A stretch of DNA of 64,000 bases, taken from positions 20,336,001-20,400,000 of the forward strand of contig CM069164.1 in NCBI GenBank assembly GCA_035221665.1, written 5' to 3'. Shown here in pieces: positions 1-64,000 of the stretch. Under the pieces are notes generated by a model. It made no database searches and was not told where the DNA came from. It saw only the letters and a list, made by a program, of their open reading frames with translations. Source of the DNA: Okamejei kenojei. Taxonomy: Eukaryota. A program made the translations under genes and the position numbers. Position 1 is the stretch's first letter, and each line of letters starts with the position of its first letter.

Positions 1-3000
1 GCCAATTAACCTACAAACCTATACGTCTTTGGAATGTGGGAGGAAACAGAAGCACCCAGAGAAATCCCACGCGATCACAGGTCAATGTACAAACTCCATA
101 CAGACAGCACCCATAGTCAGAATCAAAACCGGGTCTCTCGCGCTGGGAAGCAGCAACTCCACCTCTGCACTACTATGCTGCCCTGAATTCACAGATCTGG
201 GTCCCTATTAGGTTTGAAAGTTAACACAGCAAATTTGCCCAAAAATCAGCTAAACCCAGTTTAAAGGGCAGCGTGACTCTAACTTACGTTTCTACAAATC
301 ATTTGCACCACTTGTTGAAAGCAGTACATTTCGTAAGCAACTACGGTCAGTTCCATATCTACAACCCAGGAACACTGCCGAAGTTACCTGGGCATGAGAT
401 GGAAAACCTCTCATATAGGTCTTCCCATGCTCCAGATGGATTGCAGTGGAAGGCAAAGCTTTATCCCATTGATAAAGCTGCTCTTTCAATGTATTATATT
501 TGGGGAGATAATTAAAAATTACCAAAAACAAAGTAAATATTTTTTGAATAATTTAAACATATCACTTCTAATGTGATGTTTACAATAATTTTGAGCAAAG
601 TGATGAAAAAAAAATGTGGAGTGAATTCCATAAGAACATAGATCGCAAGAGTAGGCCATTCTTTTCCTTCTTTAATACCCTCAGACGTTATATCTTTTAT
701 CCTGTAACTGTACACTGTGGACAGCTGTGCATAGTCACAAATGGTTTTTTCGCAGACTGGATAGAATGCGACAAAAAGCTTTTCATTGTACCTCTGTACA
801 TGTGACAATAAAAATCTAAACTAAACTCAGCGCGATCATGGCCACTGTTGTACTTTACCACCACATTCTTGCACGAACCCCATATTTCCAGATTCCCGAA
901 ACATTCAAAAATGTGTTGTTCTTGGATATATCCAGTGACTGAGGACCCTGTGGTCCTTTTTGTCATAGAATTCGCTACTCTCTTAATGACGACATTTCTT
1001 CTCATAGCACAAACAAAAATTGCTTGAAGAACTCAGTCAGTCAATCAACTTTTGTGGAATGAGAAATTGTGATTAATGTTTCTCATTAGGGTCCGTCTCA
1101 GAATTCCTAGATATAATTGTTTCTGATTACTGCACACCGCATCTGCATTTTTGTGATTTCCAAATTTCTCCTCATCGTTGTCCTGAATGGCTAGCTCTTC
1201 AGTTTGAAACCCTCACCCTAGCAAAGGAAAACAAGACCCTGAATCTCGCTAATTAAATCCCATAAAAGTGAATTCCCTCTACAGATGCTGCCGGACCAGC
1301 TGAGATCCTCCAAGTTTGTTTTTTTGCTCAAGCCTCATAACAATTGTGTACATTTTAATGAAATTACCTGGAATAAATAACTTGCCAATAAAATGGCATA
1401 CTGGACATTGTGGGCCAAAAGCATTGTTTTTTTGCTGGACAACCCCATTTACTTTTCTAAACTGGAAGATTTAGGACCTACCCTGGACTTAATTCGGGTG
1501 AACCTTTTGCTGCACTTTCTATTCTTCCTAAGGTTAGGAGACCAGACCTGTACATAATATTGCTGAAGTGAGCTCAATGGGTATTTCACAATTGGAAAGT
1601 TAAAAACTGCTGATGCTGGAAATCTGAAATACAAATGTGCTGTAAAAACTTAGCAGGTCGGGCAGCCTCTGTGAAGACAGAAACAGAGTTAGTGTTTCAG
1701 ATCTGTGGATTTTTTAAACCAAACTTATAATTCGTGAAAGGAGATTTTCCTCTTCCAGACCCTAACCATTTGCTTAGTAAAAAGATTGTCCCGCATGATA
1801 GTTTTGGTTCTTCTGCCAGTCATCATAATTTTATATTCCTCTCTGCCTAATCATACAACTAATTTTATAATTCTACACACTTCTTTCAAGTTTCATCATA
1901 ACCTTTCTTGTACCAAAGAGAATGTTTCCAGCTTCACCGCTCCATCCATAATAAACATTTCAATTTTGAATGCTAATAACTTTGACACTATTAGGCGTTT
2001 AAAAAAAAAATTAAACTTATAAAGGAAACAATGAGTAGTCATGCATAGTATAAAAATGATTTCCATTTACTTAACATTGTTATTGACAGGTGATGGGTCA
2101 GACATTGATACAAATAGTTTGATAATAAGTATATTTGCAAGTGCACAGTTACCAATCTCAAAAATATTAGCAGATATGTTTAAAGTAAATTTTAAACACT
2201 TTCTAAAGTGCTGCCGGCTATTGTAGATTTTCCATTCAGCACCAAACTTGGGCAAATCTCCCTAAACAGTATGACAAATTTGAGGTAAATTTGCATTTGA
2301 TTCATGAAAAGCAGAAATTTTAACCAAGAATCTTAAAATATATAAAGTACCAGTACCTTTAAGTACTTCAGAGCAATAAAAATGGAAAGTGGATACTTAG
2401 CAAATGAGGGGAACATTAGGAAAGGTGACCAAGAGATTCAGCAGGGATAGGTTTTAAATGGAAGGCAGGAAGATGGAGAGTTTGTTGGGTTGAGGGAGCT
2501 CAAAGAAGGGAATGCTTGGGGTCCCTGGAGGGGGGGGGGGGGGGGGCAACTTCCAAGTTGCAATGAATCTGACCAATGGTATCTATAACTGCTTGTTGAA
2601 CTCCAATAGATTTTCTAAAGAATGTATCACTTCGTTTTTCTCTTGCCCAAGGTTAATTATCATTATAGTTTTCAGTCTCTAAAATTGGAGTCACAAACAC
2701 AGCATGGAAATTGGCTCTTCAGCACCATCAGGTCAACAATCAAGCACGCACTTACACCAGTCCTGCACTGATCCCATTTATATTCTCTTCACACTCACAT
2801 CACATTGTTCTTCTTAAGCACCAGGAACTATTCACAGTGGCCAATTAACTGACCGACACACATACCTTTGTGATGACTGGAGGAAGCTGGAGCACTTTTG
2901 GGGAAAGCCATGCAGCCATGGAGAATGTGCAAACTCCATATTGGCCGAGCTGACGGTTAGGGATGATGAAACTTTTGCACACAAATGTTTACACAATCTT

Positions 3001-4508
3001 AAAGGCTTAGGATTTTGGTCATTCCAAAAGCACAACTGGAGCTTTCAGCGTCGATCTCAACAAAACACTAATAAATTGACCACATTTTCTGACAGTATCA
3101 TTTTGTATAACTTGGGGGAAAAACAATTCCCTTCGTTAAGCCCATGGAAATTATTGCCTGCAATGCATAAAACGTCAGTGTGCTTGCTAACCTCTTGTTC
3201 TCAGGTTGCTACTTTGAGCATTAAGTAAGTCACTTAAGCGGGTTTGTAGGGTAAAAGTACATTGGTAAATGGTGGAAACTGAGAGGAATTGATGAGAAGG
3301 AGGGGAGAACGATAAATGGGATTAATTTAGAATTGGTGAGAACCGCTGGTTGTTGGTTGGTGCAGACTCCGTGGGCTGAATGGCCTGTTTTCATGCTGTT
3401 TCATTCCATGATTCTATGAGGTGCTACAGTGGCACCTTAGGGTCCAAGTTCATAGCTCCCTGAAAATGGCAGCCTAAATAAAAGGAGTGGTAAAGAAGCA
3501 TATGTTCTGCTTGCCCTTGTTTGGTTGGGATTGGGTACAAGAGTAAGGGAAGTAAATAAAGACACAAAGTGCTGGAGTAACTCAGTAAAATCAAGCAGTG
3601 AACAAAAATTAGGAACCAAGCTTATTTTCTGTAAATATATCTGGTATACAATTAGTTTCTACTGAGGCAAGCTACAAATTTAACTCAACACATAATTTGA
3701 TTTATGTCATTCATATAAATGTATTTCAGCTTTAAATATATGTTCTGTGTTCAATACACAGCTTTAATGATAACTGTATAATCTACATCATCCAAAGATG
3801 CAAGTCTGAAGGGTGACTGAAAGCAGAAAACGCTCCATATACAAAATGCTAATGGTAATATTCATGCTGCATATACTCGGGTTGTATTGGTTCTACATTG
3901 CAATTCCATACACTGCACCCAATCTTTATATCTCATCACTGTAAACCCAGCTAGTTTTCAAATGAATCTTTAGGAAGTTCTGTTTGCAGGAACCATGCTT
4001 AATGCAAATCTAAAAAGATCTATACCATAAATTAGCTGCATGCATACTTCATTAATTTTACATCAGATATCATGAATGCCAACAGGATTTCAATATTATA
4101 AACCACTGGAGTTTAGGGTACCACTTACAAGTTTTGCGATTTATGAACAGTTCTACTTTTCATAATTACCACCACTATCGTGAACAATTCAAGATTTATT
4201 CCCACATACTTGGGGTTAAAAACAAAGTGCACAACTGAACATTTTGTAGTTGAACGTTAGAAAGTACATCATGTCCCCAAAGATCAACAAGCACATGAAT
4301 ACATCTACTTTTGTTTGTATATCACCAGAACTGCATTTGTCCATTTTATGGAAACTGTTCATTTCTTAGAATGACAAATCGCTTCCCATCTGCAGGTACA
4401 AGAAACTATGAATAACACAAATATTGTATACTCTTCTCCACAGTTATATTACATCAAGTTAATTTACCTTTAAGTAAAACCATTTACTCTCTGCTCATGT
4501 ACATAATA

Positions 4509-4514
4509 TTTATT
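4509..4514 (-). terminator. Candidate polyadenylation signal AATAAA (a second at 4200-4195)
   Basis: TTTATT on the plus strand about 70 nt past the stop; AT-rich region, so the site actually used is unknown. Confidence 0.4.
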
Positions 4515-4582
4515 TAAAGAAATGATACAAAAATTGTCAGCATGTCAACAAATTCTCTCCCTTTCTTGTCAGTAGTTATAAA

Positions 4583-4779
4583 TTAAAATGGAGATATTAA
4601 GTCTTGAAACAACTTTAAATCTTTCCGATTTTCCTTCAGTTTTCCAGGGCAGCCGTATTCATGTAGTTTCAATGGAACATACTGCTGCAAGGAGGCAGCC
4701 AGCTGCCCAACACTGTGGCTTATAATTTTAATCCATGCTGGTTTCAGCTGGCCCTTGAATCCTAACATAGCAAAACTTC
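4583..4779 (-). CDS. CEMIP2-like: Exon 24, terminal coding part (SFAMLGFKG...QYVPLKLHEYGCP...ISPF*)
   Basis: ttctgattttAG acceptor, phase 1, TAA at 4585-4583; resembles the CEMIP2 C-terminus. Confidence 0.94.
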
Positions 4780-5526
4780 CTAAAATCAGAAAGGAACAAT
4801 TTATTGTTAATTTTGATCTTTCCATATTCGGATGTCAGCTATATATTTAAACAAATGTAGTGTTCAGTATTTGTAATTCTTACTTGTTTGAAAAAAGTAC
4901 CGTACAGGGTAATAATAAAAAAATATATATAAACTAAAAATCTATGAACAAAGCTTTAAGTTTAAGAAAAAGGCAATAGGGAACAATTCACTGGCTCATG
5001 GAATGCATTATAAATCTTTTACCCAAATACCTTTGGATTGTTAAATGTCTATATTGAGCAGCAGAGGAGATTTCAGAAGAGCGAACAAAGGAGAGGAAGT
5101 TATATGCTTCGACATAATAAAACATTTATTCCCCTCTTCACAGCATCCAACTGGTCTCTTCAAATATTACAGATGTCCGTTCTCCTACACACAGCCAATG
5201 GTTTGTATTAATTGGTCTGATGTGCTTCCAAATGTCATCCCTCGATACAGTGATTGGAGCCCATCCAAAAATATGAGCTGATGGGTGATTATAACTGGTC
5301 ATTGATCAATTTACGGTAGTAACAGACCATTTAAAGTTTTGATTTTAAACAAAAATATTGAATTAGTCAGCCTCCGTCAGTACTGTACTGGAATGTAATT
5401 GGTGATCAAATGTTGACAAGTGCAGCATAGTGAGTGTGGGGAACCTATAGTCCAGACTGCAGTCCTTGAATCGTATCTGCTTAACCATTTTCTATCTATT
5501 GTTTTAAGCCAACGTGCAATACTCTT

Positions 5527-6452
5527 TGGTAGACACAAAGTGCTGAAGTAACTCTGCGGGACAGGCAGCATCGCTGGGGAGAAGGAATGGGTGACGTTTC
5601 GGGTTGAGACCCTTCTTCAGACTGATGTCAGGGGAGTGGGCGGAACAGAGATAGAATGTAGTCGGAGACAGTAAGACTGGTGGGAGAACTGGGAAAGGGG
5701 AGGGGATGGAAAGCAAGGGCTATTTGAGTTAGAGAACTCAATGTTCATACTGCTGTGGTGTAATCTACCCAAGTAAAATATGAGGTGCTGTTCGTTCAAT
5801 TTGCGCTGGGCCTCACTCTGACAATGGAGGACGCCCAGGACAGAAAGGTCAGATTGGGAATGGGAAGGTGAGCAACCGGGAGATCAGGTAGGTTAAGGTG
5901 GACTGAGCAGAGGTGTTCAGCGAAATGATCGCTGAGCTTACGCTTGGTCTTGCCGATGGATAGGAGTTGACACCTGGAACAGTGGATACAGTAGATGAGG
6001 TTGGAGAAGGTGCAAGTGAACCTCTACCTCACCTGAAAAGACTGTCAGGATCCTTGGATGGCGTCGAGAGGGGAGGTAAAGGGACAGGTGTTGCATTTCC
6101 TGCGGTTGCAGGCGAAGGTACCTGGGGAGGGAGTGGTTTGGGTGGGAAGGGATGAGTTGACCAGGGAGTTGAGGGAACGGTCTCTGCGGAAAGCAGAAAG
6201 GGGTGGAGATGGGAAGATGTGGCCAATAGTGGGATCACGTTGGAGGTGGCCAAAATATTGGAGGATTATGTGCCGTATGCAACGGCTGATGGGGTGGAAG
6301 GTGAGGACAAGGGGGACTCTGTCCTTGTTCCAAATGGCGGGAGGGGGAGTAAGAGCGGAGCAGCAGGATATCGAGGAGTCCCTAATGAGAGCCTCATCTA
6401 TAATGGGAGAGGGGAACTCCCGTTTCCTAAAGAATGAGGACATCTCCGATGA
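5527..6452 (-). mobile_element. Penelope-like retroelement, 5'-truncated (RT C-terminus, GIY-YIG endonuclease, pLTR)
   Basis: Minus strand encodes RVPLVLTFHP, CNRRKCNTC and LIYCIHCSRCQLLSIGKTKRKLSDHFAEH, with frameshifts; the 3' end carries a hammerhead-like motif. Confidence 0.88.
5590..5622 (-). ncRNA. Minimal hammerhead-ribozyme-like motif in the Penelope pLTR
   Basis: gt-CTGAAGA-a-GGGT-ctca-ACCC-GAAAC-GTC-ac: intact core boxes, 4-bp stem II, ACGT palindromic stem III; stem I only about 2 bp. Confidence 0.55.
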
Positions 6453-7526
6453 CATGGTAAAATGCTCTTTTGCAATCCTCCATGCTTGGTATTCCTCGGT
6501 TTGGCAAAGTCAGTTAGCTTTTTTTTTCAGAGAATTGGGATAGCACCTATGCCAACATATTAACAAGCAAAAATGAATTCAAAACTGGTAACTAATTTTG
6601 GCCTTTGATAATTTACATGCCAGATTAACTTCTTGGCTTGTCATTTGTTTTGTTCCCGCAGAAAGCATAACATCATCAGCTACGATGAATCCACATTAAG
6701 TGATATTTATGTTAAAATGTTGACAGAAGTTAAAATGTTTTGAATGATTCTGAAATGTGCCAATATCTCTGGACAAACACTGCCTTAATGCAATAGAATG
6801 TAATCTCCTTTCTGCTGTAAAATTTCCAATACGGTGGGAACAAGAGGGATGACTTCCTTAGTTCTGGTTCTTAGCAATAAGAGCAGATTTCCGGAGTTAA
6901 TGTTAATTTAATGCACTAAATTCACAACTTTCCAATGTGATTTTTCAGACAATGGAGTGAGTATTATTATTGTAAGATCATAAGTGATACGAGTAGAATT
7001 AGGCCATTCGGCCCATCAAGTCTACTCCGCCAATCATGGCTGATCTATCTCTCCCTCTTAACCCCGTTCTCCTGCCTTCTCCCCATAACCCTTGACACCC
7101 GTACTAATCAAGAATCTAGCCATCTCTGCCTTAAATATATCCACTGACTTTGCCTCCACAGCCTTATGTGGCAAAGAATTCCACAGATTCAACACACTCT
7201 CACTACAGAAGGAACATGTGTGGGGGGAGCTTATAATAGAAGGGTTTCGGCCCGAAACATTGCCTATTTCCGTCGCTCCATAGATGCTGCCGCACCCGCT
7301 GAGTTTCTCCAGCATTTTTTTTTGTCTCTTATAAAAAGCTAGGATCTTCATAATCAGTTCTTGAACAATAACATTTTAAGTTCTACTACCCATTATGGCA
7401 TACGATATTTCAACAATATTGTTATGAATTCATACCCTGGACACTGTAATGAATAAGATTATTAATCATCAATATTGCTTTTTTAAAAAAAATGGAGAAC
7501 CAGCACAAAAAAAAAAAAAAAATCAC

Positions 7527-7636
7527 CTTCCGTGAAAAATTTGATGGGCTTTGCAGCACCTATCCTGAGAAAAGCTGAAGACATACGGTTTAGTGGCCAG
7601 GCATAATCGCCCCTTGAACAGACCAGAGTAATTGAT
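7527..7636 (-). CDS. CEMIP2-like: Exon 23 (SITLVCSRG...IGAAKPIKFFTE)
   Basis: Translated by hand; 110 nt, phase 2-1, tcctttgcAG/GTGATT. Confidence 0.9.
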
Positions 7637-7769
7637 CTGCAAAGGAAACAGAACAAAAAAAGAAACTAATAACAAGGATGAGCAAAGTTCATTGTTAAAT
7701 CAGTTGGAAGACATTCTTTCCAAAATGGTCAATGCCCGCAAATCAACATGGTTAACGAAATAGCTCAGC

Positions 7770-7985
7770 ACCCAAGTAAGTGAAATACAGTATCTCCTAT
7801 TGGCAACATATGGATCTCCTGTTTGGCAATGTTATAAATAATGTGGACCTCGGCAAAATATATCATGCCGCACTTTGGTGCTGATACAACATACCACATC
7901 ATGACAGACAAGAGGTAGAGAATGTAGACACAGTCCTTGATATAGGGCCTCAACATGAAAACCACACACGTTCCTTCATTAGCAA
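7770..7985 (-). mobile_element. Highly decayed Penelope GIY-YIG fragment
   Basis: Across a frameshift it reads DVVCCIS / KCGMIYFAE...LPIG, resembling VVYCI.C.KC...YIGET. Confidence 0.4.
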
Positions 7986-8600
7986 GATTCTGAAGATATC
8001 AGAGAAGAAAGTGCAGAAATACAGATCTTCAAAAGAAAATATAGTCATCAGATAACTAGTTGTTTACATGTATCCTTCCTGTGCTCAACACACACAATTA
8101 GAAAAAAGCTTAATAAACCAATAAAAAAACTTAATAAAATAAGTCTGAATAATATAACAAATTTCAGAACAGAAGGAAGAATATAAAGAACAAACATACA
8201 TGAACATAGGTAATGGGAAGATTTAGAATGAATGGAAAAATCAGATAATTGACTTGTAAAATGCACCATTTTGGAGGTCTTGTATATTATGATCCATCGA
8301 TAAGACCTGTCCCAGTTCAGTTAAATTATGTGTGTAGAAGGTTATACAATTTATCTTCAAAAACAGGAAAGCAGACTTTATTTAAATGTCTCTTCACACT
8401 TGCTGGAATGTCAAAATTCTTAAGCTTCTGCTTGTGCAGGCTCAATGAATGGCCTACTCCTGCATTCTCTATGTTTCTATCTTCAAGTTGTCTCTGAAGT
8501 CTTGGAAGAGGATGACAATTGTTCTATCCACATTTTCACAGCTGCTTTCACATTGACAGTAGGCATTTTATGAAAAATAGATAATTGACCATCTGCTCAC

Positions 8601-8761
8601 CTTTCCGGAATGATTGCTTGGATGTAATTAGCTATAGAGTCAGCCATTGGCAGCGTTTGGACTGTATCAAAGTGCTGTCTGCCCAATATCTCTCCAGAAC
8701 ATGCGTCTACTGTGATAACAAACAACCCCGCCTTCTCAAAGAGTAAAACATCATCATTCAC
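8601..8761 (-). CDS. CEMIP2-like: Exon 22, second GG domain (VNDDV...AGLFVITVDACS...IIPER)
   Basis: Translated by hand; 161 nt, phase 0-2, AG/GTGAG. Confidence 0.92.
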
Positions 8762-10444
8762 CTACAGGAACAGAATGACAACACTTCATTTTGCCTGCAA
8801 GAAATCAAATGCTTTTGAAACAGTTTTAATAAAATCCAAATAAATTCTGCACTGATAACAGAAGATTGCTATTTTCAATCGGTTTGGAAATCCAACTCAG
8901 TCATTGGTCAAAAAACTTTAAATCAAAAGTTTCATTGGTTACTATAGTGAGATATTTGTAATTGTAATGTGTGTTATCAGAATAGAGATTCAGCAAATAC
9001 AGGTTCAAGTTCTATCGTAACAGCTTAAACATGTAAATTCCGTTTTTGTTTTTTTTAATACTTAGAATCTGTAGTTGATTATGACTTTAATTATGTGACC
9101 CTGAAGCTATTTGTTACGCTAAAACCAAATGGATAAAGAATGTACCTGTTGGACCTAATAGGTATTTCCTCCAAACAAGTTGAGTCAGAACCTAATGTGT
9201 TTGGTTTTTGAATTGTCCTTGAAAGTGCACTAGGGGGAGCCATGCAAATAGAAACGGTCCCCACAACCTACTCTTGGCAACTCTATATATTAATTAATGT
9301 ATTGCCCATCCCTATTTGGTAATCTCCACAACTTCCCACCTCATGGCACTTTTCCATGCAACTGCCAGAATGCAACAGCTTCTCTGGAATTGTTGCCACA
9401 CAGCGGAACCTAGAGGTCCATGTCCATAGTTCTCTGAAAGTGGAAACACTGGAGGCTAGGAAGGTGAAGGTGACATGCTGTCACAGGTAGGTTGGGCTTG
9501 TTTTTCTGTAGTGAAGAAGACTGAGAGATGACCTGAAAGAAGTAAACAAGGTAATCGGAGACACAAGGTAGATAGCTGAAGTCCTATTCCCATAGTAGGG
9601 GTCTCAAAACAAGAGGAAATGGTCTTGAGATCCAGAGGACGGAAATAGGTCCTTCGGCTCAACTTGACCATGCTTACTAAGATGCCCCATCTACGCTAGT
9701 TCCTCCTGCCCGTGTATGGCCCACATTCCTCTAAACCTTTCCCGTTCATGTACCTGTCAAAATGTATTTTAAATATTGCTTTGGTACGTGCCTCAACCAC
9801 CTCCGCTGGTGTCTTGTGTTCCATAAAGTTGTCCCTCAGGTTTCTATTAAATCTTTCTGCTCTCACCTTAAACCCATGTCCTCTGCATTTTGATTCCCCT
9901 ACTCTGGGTGAAAGATTCTGTGCAGTCGCCCCCATCTGGATGCCCGTAGCAATTTGGGGCTTGCCTGGTACGGGCACCGCTCATAATACCTCGAGCATGG
10001 AGTGGACTCTGAAAATGGCACCTCTTGCATGTGGGATCAGTAGACAGTTCCTGTGCAAATTTGCTAATCAGGTTGTAAGAAAAGAATTTCACTCAGCGTT
10101 TGTACTTCGCACATGTGACAATGAAAGCAGCAATAACCATTCAAAGGATTCAAATTTCGGAGTTATGGGTTGTTTGGCTGGTATCATAATTCCCCAGCAT
10201 AGAACAAAATTAATGTTCAAGCCCATGGTCTGTGAGATTTCAAATTGGAGTTAATGACAGTTTTCTCCAAAATGGAAAAAAATCAGAATTATAAACAAAA
10301 AGTAGTACTTTAATAATATCAACGCGAATAGTGGCATACCAAGATATTGAATGAAATAATATTAAAACTACCAGGTCAAAAAAAAGCTTTATCATTATAG
10401 GATAAAACAGAGAACTTCAGAAATAATCAATTTATCACTGTTAC

Positions 10445-10546
10445 CTTAATGAATGCAAATTCATGGCCATTTTGTAGGTCTCTTCTGCTCTGGGATTGTA
10501 TCTGAATTCTGATGTAAGTTGTGTGTGGATCGCTGGTGATTGCTAC
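10445..10546 (-). CDS. CEMIP2-like: Exon 21 (VAITSDPHTTYIRIQIQS...AFIK)
   Basis: Translated by hand; 102 nt, phase 0-0; TSDPH motif as in CEMIP2. Confidence 0.92.
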
Positions 10547-11437
10547 CTGGTATACAGTAGATATAAATATAATTACATTTAACGTCCAATGTCATTAATA
10601 ACACTTTGTCTCTCAACCCATCACTAGAAAACAAGCAAAAACATAGGCACCTTATAAAATGATTTCTGGCACCTCAACAAAAAAAAAAAACAAAAAAAAA
10701 ATAGGTTACACTGATTGAATTTTTAATTTGTTTAGTGAGAATCGCTGGTGCCAACTCACATTAAAATCACACAATAGATGCATTATGCAGGAAAGGATCT
10801 TGTTTGGTTTCATTGGAGAATGGGGTTTGCAGGGATGTGAATACTTAATACATGTAAAATAGTGAAGACTTGGTAGATGGTTTGTCACTGAGGAATAGAG
10901 GCGAAGGACTAGGCTGTGGGCAGCTTGTGACAAGATGGTATTTCAACCTGCTGAAGAGACTAATGGACACAAGATGAGTGATTTATGCACCTGGAACCGG
11001 AGATTGATTAATGCAAAAAGAAGAGGCTTCTACAAAGGAAAGGTAACTGGAGCAAATATTCACTTAAAAAAGTTATTGTGAAACAGAGAAAGGGCTTTAA
11101 AATGAAAGACTGGAAAACAGAATTAAAACAAAGCATGTAATTTGGTTTTAAAATGCATTAGGAATAGGAATCACAGAATAAGCGAGAACATTTAATTTCC
11201 TTCAAGTATGGAAAAATAGGGCAGGTCTTGTATGGATTTGCATTCCTCTCTATCCAATTTTCCACTGCCTGCACAAACACATGAGCAGACAAAGGCCATG
11301 CTTGTTTCTGTTCCATTGTACAGTTTGATCATGGTTGACTTGTATCTAAAGTCCATCAACCCATGCTACTTCATTTCACTAATCCAACGGCAACCTCATT
11401 GTGATTAATCCACAGTTTTTGGAGTGAGATTTCAACC

Positions 11438-12026
11438 GTGTGGCGCCATACGATGGCAGCCTCGCCAACAGTCTGTCTCGTCCTTTTCTTCTTTTGTTGT
11501 TTTAAGTCTGTTGTTAAATGTATGTTTTAGTGTATCTTTAGTTTTGTATTATGTCAGGGGTGGGAGAATCTTTTTATTATCTCTTTCCTCGACGGAGATG
11601 CAACTTTTCCATATCGTATCTCCGTCCACACTGCGGCCTTAACATCGTGGAGATGGCGGTCCCTTTGCTGGGGATTGACTTCGGGAGCTCCAACTGCAGG
11701 AGACTGCGGATTTAACATTGTGGAACTTGCGATCCCTTTGTCAGGGATCGATTTTGGGAGCTCCAACCGCTGGAGCTTTGACCGCCCCAATGCGGGAGCT
11801 TCGACCGCCCTGACTGCCGATAGTTCGACTGCCCCGACCGCGGGCGAAAAGGTGGAAAGAAGATAATACGTTAGTGCCTTCCATCACAGTGCGCTGTAGT
11901 GGATGTTTATGTTAATTTTTATATAGTTGTGTGTCTTGTTGCCTTTTTGGTATGACTGTATGGCAAATCAAATTCCTTGTATGTTTTTACATACTTGGCT
12001 AATAAATTAATTACAATCACAATTAC
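11438..12026 (+). mobile_element. Unclassified CpG-rich non-autonomous retro-element
   Basis: Sharp composition change, internal degenerate repeats (gggagctccaac / gggagcttcgac), ends with AATAAA and an (attaca)n tail. Confidence 0.5.
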
Positions 12027-12074
12027 TTGGTGGGAAGGAAGAGGTGCTTTATGATTACACTCCGGCAAGATCTA

Positions 12075-12770
12075 GTTTGATTTAATTTAGAGATACAGCA
12101 TGAAACAGGCCCTTCGGCCCACTGAGTCTATGCTGACCAACAATCACCCAGTCACACCAGTGCTATATTAACCAACATTCTCAATCATTCCCTACTCTTT
12201 AGAGGCAATTTTATACAGAGGTCAATTAACCTACATGTCTTTGGTGGGACGAAACGGAGCACCGAGAGCAGGGGTGGGGAACCTTTTCATGTTGGAATGC
12301 CGCATTAAGTTAGCTGTAATCTAACCTGTAATAAGGCCGCAACCAACTTCAATTATATACACTTCAAACTGTACATTATTTGTTAAAATAACCCCCATGA
12401 CCTTTTAATTGTGGCCGTCAGTCGGGGAGGATTATTTCGTTGAATCTTCTTTTACTCTTTGGTATTTTAAATGTTCATTTTAAGATTAAAATAAAAATAA
12501 TAAAAGACGAACAAAAACATATTAATTAAAAAACGGATTTGTTCTACAAAATTTGGATTCATTCAAAAGGCCGCACTTAATGGCCTAGATGGCCGCATGC
12601 GGTCTTAAGGCCGTAGGTTCCCCACCCCTGACCTAGAGGAATCTCATGCGGTCACAGGGAGAACATGCAAACTCCACACAGACAGCACCTGAGGTCAGGA
12701 TCAAACCTGGGTCTCTGGTGCTGGACCAGAGGCAACGGGTCTATCAGCTGCGCGGCTCTGTCACCCAAGC
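12075..12770 (-). mobile_element. tRNA-derived V-type SINE interrupted by the hAT MITE
   Basis: Sequence on both sides of the MITE joins into one copy of the SINE also seen at 21160-21433. Confidence 0.75.
12269..12630. mobile_element. hAT (Charlie-like) non-autonomous DNA transposon (MITE)
   Basis: Perfect 16-bp TIR CAGGGGTGGGGAACCT; 8-bp TSD ACCGAGAG/ACCTAGAG (7 of 8 match). Confidence 0.88.
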
Positions 12771-13503
12771 GTAAGGTTGTGCTTCCTTGTCTGAGATGAG
12801 TGAAGCACAGGAATTATTTCTCTGTATCATTCCTATTAAATATCATTACAATTTAACGAGGATTCATTAAAGCTTCCATGCCAAGGGTGAATCTATGCCA
12901 GCTGTCCTTGCAACTTAATTGGTTAAACGCTGGCACTATTTAGTTCAATTTGTGCTACAGCTTCTGTATGATTCAATGACTTTGTCAACTTCAGTGTCCT
13001 AGCCCAGGAGCAAGAAACCACCCATTTATCTTACCTCCCTGCATCTCATGCTAAGTGCACTCAATGTAGAGAGTGTTTGATGACACTGGGCCGTTACTCG
13101 TTGGAGTTTTGAAGGATAAGGGGGACTTCATTGAAACTTACTGAATAGTGAAAGGCTTGGATAGAGTGGATGTGGAGAGGATGTTTCCACTAGTGAGCGA
13201 GTAGGACCAGAGGTCATAGCCTCAGAATTAAAGGATGTTTCTTTCGGAAAGAGACGAGATTCAGAGGGTGGTGAATCTGTGGAATTAGTTGCCATGGAAG
13301 GCTGTGGAGGCCAAGTCAATGGATATTATTAAGGCAGAGATAGAAAGATTGTTGATTAGTACTGATGTAAGGGGTTATGCAGAGAAGGCAAGAGAATGGG
13401 GTTAAGAGGGAAACATAGATCAGCCATGATTGAATTGCAAGGTAGAGTTGATGGGCTGAATGGTCTAAATCTGCTCCTATCACGTGAGTTTATGATAGCA
13501 TAC

Positions 13504-13726
13504 CTGTGGTGCGCCACACTGACTGCAGGAAGCAGTGACACGCCCAGTTAGAGATGTGAGGTGGCCCAGCACACTTGTGTCTTTATTTGAATAACCAGTT
13601 TGCAAGCAGGAGCTGGTTTCCCAGGTGTTGATGTGTGCCAAGATCCTCACTCGCTCACACCCATGCTTGGAGCAGTAACTGTGACCTTTGCGTGTTTGTT
13701 TTGCTTGTAGGATAATAAAAAGAATC
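13504..13726 (-). CDS. CEMIP2-like: Exon 20 (ILFIILQAK...GHSYCSKHGCERV...CSQCGAPQ)
   Basis: 223 nt, phase 2-0, AG/GTATGC. Confidence 0.94.
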
Positions 13727-15199
13727 CTATCAGGAACAAAGGAAATTGAAGTGAACAATTATCATTGGCATATACTGTACTCAGCAAACGTCAATCATAC
13801 TACATGAGAATTAGAGTAGGGGGTGTGAAGCAGGAGAGGGGTTGGGTTCTACAGGGGGGGTAGAAGGGTGGTGATGAAATGAACCTTATGAAGTGTACTA
13901 TTTGCACTTATGCATTAAACAGGTTCAATGGGGCTCAAGTTCAGAGAAAAATTCTTGGGTCGAGTTATTTTACAGTGGTTCTTGACAGCTGCCCAAATAA
14001 CACCAGTTTTCTCACCTTTAGAAGTAAAAGGAAGAAAAATTATTTTCAGGGACCTTCAGCTTGCCCCCGTCTTTTATGGGAGGCTCATAATCCAAATCAA
14101 AGAAAGATATGTTAGCTCCATTTTAATCGGTAGGACTTTCGAGAGTCGCGCTCCAAGAGACTTATTACCAATTCCATTACCTGACCAATATTCATCCTTC
14201 AAGCAGTGTTTGAGAAAAGCAATGCCACATTGCTGTGCTGGAAACCTGTTTTCTGCAAATTGCCCATTTACTATTCGTACAATGTAGTATACTGTTCAGG
14301 AGACACTGTACATATAAAGAATGAAAAAAATATCTAACCTAAAGTTGTGGTAATACCTGACACTACAAGTTTGCAACAAAAAAAGTGGAAGCAGGCCGAG
14401 ACCAATTAGTGGGCACTTTATTTTATTAAGAAACAATTTATTCTTATCAAAATCTTAAATTTAAACTTTAGATGCAGTTTATGGGCATTTGCAAGCCTTG
14501 TTTCACACAATAGGTATGTGTCTGGACCTGTTGATAATTCAGCTAACGCCTTTGAGCCTGCAAAACATGATATGCAAACCCACCTAAAAAAAGTTTGTCA
14601 ATAAAAAAGCTTCCAAATATCCGGAGAATTTTGTCACAACTTAATTGGTGCATGTCACAATAAATGTGAACTTGAACTGACAGAGAGCTGTTGCTCAGTC
14701 TAAATGTACAATACTAAGGGTAAAGTGTCAAATGTGAATTTATACTACCAGTCTGTTTAATGATGAATTAAGACAATTCCTCTGGCAAGTTAATCCAGAC
14801 GCTATTGACAGACCACAGAGACCTCCACAAATATAAATCTCTTTCTTCCTTCCATTTTATTTGAGCCCCCTGATATTCACATTGCATGCAGTACAAGAAC
14901 AAACAGTGAACGTTACTTTGGAGATATAAAAAGGAACAGTGCAGCTGGGATTAATGCAGAGCCTCGAGAAAACATAACTGGTGAATTAATAATGGCAAAG
15001 ACACGTTGAATGAATTTTTGCATCATACTTCACCGTGCAAGACCTTGCGAAAAACCCAATGTGATAATCTCAAATATCATGACAGCATTTACAAAAATCC
15101 CAATTACAAAGGAGAAAGGGTTTGGATAACACACGCGTTTAAGAATGGACAATGTTTCAGGACTGCATAATAGGGTTTTAAAATACGTTGTTCCACTGG

Positions 15200-15575
15200 T
15201 TACATTTTGCATAATTTGTTGACTCCAGCAGGTTACTACACGTGTGGGAACAGCCAATGTAACTCCCTTGATCAAAAACAGAGAACGGGAAAAGGCAGGG
15301 GACAACAAGCCAATTGGTTTAACAAGTATTATTGGCAAGATGCTAGAGTTAATAATCAAAGAAGAAGCAGCTAATCATTAGGAAAACTAAATGCAAATAA
15401 ACCTGGTCAACATAGAATTAAGGAAGGCTAATCATGTTTAACAAATTTGCTCTATTATTTTAAGGGTGTAACAGGCAGGGATAGAGGGACAGCTGTACAT
15501 AAAGAGGGTGGTGCATAAACTAAAAGCCATGGTATCAGAGAAAGTCCGTTAGAATGGATTGAAAACAGGTGTTCA
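15200..15575 (+). mobile_element. Old CR1 ORF2 fragment (RT N-terminal region)
   Basis: TANVTPLIK...KAGDNKPIGLTSIIGKMLELIIKE, followed by stop codons. Confidence 0.75.
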
Positions 15576-16044
15576 GTCTATTTTAATATACAAGGGCCAA
15601 CTTGGGACGTAAACATACAATGAAACAGAAGATAAAGAAAGGACAAAGAGGAGGTGGAGAGCAAAGGAGAGAGTGTGGAAGACGGCAGCGTGGGGTAGAG
15701 CAAGAAAATGAGAATGAAAGAAAATCTGAAGCAAGCAGCAGTGATGTAAATTGATTCTATCTTTCTATTCTAATTGAATACGGGAATGGTGCCAGTAAAG
15801 GTTAAATGCAATTAAGTAGATTAACAAATGTATCCAATTTATTATAACTCCTGAAGAGTAGATCATTAAATGGAAGACATAGAAATGGAAGCTCTCTGAC
15901 CAACTGCATTGAGTAATGGTGTGAAATAGGAAAACGGGCTATCCTTTTTAAAGCACTTAGTGGGAGAGATACATTACGAGCAACTGACCCAGCATCACCT
16001 ACTTTGGTTAAAATTACCACTCATGCAACAAGGTATGTACCTAC

Positions 16045-16227
16045 CCAGAATCAATGTCAAAAAAGTACAGGCTCTTGCTTGGGTTTTTTTGAAGAATGCT
16101 TAAAGACGATGCTGCTTTGTACTGTTTCACACTGTGCACTCTTCCACTTGTTCGTTGGTTTATATCGGACATGACTTTAAAAACTGTTCCTCTGGGATAA
16201 CAAAGGCCGACTTGGATCCAGTCTCCT
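16045..16227 (-). CDS. CEMIP2-like: Exon 19 (GDWIQVGLCYPRGT...YFFDIDSG)
   Basis: 183 nt, phase 2-2, AG/GTAGGT. Confidence 0.94.
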
Positions 16228-17168
16228 CTATAATACAATGTAACACAATGAAGTTAGCACCTCCACATTACATTTATTAATTATTGTCCACATTAACTAT
16301 TATCCTCTTTAAAATTTAAAACCGATTTATTTTCTGATAAATTGTTGCTACTCTCTGCTCTATCCATGATTTCCATCACTCACGGTAGGACTCATTTCAT
16401 TGATCTATGTTAAAAGGAGAGCTTTTGATGGTAAATTACCCCCCACTCCCCCTCCAAAAGGGGGTGGACAGTAAAGATGGGAACAATCCCAGTTGAGCAA
16501 TGCAGTGTTATCCATTCCTAATGCAGTTATCATGTCATGGGGAGAAGGCCATGACGGAGTAGACTCGATGACGGAGTAGACTCGATGGGCCAAATGGCCT
16601 AATTATGCTCCTATGACTTATGAATTTATATTCGGGCAAGCCAATCTGCAGTGAAACTTTGATAGTCCAGCATAGTTGGGATTTTGGTGGTGTTGGATTA
16701 GCAAATTCCTTGGGCTGTTTTATGTTGCTCATATTAATATCTAATGAAAAATTTAATTGATATTACATAGATACATAGACAATAGGTGCAGGAGTACGCC
16801 GTTCGGCCCTTCGAGCCAGCACCGCCATTCATTGTGACCATGGCTGATTATCCACAATCAGTACTCTGTTCCTGCCTTCTCCCCATATCCCTTGATTCCG
16901 CTAGCTCCAAGAGTTCGATCTAACTCTCTTTTGAATGAATCCAGTGAATCGGCCTCCACTACCTTCCGAGGCAGAGAACTTCACAAATTCACAACTCTGT
17001 GTGAACATTTTTTTCCTCATCTCAGTTCTAAATGGCCTATCCGTTATTCTTAAACTGGGGCCCCTGGTTCTGGACTCCCCCAACAATATTATAATAAATT
17101 TCCCAGTTAACTGGGTAAGTTCAAAGGGAGCATGGGAAATGGAAAGCTGACCATTTGATAGAAGGTGT

Positions 17169-17378
17169 GGGATCTGCGGTTCAGCAAGTCAGAAAGGAGT
17201 GCAGGAACCAAGGTCCGGATGAATCAGAAAGTAGTGGTGGGAACTAAGGGTCATGTGAATCAGAAGGCAATGTTGGATACCAACGTCCCGGTGCATCAGA
17301 GAAAGCATGGGAACTGGGGCCCTGATGAGTTGGAAGAGAACACAGGAACCAGAGGTCCAGATAGTCAGGAGGCAGAAG
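17169..17378 (+). repeat. Degenerate minisatellite, about 6 units of 34-36 bp
   Basis: Units begin GGAAC(C/T) and contain (A/G)TCAG(A/G)A at regular spacing. Confidence 0.65.
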
Positions 17379-17799
17379 TCTTAAGAAGGGTTTTGACCCA
17401 AAACATCACCTGTTCCCTTTCTCCAGAGAAGCTGCCTGACTCACTGAGTTCCTCCAGTACTTTCTGTCGAAATCAGAAGGCAACCTGGCAAACATTACCT
17501 GGTAAGCCAGATGCAGAACCATTGGGATTTCCAAATGGTCAGGTAGCAGAACTTTGAGTTTTACTGCAACTTTAATGATCAGCAATTTAAGAAGTTTTGG
17601 TTTTTAAAGGATACATCAGCCCTGATTTGTCTGGGTTTTCAAATGTCTGGAAATTCAAAAATCAAATTATTTTTACAATTCATTTTTTGGAGATGGAGTA
17701 TGTTTAATCTTGCGCAACTCACTATACAACATCAATAACGGTACATTGAGGAGAAATTCACCAAACATTGGTCTCTCCAGGAAGCACAAGACTGAAGAT

Positions 17800-17970
17800 G
17801 GAAAAGGTCACAAAGTGAACCAATGGTTTTGAATGGTTCAAAATAGAAACTATCTGCCCTCATTGTTACATGCAAATCAAAGAATAGGAGTTTTCCACAT
17901 TTTGGTTCACCGTTATCCCTCAACCGACACCAAACAGATTATCTGGTTGTTAACTTGCAGATGTTTGCAT
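17800..17970 (+). mobile_element. Ancient Deu-domain SINE relic (AmnSINE1/SacSINE1-like); others at about 5365-5480(-) and 21085-21510(-, split by the V-SINE)
   Basis: ttatccctcaaccgacaccaaacagattatctgg matches the Deu core as recalled from memory. Confidence 0.55.
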
Positions 17971-20900
17971 TATTTTTGTATCTCAATATTCATTGTTGAG
18001 GTGGTAATGGTAAAAGTTCTTCCATTGTACTGTTAAGGTAGGGAGTTCCAGAATTTAGGTTCAACAACTATTGCAACCTTTATGAAAAAATGAGTACATG
18101 ATAGGATAGGTTTAGACGGATATGGGACAAATGCAGGCAGGGATGGGACTAGTGAGGATGGGACATGTTGGTTGGTGTGGGCAAATTGGCTGAAGAACCT
18201 GTTTCCACACTGGATAACTCTATGGCCTCTAAACCTCTTACTCTAAATCTTTTTCCTCTTTCTCCACACACCTCTGCAAAAAGAGAGAAGTTTCTTACTA
18301 TTTACCCAATCTATGCCCCCCAACCCCCCCGATAATTTGATATATCTATGTCAGGTCTCCCGCCAGCCAGCATCCTCTGCTCCAGTCTCTCCTCATGACT
18401 GAAATATTCCATCCTAGGCATTATTCTGGTGATTTCTTTCTGTACCTTCTCCAGTGTAATGTTGTGGCAACCAGAAATGAACAGTATTCTTGCTGTGGCC
18501 TAACCAAAGTGTTATTGGGTTATATAATGATCAACCTGCTCATGTAGTCTATGCCTGGCTAAACTGTTAACCTGACAACTTTGTTAACAATGTATTGCCA
18601 CAGCAAACATGTTAGAGGTAATCTGAGGCGATGACTTCATCCTATCCAACCTCCTCTGCATCTTAGTGGCTCACAAATTTCTTGTCATTTATATTACACG
18701 CTTAATTTTAATATCTCCTATCACAATACACAATTTCGCCCAAAGTTTGCAACCCTCCTTTGAACCTTCTTATGCCTTCTTCAGATTGTTCTATCTGACA
18801 TATTTAAATGTTGTCAGTGTTTCTAGGAAGATGGTGAGAGATGACACACATTAGTGACAACAGGATGACAATCAATCTATTGTCCAACAAATACAGCAAC
18901 GCACTGTTTGAGAATGCTGCACTGATCACCTGAGCAATACAAGCAAGGCAGTTGTTTCACGAGTCTCTGCTTGGGGACGTAAACACAAGGGCCCAACCAA
19001 CATAGCCATCTGAATGTAATTTGGATCTCAATTCTATGATGTTTGCCCAGGAAAGTAACCTGACATGTTGACAAAACCATTAAAATACCATTTATAATGG
19101 ATTAGGAGAATTTTGTGGCAACAATTTACATGCCATTTTTCCAATGCATTAATGCTGCTGCTTTTTTTTCTATTACCCCTTGAGATCAGTTCTAATCCAG
19201 CAGGAACCCTTTTAAAGGAAAGGTGAAAGGAAAGGAAATTGTGGTGAGAAAGTTTGAAAAGAGCATAAGGTCAAAGGCACAGCCATGCTCAACTCTAGTC
19301 AAGACATAGATTGACTCTGCTCTTGGTTAGTACTGTTACTTGAGTGCCATTGTAAAACAAATGCAAGATAAAGATCGATTTCTGCAGACAGCCAAGCTTG
19401 AGGTGACTTTCTTTCCACCAACGCATAGAGGCTGCAATAGGTTTCCATGAGGTGCTTATACCATAGAGACACTAGTGCTGGAAACTGGGACTTGCACAGG
19501 CATAGATAGGTACATCCCAGTATTAATGCTGGCATTGCAGTCGAAGCATTTATCAATTATTGTGGATACTGAGCACCAAATTTGGATTAAATAATAAAGG
19601 AATTGATCATAATACCAAGTGGGTCAAACTTAGAACCACAGGAAGTATTGAAAAGTGTGGGCTGATAATGAGACTGCACATAGTTTGCTGTTGACTCCAA
19701 CATCAAAGATAGTTATATTGTTCATTGCAGCTTTATGACTACTATAAATAACAAATAACATTGGCAGTTAAGCATATTTACCCATTTACCCTCTATCTGC
19801 CCCATTTGGCCTGGTTTCATTGATATTCTCTTTTGCTCTCTCCCTTCCACCTGTCACTTCCGTGATACTTAAAATTACTCTTTGCGTTTCTCATACCCAG
19901 TTCTGCTGAAGGGTGCATGACCTGAAAAGTTAAATCTGTTTCTCGTTCCACAAATGCTGGATTATTCTGGCATTGAGCCAGCAATGATTCCATGTGATTC
20001 CATGTAACAAGCTTCAATTGCTGGAAATCTGACAACCACACTGGAAAAACACTGACGATAGTACATTTTGTTTGTTAAATTACTCCTGAAGAGAATTCTA
20101 TGGGTTTGTTTATACACTATTCCAATAAACAACCCCTCATTTGTCATTTTCCCTCCAAAATGTTTTCTCCCAGAAGGCAGAAATCCAAACCTACTGGGTA
20201 TTTCTAAGGCAGAGATGAACAGATTCTTGATTAGTAAGGGTGTCAAGGGTTATGGGGAGAAGGCAAAAGAATGGGTTGAGAGGGAAAGATAGATCAACTA
20301 TGATTGAATAGTGAAATAGATGCAATGGGCTGAATGACCTAATTTTGCTACTATGACTTATGAACTTAATACCATCTTTAATTTCTTGCACCAGCCACAG
20401 ATGAATCACATTTCCTTCTTGGTTTTTATGACTTTTGTAAGAAAATAATTTGTTTCAACAGCTTCCGTATTTTTTCTTTAAATGCTAACCATTGCCGGGT
20501 CCCGACCGTAGTTTGTAACGTGTTCTTCCAATCAACCACCGCCAATTCACCATTCATACCTTCATTACTTAAAATTAAGAAATCAGCTTCACATTGGGTT
20601 TAAAATGACGCAGTTCAACCTCAAATGCATTCATATTATGGTCCCTTCTCTCTAACACTCTCTCGACAAATGGATCAATAAACCTTCTCTAATTTCACAA
20701 AACAAGATTCAAAATAGCCCATACCCTGCTGGTTCCTCAACATATTGATTTAGAAGAGCATCTCATATACATTCCATAAATTTATCTTCTGCTTTATTAC
20801 AGTAAGTATAATTTGTCCAGTGTACCCGTAGGCTAAAGACTTCCATGATTACTGTGCTACCTCTAATTTCCTGACAACTATTTTGTCACGGTCTCTCAAC

Positions 20901-21159
20901 AACAACCAACATCTGTACCTCAGAGGCCGGTAGGGGTGGGGTAGGGGTGAGGGTGGCTTGCAAGGGGACAGGCAGACCACCATTCCTCACTACCCACCCC
21001 CGCAATCCCACCCCAAAATGATTTATAGACCTGCCAAGCCTCCTCCAAGATCTTTATTATTCAACCAGAGGCTTAGTTTTTCTAACTGGCCTGAATTGCA
21101 GCATCTCTCTAACAAAGCAGCATCCTTTCCATAGTGCACTGAAATGTCACTGAAGGATC

Positions 21160-21433
21160 AGGGCGGCAGAGTTGCTGCCTAACAGTGCCAGAGGCCCTGG
21201 TTCAATCCTGACTACGGGTGCTGTTTGTCCAGAGATTGCACGTGACTGCATGGGTTTTCTACGGGTGCTCCGGTTTCCTCCCATATTCCAAAGATATGTA
21301 GGTTTGTATGTTAATTGGCTTCTGTAAATTGTCCCTAATGTATAGGATAGAACTAGTACACGAGCGATCTTTAGTCAGCTCAGACATAGTGGGCCGAAGG
21401 GCCTGTTTCCACGATGTATCTCTGAACTAAACT
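21160..21433 (+). mobile_element. tRNA-derived V-type SINE, near full length; other copies at about 1-185(-), 2700-2960(-), 26105-26270(+), 33000-33205(+), 36750-36910(+), 39445-39595(-), 48165-48445(-), 58985-59170(-)
   Basis: B-box-like ggttcaatcc, core gggtgctccggtttcctccca, CR1-like 3' end gggccgaagggcctgtttcc and (aaact)n tail. Confidence 0.8.
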
Positions 21434-22521
21434 AATGACATTCAACAAAATCTCTTTAGCGAGATTTACATTCACAGCCTTCCGATTCAGAGGTGAAAGC
21501 TATAACTTGCAGATGACATTCAGCATCATCATGCAGCTACTGATCTTGAACAGAGCCTAACATTTGATGTGCATATCAACAAGAACAAGTTAGGTAAAAT
21601 GGATGTATTGCAACTTGTCAAAAAACTAAGAGTGTCTCTGAATGTGTTTCAAGAGCAAGTAACAATTGCGTTTTTTTTCCAATAACGAGCAGTAACGACA
21701 CCTCTCTGGATATCAATAGGACAAATATAACTTCTCCAGACTTATGATGTTCCTTTACTAAGGCAACACAAGACCTCATTTGTCATTTTCCCTCCAAAAA
21801 TTCTTCTCTCTCATAAGCCAGAAATCCAAATTGCCAAATTAAAGTGCCACAAAGTAGGCTTGATAATCTGAACACTATGGAATATAACAGGCTGTGACAA
21901 TTTAGAATTGGAAAAAGATAGAAAGTGCTGGAGTAACTCAGTGGGTCAGGCAGCATCTCTGGAGGACATGGATAGGTGACGTTTTGGATCAAAACCCTTC
22001 TTCAGACTGATGTCGGAATTAAATAATATTTTCAGACTGGAGGAAGTGTATCATGGTGTTCCCATGGGTTTGGTACCAGCACTTTTGTAACATTTTAATA
22101 ATTTCAAATAATTTTCAAATCTACGACGCACAAAACCAAGAGAGAAATTGAACCATTAGGAGGATAGTAACAGATTTCATAGGGATCTTGAAAGGGTGTT
22201 GGAAAATGTAGGTAGGTACTAGATGAAATTTAGTCCTGAGAAAATGCTACTATTTGATACGTAATTCTAAAATGATTACAAGGAGATATCAATGGGCATA
22301 TGTGCATTGTTCGATAACAATAATGGGGTGTATTGAGAAAATGACCTTCACAATAGAGTCAGAGAGCAATTAAGACATGATGAACCTTTTACAAACAAAA
22401 GGTACTTCCATAACGATTGTTTCCAGTTCTGGACATCGCAGTTTAGGAAAGATATAAATATAATGGTGAATTTGCTTAAGTAATTCACCTAAACGATTCT
22501 CGTGAAGAAAGATTTTTGTTA

Positions 22522-23137
22522 CGTTGGCCTTCATTACAAGAGGATTTCAGTATACGTGTAGAGAGGTTCTTCTGGAGTTGTATAGGGCTCTGGTAAGACC
22601 ACATCTGTACAGTTGTGTACAGTTTTGGTCTCCTAATTTGAGGAAGGACATCCTTGTGATTGAGGCAGTGCAGCGTAGGTTCACGAGATTGATCCATGGG
22701 ACTGTCGTATGTGGAAAGATTGAAAAGACTAGGCTTGTATTCACTGGAGTTTAGAAGAATGAGGGGGATTCTTATAGAAACATATAAAATTATAAAAGGA
22801 CTGGACAAGCGAGATGCAGGAAAAATGTTCCCAATGTTGGGCGAGTCCAGAACCAAGGGCCACAGTCTTAGAATAAAGGGGAGGCCATTTAAGACTGAGG
22901 TGAGAAAACCTTTCACCCAATTTGTGGAATTCCCTGCTACAGAGGGCAGCGGAGGCCAAATTACTGGATGGATTTAAGAGAGAGTTAGATAGAGCTCGAG
23001 GGGCTAATGGATTCAAGGTATATGGGGAGAAGGCAGGCATGGGTTATAGATTTGGGACGATCAGCCATGATCACAATGAATGGCGGTGCTGACTCGAAAG
23101 GCCGAATGGTCTCCTCCTGCACCTATTTTCTATGTTT
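22522..23137 (+). mobile_element. CR1 LINE 3' fragment (RT C-terminus and 3' UTR)
   Basis: [10 protein letters not shown]...VQFWSP...VQRRFTRLI / [20 protein letters not shown]; (tatgttt) tail. Confidence 0.9.
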
Positions 23138-24203
23138 ACGTGAATAGTCTGGAGAAGCTGATCTTTCAATGGAGGATTGGTGTGAACCTGTGAAAGAATG
23201 AACTGCAGATGCTGGTACAAACCGAAGGTAGTCACAAAACGCTGGAGTAACTCAGTGGGACAGACAGTCAGTCTATCATTGGTGTGAACCTCCCTCAATG
23301 GGTGAGTGGTTAAGTACTCGGGAACATAGAATGAAGGAATTGACCAAAAAAAAAAAAAAAAAAAATTGACACCAGGAAACTTATTTTTCTTTTTCAAACT
23401 ACTAAATAATTAGGATCTGGAAAACACCAATGTGGTATTGGTGACAGCAGATTCAATTGTGGTGTGCCAAAGTGAGTTGGATAAGTATCTGAAAGGAAAG
23501 GATTTGCAGAGCTAAGTGGAAAGCGGGCAGTGGAATGGGATTAGCTGGATTATTTTTACACAGCCAGCGATGACTCAACAGCTGAAAGTTATCCTTCTTG
23601 TAAATATTGTGATTTCATGAAAAAAGCTTAAATAACTGGAAATTTGAAAACCACAATGGAAAAACACTGACGATAGTACATTTTGTCGATGAAATTACTC
23701 CCGAGGAGAATTCTAAGGATTTTCTTTTACGTTATTAGAATAAACAACTTGTTTAGAAACATGGAAAGTAGGTGCAGTAGGCCATACGGCCTTTCGAGCC
23801 AGCACTGCCATTCAATATGATCACGGCTCATCATCGAGAATCAGTACCCTGTTCCTGCTTTTCACCCCATATCCCTTGATTCTGTAAGGGAGGGAGGCCC
23901 AGTCAGCTAAAGGCACAGGATTGATGAAGAAGGGTGAGAGGGCAGAGACTCACTATACATGTCCAATGGTTTCTGTATTAGGAGCAAGATTCGATTTTCC
24001 ACAAAGAGCCCAGAAAGCATTTTTTATTTGGTTTGAGAGGGCATCATGAATAAATCATAAACAAATTATAGTGTTGAGCACAGGGTGGACAGAACTCAAA
24101 GAAGAAATGCAGCATAGGACTCAACCTGAATAGTTAATTAAATTTCTCTCTCCAGATACTGCCTGACCTGCTGAATATTCCCAGCACTATGGTTTTACGT
24201 TAC

Positions 24204-24412
24204 CTGTTAAAATTGATCGGGTAGAGGACAATCTGCTCAGGCGTACTGCCATTCCATGATAATGTGTAGGCTTGTTCCAGCATGACTACAGGCTGGTACT
24301 GCTGATAGGGTGCCCTACGATTTACACCCTGCAGCTTCAGTGGGTGGTTTGGGTACAAATCCTTTGCAATCAGGAGGGATGGGTTCTCTGGATGCCATGC
24401 TTGAACGTAGAG
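24204..24412 (-). CDS. CEMIP2-like: Exon 18 (LYVQAWHPE...QQYQPVVMLEQAYTLSWNG...INFNR)
   Basis: Translated by hand; 209 nt, phase 0-2. Confidence 0.94.
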
Positions 24413-24526
24413 CTGTGTAAAAGAAAGGAGAATATTAATTACGGTTTCCGGCTGTAAAACAAAACTTCTGAAAATATGTTAAATTCTACAATTGTAAGTT
24501 ATTTTATTAACCCAACTAAAATTCAC

Positions 24527-24742
24527 CTGTGCATACTTGCCAGTGCAGATTACACCATTCCACCTTGGCACACTCAGGCAGCCTGGATGACGGACCAAGT
24601 AGTTGTCAGCCCTGACCACAAATGTATCAGGAAATCCAGTCACTGAACCATCCAAATCATGGAAGATAGAAGTCTGGTCACCATCAAGGCTGTTGGTGCC
24701 AAACCACTGCCCTGGCGTGCCAAAAAATACCTCAAGATTAGC
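24527..24742 (-). CDS. CEMIP2-like: Exon 17 (ANLEVFFGTPG...IFHDLDGSVTG...YAQ)
   Basis: 216 nt, phase 0-0. Confidence 0.95.
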
Positions 24743-26547
24743 CTGATGGGGAAAATGCAAGGAAATAAATTAGGAGCGATACATAAAAGGAAACTTGTCC
24801 TCAGACTTTCCCCCCCACACACAGAAAAGCCATACTGGAGGTCAAAATTCACAGAGGAACTAATAAATCATTCTGCACACGGAACACGTGTTGAAACAAT
24901 GCTTGCAGTGAACGTCTGCTGGCTTCATTCAATGCAGTGGAGAACCAATGTCCTCACACACACATGCAATACTTTTTCACAATAAAACTGAGACTATACT
25001 CCGGTGCACAAACCTTGCACTGCCAAAGACCAGCTAGCAGCTTGAATTTTCAACCACATTCTCCTGACATAGCTTGGGGTTTCTAGTAGTAAGACTAATA
25101 AGACTAATCTAGTAGTAAGATTAAATTTATGCTCAAGTGGCAGATGAGCAAAAGGGGCAGATATGAGGAGCCCTCGATAATTGTGCCACCAAAGACCAGC
25201 TGCAAATGCAGACTTCCTCAACTTCAAGCACCTTGAAAAACTAAATTTACGTTTAGGTTTATTATTGTCACATGTACCGAGGTACAGTGAAAAACTTTGT
25301 TATGCATACTATCCAAACAGATCAGATATACCACACATAGATTAAGTAAGCTTAAATTTGAGGACATTAGATAGAGCAATAGGGAAGATACAGAGTGCAG
25401 AACGTAGTTCTCAGTATTGTAGTGCATCAGTTCCTTGGACAAAGTACTATTATGTACTTCCTTGACACCTTCTAGACCAAATAATGTAATTGACTGTTGG
25501 AAACTTTGAAAGTGGCTGTGGGATGGAGGGACTAGAGGTGATGGAGTTGAAGATGCAGTCTGGACCTTTCCTGTAAATGTGCAAACAATCTGCTCCAGTG
25601 TTCAAGGCTCATGTCATTTCATGAGTGTATTTTCACTCTATAATTATCACCACAGCAATATGATTAGTGGTAAAAACATTGCACTCTGCTGTAGAATTTT
25701 GGCCTTTTGTTTCAATTTCTTGGATACCAAAACAAGAGAGTACAAACATGACGTAAATTACCAATTAGTCCATTAAGGAGTTCAGAAAAAAACTGCTCAC
25801 CATGTTATGAATGCTGAGGTGAGGGGTGAAATGCATTGAATAAAAACTAGATAGATTCCATGTGGGGAAAAATGGAACGTTATGATAGGATTAAGTTGAA
25901 GGAGCTTAACAGTGAATTAATGTAGATCTATTGGCCCAAACAGCCTATTTCTCTGCAAATATTAGTGGAGTAAAGAAAAGATGTAATACTAAATGATTCT
26001 AGGTCAATATATAATTCTTAGAGAAATGGAATTTAGAATCAGTTATACAAATGGGAAACAGGTCTCTTGGCCCAAGACCTAACCTACTCGATCTTTCCCC
26101 AAATGGCAGACCCAAAGACACTAGGTTTGTAGGTTAATTGGCTTCAAATAAGAATTGTATATTGTCCCTGGGTACATAGGATAGTGCGAGAGAACGGGGA
26201 GAGCGCTGGTTTGTGCGGACTCACTGATCGGAAAGGCCCGTTTCCACACACTATCTCTAAATAAACTAAACTGCCATCCAAGGAACCTGTTGAGTGAAAT
26301 GCACTGGACTTTACGTATAGCAACCCATCATGTAAGGAGCTCAAATTGTACTAAATACTCCAGACCTGGTCTCACTAAGTTCAATATAATTGTAGCAAGA
26401 AATCTTTACTCTTGTACCCTAACATTTTCACAATAACATTATTTTTCCAGCTAAAATGCCACTATTTTTACTTCACTACCAAGGAATGATTTCTTCTGAT
26501 GTTTGAGAAAATATAGTAAAGTATACAGTAAAATGATCATAACTTAC

Positions 26548-26725
26548 ACTACTCTCCAACTTGACTTGAGATATATTATTTTGCGGGGTGATTTGCCAGG
26601 GATTCCTCATAAAGAATCCAAGTGCACTACTGTGCCTTTCATGGTTAGATAAGTATTTCTTAAATGTGCACTGTTTCAACCTGATTGGACCATCATAGAT
26701 CTGGAATCCGCGGATGGGAAATGTT
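26548..26725 (-). CDS. CEMIP2-like: Exon 16 (TFPIRGFQIYDGP...WQITPQNNIS)
   Basis: 178 nt, phase 2-0, AG/GTAAGT. Confidence 0.95.
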
Positions 26726-26822
26726 CTGGAAAGCAAGAAAACCTGTAAATTTAAACTCGCCCTGTAGCTTCCTACAACAGTTTGATACAATACACTTTAT
26801 AATGTTGCTTTATATGCACTAC

Positions 26823-26975
26823 CTGTTTCTTGGCAATGTTCTGTACTCTCCATATGCACCCTTTCCCCAGTATCTGTTTTGTCCACCATTGTAGCCCACA
26901 TTAATGCTTTCACCAACAAAAACTGATCTTGTCACTTCCATGCTTGAGCCTTCATCAGTTGGGAATGTTCCATCA
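26823..26975 (-). CDS. CEMIP2-like: Exon 15 (DGTFPTDEGSS...FVGES...RTLPRNR)
   Basis: 153 nt, phase 2-2. Confidence 0.94.
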
Positions 26976-27414
26976 CTATGGAAACAAAACCACAATAGTT
27001 GTTGAGAATCCTTCCTATTGTGAGTTTTCAGCAAAAAGTGATATCAAGTAGAGATAGTTAGTTATCCTTTGTACACAATTCTTTGAAGATTATTCTTTGT
27101 ATATCTGAAGAAAGAACTAAATTGCGTGCTCTTAGAAGATAATTTATTTTTTGAAGTAGTCAAGAGAAAATGGAACTGCATCTCCACATAAATTTAATAC
27201 TGTACATTAAAACTAGTTACTTTGCATTAAATACTGAAAATTGCAACATTTTAAATTCCCGAAGATCAAATTGCAAGCCACAGTAAAGTAAGCAAATTTA
27301 GTTCATAATAACTGACCTAGTAATGTGGAGAGCTGAAGGCAGCTTTTAGTTGTGAAACTGCTTTTTCTTTGGTTAAAAATATGAATTGCCTCCCCCCCCC
27401 CCCCCCCCCCCAAT

Positions 27415-27587
27415 TTCGCAACATTTCGGGTCGAGACCATTCTTCAAATTGATCAGTCTGAAGAAGGGTCTTGACCCGAAATGTCGCCATTTCCTTCGCT
27501 CCATAGATGCTGCCTCACTCGTTGAGTTTCTCCAGCATAATTGTCTACCTTCGATTTTCCAGCATCTGCAGTTCCTTCTTAAACATT
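27415..27587. mobile_element. Head-to-head Penelope pLTR-derived repeat
   Basis: Imperfect palindrome centred on TGATCA, followed by the family tail (ctccatagatgctgcc...tgcagttccttcttaaac). Confidence 0.65.
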
Positions 27588-28146
27588 GTTGGGATTAGGA
27601 TAATTATTTTTCTGCCTAATTTTCCTTTACAACAAATGTAAAAAAAAAAAAAAATTCTTGCCAGATTGGCATACAGTTTAACAATTGTGTAAAACAGAAT
27701 TCATTTAGAATGTTAAACATCTTACACCGTACACTTGCCAACATTGTATTGGAAAAGATTGATCACATTTACAATATCTTTTTAATCGGAACACTTCATA
27801 TCATCCTGAGCAAGGCCATATACTTGCGAGAATTTTTCATTTTAAATAGAGATGAAGAAATAAGCAGGAAAGATTTTATAATGGATTGAATGATCCTCAG
27901 GAATCTTGTCACTAAACCAACTGCAAACAAAGACTACCTGAAACTTGAAAATACTGGAAATGCTGGGCAGCATGTGTGGCAACAGAACCATTAACATTCC
28001 AGGTCTAGGACCTTTATCAATACCATTATTTTTGAATCTGTTGGGATTGGAAATTGATAAGTATTGTTCCTGCACATATTGGTTTTTAACCCAAAATGAT
28101 TTGATCGGGCAAGCTCGTCACCGAAAAATTAGAAAATCAAAATTAC

Positions 28147-28182
28147 CTTGCTAGAGTCAGACCTATCCCATTATCAGAGAAC
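28147..28182 (-). CDS. CEMIP2-like: Exon 14, micro-exon (FSDNGIGLTLA)
   Basis: 36 nt, phase 2-2, ttctgcAG/GTAAT; family motif F.DNGIGLT.AS. Confidence 0.93.
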
Positions 28183-28461
28183 CTGCAGAAGCAAAGAGAA
28201 TAGGGTCACATTCCAGAATTTCATGTATCTTACATTATACAGCAAGCAACATAATATCAAATCCTTTGTGAAACATGTGATCAGCGAATTGTTTTGTATA
28301 GCCGTAGTAACTACCTCTGCATTATATCTTCAGTACCATGCATGCAGCATCAGCAGTGGAACCTCTAGCTCAGTGACTGAGATACACCATCTCTAATAAT
28401 TCATTCAATGCTTCTATATTTTCTGTTGCAAAGAGATGTTCCAGCATATAACAGAACTTAC

Positions 28462-28593
28462 CCGGAGTTGCGGAATATAATGTCTCCCCCTCTAGCCCAA
28501 GCTCCATGCTCATTGTTTTTAAAAGCTATAAGACCATCAATAACAGCAGGAACACGTGGCTGCCTTGGGTCAGCATTTTGATGAGGGCGAAAC
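28462..28593 (-). CDS. CEMIP2-like: Exon 13 (FRPHQNADP...IAFKNNEHGAWARGGDI)
   Basis: Translated by hand; 132 nt, phase 2-2, AG/GTAAG. Confidence 0.95.
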
Positions 28594-30766
28594 CTATGTC
28601 AAAGATTCAGAGCAGAAGTTACAGATCTGTCATGGCTCTTGAGACAAAGCATTGAAAACAGAAGGCAGACACTGAGGCCCAAGGAATTAATAGACGTCAG
28701 AAACCAAGATTCAGTGGGAACAGAAGGCTAAATACAACAGTTTTAAACACTAATGAATTATTAATCCATTATTAGGTTGAGGATAAGATATTTAGAGCCA
28801 TATAAATAAATAATTAAAGGACAAATCTTGTTACATGATTTCAGCCAAAAAAAAATTAAGCAATCATTGCATATTATGCCAAATATGCTTGCAGCAAAGT
28901 GTAAACATCAAGAAAATTGGAGATTATAAATAATAAAAACAACAGTTGAATGGTAAATAAGACTCTTCTTGCTGCACATGGAGCATGTTATTAGAAGATC
29001 CAATGGCTGTTGCTGGCAATATATGCCTATATGCCACCATTGTATGAGAATTATTCAATATTTTATACATATTATTGATTACATGTGAACCCACAATATT
29101 CATTATTTATTTGGGGAAAACAAATGGTCGGCACGGACTGGAAGGGCTGTAATTGTTATATGGTTATATGGTTATTATTTAAGCTTCACAGCAGCAGATA
29201 TATCTATCTGTACTTCACTGTATGTTGGCACTTTTCGCTAGAACAATGCAGTTTTACTCGTATCGTTGCAAGATATTCTGAAGAAACAGAGAATTTTAAT
29301 GCAGAATAATTTTTGTTTACTTGGTATCAGCCCCGAGGAATGACCTTTTCAAACAGGGTGGCAAGTACATGGAACAAACTAGCAGAGAAAGTAGTTGAGC
29401 TAGGTAAAATACCATTTAAAAGACATTTGGATAGGTACATGGAGAGGAAGGATTTAGAGGGCTATAAACCAAACAAGGGTAAATTGGACTTGCTTAGATG
29501 GGACATCCTGATTGGCATGACCGAGTTAGGTCGATGGGCCTGTTTTTGTGCTGCAAGTCTCCATGACACCAAGTGATAATTTTATCAAGCTCTCTATTGG
29601 GTCATCAGCCAAGAACCTCGCTTATCTCATTCCCTTGACAACTGACCTAACCCAGCTTGATTGCTATGTTGTCAATGCCAGTAGTGAGAAACAAGTCTTT
29701 ATCACTCTGTCTCTACACTCTTTCCAATCCCAATCTTCAAAATACCCAACAGTTAATTCTGCCCCATGCATCTCAATATATCTAATGGCTTCTTGGTCCA
29801 ATCTTCATTACCGACTCCCAGTTGACAGCTATTGAGTTCTCCTTTCCCCCTTCCTATTATTTTTAAGCATCAACCCACTGAGAGATTCCCCAACGCTGAC
29901 CTCCTCCCTTAATTCCACACTCTTACTATTAACTGGCGGTATCAAACAATAATACCCAATGCCAAAACCAAACACCAATCTCCAGCATTTGGCCCTGCTT
30001 GGATAGAGTAAGGAAGCTGTATGTTATCAAAACAAGCACGAAAAAATATTGCTGAATGAAATAATTTCGTAAATAGCCAAATCTTGCAGGGGAAGTAATC
30101 ATCTATTTCGTTCCCACAAGGAAGAGGCTGCAAATAAGCATCAAAACTCACCAGTGAACACAGCTTGCATAATTTCTCCCTAAATAATGTTTACATGGAA
30201 GTTGTTTTGTTCAATTTAAAAATGCTTCAAGCATTGGAAAAATGAATGCTTATAAGTTGGACTCATTTGCATAGAGTTTATGCCAAATTTCCCAGGGTGA
30301 TATCATGCTAGCAAGCATTACTAGTTCAATAAACTAGCCCCAGCGTTTCTGTGCATCACTGAACATACAACCAACATTTGTCCATCATTCGTCATTAAGC
30401 CAATGATGTCATAGAGCATACCTTTACTCTTGGCCAAAAGTAGAGCCTGTGGAGTGTTAATGGGCATGCGAGGGGGAATGGTTAACAGGCCACTAAGTGG
30501 ACTATAGTATTTAAGGGATTGCTCTGAGAGCTGGGACAGACAGGATAGGCCGATTGGCTTAATTCCATGCCTTAAGTAAATATGATCTAACAAAACCTAA
30601 TAAAAATAAATCAAGTAGTAAGTATAAGAGCATAAACTGAACCAGCAAAGATAATTTCACTGAAAGTGCACACAAAGACATTCCTAAATAGAGAAACATG
30701 TAAAAATATGGAAGGACCTTTACACAGAAGTAAATCAATTTTCTGAAATATTTAATTCTGCTATAC

Positions 30767-30852
30767 CTTGCAAAGTCCAGTGCAAGAATTTCCCTGGGAT
30801 CATTGTCATTGCATTTGGTTGTCTTCACTCCACTGTCAATGAAAAGTCCAGC
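30767..30852 (-). CDS. CEMIP2-like: Exon 12 (AGLFIDSGVKTTKCNDNDPREILALDFAR)
   Basis: 86 nt, phase 0-2, AG/GTATAG. Confidence 0.93.
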
Positions 30853-33370
30853 CTGGGGGAAAGGAGACCAGAAATCAATAAATCGCTGGAGATACTAATC
30901 CTAACATTCCAGCCTGGCACTATAATAAAACACACATTAGTAACATTGAGTAGAATTAACAACTACAGAAACTCCCTCTTCTTTTCTGGAGGATTGGGCA
31001 TTTCAAAATGATAATATACAGCAAAAGTGAGTTGACTGTCTAGCAGAAAACACTAGGCACACGAGGCTTTTTCTGATTGGCAAGATGCAATGAGCAAGGT
31101 GCCAACACAATTGGTGTTAGTGCCATAATTCTTGTTTACCTTGCATATCCCAGTAAATGACTTGGATCAAGATACCAAAAGCTAAAACAGCTAAATTTGA
31201 TGATGGCACAGAGATGTCATGAAGCAGACCTAGAAAGGTTAGAGATGGATTTGATGTTCTACCAAGTGGATTATAATGTGGGAAAATGGGAAACTGACCA
31301 TTTTGGCAAGAAAAATAAAGGACAAGAATTTTATCTGAATAGTGAGAGACAGTCGAGTTCTGAAATGCTGAGATCACCATGTTTATACATGATTCTCAAT
31401 GGGCTAGAAAGCAAGTAATTAGGGTAGCTAATGGCATGCTACCAATGCTAGTGGAAAATGAGTCAGATTGGTATCTCAAAGATTCCCCCTGTAGAGTATG
31501 TGAATGTCGCGTGCCTCTCCCACTAGCTCAATCATGGAACTAATACTCTAGGGTCATCAGCACGGATGTCCCCCCACATTGGGAACTACGGGCAAACCCA
31601 AAGAGGAACAAGTTAATAAGTTCTTTATTAACTTGTCAGTTTCTTTGTTGAACTAAATTAAGGCGCATGTTGCAATCAAAAGTGCTTGAACAATTGGTTG
31701 GGAAGAAAGCCAAACTGTAAGAAATAGGACTGCGCCTCCTTTTCAAGAGCAGCCAGCTCTTGCACAGTCGGTGCTCAAGAAATCTTGAAAACGCCCTGGC
31801 TGTGAGACAACATGAGACAAAGCAATCTTCCTGGATAACCTCAATGCTGGAGACAATATCTGGTAGCAAGACATAATTTACAAGGAGGGAGTAGGGAAAG
31901 ATCAATCCAACAGAATCCTCCTGACAAATTGCTTGAAGCGCAGACTTGTCAAATTCAACAACTTATTTTGTCAGAGACAATCACAAGGCTTTAAGGCAAT
32001 GCCCTTGATCTTGTCATAGGCAGCAGTTTGACTACATCACTCTCCAAACTGGAAACCACAAAGGCGATGTCAGTTGGATTGAGCATTACCTAAAACCACC
32101 AGGCACAAAGCAATAAAGCCACAAGAAACAAATAACTTTGGAGCTTCCAAGTACCGCACAAAAGATGACTCTATTAGAAACATAGAAATTAGGTGTAGGA
32201 GTAGGCCATTCGGCCCTTCGAGCCTGCACCGCCATTCAATATGATCATGGCTGATCATCCAACTCAGTATCCCGTACCTGCCTTCTCTCCATACCCCCTG
32301 ATCCCCTTAGCCACAAGGGCCACATCTAACTCCCTCTTAAATATAGCCAATGAACTGGCCTCAACTACCCTCTGTGCAGAGTAATTCAGACAGCACTTTA
32401 CATACAATCGGATAACCCCACAAACAACAAGAGCTTCAATTAGCACCTATTGAAAGACTTCTCTACCAAGACGTACCAGGGCAGGTTTGTAAGAATCAAT
32501 TGAGGATCCAAGAGTTAACCAACCTCGACTGTACGGTGTTTTGGGATTAGAAACACCACTGTGATTTAAAAAAGCAGCTCTTTAAATATAAGGTGGCCCA
32601 GAACACAAAACCCTTGACCCGAAAAACAGGAGGAAGAGCATAGGCTATCCAACACTGATAACACACACTCTTAATGAGACAATTAACAGTCTAAACACCC
32701 AAGAGTAGGAAAGAACTGCAGAAACTGGTTTAATCGAAGGTCGACATAAAATGCTGGAGTAACTCAGCAGGACAGGCAGCATCTCTGGAGAGAAGGAATG
32801 GGTGACGTTTCAGGTTTCAGGTTGAGACCCTTCTTCAGCCAAGAGTATACCCACTGTAAGTGAGGAATGGAGGTAACACACCATGGACAATAATGTAGGG
32901 CAGCGTCCACTGCATGGGACTTTTGAGATCTGACATTACCCTTGATATTAATGTTCTTGACTAATCTCTCAGCAAGATATCCAGTTAGTATGTTTTCCCG
33001 GTGATTGCGTGGGGTTTCTCCAGGTGCTCCGGTTTCCTCCCACTTTCCAAAGGCATGCAGGTTTGTAGGTTGATTGACTTCTGTAAATTGCCCCTAGTGC
33101 GTAAGATGCAAAAGTGGGATGACGTAGTGTACAGGTGATCGATAGCTGGAGTGGACTCGGTGGACTGAAGGGCCTGTTTCCATGCTGTATTTCCAAACTA
33201 ATCTAATAAATTTGGGTTGAAATCTAAACCTAGGCGTAGAATACACAAGCGTGCCTACAGGCTATATTTTAAATAGTTCACAACAATAATTGGAAATCTT
33301 ATTTTGAAACAAAAACTATGTGCAAAATAAATCATTGTTACATGCTCTTATTGCAGCAGAGTACACACAC

Positions 33371-33499
33371 CTTGAAGTTAGAATGTACCCTGTTATTGTA
33401 AAATATTCCCAAGGGGGTAAACTCTGGCTGGCCATCTGGAAATTGACCCACAGATTCTCCAGTAGGGTTACGGTGGAAAATATACCATATCCCCACATC
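33371..33499 (-). CDS. CEMIP2-like: Exon 11 (DVGIWYIFH...TPLGIFYNNRVHSNFK)
   Basis: 129 nt, phase 0-0, ctttccAG/GTGTGT. Confidence 0.95.
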
Positions 33500-36400
33500 C
33501 TGGAAAGGAAGAAGATTAAACAAGAAACGTTAAAACCAGGAAAAACAACATATATATCTTTGAACAAAACACTCTCTCTAAGCATAATTGTGCTTCAATC
33601 GAAATATTCAAATACTAAACTAACCTATACATTTAAATGAATTCACACATCCCAGAGGAGAACCAGCGTAAAATAGGTTTTGAGGTTAATTATTGCTTTT
33701 TGTAGGTTGGACCAAATGTATGCAGAAATTAAAATGGAAAAATCAGCAAATACTGAACATCTGAAATAGATGCAGAATAAAATGCCCTTGCATCTATTAA
33801 ACATGCAAGGACTGTTCCTGGACTCATGCAAAGTATTTTGCAACAGTAATATTTCATACAAAGTAGTTGCCTACTTGCCACACACTGAATAGAAACATTA
33901 ATCAAAATGTATTTCTATGGAATCAAGGGATTATTTGCCCTTCCATTTATTGTTGTTCCATAATTTCTCTTGAGAATGTTGTGGTGAGCTAAACCATTGT
34001 AATTCTTAAAAAAATACCAGATATGCTCAGCAAGTCAGGAGAGGTAGAAATGACCATTTGAGATCAAAGTTTCATCACCAACAAGTTACACTTGTGTAGA
34101 TGTATTCAAAAGACCCAGCAGAACAACACCAGTCCCACCTATACATTTGTGTAAGAAGGAACTGCAGATGCTGGTTTAAACCAAAGATAGACACAAAAAA
34201 ACTGGAGTAACTCAGCGGGACAGGCAGCATCTGTCTGAGAGAAGGAATGGGTGACGTTTTGGGTCGATCACATCTTCAGACTGTCTTCTTGAGCTTTTTG
34301 TGTCTATCTTCCACCTAAACATTTTGCAGACTTTGGGACCCCAGATCAAATTTTACAATTTCAAGCTTTCCCTGTATGAGAATTGGCCAAATCATCTGTA
34401 ATATTAACCAATTTTTTCACTCTCCAGAGGCGTTACTCAATTTCTAATATTTTCCATTGGGCTTTAAGTTCACTGCAACTGCGCTGGCCTCCAATTTATA
34501 GCTTTTACCTATCCCTTTCTCCATTTCCTTTCTTGCTGACTGCCAGCATTAGTCTATCAATGGGACAACTTTGTTAACAGCATATCACTATACAACCCTG
34601 GCTTCACCTTTGTCCTATCCATCTCTCCCATTGTCTCACTGGACACGTTGTTCGTTTTCCCCCCAGTTCTAAAGAAAAGTTGCCGAGCTGAAACATTAAC
34701 TCTGCTTCTCTCTACATGGATGCCGCCTGACCTGATGAGTGTTTCCAGCACTTTTTGTTTTACTCCAATTATGTGCAAACATTCCCCTACGCCCTCGCCC
34801 ACAAAAGATATCACCATACGTTTTCACCACCTTAACATCTTTCAGGGTCAATTTTTCAGATGCCATGCCACAAATCCCATTTCAAAACTGCCCCGTTTCA
34901 TGACCCCAAGTTGAATAAAATAATTAATATATTAAAGTCTGTAAAGTACTGCTTGGATTCTTTTGGGGTACTGTTATATTTTGCAGGTTTCAGATCAGTT
35001 AGATCTGTGATAACTATATGATTAATTCATTCCTGGCGATGGTGGTATTTGACATCAACACACTATTTACATGGTGAGAATGAAGTAACAGTGACTGGGA
35101 ATTTTCACAAATTGGTAAGCCAGCTACGAAACGATTGTTTGGGATAAGTTAATCCTCTTTATAAATCAGTCATAGCTCAGCGATATAGTTCTTGCATCTT
35201 GGAAACAAAGACTGGGTGTTTTGAGCAGCAAAATCTCAGGTTGATACCGAATTACAGAAATGAGGGGAAGCTGCCTTTTGGGCAAGACATTAAATGGAAG
35301 CCCTACCATGTAACAACGTGGATGAATTTGAAGAATAGAAGAGCTCTCCACTGGGTAACCTCACCCAAAATTAATAAAATGGATTGAATACGGATTCTTG
35401 CTGAGACCAGGGTGAACGGGCGATTGGTGATCAGAGCGGACTCGGTACGCCAAAGGGAGAGTTTCCATGCTGTATTTTGCAATCAATTAAATAAAAACAC
35501 CATGCTTTGAGCAGTGCACCTTTTGTCACCTTACCCAGGAAAATATATACTTGACATAGAAAAAAATAACACAAAGGTTCACCAAACCGAGTCCTGTTAA
35601 ATTAGAAGGGATTGGATAGACTCAAGTTTGGAAGAATAAGTCCCATGAAGCTGGCAAGTGTCTAACAGGGCTCAATTGGCAGGATGAAGAGATGATGTTT
35701 GGCTTGGCTAGAAGATCAAATATAGATGGTCAATATTTGGTTAGGCCTGAAGTCAAGTTGCCTTGGCAAGATCCAAACTTGGCACCAGCAATTAAGTGTT
35801 GCATAATACTATTGCCCATGACGGCTCCCATCACTTTGCAGATGATTGAGAACAGATAGATTGGCCAGTTTGGATTGTCCTACATTTTGTAAACAGAGCA
35901 CAGCAAGGCAGTTCTCATATTGTTTGGTGGACGCTGATGTTATAAGTGTACTAGACGGAGGTGGGAGAAACTTTGAAAATAGCAAGAGCACCAAATGTAT
36001 TCGGGGTGCAGGGATTTTTCATTATCCATAGCCAAGTGATTAGGTAGCATCACTATAATGACCAGGCCATGTTCTGAAGGGCAAAACTGAAATAACTGCG
36101 TATACGTCCTAGACCATGCCTCACCATTTACCAGCAGTACATGGATCTGCCAATGGATCTGCCAATGCTCCTATTAGTAGAAACGATTAATGCACAATCC
36201 TTGTGCAAAGCCCTGTCTTCACACCAAGACTAACCACCAGGGTATTGTGAAGGTGATAAGTTCTAATCAGGAAGTGGTTTCCTTGTCCATGGCTGTCCTG
36301 ATGCCATGTGTATTTATGAGGTGTGGCGTCAATTCTTGTCTTTGGTGTGACTGTTCTACTCATGGAATAAGATTGGTTTAATAATAATGCTCATGGATTG

Positions 36401-37824
36401 TGTTGGAGATCTAGTACATTGTTAGGAATGAATCTGCAAGTATGATTATGTCGGGCTTTTGAATGACTGGTCAGTGGCATAGCACTCTGCAAATCTTTGT
36501 GAGGAGGTCTTTGTCTAATGTTTTTGGGAGCCATTTGCTGTATCCAGATTTAATAGAGTCAGTGTCTTACAGCATGGAGACAGGCCCTTTTGCCCACATT
36601 TCCCATCTACAGTAGTCCCATGTGCCTGCATTTGGCCCACCCGTCTTATCCATGAACCTGTCTACATGCTTCTTAAACATTGTGATACTCAAGTCAATGC
36701 CAGGCTGTCCCATCCAATTTTCTGCCAGAGACACTATTTCACAGCAGTCAGTGCTGTTATCTCACAGCTTTGGGAGCCTTGGTTCCATTCTGGCCTTGGA
36801 TGCTGTTTGTGTGGAGATTGCACACTCTCCCCATGACCACCAGTTTCAACTGAGTGACCCAGTTTCCTCCCAGGTTCTAATGAAATACTGGTAGGTTAAT
36901 TGGCTACAGTAACTTACCGGCAATTAGAAGCGAAGAAAAAGTTGATAGAAATGTTTGAGAGAGAATAATTTGAAGGGCTACTGGGAAATGAGAGGGAAGA
37001 AAGGGACTAATTGCTCCCAGGGGCTTGGCAAGGAAGCGATGGTTCTCTATCTGTATCATTATGTGTACAAGAACATAAATTTAAAGTTTGACTGTAATGG
37101 AACCGAGTGATTTACTAGGCCACTCCATTGGCAATTAAGAGTTAACCATATAGGGTGTGCCTGGAGTCATCTGCAAATCACTGAATGATAGCTTTCCCCT
37201 CAAGGACATTGGTGAACCAGATGTTTTTTTTTTTTTATAACAATCCCGTAGTTTAAGAACATATTTATGAAGAATAGCTGTTGCTTCTTTTTTCAGATTC
37301 AAATTTATTAAGAAATGCTAATGTTCTTACTGGTGGGTTTTCCCCTTCCGACAGATATCGCTAGTCTCTGGATTACTATTCTGGTGCTTTAACAAGTGTC
37401 CATGCCCATGTTGAGAACATTATGATCAGAAGTTCATAATGATCATATGAACATGGGCCACTCTCTGTGATCCTGTTTACTGCACGGCTTTAACTGAAAT
37501 ATCAAGCCAAAATAAAGGACAACAAGTCTAATTCACCTCATGTATAAATGGAGCCTGTATAACAACTGGGTGGATTTACAAAACAAATATATGCAGACAG
37601 CAGCTTGTCAGATTAAAAAAAACACGATTGCCAGGTCATGATTTCCTGACTAAATAGTACTGTTAGGGACATGTTGCTGGTAGGGGTGGTGGGGGAATGT
37701 TACATGAATGACTCTGAAAAAGAATATTTACTATATGATAGAACTTTATTTGTCCCAGGAGGGAAATTGAAATCCCAGGCTGCTGTCTGTGTAAACTGGT
37801 TTTCCAAGTCAACCATTGCCTTAC

Positions 37825-37894
37825 CTGGGCACCAGCTGCTGCATTGTTGATGAGGTGGTTGTTAGGATTGGATATCCAAAATGTTGTGACGGCC
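37825..37894 (-). CDS. CEMIP2-like: Exon 10 (AVTTFWISNPNNHLINNAAAGAQ)
   Basis: 70 nt, phase 2-0, AG/GTAAG. Confidence 0.95.
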
Positions 37895-40569
37895 CTGCAA
37901 ATTAACATTCCACTTTAGTGATAACACAGCATCCAATAAAGCCAAATTCCCTCTTAAAACGAGAGCGACAACAGCAAATGTATTAAAATAATTTTATACT
38001 CGGAACTTAAGCGTATGCTACTCGGGTTTGAGCGAGATCCAAATTCTCAACAGTCCAATGGTTAATTAGATTAGTCAGTTTCTTCGACATGTTTCCGAAG
38101 CACTTCAAATATCTCCGAAAGTTGACAATGTGTTTCAATGAATGTCATTTCCTGTCTAACCCACAGTACGGCTAGCATGCCAAGCGTGAGAAGACAAGGA
38201 ACAATAGATGGTGGCTTACAGAAAAAAAAAATGCTGGAGTAACTCAGTGGGTCAGGCAGCATCTCTCGCTGACATGGATAAGTCTGAAGAAAGGTCCCGA
38301 CCAAAAACGTCAGTACTCCATGTCCTCCAGAGATGCTGCCTGACCTGCTCAGTTACACTAGTACTTTGTGCCTTTTTTAGTAGCCAAAGCATGTTGGGCA
38401 TGATGGAGGTGGGGAGGGGGTGAGAGATGGGGAGATGTGATGGGAAGAAGGAGCATTTGATGGGGATGTGGTGACAGGGACAATTAGTGTGGAAATGTGA
38501 TTAATAATTGCATGTAATCGTAATATTTATAATCTATTGAATGGATGGACAGACAATTGCTCTTTATCTTGTTCCATTTAGTATGAATTTTCAATAATCC
38601 ATGGTAACTCCACAAAACACTTGCAAGTGAAACATGTGGCCAAGACAGGGCTGTTGGAACACATTCTGGATTTTCCCTCAACGCATTGCATAGTCTACAG
38701 AATCAGTCTTGTTATATGTAGTCTTGGAGACTTTGGAAGAATAAATTAAAATATGACATTCAACAATTCTACTGTGCAACACAATGTATGTGCAATACCA
38801 AATAGAATTCTGAACTGGAAAAGCAACAGCTTCTCACATTCATTTCAAAATAACTTTGGCTTCAGACTCTTCTGTTTGTCTGAGCACATGACATTTCCAA
38901 ACTAGATCTGCACCCCAACTCAAGCAATTCATTTGCACTGTGTGGCCTGCAGACAGTGAAAACCACTCATGCAAGAGCAGAACAATATGAGACCTGCTTC
39001 AATAATACTTAAAGGATTTAGCCCGAAGGTTCCAGTGCTGAAAACCAGCTGCAGTTAGATTCCCCATGTTAGAAACTTAACCCTTGTTCCAGGTGTCCTT
39101 CAGACCCCCCTATCGCCAAACCCTGCAATATCGATGGCACCAACATCCCCCTCACATCATAACAATTCAACCTTAATCTTCCAAACCGATTGCAACCTTA
39201 TTATTCTATCCAACTCTCCGTGCACACACTAATGCTCTGATTCTAGATATCCACCCATTTCCTCGATATTCTTTTTGCCCCCTTGATATGACCATGATCT
39301 TTGCTGGACCATTTCAAAGGATCATCAGATTGCTTGAGTCACAGTCGACCAGACCAGGCATGGAAGAATGACATCCACCTTGAATATAACAATGATGAAT
39401 AAAATAGATCTTTGTTTTGTTTTTTTAAATGACAAACTAGTGGTTGTCACCTGGACGTCTTTGGAATATGGGAGGAGACCCACATGGTCACAGGGAGAAT
39501 GTACGTACACTGTACAGACAACACCTACAGTCAGGATCAAACCTAGATTTCTGGCACTGTGTGGCAGCAACTCTACCGCCGTGCCACATCACACATAAGC
39601 CATTCCATAAATATAGCAACCATCTTTCCTGTATAAATACATTTAATCGGGGATCCCAGAATATAAATAGGTCTGAAATTCTTTCTATTCTCATACCCAG
39701 AAAATAGAGCAACCGATTCAAATTACAAAAATTACATGAAATGCAATTGGCCTACAAAAAATAAATATTAGAAATATTTAAATGGTAAGAAAGCATCTAT
39801 GGAGAGAGTAAAACAAAGTTTATGTTTGATGTTTGATCAACCTACACAGGTAGATGTTCCTTGTGTAGATAAAGCTTGTTGGATTTTAGCTTATGGGAAT
39901 GATTTGCTCCGAAACATATTTTCCTCTCTCCATAGATACCCCCTGATCTGCTGGGTACTTTCAGCATTTCTCTTTCAGATTTCCTGTATCTGCAGTCTTA
40001 TGTTTCTCAATTTTGGGTGCATAGGTTATGCAAAACATTATAATTATCTCTGCTCATGAAACTCACACCATCCTAGGAAAGAGAAGAATGACAGCATCAG
40101 GCAATTACATTTGCCCAAAGGTTATTTTTTTTCAAATTACAATCAGATCCTTACACATTGCAGGAAGGTGCACGTCACCATTAAAAATTAAACAGCTTCT
40201 TCATTTATAAATTTCTAGCTACAATGGGACACATTTTGTAGTCAGCAGCTGGAGCTGTCAGCTTGCTTTCAACCCAAGTAAATATTCTAAACTCAGTAAA
40301 TCCTCAATGGGAACCTGCTGGAAATATTCTTGGTGATGAGCCCCTACACTTCAAAAGGGGCCTTCAGCTTTTCAAGATGCATTCAGTGGAACATAAGGCT
40401 TAGCCAGAAATCTCAAACACGTTCAAAACATATTGTTAAAAGCTTAACTGAAAAATACTTTAAAGCATTTTAAAATATAAATTAATAGACCAATTAGATA
40501 TTTTATGAGCAATTCTCAGAAACATCGACTGAATTAACAAAAACATCCTGAATTCCACATTACTAAGTT

Positions 40570-41670
40570 CCCACCAGAGGAAATCAATGTTTTCAGGGAG
40601 GGTTGCTAGTGATGCTTGGTGGGGAGTGGGGTTTAAACTGGGCTCTGAGCAGTAGATCGTCAGGTGGAATCATTGAGGAAAGGGTGGAGATTAAGTCACG
40701 CAAATCTGACAGGAAAAACAGGTAGGTCCAAGATCATGAACATGATAGGAAAGATGGTATGAAGTATCTTTGTCTTAATGCGGGAAGTTATTAGGTAAAT
40801 AAGAAAATGGAGAGCAGGTGGAGGAACTCAACGGCTCAGGTAGTATCCATGGAAGGAAATGGTTAGTTAATGTTTCAGATCAAGATCGTTCATAATGGGC
40901 AAGGCAGATGTGCTTCGAGCTTGAAATACAATTTTGCAGCCATTACTGAAACTTGATTAAAAGAAGAGCTGGAGTGGCAGATTAACATTCCAGGGCATAG
41001 ATGTTTTAGAGAGGGATCTATAAGAGGTCGGGGGGGATTGCATGTTGATTGGGGAGGACATCACAAAAGTAAAGTCAAATACAAGAGAGGGAAGGGTACT
41101 GTGAATGCCCCTATGGAGCAATAATGAACTGAGGGATATTGAGGTGCAGGTTCATAGCTCCTGAAAGTGGCAACACGAGTGGATAGGATGGCAATAAAGA
41201 TTTTCTTTCATCAATTGGGACATTGAGTATAAAAGTTGATAAGTCATGTTACAGCTGTATAACATTTTTTACGCTAAATGTTGGAATATTTTGTGCAGTT
41301 CCGACCACCACACTATAGGAAGAAGGCTTAGGAGAGGGTACAGAAAAGGTTCACCTGGATGTTGGCTGGATTGGAGCATATTAGTTATAAGGAGAGGTTG
41401 CACAAGGTAAAGATGTTGAATACTAGAGGGCATGGGTGAAAGATGAAAGTTTAAAATGAAACGTACAGAAGAGGGTAGGTGCCTGGAATGAATAGCAAGA
41501 GGAGATGATAGAAGATACAACAGCAATGTTTAAGAAGCATTTGGACAGATACATGAACCGGTTGGCATACAGAGGGATATGGAACATATGCAGGCATGTG
41601 GGATTAGTTTAGATTGGCAACATCATCTGCATGGGCTAAAGGGCCTGTTCCTGTGTTATATTGTCTATAT
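40570..41670 (+). mobile_element. Fragmented CR1 (ORF1/ORF2 junction pieces plus 3' end)
   Basis: gggtttaaact junction-like segment, TET..LNIPGHR endonuclease-like piece, then ERVQKRFTWML and a CR1 3' UTR. Confidence 0.6.
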
Positions 41671-41969
41671 AGTGTTATCGGTGGTGAACTGCCTTGGGAT
41701 TTATATATTAAGATATGCATGCATGGATATTTTGCAGCTGGTTCACATGTAAACATGGGCTCATCTTGTCTGATCTGAGGCTGTGCCATTGAATCAGTAA
41801 TTATATGGATGATGGTCAAAATCTTCATACTTGAAGTGCTTGTATTTCACTTTCCATGATGGACTGATATCCCCTCATTTTACATTGAACCTTTTTCTAA
41901 TCAGAAATGGCCAGAAAAAGTGCCAATATAGTGACTCAACCAATGGGAGAAATTCCAGGTTTAACTTAC

Positions 41970-42175
41970 ATGCAGTCATTACTTGGTATGGGAATATAAT
42001 TTCCACAAACTTGATTACGGATTGAAATGCACATAATTTCATTGCGGTCAGAAGGGAGGATGGTGCCTGGCTTGGTAAGGAGACCCAGGTTGTGATAGAG
42101 TATGTTTCTCTGCTCCACACCATCCTCCAGGAAGAAACAATGTCCAAGCGTGTCATACCCTATTGTATCTTTGAC
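41970..42175 (-). CDS. CEMIP2-like: Exon 9 (VKDTIGYDTLGHCFFLEDGVEQRN...LPSDRN...NDC)
   Basis: Translated by hand (this frame is not in the ORF track); 206 nt, phase 0-2, AG/GTAAG. Confidence 0.95.
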
Positions 42176-42949
42176 CTATAGAATTAAAAGATTAGATTGA
42201 ATTAGGGAAATAAACATAAAATAAATAAAACTAAGGATGCATTAGCTACAATTTTATTAAATGGCACAGCAAGCTGAGGGGAGCCAAATACCTTACTTCT
42301 TCCAATTTGTATGTACATTTGATAGCAGTGTAAGCTAGCCAGTTGCAAGTCATGGTGTATTGGGCAAAGGCACGCACTATGTTTCTTTAGAATGGAGCAA
42401 TGAATATAAATCAACATAGTTCTCAAATTATCAGTCTCCTTGTCAACATGTAATTCTCTGCATTTTTAGGAAAACGCCCTCTGTAACCCAGTCAAGCTTA
42501 ACAAGGCAGTATGCGCAAGATGTAACAAGCCTCAAATGATCATTTATCCAGAGCGCTGGGTACACTCCCAGTATTTAGTTTATTGTCACCAGTACGGAGG
42601 TACAGTATAGCTTCAAGCTCAGCAGTATGAGTGCATATGGAGGTATAAATTTTGATTTAATCTGCAGCACAAATACAGTGATTACAAATGTAAACCCAAA
42701 TTTTCTTCACCACTGAAATTAATGGAATAGTTGAAATTCTGATTTACTCCGTCTACTGTTAAAAACTACAAAGAAAAAAAGAAAAAACAATAGCATTCTC
42801 AGAATCTGCATAAAGGGTGAATATTTTAGGTCTGAGATCTTTGTTCAGAACTGGGAAAGAGTTAAAATGGTTCATTTTAAATTAAGAAGCTGGAGGGAGG
42901 GAGGAATGAATTGAATATCTAAATAGAATGAGACAAGGCTTGTTGTTTA

Positions 42950-43452
42950 GATACATAGAAAATAGGAGCAGGAATTGGCCATTCGATCCTTCATCTGCTA
43001 TTCAATGTGATCATGGCTGATCATCCACAATTAGTACCCGGTTCGTGCCTTCTCCCCATATCCCTTGATTCCGCTAGTCTTAGGAGCTCTATCTAACTCT
43101 CTTTTGAATGCATCCAGTGAATCAGCCTCCACTGCCTTCTTAGGCAGAGAACTCCAAAAATTCACAACTCTCTGGGTGAAAACGTTTTTCCCTCATCTCA
43201 GTTCTAAATAGCCTACACTTTTTTCCAAAACTGTAGCTCCTGCTTCTGAACTCCCCCAGCATCGGGAACAGGTTTCCTGCATCTAATCACTTAATAATTG
43301 TATATGTTTCTATAAGATTCCCTCTCATCCTTCTAAATTCCCGTGAATACAAGCCCAGTCGCTCCATTCTTTCAACATATGACAGTCCCGGGAATTAACC
43401 TCATGAACCTACGCTGCGCTCCCTCAATAGCAAGAATGTCCTTCCTCAAATT
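42950..43452 (-). mobile_element. CR1 LINE 3' fragment; related 3' ends at about 6975-7205(-), 13060-13490(+), 16766-17085(-), 20200-20365(+), 23755-23885(-), 32175-32380(-), 48965-49160(+), 50240-50415(+)
   Basis: Reverse complement of the 22.5-23.1 kb CR1 sequence. Confidence 0.85.
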
Positions 43453-43783
43453 ATTGTGAAAACATCTGCTACAGGATAATTCAGAAAAATAATCCCCAAA
43501 ACTCAGTTTTGATCTGGTTAGAATTGGAAATGTAAGAATATTCTCTATTTAAATAAACTGAAAAATAGTGCAATTTTCACAATGTTTTGGGATGGGATGT
43601 TTTGGAAAATTTGCTTTCATAGATCACAATGCACCAAAAAGGGTCTGAAGGAGTGACTGTGCATGTCATACTCACCAAATCTGCCATTAGCATTTGCTGG
43701 TTACACATATGAGAAAACATGCAGAATCTGCTGATGAATTAGTTTGGTTAAAATTAGAGAGTCAGGTGGAATGATACACGTAC

Positions 43784-43993
43784 CAGCAAACCATTTGTTC
43801 CATGTATAGCCACACATCGAGAGAAACAGTGATGTATGGATAGGTTGTCCACATAAGTTGGCGGATTGTAGCCGCCTTTCCGATCCACATCTCCAGCCAG
43901 GTGTAAGTGTACTGGGTAACTCCCAAGTATCTGCTGGCCCATGTTAGTCAATTCTACGCCAGACAAGTGAACCGAGGCAAAGTTTCTTAGGAT
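43784..43993 (-). CDS. CEMIP2-like: Exon 8 (ILRNF...MGQQILGSYPVHLH...HGTNGLL)
   Basis: 210 nt, phase 0-0, AG/GTACGT. Confidence 0.95.
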
Positions 43994-44726
43994 CTGCCAA
44001 GCCAAGGGAATTAAATTAGTTCCTCCCTATGAACTTGAGATAGATTTGACAACCAAATCTTTGAAAATACACTTGAGTCATGGACAGATTGGTATGTTCA
44101 AGAAAAATACAGTCTACTAAAGTTAAAATATCCTGGCATGACATAAATTGCCTCAAACTCCTAAGACACTCACTCTAGATAGAAGTAGAATAGAAGACAG
44201 AGCTTTAAACCACACTATATGGCTTTGAAGGGGGGGGGGGGGGGGGGGGGGGGGGGAGCAGGGCGTGGGTTGGGAAGCCATTGCCAATTCAGGAAAAGCA
44301 GAAAGTTGACAGTACAGTTCACTGCACCATTTTCCTGCCATTTAGGGTCATAGAACAGTACAGCACAGAAAAGGACACCTCAGCCCAACTCATCCATACC
44401 AAGTGTGACACAATCTATACTAATCCCATTTGCCTGCATTAGGCTCTACTCCTCCTATCCAAGTGCCCGCCCAAAGGCTTCTTTAAACATTGTGATTTTG
44501 TTTCTGTCTCTAACACTTTTGGCAGCTCATTCAATCCCTCTGTGAAAAAAAAACCTTTCTCATCCTACTGAAATTTCCTCTCTCTCACCCTAAATCAATT
44601 TTGAAAAATCCACAAGGCACAATAAACAGTGTGTATTTTGGCCAGAGACCAAATATACAGGATTTGCTTTACCTCTAATTAATATTATCTAAACAATGTT
44701 GAAGGAACTTCAATAACAATGCTTAC

Positions 44727-44896
44727 CTTTATCTGTCCACCAAATGTATCATAGCTAAAGAAGTGGCAGAAGTTTTGTCCGTAACAGGAGTCCTCCATTT
44801 CTCCTTTTATGAGGATGTTTCTACTTAAAAGTCCAACTTCAGCCCTCATGTCTATTCCATCTACAATTTCACCCATATGGAGATAACGTGGCTTGC
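44727..44896 (-). CDS. CEMIP2-like: Exon 7 (KPRYLHMGEIVDGIDMRAEVGLLSRNI...DTFGGQIK)
   Basis: 170 nt, phase 1-0, AG/GTAAG. Confidence 0.95.
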
Positions 44897-46519
44897 CTAT
44901 GATAAAAGATTATTTTTAAACTACCACTCATTGAAATGGCATATCACCAGCAGCGTAAGACATTTATTTGAAAAGCCCGAATGATTATGGCAGATTGTAA
45001 AGAGGACAGAGAACAACTCAACAAGTGTTGATTTGATGCCGATCAACTTTACTACAGTCAATAACTTTAGGAATATTGGAAAAAGTTCAAGTTATTCAGT
45101 CTATTTTCTCTCCATTACTTTTGGTAACAAAAATCTATCCATTTCAGATTTTAATTTAACAACTGATCAAGCAATAATGCTTATGGATAAAGGTAAAAGA
45201 TTTATACTATGATTTAAATGCAGAAGTGGTCAAATCTGAAATGCTTGGGTCTATTTTTTAGATTATATGTATTGAACTTAGATTTCCCAATCATCACAGA
45301 TATCTCCTCTTTCTATCCTTGGTGCCCAACATCTTAACATTTTAATTTAATCACTCTTTATCCTTCAGTTTCAGGGAATACAATCCTAGTCTGAGCAAAC
45401 ATTTCTCTATATTTAACACATCATGCAAATTTAAACTGCACTTTGTTTTTCCAAGAGAGAGTAGTCAGCTGCAGTTAAATCAAGGCTTTGGAAAACTGCA
45501 GCACAACTTCCTTTGCCTTGTGCTGCAGTTAAATATCAACTAGAATATATAAATTGCTATTGATCTTTTGCACATACTCATGACATTTTAATGACCCATG
45601 TAGTGTTAGTAATAAAAATTGATCTAAATCCTCAGGGAAGTTAGCTGAGAATTAGAGGTGATGCTTCTAGGCACTGTAGGTTAAAAATAAACATAGATTA
45701 GAAAGTATGCTAAGAATGAGAAAAATTAATGATAAAACACTGAAACTAAGTGTGCAATCCAAATAAGCATTATTTTTTTTTTAAAGCATAGAATAAGAAG
45801 CAAAGTGGATGAAATTAACAAATTGCTGGCTGAAAATTAAATGTGGAGGTCAAATGATAATCATTATGGAGACAAATTTGCAAGAATGAGGGCAGGAACT
45901 AAAAGTACATGATCCACAGAAGCAAAAGAAAAATAGCAGGTAGGAATATAAGGTGGGTACACAAAAGGCTGCCTTTTGTGTACCCTCGATTCTCCAGCAT
46001 CTGCAGTTCCTTCTTTAACAGGTAGGAATATAATCTTGGTGATCAAGGAATGAAATTAAGTCAATGTAAGAGGCTGTAACAAGTAGCAAGCAGAAGGTGG
46101 TGAGTTCACAGCTAGAGTTAATAAGCGTAGACAGATTTAAGACTCCAGAGGGGAAGTCCGAGATCCCAAGCGGCAGCTGGGAAATGGTAGAAATAACATG
46201 CAGATATTTAACAAGCATTTAGGAAATACAGGATGTTTTTTATTTGAGGGGGAGGAGGGTCGGTATTTTAACTTTCATGCTTGACCATCAGCAACTATAG
46301 TAGTCGACTATTCAGCTCCCCTCCCCCTCCCCACCCTCCAGACTCCGCTTTGTCATTGAAAAGGTTCGTGACTGATCCTAAACCAATGCTGCCTTCTCCT
46401 CATCAACAAATTCTAACATTACAGTAAATACACCTGAAGGACTCTGCTCTCAGTTCTCTGTGGCAAGAGACTCACCTCTGTTTTAGATATGCATCTCCTT
46501 ATTCTGAGACTGAGTAATT

Positions 46520-46860
46520 TGCAGGTTGAGTCAGCGGTAAGGAAAGCTAATGCAATGCATTCATTTTGAGGGGACCAGAATATAAAAGCAAGGATGTGTT
46601 GCTGAGGCTTTTATAAGGCAGTGTGAAGCCACATTTGGAATATTGTGAGCTGTTTGGCCCCACATCTGAGGAAGAATGTGTTTGCGATGGAGAGGGTCCA
46701 GATGAGGTTTACAAGAATGATCCCGGGAATGATTGGATTAATGTATGAGGAGCATTTGAAGGCACTGGGCCTGTATTTGCTGGAGGTTAGAAGGATGGGG
46801 AGGGGGTAAATCACGTTGAAACCTTCTGAATATTGAAAGGCTTAGATCGAGTGGAAATGG
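46520..46860 (+). mobile_element. CR1 ORF2 C-terminal fragment
   Basis: Decayed LYKA.VKPHLEYC...ERVQMRFTRMIPG motif. Confidence 0.8.
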
Positions 46861-47015
46861 AAAGGATACAAACACTTCTGACAAGGTAAACCTTTCTGCA
46901 ACCTTGTGCACCAGGGAACACATTGGAGCCAATCTCATTAGTAAGAAAGCTCAGGGAGGATTTATCCACCTACCACAGGAAACTGATCATATGAAACTAT
47001 CACAAGAAACTATAA

Positions 47016-47151
47016 TCGGTCTGAAGAAGGATTTTGGCCCGAAACGTCGCCTATTTCCTTCGCTCCATAGATGCTGCCTCACCCGCTGAGTTTCTCCAGC
47101 ATTTTTGTCTACCTTCGATTTTCGAGCACCTGCAGTTCCTTCTTAAACAAT
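47016..47151 (+). mobile_element. Solo Penelope pLTR-type short repeat with hammerhead-like core and 9-bp target-site duplication
   Basis: ggt-CTGAAGA...CC-GAAAC-GTC-gcc at 47018-47051; flanked by AAACTATAA at 47007-47015 and 47152-47160. Confidence 0.7.
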
Positions 47152-47359
47152 AAACTATAAGTTGTGCAACATGCTAGGTTTATCAGAGAACACTCTTCTC
47201 TTGTTCAGTGTTGATATACTCATTACCAATGGAAAAACATATTTTTGTGTGTTAATCTGTGCAGGCAATTCAAGTGTTCCTGTTTGTTGAGATCACCAAT
47301 CAAGCCAGGTAAAGGCTCAGCATGGAAGCAAAATGAAAGGACATCTAATTACTCAGAAT

Positions 47360-47565
47360 GTGTAGGAAGGAACTGCAGATGCCGGTTTATACCGCAGATA
47401 GACACAAAATGCCGGAGTAACTCAATGGGTCAAGCAGCTCCTCTGAAGAAAAAGAATAGGTAACATTTCGGGTCCGATGAAAGGTTCCGACCCACAACGT
47501 TACCCATTCATTTTCTCCAAAGATGCTGCCTGACCTGCTGTGTTACTCCAGCATTTTGTGTCTAA
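47360..47565. repeat. Fold-back (inverted) Penelope pLTR-derived element; similar copies at about 38200-38375, 50840-50990 and 63000-63140
   Basis: Outer arms tagacacaaaatgc...gcattttgtgtcta and inner arms ctca..gggtca.gcagc / gctgcctgacctgctg are reverse complements. Confidence 0.7.
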
Positions 47566-47846
47566 TCGCTCAGTGTTGAGAATTCAAATTGGTTGAGCAA
47601 AATTGAACATCAATAAAGTATTGCTTTCTACACTTTAAATTCTGAACATACAGTCTACATTTCTTGTTACAGTAAAAGACAGCAAACAGATTGCATATCA
47701 GAAATGTCCCCACATAAACCTTGAATAGTGTTGCACAATTTAAATCCACAGAGTAAAAGAAATCCGAAGTGTTGATCCATAGAACCCTTGAGATAAAGTT
47801 TTTAAAAGAGATAAACGCAAAATTATTGTAGATTCGTAATTCTTAC

Positions 47847-48032
47847 CAATTTTTATCTGATAAATATTACACCCAGGACAGGGAAGGAGATCAAATTCTT
47901 CTGCCTGATGCATAGAATAATCAGTACTTGCAATGACTATTTGATCACCAGGCAACCAGCTCGAGGCATCATCCATTAAATTAAGAATAACACCATTTGA
48001 CACATCCACACGAAAGCCACAGTGAGGGACAC
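47847..48032 (-). CDS. CEMIP2-like: Exon 6 (VPHCGFRVDV...PGDQIVIASTDYSMHQAEEF...KI)
   Basis: 186 nt, phase 1-1, ttccacAG/GTAAG. Confidence 0.95.
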
Positions 48033-50514
48033 CTGTGGAATAAATAACACAATGTTATAAACGCACAAAAGTCATACATTAAGAAAATAAATATTAGAAA
48101 GAAAAAATACATTATGCAATTGCTTTCCTTTAAAGATGGAGAATGAATGGTACAGCAATATGATTAGACTTTACTTTAGACTTTAAAGATACAGCGTTGA
48201 AACAGGCCCTTCAGCCAATCGAGTCTGCGCCTACCAGCTGTCATCCTGTACACACGAAGATTATCCTACACACTAAGGACAATTTCTAGCTAGTTAACCT
48301 ACAAACCTGTAAGTCTTTAGAGTGTGGGAGGCACCTGGAGAAAACACATACGGTCATAGAAAGAATGTACAATATCCGTACAGACAGCAACCCATAGTCA
48401 GGATTAAACCTGGGTCTCTGGAGCTGTAACCACTGTGCCACCCTGGACAATTATTATTTTTTGTTTCCTTTCCTTTGCTGCACTATATGACTGTCCGATG
48501 TGACAAGTCAGTTCTCATTCTTATCTCCCCAAGCTTATCTAGTTCAATAACACTATCAACCCACGTGAATTTAAGCCCTGTTATCAATAGCAGCCTGCAT
48601 ATGATATATTTCACTATAGCCACGTGTGTGCTGTTCAGTGTTGAATTTTTCAGTTTATAACAGAAAAAAAACTATTGCGTTGTAGCCAACTGCCTCAGAA
48701 ATGTCATGCAGAATGTTCGATGCAAAAACCAAATCTCAACTCCTCTGTGCCAGATAGCCAGAGCCCTCAAATTCTCCAAAACTTTACCTCTTCAAGTGAA
48801 ATACTTGTCATGAGCTAAAACTCTCTGGGTCAGTGAATCTCAGAGATTTATCACTCACAGAGAAGAAATTTAAATGCAAATCTGCTCTAAATGACTCACT
48901 CTTTATTTTGAAGCTATTCTCCAACAAGTGATCACACTGACATCTACCCTGTCACTCTGTCACAGAAGGACGTGGAGACCAATTCAATGGATGTTTTTAA
49001 GAGAGAGTTAGATTTAGCTCTTAGGGCTAAAGGAATCAAGGGATGTGGGGAAAAAGCAGGAACAGGGTACTGCTTTTGGATGATCAGCCATGATCAATGT
49101 GAATGGCGGTGCTGGTTCGAAGGGCTGAAGAGACTACTCCTGCACCTATTTTCTGTGTTTCAATGTCACGCCTCCTTCGACTCTTATGTTTAATAAGGAT
49201 TAGTCCTCATTCTTCTAAATTCCAAAGTAGGCAAATCACAAGATGCCCTTCGATCTATTTTTGTCTTAATGGCAAACTTAAATCCAACCCCTGCCTCTAG
49301 GTTATTAACATAAATAGTGACTAATTTAGGACCAAGAGCATATCCCTGGGATAATTGAAAAGTTATATCCATTCAACCAAGAAAAAAAGTATCATTTATT
49401 ACATCTGTTTTCTGTGCAACAACTGGTTTTCAAACTATTCTTACACTTGGAATTTTTCAGTAATCAGTGGTGAAAGTTCTCATAAGATAGGGGGGGAAAA
49501 TGAGTTATTAGGAAACACACAATGTTAAAACTAACTTTCTATGGAGATTGTATTTATAAAAGATGTGGTTAAGGTCATCACAGTACCTTTGGAGAAATGT
49601 GGCTGGGAAATTAATGTCAGAAAAAAAATGACCGATACAGCAAACCATTTTTTCCCCCGCATTGTCTACACCGTGGAGGACATTGCAAATATCTCAATGA
49701 TAACAACTGCAGAAACATCTTCACCATATTTGCTCTGCCACCTTATGCACCAGTGGTGTCACCTCTCAGTCTACTACTCTCCAGCAGATTCAAGCCTAGT
49801 TTGTCCAACTTTCCTCACAAGCCAACCCACCCATGCTGGGAATTCTTCAAGTAAACCTTCTTGGAATTGCTTCCAACATAGATCCTTCCTTAAATAAGTG
49901 AGACATATATGGCACACAGTATCCCAGATGTAGTTTCACCAATATTCTACATAACCAAACTTTAACCTCTCTACTCTTATAGCTATAATCAAAGAAATAC
50001 AGCATGATGGCATCAGCCCACAAACCACACCCAGCATGCCACCCCCTTTTTGATATTTTTGTCAACCTTTGTTGTCTTTTTAAATTCCAATCATTTGCAG
50101 GACACCTGGCTTCAAATATCTGCAATTACTTTTCTCAATAGTTTACATAAATGCTTGTGTTCTTCTACGAATATAACATTTTTTTACTTAATCAGTGAAG
50201 GGCGAAAAGGCAGAATTGAGAATCAGGTATACCTGTACAATAGATATTTTTTAAAGTGGAAATTGATAGATTCTCGATTGGTACAAAGGTGATGGGGAGA
50301 AGGCAGGAGATGGGGGTTGAGAGGGAAACGTAGATCAGTTATGATCGAATGGCTCAGCAAACTCGACAGGGCAAATGGCCTAATTCTGCTTCCATGTCTT
50401 CTAATCGTATGGCCTTCCGCTTACATGCGTCTATGGTCATAGCAGACTGTAGTAGCGACCTTAAAAAAGACCTAATGTAAACCTCAAAAACACAAAACTG
50501 CTGATTAGACTTAC

Positions 50515-50678
50515 CTCTCACCCACTCACTGAAAGCAGTGACTGTGAAATGAATCCCATCGTATGTCTCAAAGTCTCGTCTTACTACAGCCATACCGGTT
50601 GACCCATTAGGCTGATACAGTTGTTTGTCTTCCATAGCAAATAATTCACCAAGAACTCCAATCGCAGCCCATGGTTGC
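50515..50678 (-). CDS. CEMIP2-like: Exon 5 (QPWAAIGV...TAFSEWVR)
   Basis: 164 nt, phase 2-1, AG/GTAAG. Confidence 0.93.
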
Positions 50679-51531
50679 CTAAAGTAAGTGAAGATTGGCA
50701 AAGATTGTAATGAAATTGTCTGCCACTGTGATTGATTTACAATGGCAAATATGCTTGTATAAAACAAATGAGTACATAATTTGAACTATATAAACATACA
50801 CATTATAGGTTTCAAGTATGGTATTTTTTTTTAGAGACACGGGTAACTGCAGATGCTGGAATCTTGAGCAAAACTTATTGTGCTGCTGGAGGGAGGAGGA
50901 AACCGAGGAAGGGTCCCCATAGGAAACATCTCTTGTCCATTCCATCCACGGATGTTATCTGACCCGCTGAGTAGCTCCAGCACTTTGCGTTTTACAGTCA
51001 CTTTGCAACCAATCTGACCAGTCGCCCGAGAAAGGACCCGGGGAGCTGTCCATGGTGGTTCCAATTGCAATCATTAAAATATACTTCAGCGAATGCATGT
51101 TTACCCTTGGCCTTGATCCAAAATCAGCTAAAGGACCTGCGAGTTGAAAATCTCACCCCAGTTGACAAGATAATCGATACCTTCCACGTCAAGCAACGTT
51201 TTCGACTGCATGTGGGGGACAGGGAAATCCCCGGCCTCTGGTTTCCTCCATCTTGTTGTCACACAGTTATAAACGCAGGCAAACATTGGTAAGAGGGCAA
51301 CTGGCTTGGGGAAAAACTGCCGCAACAAATGAGCAAACGGAAAGCCTCGTTTACCGGATTAGATTTAATCTAGCACGCGATTTGAATTAAAGCAGTAAAC
51401 GACAGGGACGCGTCTTGTTGGCTGTTTGAAAGTAAACTGGATTTAAAATGTAAATACATTCGTCAAAACGCAGTGGGAGCGCGGCGGTGCGGCCACGCAC
51501 AACCACCCATGCACGATCCGAGCCGGCTCAC

Positions 51532-52090
51532 CTGTAGCCCAGATACATCGCCTCTTTGCTCCCCAGCAGTTCTCGCAGGTCATTCCTGGCAGACAGCGTC
51601 AGCCTCCTGGCGGCCGAGTCTCCGACAGCGATGGCCACTATTCGCCCTCTGGGTTGGCGGCGTAAAAACTCCTGCAGCCGCCTGCTCTCATCCGCCCAGA
51701 GGTGAGTGTCGAAACGGTGGGCTGCGAGCACCTTGGCCGTGCCGGGATCGATCACCCTGATGTTGATGCCCCTGCTACCCCAGTACCTGTCAAAGCGGTA
51801 AGCCCCAGACTGCAGGCCACCGGGGTAGAGAGTTTGGGCTAAAAATGTCCAAGACAAGGTTTTCCTTCCGTGCAATTCCAAAACACCACCTTTGTCCACG
51901 CCAATGAACTTCTGACCAAAATGCTCCACGTTTAGTGCATCTGTCGACTTTCCGTAGAGAGTAATAGTGGCGCTGGAAATATAGGGGCATTTTTCCGCTC
52001 CGATGTGCAGCTCGCCCCCGTTCCTGATCAGAATATAGCGAGCTTTCAGAGTGATAGGGGATTTCGGCGCATCGTTGAACACGAGTTTAC
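51532..52090 (-). CDS. CEMIP2-like: Exon 4, G8 domain and first GG domain
   Basis: KLVFND...GGELHIGAEKC...RFDTH...GRIVAIAVGDSAA...YLGYR; ttttgcAG / GTGAG; 559 nt. Confidence 0.96.
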
Positions 52091-52365
52091 CTGCAAAATA
52101 ATGTCCATAGTAAGGTCACCGATGGTCACCAGTGGTGATTTTACCACCCCGCTCTACCCTCGCACAGAAATCCCATCACAAAAATAATCCAAGACTCAGA
52201 TGTATTTAGCATCACCCACACTTTCCAACTGTAAATAAAGGCAGCATCTATTCTGTCAGGAAGGAATGTGAAAACCTATGCATAAAACAGAGTCTCAAAG
52301 AAGAAAAACAGTTTGATTTGGGAATTGTTTACAAGTATGAAAGACATTTATCAAATTAAACTTAC

Positions 52366-52506
52366 CCCCATTCTCTATAATAATGGAATGTAGCGAGGCA
52401 GAAGACTCCAGTTTTAGGAACATTCCCCGTCCAATCTTAACCTTCTTATTTTCATGATGTCCAGGGTTCCAGGGTAATAAATATGGGGCCTTATCTGGGC
52501 AATCCA
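52366..52506 (-). CDS. CEMIP2-like: Exon 3, start of G8 domain (DCPDKAPYLLPWNPGH...IENG)
   Basis: ctcttttAG acceptor, GTAAG donor, 141 nt, phase 1-1. Confidence 0.93.
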
Positions 52507-52594
52507 CTAAAAGAGAATTCTCATTCACTATCACATGTGGTTGCAATTTCTTAATATATAGTGTTCAAATGTTGATAACAAGAAAGTTACACAC

Positions 52595-52640
52595 CTGTTG
52601 TATAAACCAGTGTGCGGTGCACAAATGGGCTCCGGCTCAT
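52595..52640 (-). CDS. CEMIP2-like: Exon 2 coding part, MSRSPFVHRTLVYTT (exon 2 probably spans 52819-52595)
   Basis: ATG at 52640 (aggATGa) with in-frame stops upstream; donor CAG|GTGTGT in phase 1 matches exon 3; acceptor ttctgatttctAG at 52820. Confidence 0.55.
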
Positions 52641-52968
52641 CCTGCCGCTGATGCTTTGAGTTTAATCCTAGTTTCAAGACTGTCAACGTCCCTCGGAAGA
52701 GGGGCAGGTTTGCGATGGATTATTGATAGATAATCCATACTTATTATAGCAGAGGGTCCAGGCGGGTGGTTGATGGAGAATCACAATGGAGAAGGCAGCA
52801 CAAAATACAAACTAGCAGCCTAGAAATCAGAAACTGTTTGGCACGTACTACAGTCAGCGCAACTCCCTGTACCAGTCCTGCCCCACACACTCCCGCCACG
52901 CAGATCACCCTGTGCCAACCTGGCCCCGACCACCCGCTCGCCGCAACACCCACCCGGGTAGTGCGCAC

Positions 52969-53128
52969 CTGTAGCAAGTTGGGTGCAGCCAGAGAGCGTT
53001 TCCCAGGCTCCGGCCGCTGATGTCCGTCTGTCTGCCGCTGATTGAGAAGCTCTGATCGCTGTGGGCTGGTGTCAGTCAGTCTGTCTGTCTGTCTGTCCCA
53101 GCGCCGCCGCCGCCGCTCGCCGCCGACT
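52969..53128 (-). other. CEMIP2-like: Exon 1 (5' UTR, no ATG)
   Basis: Runs from the Inr to donor CAG|GTGCGC at 52969/52968; contains short (GGC)n and (GACA)n tracts. Confidence 0.65.
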
Positions 53129-53241
53129 GCCCGCAGCCGGCAGTCACAGCTCTATTTATACCCAGCTCGCTGGCCGCTCACCTCGCCCGGCGACACCGCA
53201 CCGCCGCCCCGCCTCCCCGTGCTCATTGGCTCGGTCCGCCC
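53124..53241 (-). promoter_or_regulatory. Core promoter: CCAAT box, GC boxes, TATA box and initiator
   Basis: Minus strand: CCAAT 53229-53225, GGGGAGGCGGGGCGG about 53218-53204, TATAAATAG from 53160, Inr-like GGCAGT with its A at 53128 (32 nt after the TATA start). CpG-rich context. Confidence 0.8.
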
Positions 53242-53334
53242 TCTGTGACAGCGAGCGGCTGCCGCCCGCCCGCCGAGGGGGAGACTCCGGCCCTCGGGGG
53301 AAGCCAACCGGCCGCCCCATCCCAGCTCAACACC

Positions 53335-54560
53335 ACCACATCCTTCACGCCCCTCTCCACACCCCTCACATCCATCACACCCCTTACCTCCCTCACACCT
53401 CCTCGTCTCCCCTCTCCACACCCCTCACATCCATCACACCTCCTCGTCTCCCCTCTCCACACCCCTGCACCTCACCTCCTCTCCATACCCCTCACTCCCT
53501 CTCAACACCCATCACACTGACACTCCTCATCTCCCCATCCACACCCCTGCACCTCACCTCCTCTCCATACCCTCACTCCCTCTCCACACCCCTCACATCC
53601 ATCACACCTCCTCGTCTCCCCTCTCCACACCCCTGCACCTCACCTCCTCTCCATACCCCTCACTCCCTCTCCACACCCATCACACTGACACTCCTCATCT
53701 CCCCATCCACACCCTCACTCCCTCTCCACACCCCTGCACCTCACCTCCTCTCCATACCCTCACATCCATCACACCCCTTACCTACCTCACACCTCCTCGT
53801 CTCCCCTCTCCACACCACTGCACCTCACCTCCTCTCCATACCCCTCACTCCCTCTCCACACCCCTCACATCCATCACACCCCTTACCTCCCTCACACCTC
53901 CTCGTCTCCCCTCTCCACACCCCTCACATCCATCACACCTCCTCGTCTCCCCTCTTCACACCCCTGCACCTCACCTCCTCTCCATACCCCTCACTCCCTC
54001 TCCACACCCATCACATCCATCACACTGACACTCCTCATCTCCCTGTCCACACCCCTCACTCCCTCTCCACACCCCTGCACCTCACCTCCTCTCCATACCC
54101 CTCACTCCCTCCCCACACCCCTCACATCCATCACACCCCTTACCTCCCTCACACCTCCTCGTCTCCCCTCTCCACACCCCTGCACCTCACCTCCTCTCCA
54201 TACCCCTCACTCCCTCTCCACACCCATCACACTGACACTCCTCATCTCCCCATCCACACCCCTCACCCCCTCTCCACACCCCTCACCTCCCTCACACTCA
54301 TCTCCCCATCCACGCCCCTCACACCTGCACCTCACCTCCTCTCCACACCCTTCATCTGCATCACAGCCCTCACCTCCCCCACTCCCCTCCCGCACACTTC
54401 TCATCCTCCCTCCACACCGCTCACCTCCCCCACATCCTTCACCATCCCCACCTCATCACTTTACCCCCACAGCTCTCTCGCCCATCCCATCCACATCCTT
54501 ATCGCACCTCTCCCATCTTTTTATCACCATTACACCCTCACCTCATGCCCCCTCTCACTT
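53335..54560. repeat. C-rich compound minisatellite upstream of the promoter
   Basis: Shuffled modules CCTCACATCCATCACACC, TCCTCGTCTCCCCTCTCCACACC, CCTGCACCTCACCTCCTCTCCATACC, CCTCACTCCCTCTCCACAC; almost no G on the plus strand. Confidence 0.92.
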
Positions 54561-54999
54561 CTCCTCACCTGCACCACACCCACACTCCTCTTTAGCCCTT
54601 CCCTCCTCACCCCATCTCCTTCTTATTGTCTCTCCCCTTGCTACTTGCCTCCAATAAGAATAATTTACAAAAGACAATTAACCTTTCAGCACACACTAGT
54701 CTGAAACTTGTGGTCACAGAGAGAACGTTCAGACATCCTGGAGAAAGCAACCGAGGTCAGCATATATCTCAAGTCCCTGCAGCATTGAGGCACCAGCATT
54801 AAATGTTGTGCCAAATGCTGTTCCATCTCATTCTACCTCATTCATTCGTACCACAACCTCTCACCATTTGATTCCAGTTAACCCCTTTGTTTCCTCTCAT
54901 TAACCTCAGATCATTGATTCTTTTCCCTCCCCAATCTTCGGATTCAATGTCACTCTGCCACCGTCTCCCTCATCCTCACTCCATGTTACAATTGTAATG

Positions 55000-57030
55000 C
55001 AATAACCATGGTGGACTTCAACCTACGCATATACCATGGAAACCAAATTAGCAGCAGTAGGATGGAGGATGTATTCACAGTATCCATACAAGGTGGGATT
55101 TTTAGAGTTCTATGTTGTGGAACCAATTAGAAAACAGGCTATTTTAAATTCAATGTGCAATGAGAAAGGACTAATAACGTGGGTAAAAAGAATGATTATA
55201 TTACCGAAAAAAGTTTGCAAGTGAATTAGTTCTATTGCAACCCTGATCTTAAAACGAAACAAAACCAACTATGAATGCATGAGGCACCTATGGTTCTGAT
55301 AAGTTGAAAATCTACTTTAAAAATGTCTGACAGTAGACAACCAATCTGATATTTAGAGAATTAATACATAGATTACAACAAATACATTTCTATTTTAAGG
55401 CAGTAAAACACCAAAAATGTATGGAAGTATTAATGGAACTTAAAGTCGATAAATCCTGGGACTCACGACTTAGTGTTTTTACCAAACCTTAAAACCTGGC
55501 AGTGGAGATATTGGATGTATTGATTGTCAACTTCCAGTTTAAGACCAGCTAGCCTGACATTGGTTGCAGAGCAAATGTAGGAATCTATTATTATGGAAGT
55601 GATAGAAGGGCACATTGAAAGAAATTATAAGATTCAGCTGTCAACCTAGATTTATGAAAGGGAAATCAGATTTGATATTGTAGTTAACAAAATTGCATAA
55701 GTATAAACCCGTGGTTGTGCAGTATTCAAATTTTCATAAGATTTAATTGGAAAATGTGATACTATGGTAATATACTGCTGATTGGAGATTAGTTAATGAG
55801 CTAGGTTTGGAGACTGAACCTAACGGAGTGCCACAGGGGTTGGTGCTGGGGCCCAGGTGTGTGGGGGCTTGGATTCTTGGAGTCAGAAAGAACGGAAAAA
55901 TGTCCTCTGGCCCACCTAATCTGTGCCAATTTGGACGAGGGAGTCAAGGGGTATGGGTTAGTCCATGCATTTTAGTATGGCATATGAATAAAGTCACCCA
56001 TGGTAGGCTGACCCAGAAGATTAAGGTGGATGTGATTAACAATGACTTGGTCTTATGGATTCAGAAATGGCTTAATGATGGAAGACAGAGGATTGTGGTG
56101 GATGGAATTCAATCTGAGTAAATGTGATGTGTGGAAACATTGAGGTACAGAGGGATATTGGGGTCCGTCAACAACCCTGCAAGTGGCAACACAAGTAGAT
56201 AGAGTGGTAAAGCAGGCATATGGTATGCTTGTTTTCATAGCTCAGGGCATCGAGTACAAGAGCCAGGAAGACATAATACAGCTTTATAGGACATTGATTA
56301 GGCTGCATTTGGAGTATTGCATCCAGTTCTGGTCAGTAAGGGTGTGGAGGCTTTGGAAAGAGTGAACATCTGGAACATCCAGGTTCAGGAACAGCTTCTT
56401 CCCCACAGCCATCCGGCTATTAAACACAACATCAAACAAGCTCTGAACAATATCTGTTTATTTATTGTATATATATATGGTCTATGGTATATAGACACAC
56501 TGAACTTTTATCTCCTGTTCTGTATTATGTTTACATATTCTGTTGTGCTGCAGCAAGCAAGAATTTCATTGTCCTATCTGGGACACATGGCAATAAAGCT
56601 CTCTTGACTTGACTCTTGAGAGGCGGTTTACCAAAATGATGCCTGGGATTAGAGGGTATTGCCAGAGGTTGCATGGGGACATATGAGAGGTACAGATAGG
56701 ATAGATAATAAGAATCTTTTTCCCAGGATGGAAAAATCAAATACTAACGGGCATAGCTTTAAGGTGAGAGGGGCAAAGTTTAAAGAAGATGTGTGGGGCA
56801 AGTCTTTTTACAAAGAGGGTGGTGAATTCCTGGAGTGGTGGCTGAGGCAGATATGATTTAAGAGACTTAACGTGGCATTTAAGAGACTTTTGGATAGGCA
56901 CATGGATATGCAGGTAGTGGAGCGATATGGATTACGTGCAGGCTGCTAAGAGTTGGTCTTGGCATCTTGTCCAGCACAGACATTGTGAGCCTAAGAGCCT
57001 GTTCTTGTGCTGTATTGTTTTATATTCTAA
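55000..57030 (+). mobile_element. Cluster of decayed CR1 ORF2 fragments with a nested insertion
   Basis: GVPQGLVLGP, WIQKWLNDGRQRIVVDG, LYRTLIRLHLEYCIQFWS and GHSFKVRG motifs. Confidence 0.8.
56364..56616 (+). mobile_element. 3' end of a Rex1/Babar-like non-LTR element inserted in CR1
   Basis: RFRNSFFPTAIRLLN-like end, AATAAA and (gacttgactctt) tail; the CR1 sequence resumes directly afterwards. Confidence 0.6.
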
Positions 57031-57239
57031 AAGTGGTGCTGAAGTAAAAGATCAGCCAAGATCTTATTGAATGCAAGCAGGCTCAAGAAGATGGGTTGAG
57101 AGGGATAGGGCCAAAAGCAGGCAGGTGGGGCTAGTTTAAATGGGGTATGTTGGTCGCCATGAGCAAGTTCGGCTGAAAGGTCTGTTTCCACACTGTATGA
57201 CTATAACTCTAAAATGAATGATCTACCTATGTTCATGCT

Positions 57240-57805
57240 TTGCCCTCACCCTCCCTCCCTCCATTATTCTCTCAACTATTCTCATTTCTGTCCCTTCCTC
57301 TTCTTCCTGTAATCTGTAACATTCTCTATCCTTCACGCCTCCTTACTTGCAGCTCTCCTTTCTTCCCTCCATCCTTCACTCCCACTCTTTCCATTCCTCT
57401 TTCTTTGTATCTTTGTCCTTTTCTAGTACTAATTCTTCCTGCCCTCTACACCCTTTCTTACCTACTCAGTCCTTCCCACCCCTCCATCAAACTCCCTGTC
57501 CAATTAGCTACCTCCCCCCCCCCCCCCCCCCCCCCTTTGCTATTCAGCCCACATTACTTCCTCATTCCCCTTCTTCCTTTCTCTTCCGTGGTCACATCCC
57601 ACTGGTTTCACTTTTCCCTTTCATCTCTTCATCCCTCAATCTCACCTCGCCCTGCCTTGCCCTCTCTCTGCTTCCCAGCCCTTTCTTTTGCCACCTCCCC
57701 TCGTGCTCATCAGATCTCAGTTCTTCTTTCCCCACTAAACCTTCCTCAACTCACTCTCTTTTTCTTGTCTCTCCCTTTTCTTTTGTCTCTTCTTCACTCT
57801 CAGAG
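57240..57805. repeat. Polypyrimidine low-complexity tract
   Basis: CT-rich with an internal poly-C run. Confidence 0.8.
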
Positions 57806-60800
57806 AATCTCATTGGCACTCAATGCATTGATATGAAATTTAACATTCAACTTAACCCCCCCCCCCCCCCCCCCCCCCCCAACAGGTTGCACCTCTGGGC
57901 ACATGGTGCTCATCAGCTGCTGTTTCACCCACTATTCAGTGAAGGAATGTTGACCTACAGCCCTAGAATTTTTCATTATTCTACAGCCCTAGAATTTATG
58001 GGTCCCTTTACACATTGTGGATTACATTTTATTCCTTGATCATTTTGAATGAAACAAGAAATAATTTACAAATCTCACCAGGGAGTACAAGGGTTACTAA
58101 GAATAAACATCATAGAATGGGTGGTTTCTAACACAACATATTTCCCTTCATTGTAGTCTACTTCTGATGAGTTTATATTGGAACGAAGGACGTGTTTTAA
58201 TTTGGCAATGTATAAATCTGTAACTCAACACACATTATACCAATGTTCCTAAATCTCTAACAGAAACTTAGCAATCACAAGTTTCATTGCTGTTTCTTCT
58301 ACTTGCAGCTTACTTGAACATCTCCAATTGTTTTCATATACCTTTTATTATCCTTAACTAATTCTCAATTGCAGAGCTAATGCATTATATCATCGATATG
58401 AATTATTGTGATCCATACAGGCATATGAATTTGTAGACAACATTCCAATTCACACAAAATCTATATTAACCAATTGAAAGTCAAAACTAAAATCTAAATA
58501 CTCTCCAATTAACGGACACCTATTTTCCAATAACATTATAAAAAATACTTAAATTAGAAAAAAAACATTTCTGGGAACTTTACGAGCGTAGTAAAAATTC
58601 AGATTCCAAATGGTTAACGATGGCATAGTAGGAGATGGAGAGGAAGGGTGAAGTTATTCCAGAAGGTCTCTAGTGATAGGGAAGAGATACCAAGGCTATT
58701 TGAAAAATGGACAAGCCGTGATGAAGAAGTGCTGCACATTTGCACTGGTGCAGGTCCGAAATGATGCTTCTGTGATGCCCCAGACCAGCAAAAAGAAAAT
58801 CATCACAATCCATACTCATTTCACATCACCACTAAAAAGAAATACACTAATCTTCTTTATGACACAGGAGGACATTAAACTATCAAGTCTATGCCATGTT
58901 ATGAAATAAACCAAAGACCCTATTTATTTCACTGCAATCTTTCCATATGTTCATTGAGTCATCACCAAAATATCTTACCACCAACCTATTCCAGGGGCAA
59001 TCTACAGGGGCCAATTAACCTACGAACCAGCAAGTTTATGGGATGTGGGAGAAACTAGAAACAGCAGAAGTATATGTAAATTCCACGCAGACAGCAGCAG
59101 AGGTCAGGGTCAATCCCAGGTTGCTGTAACTGTGAGGGCAGTTACACTTCCTGTTATCTCACTCTACTGCCCTCAAGGTTCAATCAATCGATATTCCAGT
59201 CAAACTAATATCTCAGCATTGTGCTCCAACCTAAACACATACCAATTCATCAAAGTTACAGAAGGTTGAAACATACCAGTAGACCAAGGAAGAGGGGCAG
59301 ACACCACATCCTCGTCAAGGGATCTACAAACAGTTGTTACAGCTTGGCCTGAGAGAAGATGCAAGAGGAGGTGCCCTGACTTCCTGCCAACCGGCCTTAA
59401 ACATTTGTCTCGGCCGCAATACCCATACCCAGTGAATGAATGCACGTGTCTGCTAGAATGTAAACGAGTTGCGCCAAACAAGGCCATACGATACGATAGA
59501 ACTTTATTTATCTCAAAAGAGAAATTGATCATGAATAAGGATTTTGATTGAAATAGAAAAGGAAAAGGAGAGAGCTGGTGGGAACAGCTGCTGGGTGAGC
59601 GAAACCTGATTGATGAGGATTGAGTTTCTATTCCGTGGTACTCAGGCCAGCAAAACTGGAGTGCAGGTGTCAAAAGCCATGGCTGATGATTTTTACAGCA
59701 GAAGATTTGGGATGTGATGTTGAACGGGACTCTTGAGCTGAGTAGTGCAAAGTTGGGATTCTATGAGGACGATTGAAATTGGGAAGAAGCGTGGAGAATG
59801 TCTATCAGGGAAAACCGGATGGCTTTAACACGGCTCACAAACAGCCCTATAAATATTATATGATGTGGATAAAAATGCTGAATCATTTTTTACATTTATT
59901 ACATTTAACATACTGAAATGTTGCTATAAACGAAGATTTTCCAGCTGTCACTGGTGCATTAATGTCACATTGTGATTCTCAATCAAACCAACAGCCATTC
60001 TTTCCCCCAGTAATTTGTGATCTTAATTTCATTAATTATAGAACCAGATAACAAATGTGCCCACATATTCTATTATGTTCAATAGAAACATTAGCTTTAT
60101 GAATAAAGGTGAAATATCAATCATTTTGAGTATAAATTAGTTCTTACCTGTATTTTAGAAAATTCATTTTCAAAATGTGCCAACATTTTTAGTTCATCGT
60201 TATTGATACAACCCAAGTGGCTTGCATTAGTCAGGGCTGCATTAATATACCAGGTTAAGTCATTAGTAAGCTGGTTATGATTTTATGACAGTGGTTTTGT
60301 GGACACTTTCACAAAATAACAGCTTTTTAGTACCAAATTCCATACCGCATTTTCAAATTGCCTAAATAGATTAGTCCAGTAACGTAACCATCACACCACT
60401 AAACTACTGAGTGGCCCTTGTACACTTTATTAGCTATGCAGTGTTTTAATTAGCACTGATGGGAAAGGTAATTTATAAATGCAAGTTTGTTCTTTCATTC
60501 TATTACTCTTCCAGTGTAGTCTCCTCATTTCTAACTGCAAGCTGCCTTCTGCCTGCTTGGTAGTCATTTTGAGCAAGTTTGTGGTTTTGCCAGAAACACT
60601 TTAAATCTGACAGCTATTCCTCACAATCCTGGCACAGTCAGGCAGGCTGAGCAGTAATTACTGAACTTTATGCCTTCACAGATATCCTTAGCATGTATAC
60701 AAAAATTCTTCAATGTGTCTTAAACCACCTGATATATGAAAAAATGTAAATGCTAGGGGAAAAAAAAACAGAAATTGAACAGCATTATTCCTTGTTCTTG

Positions 60801-63800
60801 TTTTCACTGAAATTAAAGTAGTAGATAATAAATATGCCCCTCCACAGGAGATGATAAATATTAAATAGAAACGCTAGCTGTGGGAATATTAGACAGAAGT
60901 AAAGGTTTAAAATGATTGTGAAGAACATTGTTTAATCTCTTTGGATAAATTTGAAATGTATAGATTTACAGCATGTTATACTTTTGTGTATGAGATTGCA
61001 AGTATCTTTAGATAGATACCATCTTGTCCATGATGACAAACTGGTAACTCTGGAAACCAGGGGGCACAATCTTCTATTTTTTGAATAGGCAGAAAATATT
61101 TTGAGCACAACATATTCACAGAAAGCAATGTGATGTTATGGGAAATGTTTACAAATCAAAACTTATTATTATTTTCAATCAGCTTGTATGTCCCATTTTA
61201 GATTGCTATTTTTCATTGCTACATTATCTAATCAATATTGATTAGTAAATACTTAAAAAGCGTAAAAGGTTAAAAATTCAGACTAATTAAAACTGCTCTC
61301 AGAGATTAATTCAAACTCCTCACATAAACAATAGCAAAAACAAATTTGCATTTAATATGTGGCTTTCATCCATTCAGAATGCCCAACAGCTTCACATCCA
61401 TTTTATGTTGATCTGCATTCAACAACCTAACAACAATGTACAAGGAGAATTCACAGAAAAGGAGTGATACCGTTTGGTGCCAATGGATATACAGATAGAG
61501 CCCCAGTTAAATATCTCATTTCAGGTCTCAGGAGTGAGACATGAATTCAACATTCTGACTGAGCAAATATAAGTAGATGCCACAGATCATTCATCGCTAA
61601 TATCAATAGACTTTCCAGTGAAATTGATATGTTTACAGTAGGACACATGCAAAATAAGTTTATCACTAGTTATGTTTTGTTCTGGTGAGGGAATCTCCTT
61701 ACAATAAGAACTGATTCTCTTTTATAACGCAATGGCTAACTAATTATTTTGAATATAGTTTGAAGACACTACCAAAACAAAGAGCTGTTCATTCATCATC
61801 ATTGTAAACATTACGAAGTTAAAAGTGGCTATTAATGGATTAATAAATTACAAGCACATACAATTTTCACTTAATCAGTGGTATCCCAATTGCCATCTAA
61901 CTCGGGTTCCATTGGGCTGGAAATAGCACAGTCAGCTTTGTTGCAAACAGTGGGTTTTACACATTGATATATCCACTGCCTTTCAATAACTATACGTATT
62001 TTAGCAGGTATAATGACCGCATGAAATACAACAGATTTTTTATTTTGCAAACAGAGGACAAATGATTTCTATTTTTTTTAATCAAGTCATAGAGTCATAC
62101 GGCATGGAAGCAGGTCCTTCAGCCCAACTTCCCCTTACCGACCAACACTGAATTGGACATGTGGAGGGAAGAGTTTAAAATAATTTAAATTTCTTAGCAG
62201 TATGGCCGGTATTGCTAATATTGCCAATTTATTAATGGTTTACATTATATATTGAAATGTTTTAAGTAAGACATGAATGCACAGTCTAAGTAATGTAGCA
62301 CAGAAACTGGCCCTTTAGTCTATCTTACCCATGCCAACCAAGATGCCCCATCTATGGTAGTCCCATTTGACCCATATCCTTCTATACCTATCCCATTGAT
62401 ATACCTGTCCAAATATCTTCTAAACGTTATGATAATACCTGCCTCAACTACCTCCTTTAGAAGCTCATTCCATATATCCACTGTCTTTTGTGTAAAAAAG
62501 TTGCCCTTTTTTTAAGTTCCTTTTAAATCTTTTCCCCCTCACTTTAAACCTATGTCCTCTGATCTTGATTCTCCCATCCTGGGTAAAGACGCTGTCATTT
62601 ACCCTATCTCTTCCTCTCATGGTCTTATACGCGTTTTATGTTTCTGAAACATCAAATTATCTATTTACCAAGGACGATCAAGTAAATACTAAGTGAGAAA
62701 CAGTTTTGCTCAGGGCAGCTTTTATGTAAGCCTGCTGAAAGTGGAGCAAAATATAATCTCAACAGCCAAGCTACCAGATGTCATTTATTTCAGAAAAGGT
62801 ACTCTGACTGTTCATTAGGTGGCAGCACCAGCAGCACTGTGGAGAGAAAGTTGCTGAAAGTGGGTGTAAAATTACAGAAATATATGATTTCTCTCTCCTG
62901 CTGGGGCAATATATATATATAATTAATTGGAAAAAAAATAATAGATTGGATAACTAGGAGATTGAAGAAACTGTTGATAATGTTGACTTACTTAATGGAA
63001 TCTTGAGCTAAACACAAAATGCTGGAGGAACTCTGAGGGTCAGGCAGCTTCTGGGGAGGGAATAGACATGATGTTTCGGGTCTTGATCTAAAACACCGCC
63101 AATCCATTCCCTCCCCAGATGCTGTCTCGCCTACTCAGTTTGCATATACTAAATAATCAGTTGGCTATCTTTCTTTTGATTTTAACAGTGATTCCACATG
63201 ACATCTTTTTTTTTTAACAGCCCATGTAACACACATTAAAATGACAGGTATTTCTACCTCAATTGATTTTATGTTACTAACTTTCTATCACCTTTTAAAC
63301 ATCATCAGTACACCCAAGCTTATCTCATGATAGGGTGGAATTTCCTCTTTTTAAAGTAAATATATGTGTGTCATTCTCTATTAATGGCCACCTACTAAAT
63401 ATAATTTCTTGATTGTGCTTTTAATGATTTTATTATCAAAAAAAAAAATTCTCCTTTTTCTCATTAAAAAAGGAACCCTATGGCTTGGTGCCAGTCTGAA
63501 TGAATTTAATGACGTGTTTCATCTCGTGTCCTATCTATATTATTCATATATCAAACATCGTGTCCAACACCACTCAAATTTGTCAGTCAATGATGGCAAT
63601 ACTTTGAGATTAGTGTATAATTTATTCAGGATTTGTCCAACAAAATCTATGTATTCGGGATAAATAGTAGCACGAAACTCATTGACCTACTCAGTGCGAA
63701 GTCCTGTCAGTGCAACAGTATGGAGCACGAAACAAATGGGAAGAATTGGATTGCACCCAAGATGTTTGAGAAAGTGAAATGATCATTATACACTGCAGTT

Positions 63801-64000
63801 GCCATGCACTAATAACATATAACACAGTCTGGACCAAGTAAGGGTCTTGGCCGAACTCTACCTTTAAAGGACTTTCTGTGGGTCCTGTTCCTTTTCAGCC
63901 ATTTTAAGACTGTAAAAACAAAGCAAATGGATAGACATAACAAGGAAAAGCATGGGACATTCTGACAAATCATCTAGAAAAATAACATACACAAATGGAT

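Follow-up and report, generated by a model that had tools for sequence, protein, structure and literature searches.

Comparison with known members of the CEMIP family

CEMIP2 (TMEM2) and CEMIP (KIAA1199, HYBID) have the same core, made up of a G8 domain, two GG/ILEI domains, a beta-helix and domain X. A cleavable signal peptide and a WxxW insert mark CEMIP, whereas CEMIP2 lacks the insert and has an N-terminal tail followed by a hydrophobic helix. The hyaluronan-degrading activity of human TMEM2 is disputed (PMC10276149, PMC10206443); the first of these two reports states that joint change of H248 and A303 abolished the activity of mouse TMEM2, and the second reports four cysteines of the TMEM2 ectodomain as unpaired in the crystal structure. 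In the human CEMIP gene a TATA box and a CpG island accompany a non-coding exon 1, which is followed by a first intron of 94 kb (PMC3435267).

The window analysed here is a 64-kb stretch of the genome of the skate Okamejei kenojei, and the gene on its minus strand encodes a protein 96-97% identical, without gaps, to skate RefSeq entries named 'cell surface hyaluronidase (CEMIP2)-like', such as Amblyraja XP_032906156 (long) and XP_032906160 (isoform X6, short). These records have the same 48-bp exon, isoform X6 has the same 15-residue start, and nothing substantial differs; the gene and its short isoform are already in databases, as automatic annotation. Compared with human and mouse CEMIP2 and PDB 8C6I, the skate protein has all of the core domains and no WxxW insert (as checked on the Amblyraja orthologues), is 55-56% identical, and keeps R265, D273, D286 and 20 disulfide cysteines; an N-terminal tail and hydrophobic helix like those of CEMIP2 are seen in CEMIP2-like orthologues. 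Unlike CEMIP2, the CEMIP2-like protein falls in a separate clade, has an extra stem of ~190 aa between helix and G8, and is probably encoded next to CEMIP, as indicated by records of other species. CEMIP itself, the probable tandem neighbour, is 46-47% identical over the same core domains and its TATA/CpG promoter and non-coding first exon resemble a predicted internal promoter of the skate gene, but it differs in its signal peptide and WxxW insert, and skates have their own CEMIP gene.

At the UGT1A and clustered protocadherin loci, many first exons feed common downstream constant exons. The skate locus would resemble these clusters in long-range splicing over neighbouring paralogous units, and would differ from them in that one first exon would feed two separate paralogue bodies via two donors.

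The original prediction, made from the letters of the window, had read this gene as a CEMIP2-type hyaluronidase with neither membrane anchor nor signal peptide, since the exon at 52595-52819 in front of the G8 exons encodes no hydrophobic leader. We find it reasonably probable, taking all parts together, that the gene is instead a third CEMIP-family member with anchor exons further upstream, and that the exon in question is the 3' end of a first exon driven by an internal promoter, likely that of CEMIP. The features on which this reading draws are collected in Table 1.

Table 1. Features of the skate CEMIP2-like locus, in coordinates of the window
Feature	Position	Strand	Basis
Other 20 coding exons, to the stop codon	4583..50678	-	gene model
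G8 and first GG/lectin-like exon	51532..52090	-	similarity, gene model
Most 5' exon shared by both forms (start of G8)	52366..52506	-	model, contigs
Short-form leader, 15 codons, non-hydrophobic	52595..52640	-	sequence, Amblyraja isoform X6
Read-through part of first exon to far donor 52595 (includes 52819-52595)	52595..52968	-	X1, X3 and X5 contigs
uORF, 33 codons, out of frame, TGA overlapping ATG 52640	52637..52738	-	sequence
CpG island round the predicted internal promoter	52850..53330	.	GC 0.69, CpG o/e 0.85; whole window 0.35
Internal non-coding first exon, near-donor form	52969..53180	-	X1 and X5 contigs
Putative TATA box TATAAATA, motif match	53153..53160	-	sequence
Putative CCAAT box, motif match only	53225..53229	-	sequence
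Imperfect C-rich tandem array, directly upstream of the predicted internal promoter	53336..54451	.	1.1 kb
48-bp coding exon of long form, phase 1 at both ends, skippable	63862..63909	-	tblastn, splice sites, contig
Candidate 5' extension of the 48-bp exon, in-frame ATG and hydrophobic run	63910..63973	-	match, hydropathy

Gene model and family placement

A script-built model of 23 coding exons, running from 63909 to 4583 on the minus strand with every intron GT-AG, gave a gapless, collinear alignment with three skate proteins at 96-97% identity. The 22 exons from 52506 to 4583 (minus strand), which had been described as intact, are so: all are bounded GT-AG and give an open frame of 1288 aa, 96.7% identical to Amblyraja isoform X6 with no gaps. 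Over the G8 exon (51534-52088, minus strand) the identity with the 'cell surface hyaluronidase-like' protein of Amblyraja radiata is 96%, and PDB 8C6I was matched by a window exon with an E value of 1.2e-57. Pfam G8, GG/ILEI, CEMIP beta-helix and domain X all scored above cut-off in the long and short Amblyraja forms, themselves 96-97% identical to the window protein.

A FastTree analysis of 31 selected sequences (1227 columns, midpoint root only) gave the window protein a clade of its own, separated both from CEMIP and from CEMIP2 with a support of 1.0 at each split; the tree contains no cartilaginous-fish CEMIP2, none being present among the 120 listed of 542 matches. Five species, X. tropicalis, Discoglossus, Mixophyes, Pogona and Gavialis, are represented in it by both CEMIP2-like and CEMIP2. 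The assignment to CEMIP2 was therefore replaced by that of a separate paralogue, as the window protein lies outside the CEMIP2 clade. It also lies outside the CEMIP clade, with no signal peptide directly 5' of G8 and no WxxW insert, and it combines membership of the CEMIP2-like clade with an orthologous upstream exon. Judged by tree and exon structure, the CEMIP family has a third paralogue ('CEMIP2-like'), distinct from both CEMIP and CEMIP2, and the window gene is its orthologue in this skate.

Proteins labelled CEMIP2-like in databases come from sharks, skates, gar, sturgeon, eels, amphibians, reptiles and birds. No mammalian member was found among the 120 listed of 233 matches, an absence from which we infer that mammals have lost the gene. 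Experiments on CEMIP or TMEM2 in chick or Xenopus can be confounded by this third paralogue. ABHD17C proteins co-cluster with sturgeon CEMIP2-like, probably via a fused model, which hints that ABHD17C is the upstream neighbour. In the human genome CEMIP2 adjoins ABHD17B and CEMIP adjoins ABHD17C, and because of these neighbours CEMIP2-like may be the genome-duplication partner of CEMIP2. No paper on a third paralogue or on its overlap with CEMIP was found in the literature searched, from which most subscription journals were absent and in which supplements might list the gene; in the part of a 2025 review on HYBID and TMEM2 that was available, the words 'paralog' and 'evolution' do not occur (PMC12423501).

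With respect to activity, the skate protein has Y and R in place of H248 and A303 of mouse TMEM2. Since position 303 varies also among CEMIP orthologues, these substitutions predict little on activity. As a variant that occurs in nature, CEMIP2-like bears on the question of which residues confer activity on the family.

An internal first exon with two donors

Splice evidence was taken from contigs of four public runs (X1, X3, X5 and X6) aligned to 51400-53335, which come from related species (three coded organisms, three studies). No run is recorded as RNA, and two carry the flag 'probably DNA', but the 52090/52366 intron is skipped in every one of the four, with zero depth inside it. Contig depth is no basis for ranking isoforms, only 30 letters are printed for each loose end of a contig, and the gap in cover of run X6 over 52595-52998 carries no weight.

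Three junction contigs are unspliced across 52819, the 5' boundary originally proposed, and reach 52886, 52934 and 52998; no splice at 52819 is listed in the contigs of the runs. The stretch in question is thus part of a long first exon and not a 225-bp internal exon. At its other end, the GT donor at 52595 joins exon 52506 in frame, and this junction is present in contigs of three of the four runs (X1, X3 and X5, from two studies and two organisms). Read from the minus-strand ATG at 52640, the frame gives MSRSPFVHRTLVYTT on its way through donor 52595 into the G8 exons, which confirms the peptide originally proposed; it is also true of this frame that in-frame TGA, TAG and TAA codons lie upstream and that it has no hydrophobic run. 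RefSeq isoform X6 of Amblyraja (XP_032906160) opens with the same leaderless peptide. The leaderless RNA is real, an alternative RNA with an open leaderless frame; what is not supported is the reading of the whole gene as one without anchor and signal peptide.

The leaderless RNA starts in the region of the internal TATA box and CpG island, where a promoter is predicted; one contig extends to 53180, above the TATA box, so that the start site is not fixed. The internal first exon contains short GACA and GGC repeats, and the G8/GG coding region at 51450-52100 is likewise CpG-rich (o/e 0.88), as if the island reached into the gene body. In contigs of X1 (4856 nt) and X5 (2432 nt) the same first exon ends at a second, nearer GT donor, 52969, and continues into near-identical loose ends, for which no match was found in the window at up to 3 mismatches. 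Both branches of run X5 open with the same 30 bases (52998-52969), as expected at an assembly-graph fork. As the contigs show, transcripts from the CpG-island region at ~53130-53180 branch at 52969: those using the near donor skip the more than 52 kb of window that remain and join a partner, probably CEMIP, and those reading through to donor 52595 join exon 52506 to give the leaderless RNA. The internal promoter behind the short RNA is a more interesting point than the leaderless form itself.

The far donor may be very old, as elephant-shark gene models suggest: in translation, 52600-52553 (minus strand), which covers donor 52595 and the beginning of the 88-bp intron, agrees with them at 9 of 11 residues.

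Partner of the near donor

Donor 52969 probably joins CEMIP, the likely next gene downstream, and both transcription units would then overlap; that the units of CEMIP and its paralogue do overlap is likewise probable in our judgement. CEMIP itself is absent from the 64-kb window, and the lines of evidence are all indirect. In a catshark and an eel there are fused gene models, in which CEMIP2-like comes first and CEMIP second on the same strand, and in several species the two have consecutive accessions or locus tags. In a Carcharodon record CEMIP is isoform X1 and a short CEMIP2-like is isoform X2, again with consecutive accessions, and in X. laevis both proteins stand under locus tag XELAEV_18018337mg; such shared gene records may reflect a shared exon. 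The X1 contig with the partner sequence is 4856 nt long, compared with 4732-5255 nt for contigs bearing close relatives of skate CEMIP. In Xenopus, a short match of 8 out of 9 residues (E 0.006 for a single query out of 34) connects a CEMIP model, in its 5' extension, with the start of a CEMIP2-like model, with low-complexity sequence scoring higher both in the test and in the reversed control. Human CEMIP, as described above, has the same type of promoter.

When the 30 partner letters were compared with the back-translated CEMIP extensions of two sharks, the match was weak: for one shark it was equalled by 59 of 3000 random 30-mers from the window and by 78 of 3000 shuffles, for the other by 1142 and 978 of 3000; against back-translated shark CEMIP they ranked 4 of 91 pieces. 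No exact match to the human AP-1 core, as given in PMC3435267, was seen by reading at the corresponding position in the skate promoter. A partner that is missing from the window and only weakly like shark CEMIP 5' sequence would also suit a locus in which the internal promoter is the gene's own alternative promoter, with donor 52969 joining a non-coding RNA or a gene other than CEMIP and the anchor still upstream. We regard this arrangement as unlikely, if less so than the alternatives discussed below, given that fused models of other species put CEMIP next on the same strand, that the two genes share records in Carcharodon and X. laevis, that the contig size fits CEMIP, and that human CEMIP has a very long first intron as well as the same promoter type.

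If the CEMIP promoter does lie inside its paralogue, promoter edits would hit both genes and the long first intron of human CEMIP would have a simple explanation. A fuller version can be drawn, an ancient interleaved locus in which one intronic promoter and two donors switch between secreted CEMIP and a translated, leaderless, intracellular CEMIP2-like, the 94-kb human intron being the footprint of the lost paralogue; taken whole, with a regulated switch and a working intracellular protein, we hold this to be improbable.

Coding potential of the short RNA

Between 53130 and 52595 there are two ATG codons, at 52738 and 52640, so ATG 52640 is not the only one on offer as had been stated. The first is out of frame and has an A at -3 and a G at +4 (AGTATGG), a stronger context than that of ATG 52640. 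The short RNA likely yields little working protein, because this stronger ATG comes first and because the ectodomain is rich in disulfides: of the ectodomain cysteines of mouse TMEM2, 24 in all, the skate protein keeps 20 and has lost just those four that were reported unpaired in the crystal structure. Such a fold is made for passage through the secretory pathway, although the existence of the long form would by itself be reason enough for the cysteines to be retained. The leaderless RNA would then be a likely by-product giving little folded protein: ribosomes would come to ATG 52738 before ATG 52640, and in the cytosol a disulfide-rich ectodomain would fail to fold.

Among the proteins fetched for comparison, the 15-residue leader matched the Amblyraja model only. 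Eleven short models from nine other cartilaginous fishes, among 70 cluster members listed, start at a later Met within the common exon, and in gar, frogs and salamander the starts of the short models are unrelated. That short models recur in jawed vertebrates is compatible with an internal promoter that has been conserved, and a function for the short form is also possible. Such a function, in which leaky scanning to ATG 52640 gives a working cytosolic or unconventionally secreted protein, would agree with the open 1288-aa frame, with a junction found in two studies and two organisms, with a purine at position -3 relative to ATG 52640, present both in the window and in X5, and with leaderless models in skate, gar, frogs and salamander, a spread from sharks to salamanders that could mean selection. 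We think it improbable all the same, in view of the stronger upstream ATG, whose frame overlaps the start at 52640, the lack of conservation of the leader beyond skates among the proteins compared, and the retained disulfide cysteines, with the reservation already made for these.

A role for the 33-residue uORF peptide, or for decay of the short RNA as a means of tuning the locus, seems more improbable still. The strong start context of ATG 52738 speaks for it, as does the fact that both differences listed inside the uORF (52643 and 52679) are silent in its frame, compared with five listed in the preceding 82 bases. These are two sites only, however, no atlas match of the peptide exceeds 0.80 (all are at 0.80 or lower), and the MMSRS start in Amblyraja would imply a uORF stop one codon earlier there.

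The long form and its predicted anchor

The exon before the G8 exons is not the only one, and an unseen upstream coding exon, which the original prediction had left as an option, is the correct explanation. The tBLASTn search proposed with that prediction, carried out with ray orthologue proteins (Amblyraja, Pristis and Rhinoraja), found 63910-63863 identical at 16 of 16 residues; the corresponding exon, 63909-63862 on the minus strand, has AG and GT at its borders and keeps the reading frame when joined to exon 52506. A contig of run X1 continues past 52508 into 30 letters that match 63864-63893 exactly, with 559 bases upstream, and one of run X6, which has 1038 bases upstream of the common exon, reads GKTSKTNNEH (hand-read) past the 52506 junction, the residues that skate proteins have just before those of the 48-bp exon. 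The 48-bp exon is skipped in run X6 and in two skate isoform X3 models. In contigs of related species, then, both this exon and its predecessor are spliced onto 52506, and the claim of a family member without anchor or signal peptide is left unsupported.

In CEMIP2-like orthologues the N-terminus is ~290 aa long with a hydrophobic helix, 210-390 residues preceding the first common exon in long forms. A hydrophobic N-terminal segment, either an anchor or a cleaved signal (15-residue hydropathy of at least 1.9), was present in 34 of 35 long orthologue forms, and an RxxR motif followed it in 26 of the 35; these forms were hand-chosen, one per species, with short and partial models excluded. Four family leader profiles run against 2867 frame pieces of the window gave no significant leader anywhere, so that the anchor exons would lie beyond position 64000. 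With an earlier coding exon at the window edge, and an anchor just before it in relatives, the gene is likely not anchorless. Of the signal- or transmembrane-encoding exon spliced onto 52506 against which the leaderless reading had been set, the joined upstream coding sequence was found, and the hydrophobic segment is known from the orthologues. An upstream promoter would thus give a form of ~1580 aa with a cytoplasmic tail, hydrophobic helix, an often RxxR-bearing stem, G8, GG and beta-helix; this protein would be directed into the secretory pathway, and shedding may follow. An anchorless hyaluronidase gene is thus probably not what the window holds; the bearing of the locus on hyaluronan turnover and gene evolution remains.

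A 135-codon open frame lacking an ATG (53151-52744, minus strand) spans the internal first exon and holds a hydrophobic run across 52819. As a decayed leader this run ranked 7th of the 2867 frame pieces against the family profiles, with an E value of 2.8, no better than chance. It is what could be cited for a targeting sequence recently lost or hidden by an assembly indel, with the leaderless form as sole product, a view we find barely credible: it would take two shifts and a start codon, the contigs of three runs show no listed indel from 52595 to 52882, which removes the assembly-error option, the upstream exon is intact and joined in X1, and Amblyraja has the same short peptide as well as a long form.

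Directly 5' of the 48-bp exon, 63973-63866 (minus strand) matches the start of isoform X2 of the stingray Hypanus at 89%. An AG-ATG 64 bases 5' of the exon opens an in-frame hydrophobic run (15-residue hydropathy 2.61) followed by basic residues, and this extension overlaps a T-rich pyrimidine tract; it could be a short alternative leader or merely a conserved pyrimidine tract.

From sharks to birds the orthologues also share a conserved stem (~residues 165-295 of the orthologue long form), whose exons would lie beyond the window; it is ~110 residues long, has two cysteines that never vary, and often follows an RxxR motif. It corresponds to no Pfam family and had no usable atlas match. Some turtle models give the N-terminus and stem as a separate protein of 231-284 aa. 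Within the long intron, translations of ~55700-56900 and ~62300-62700 give the impression of retroelement-like fragments.
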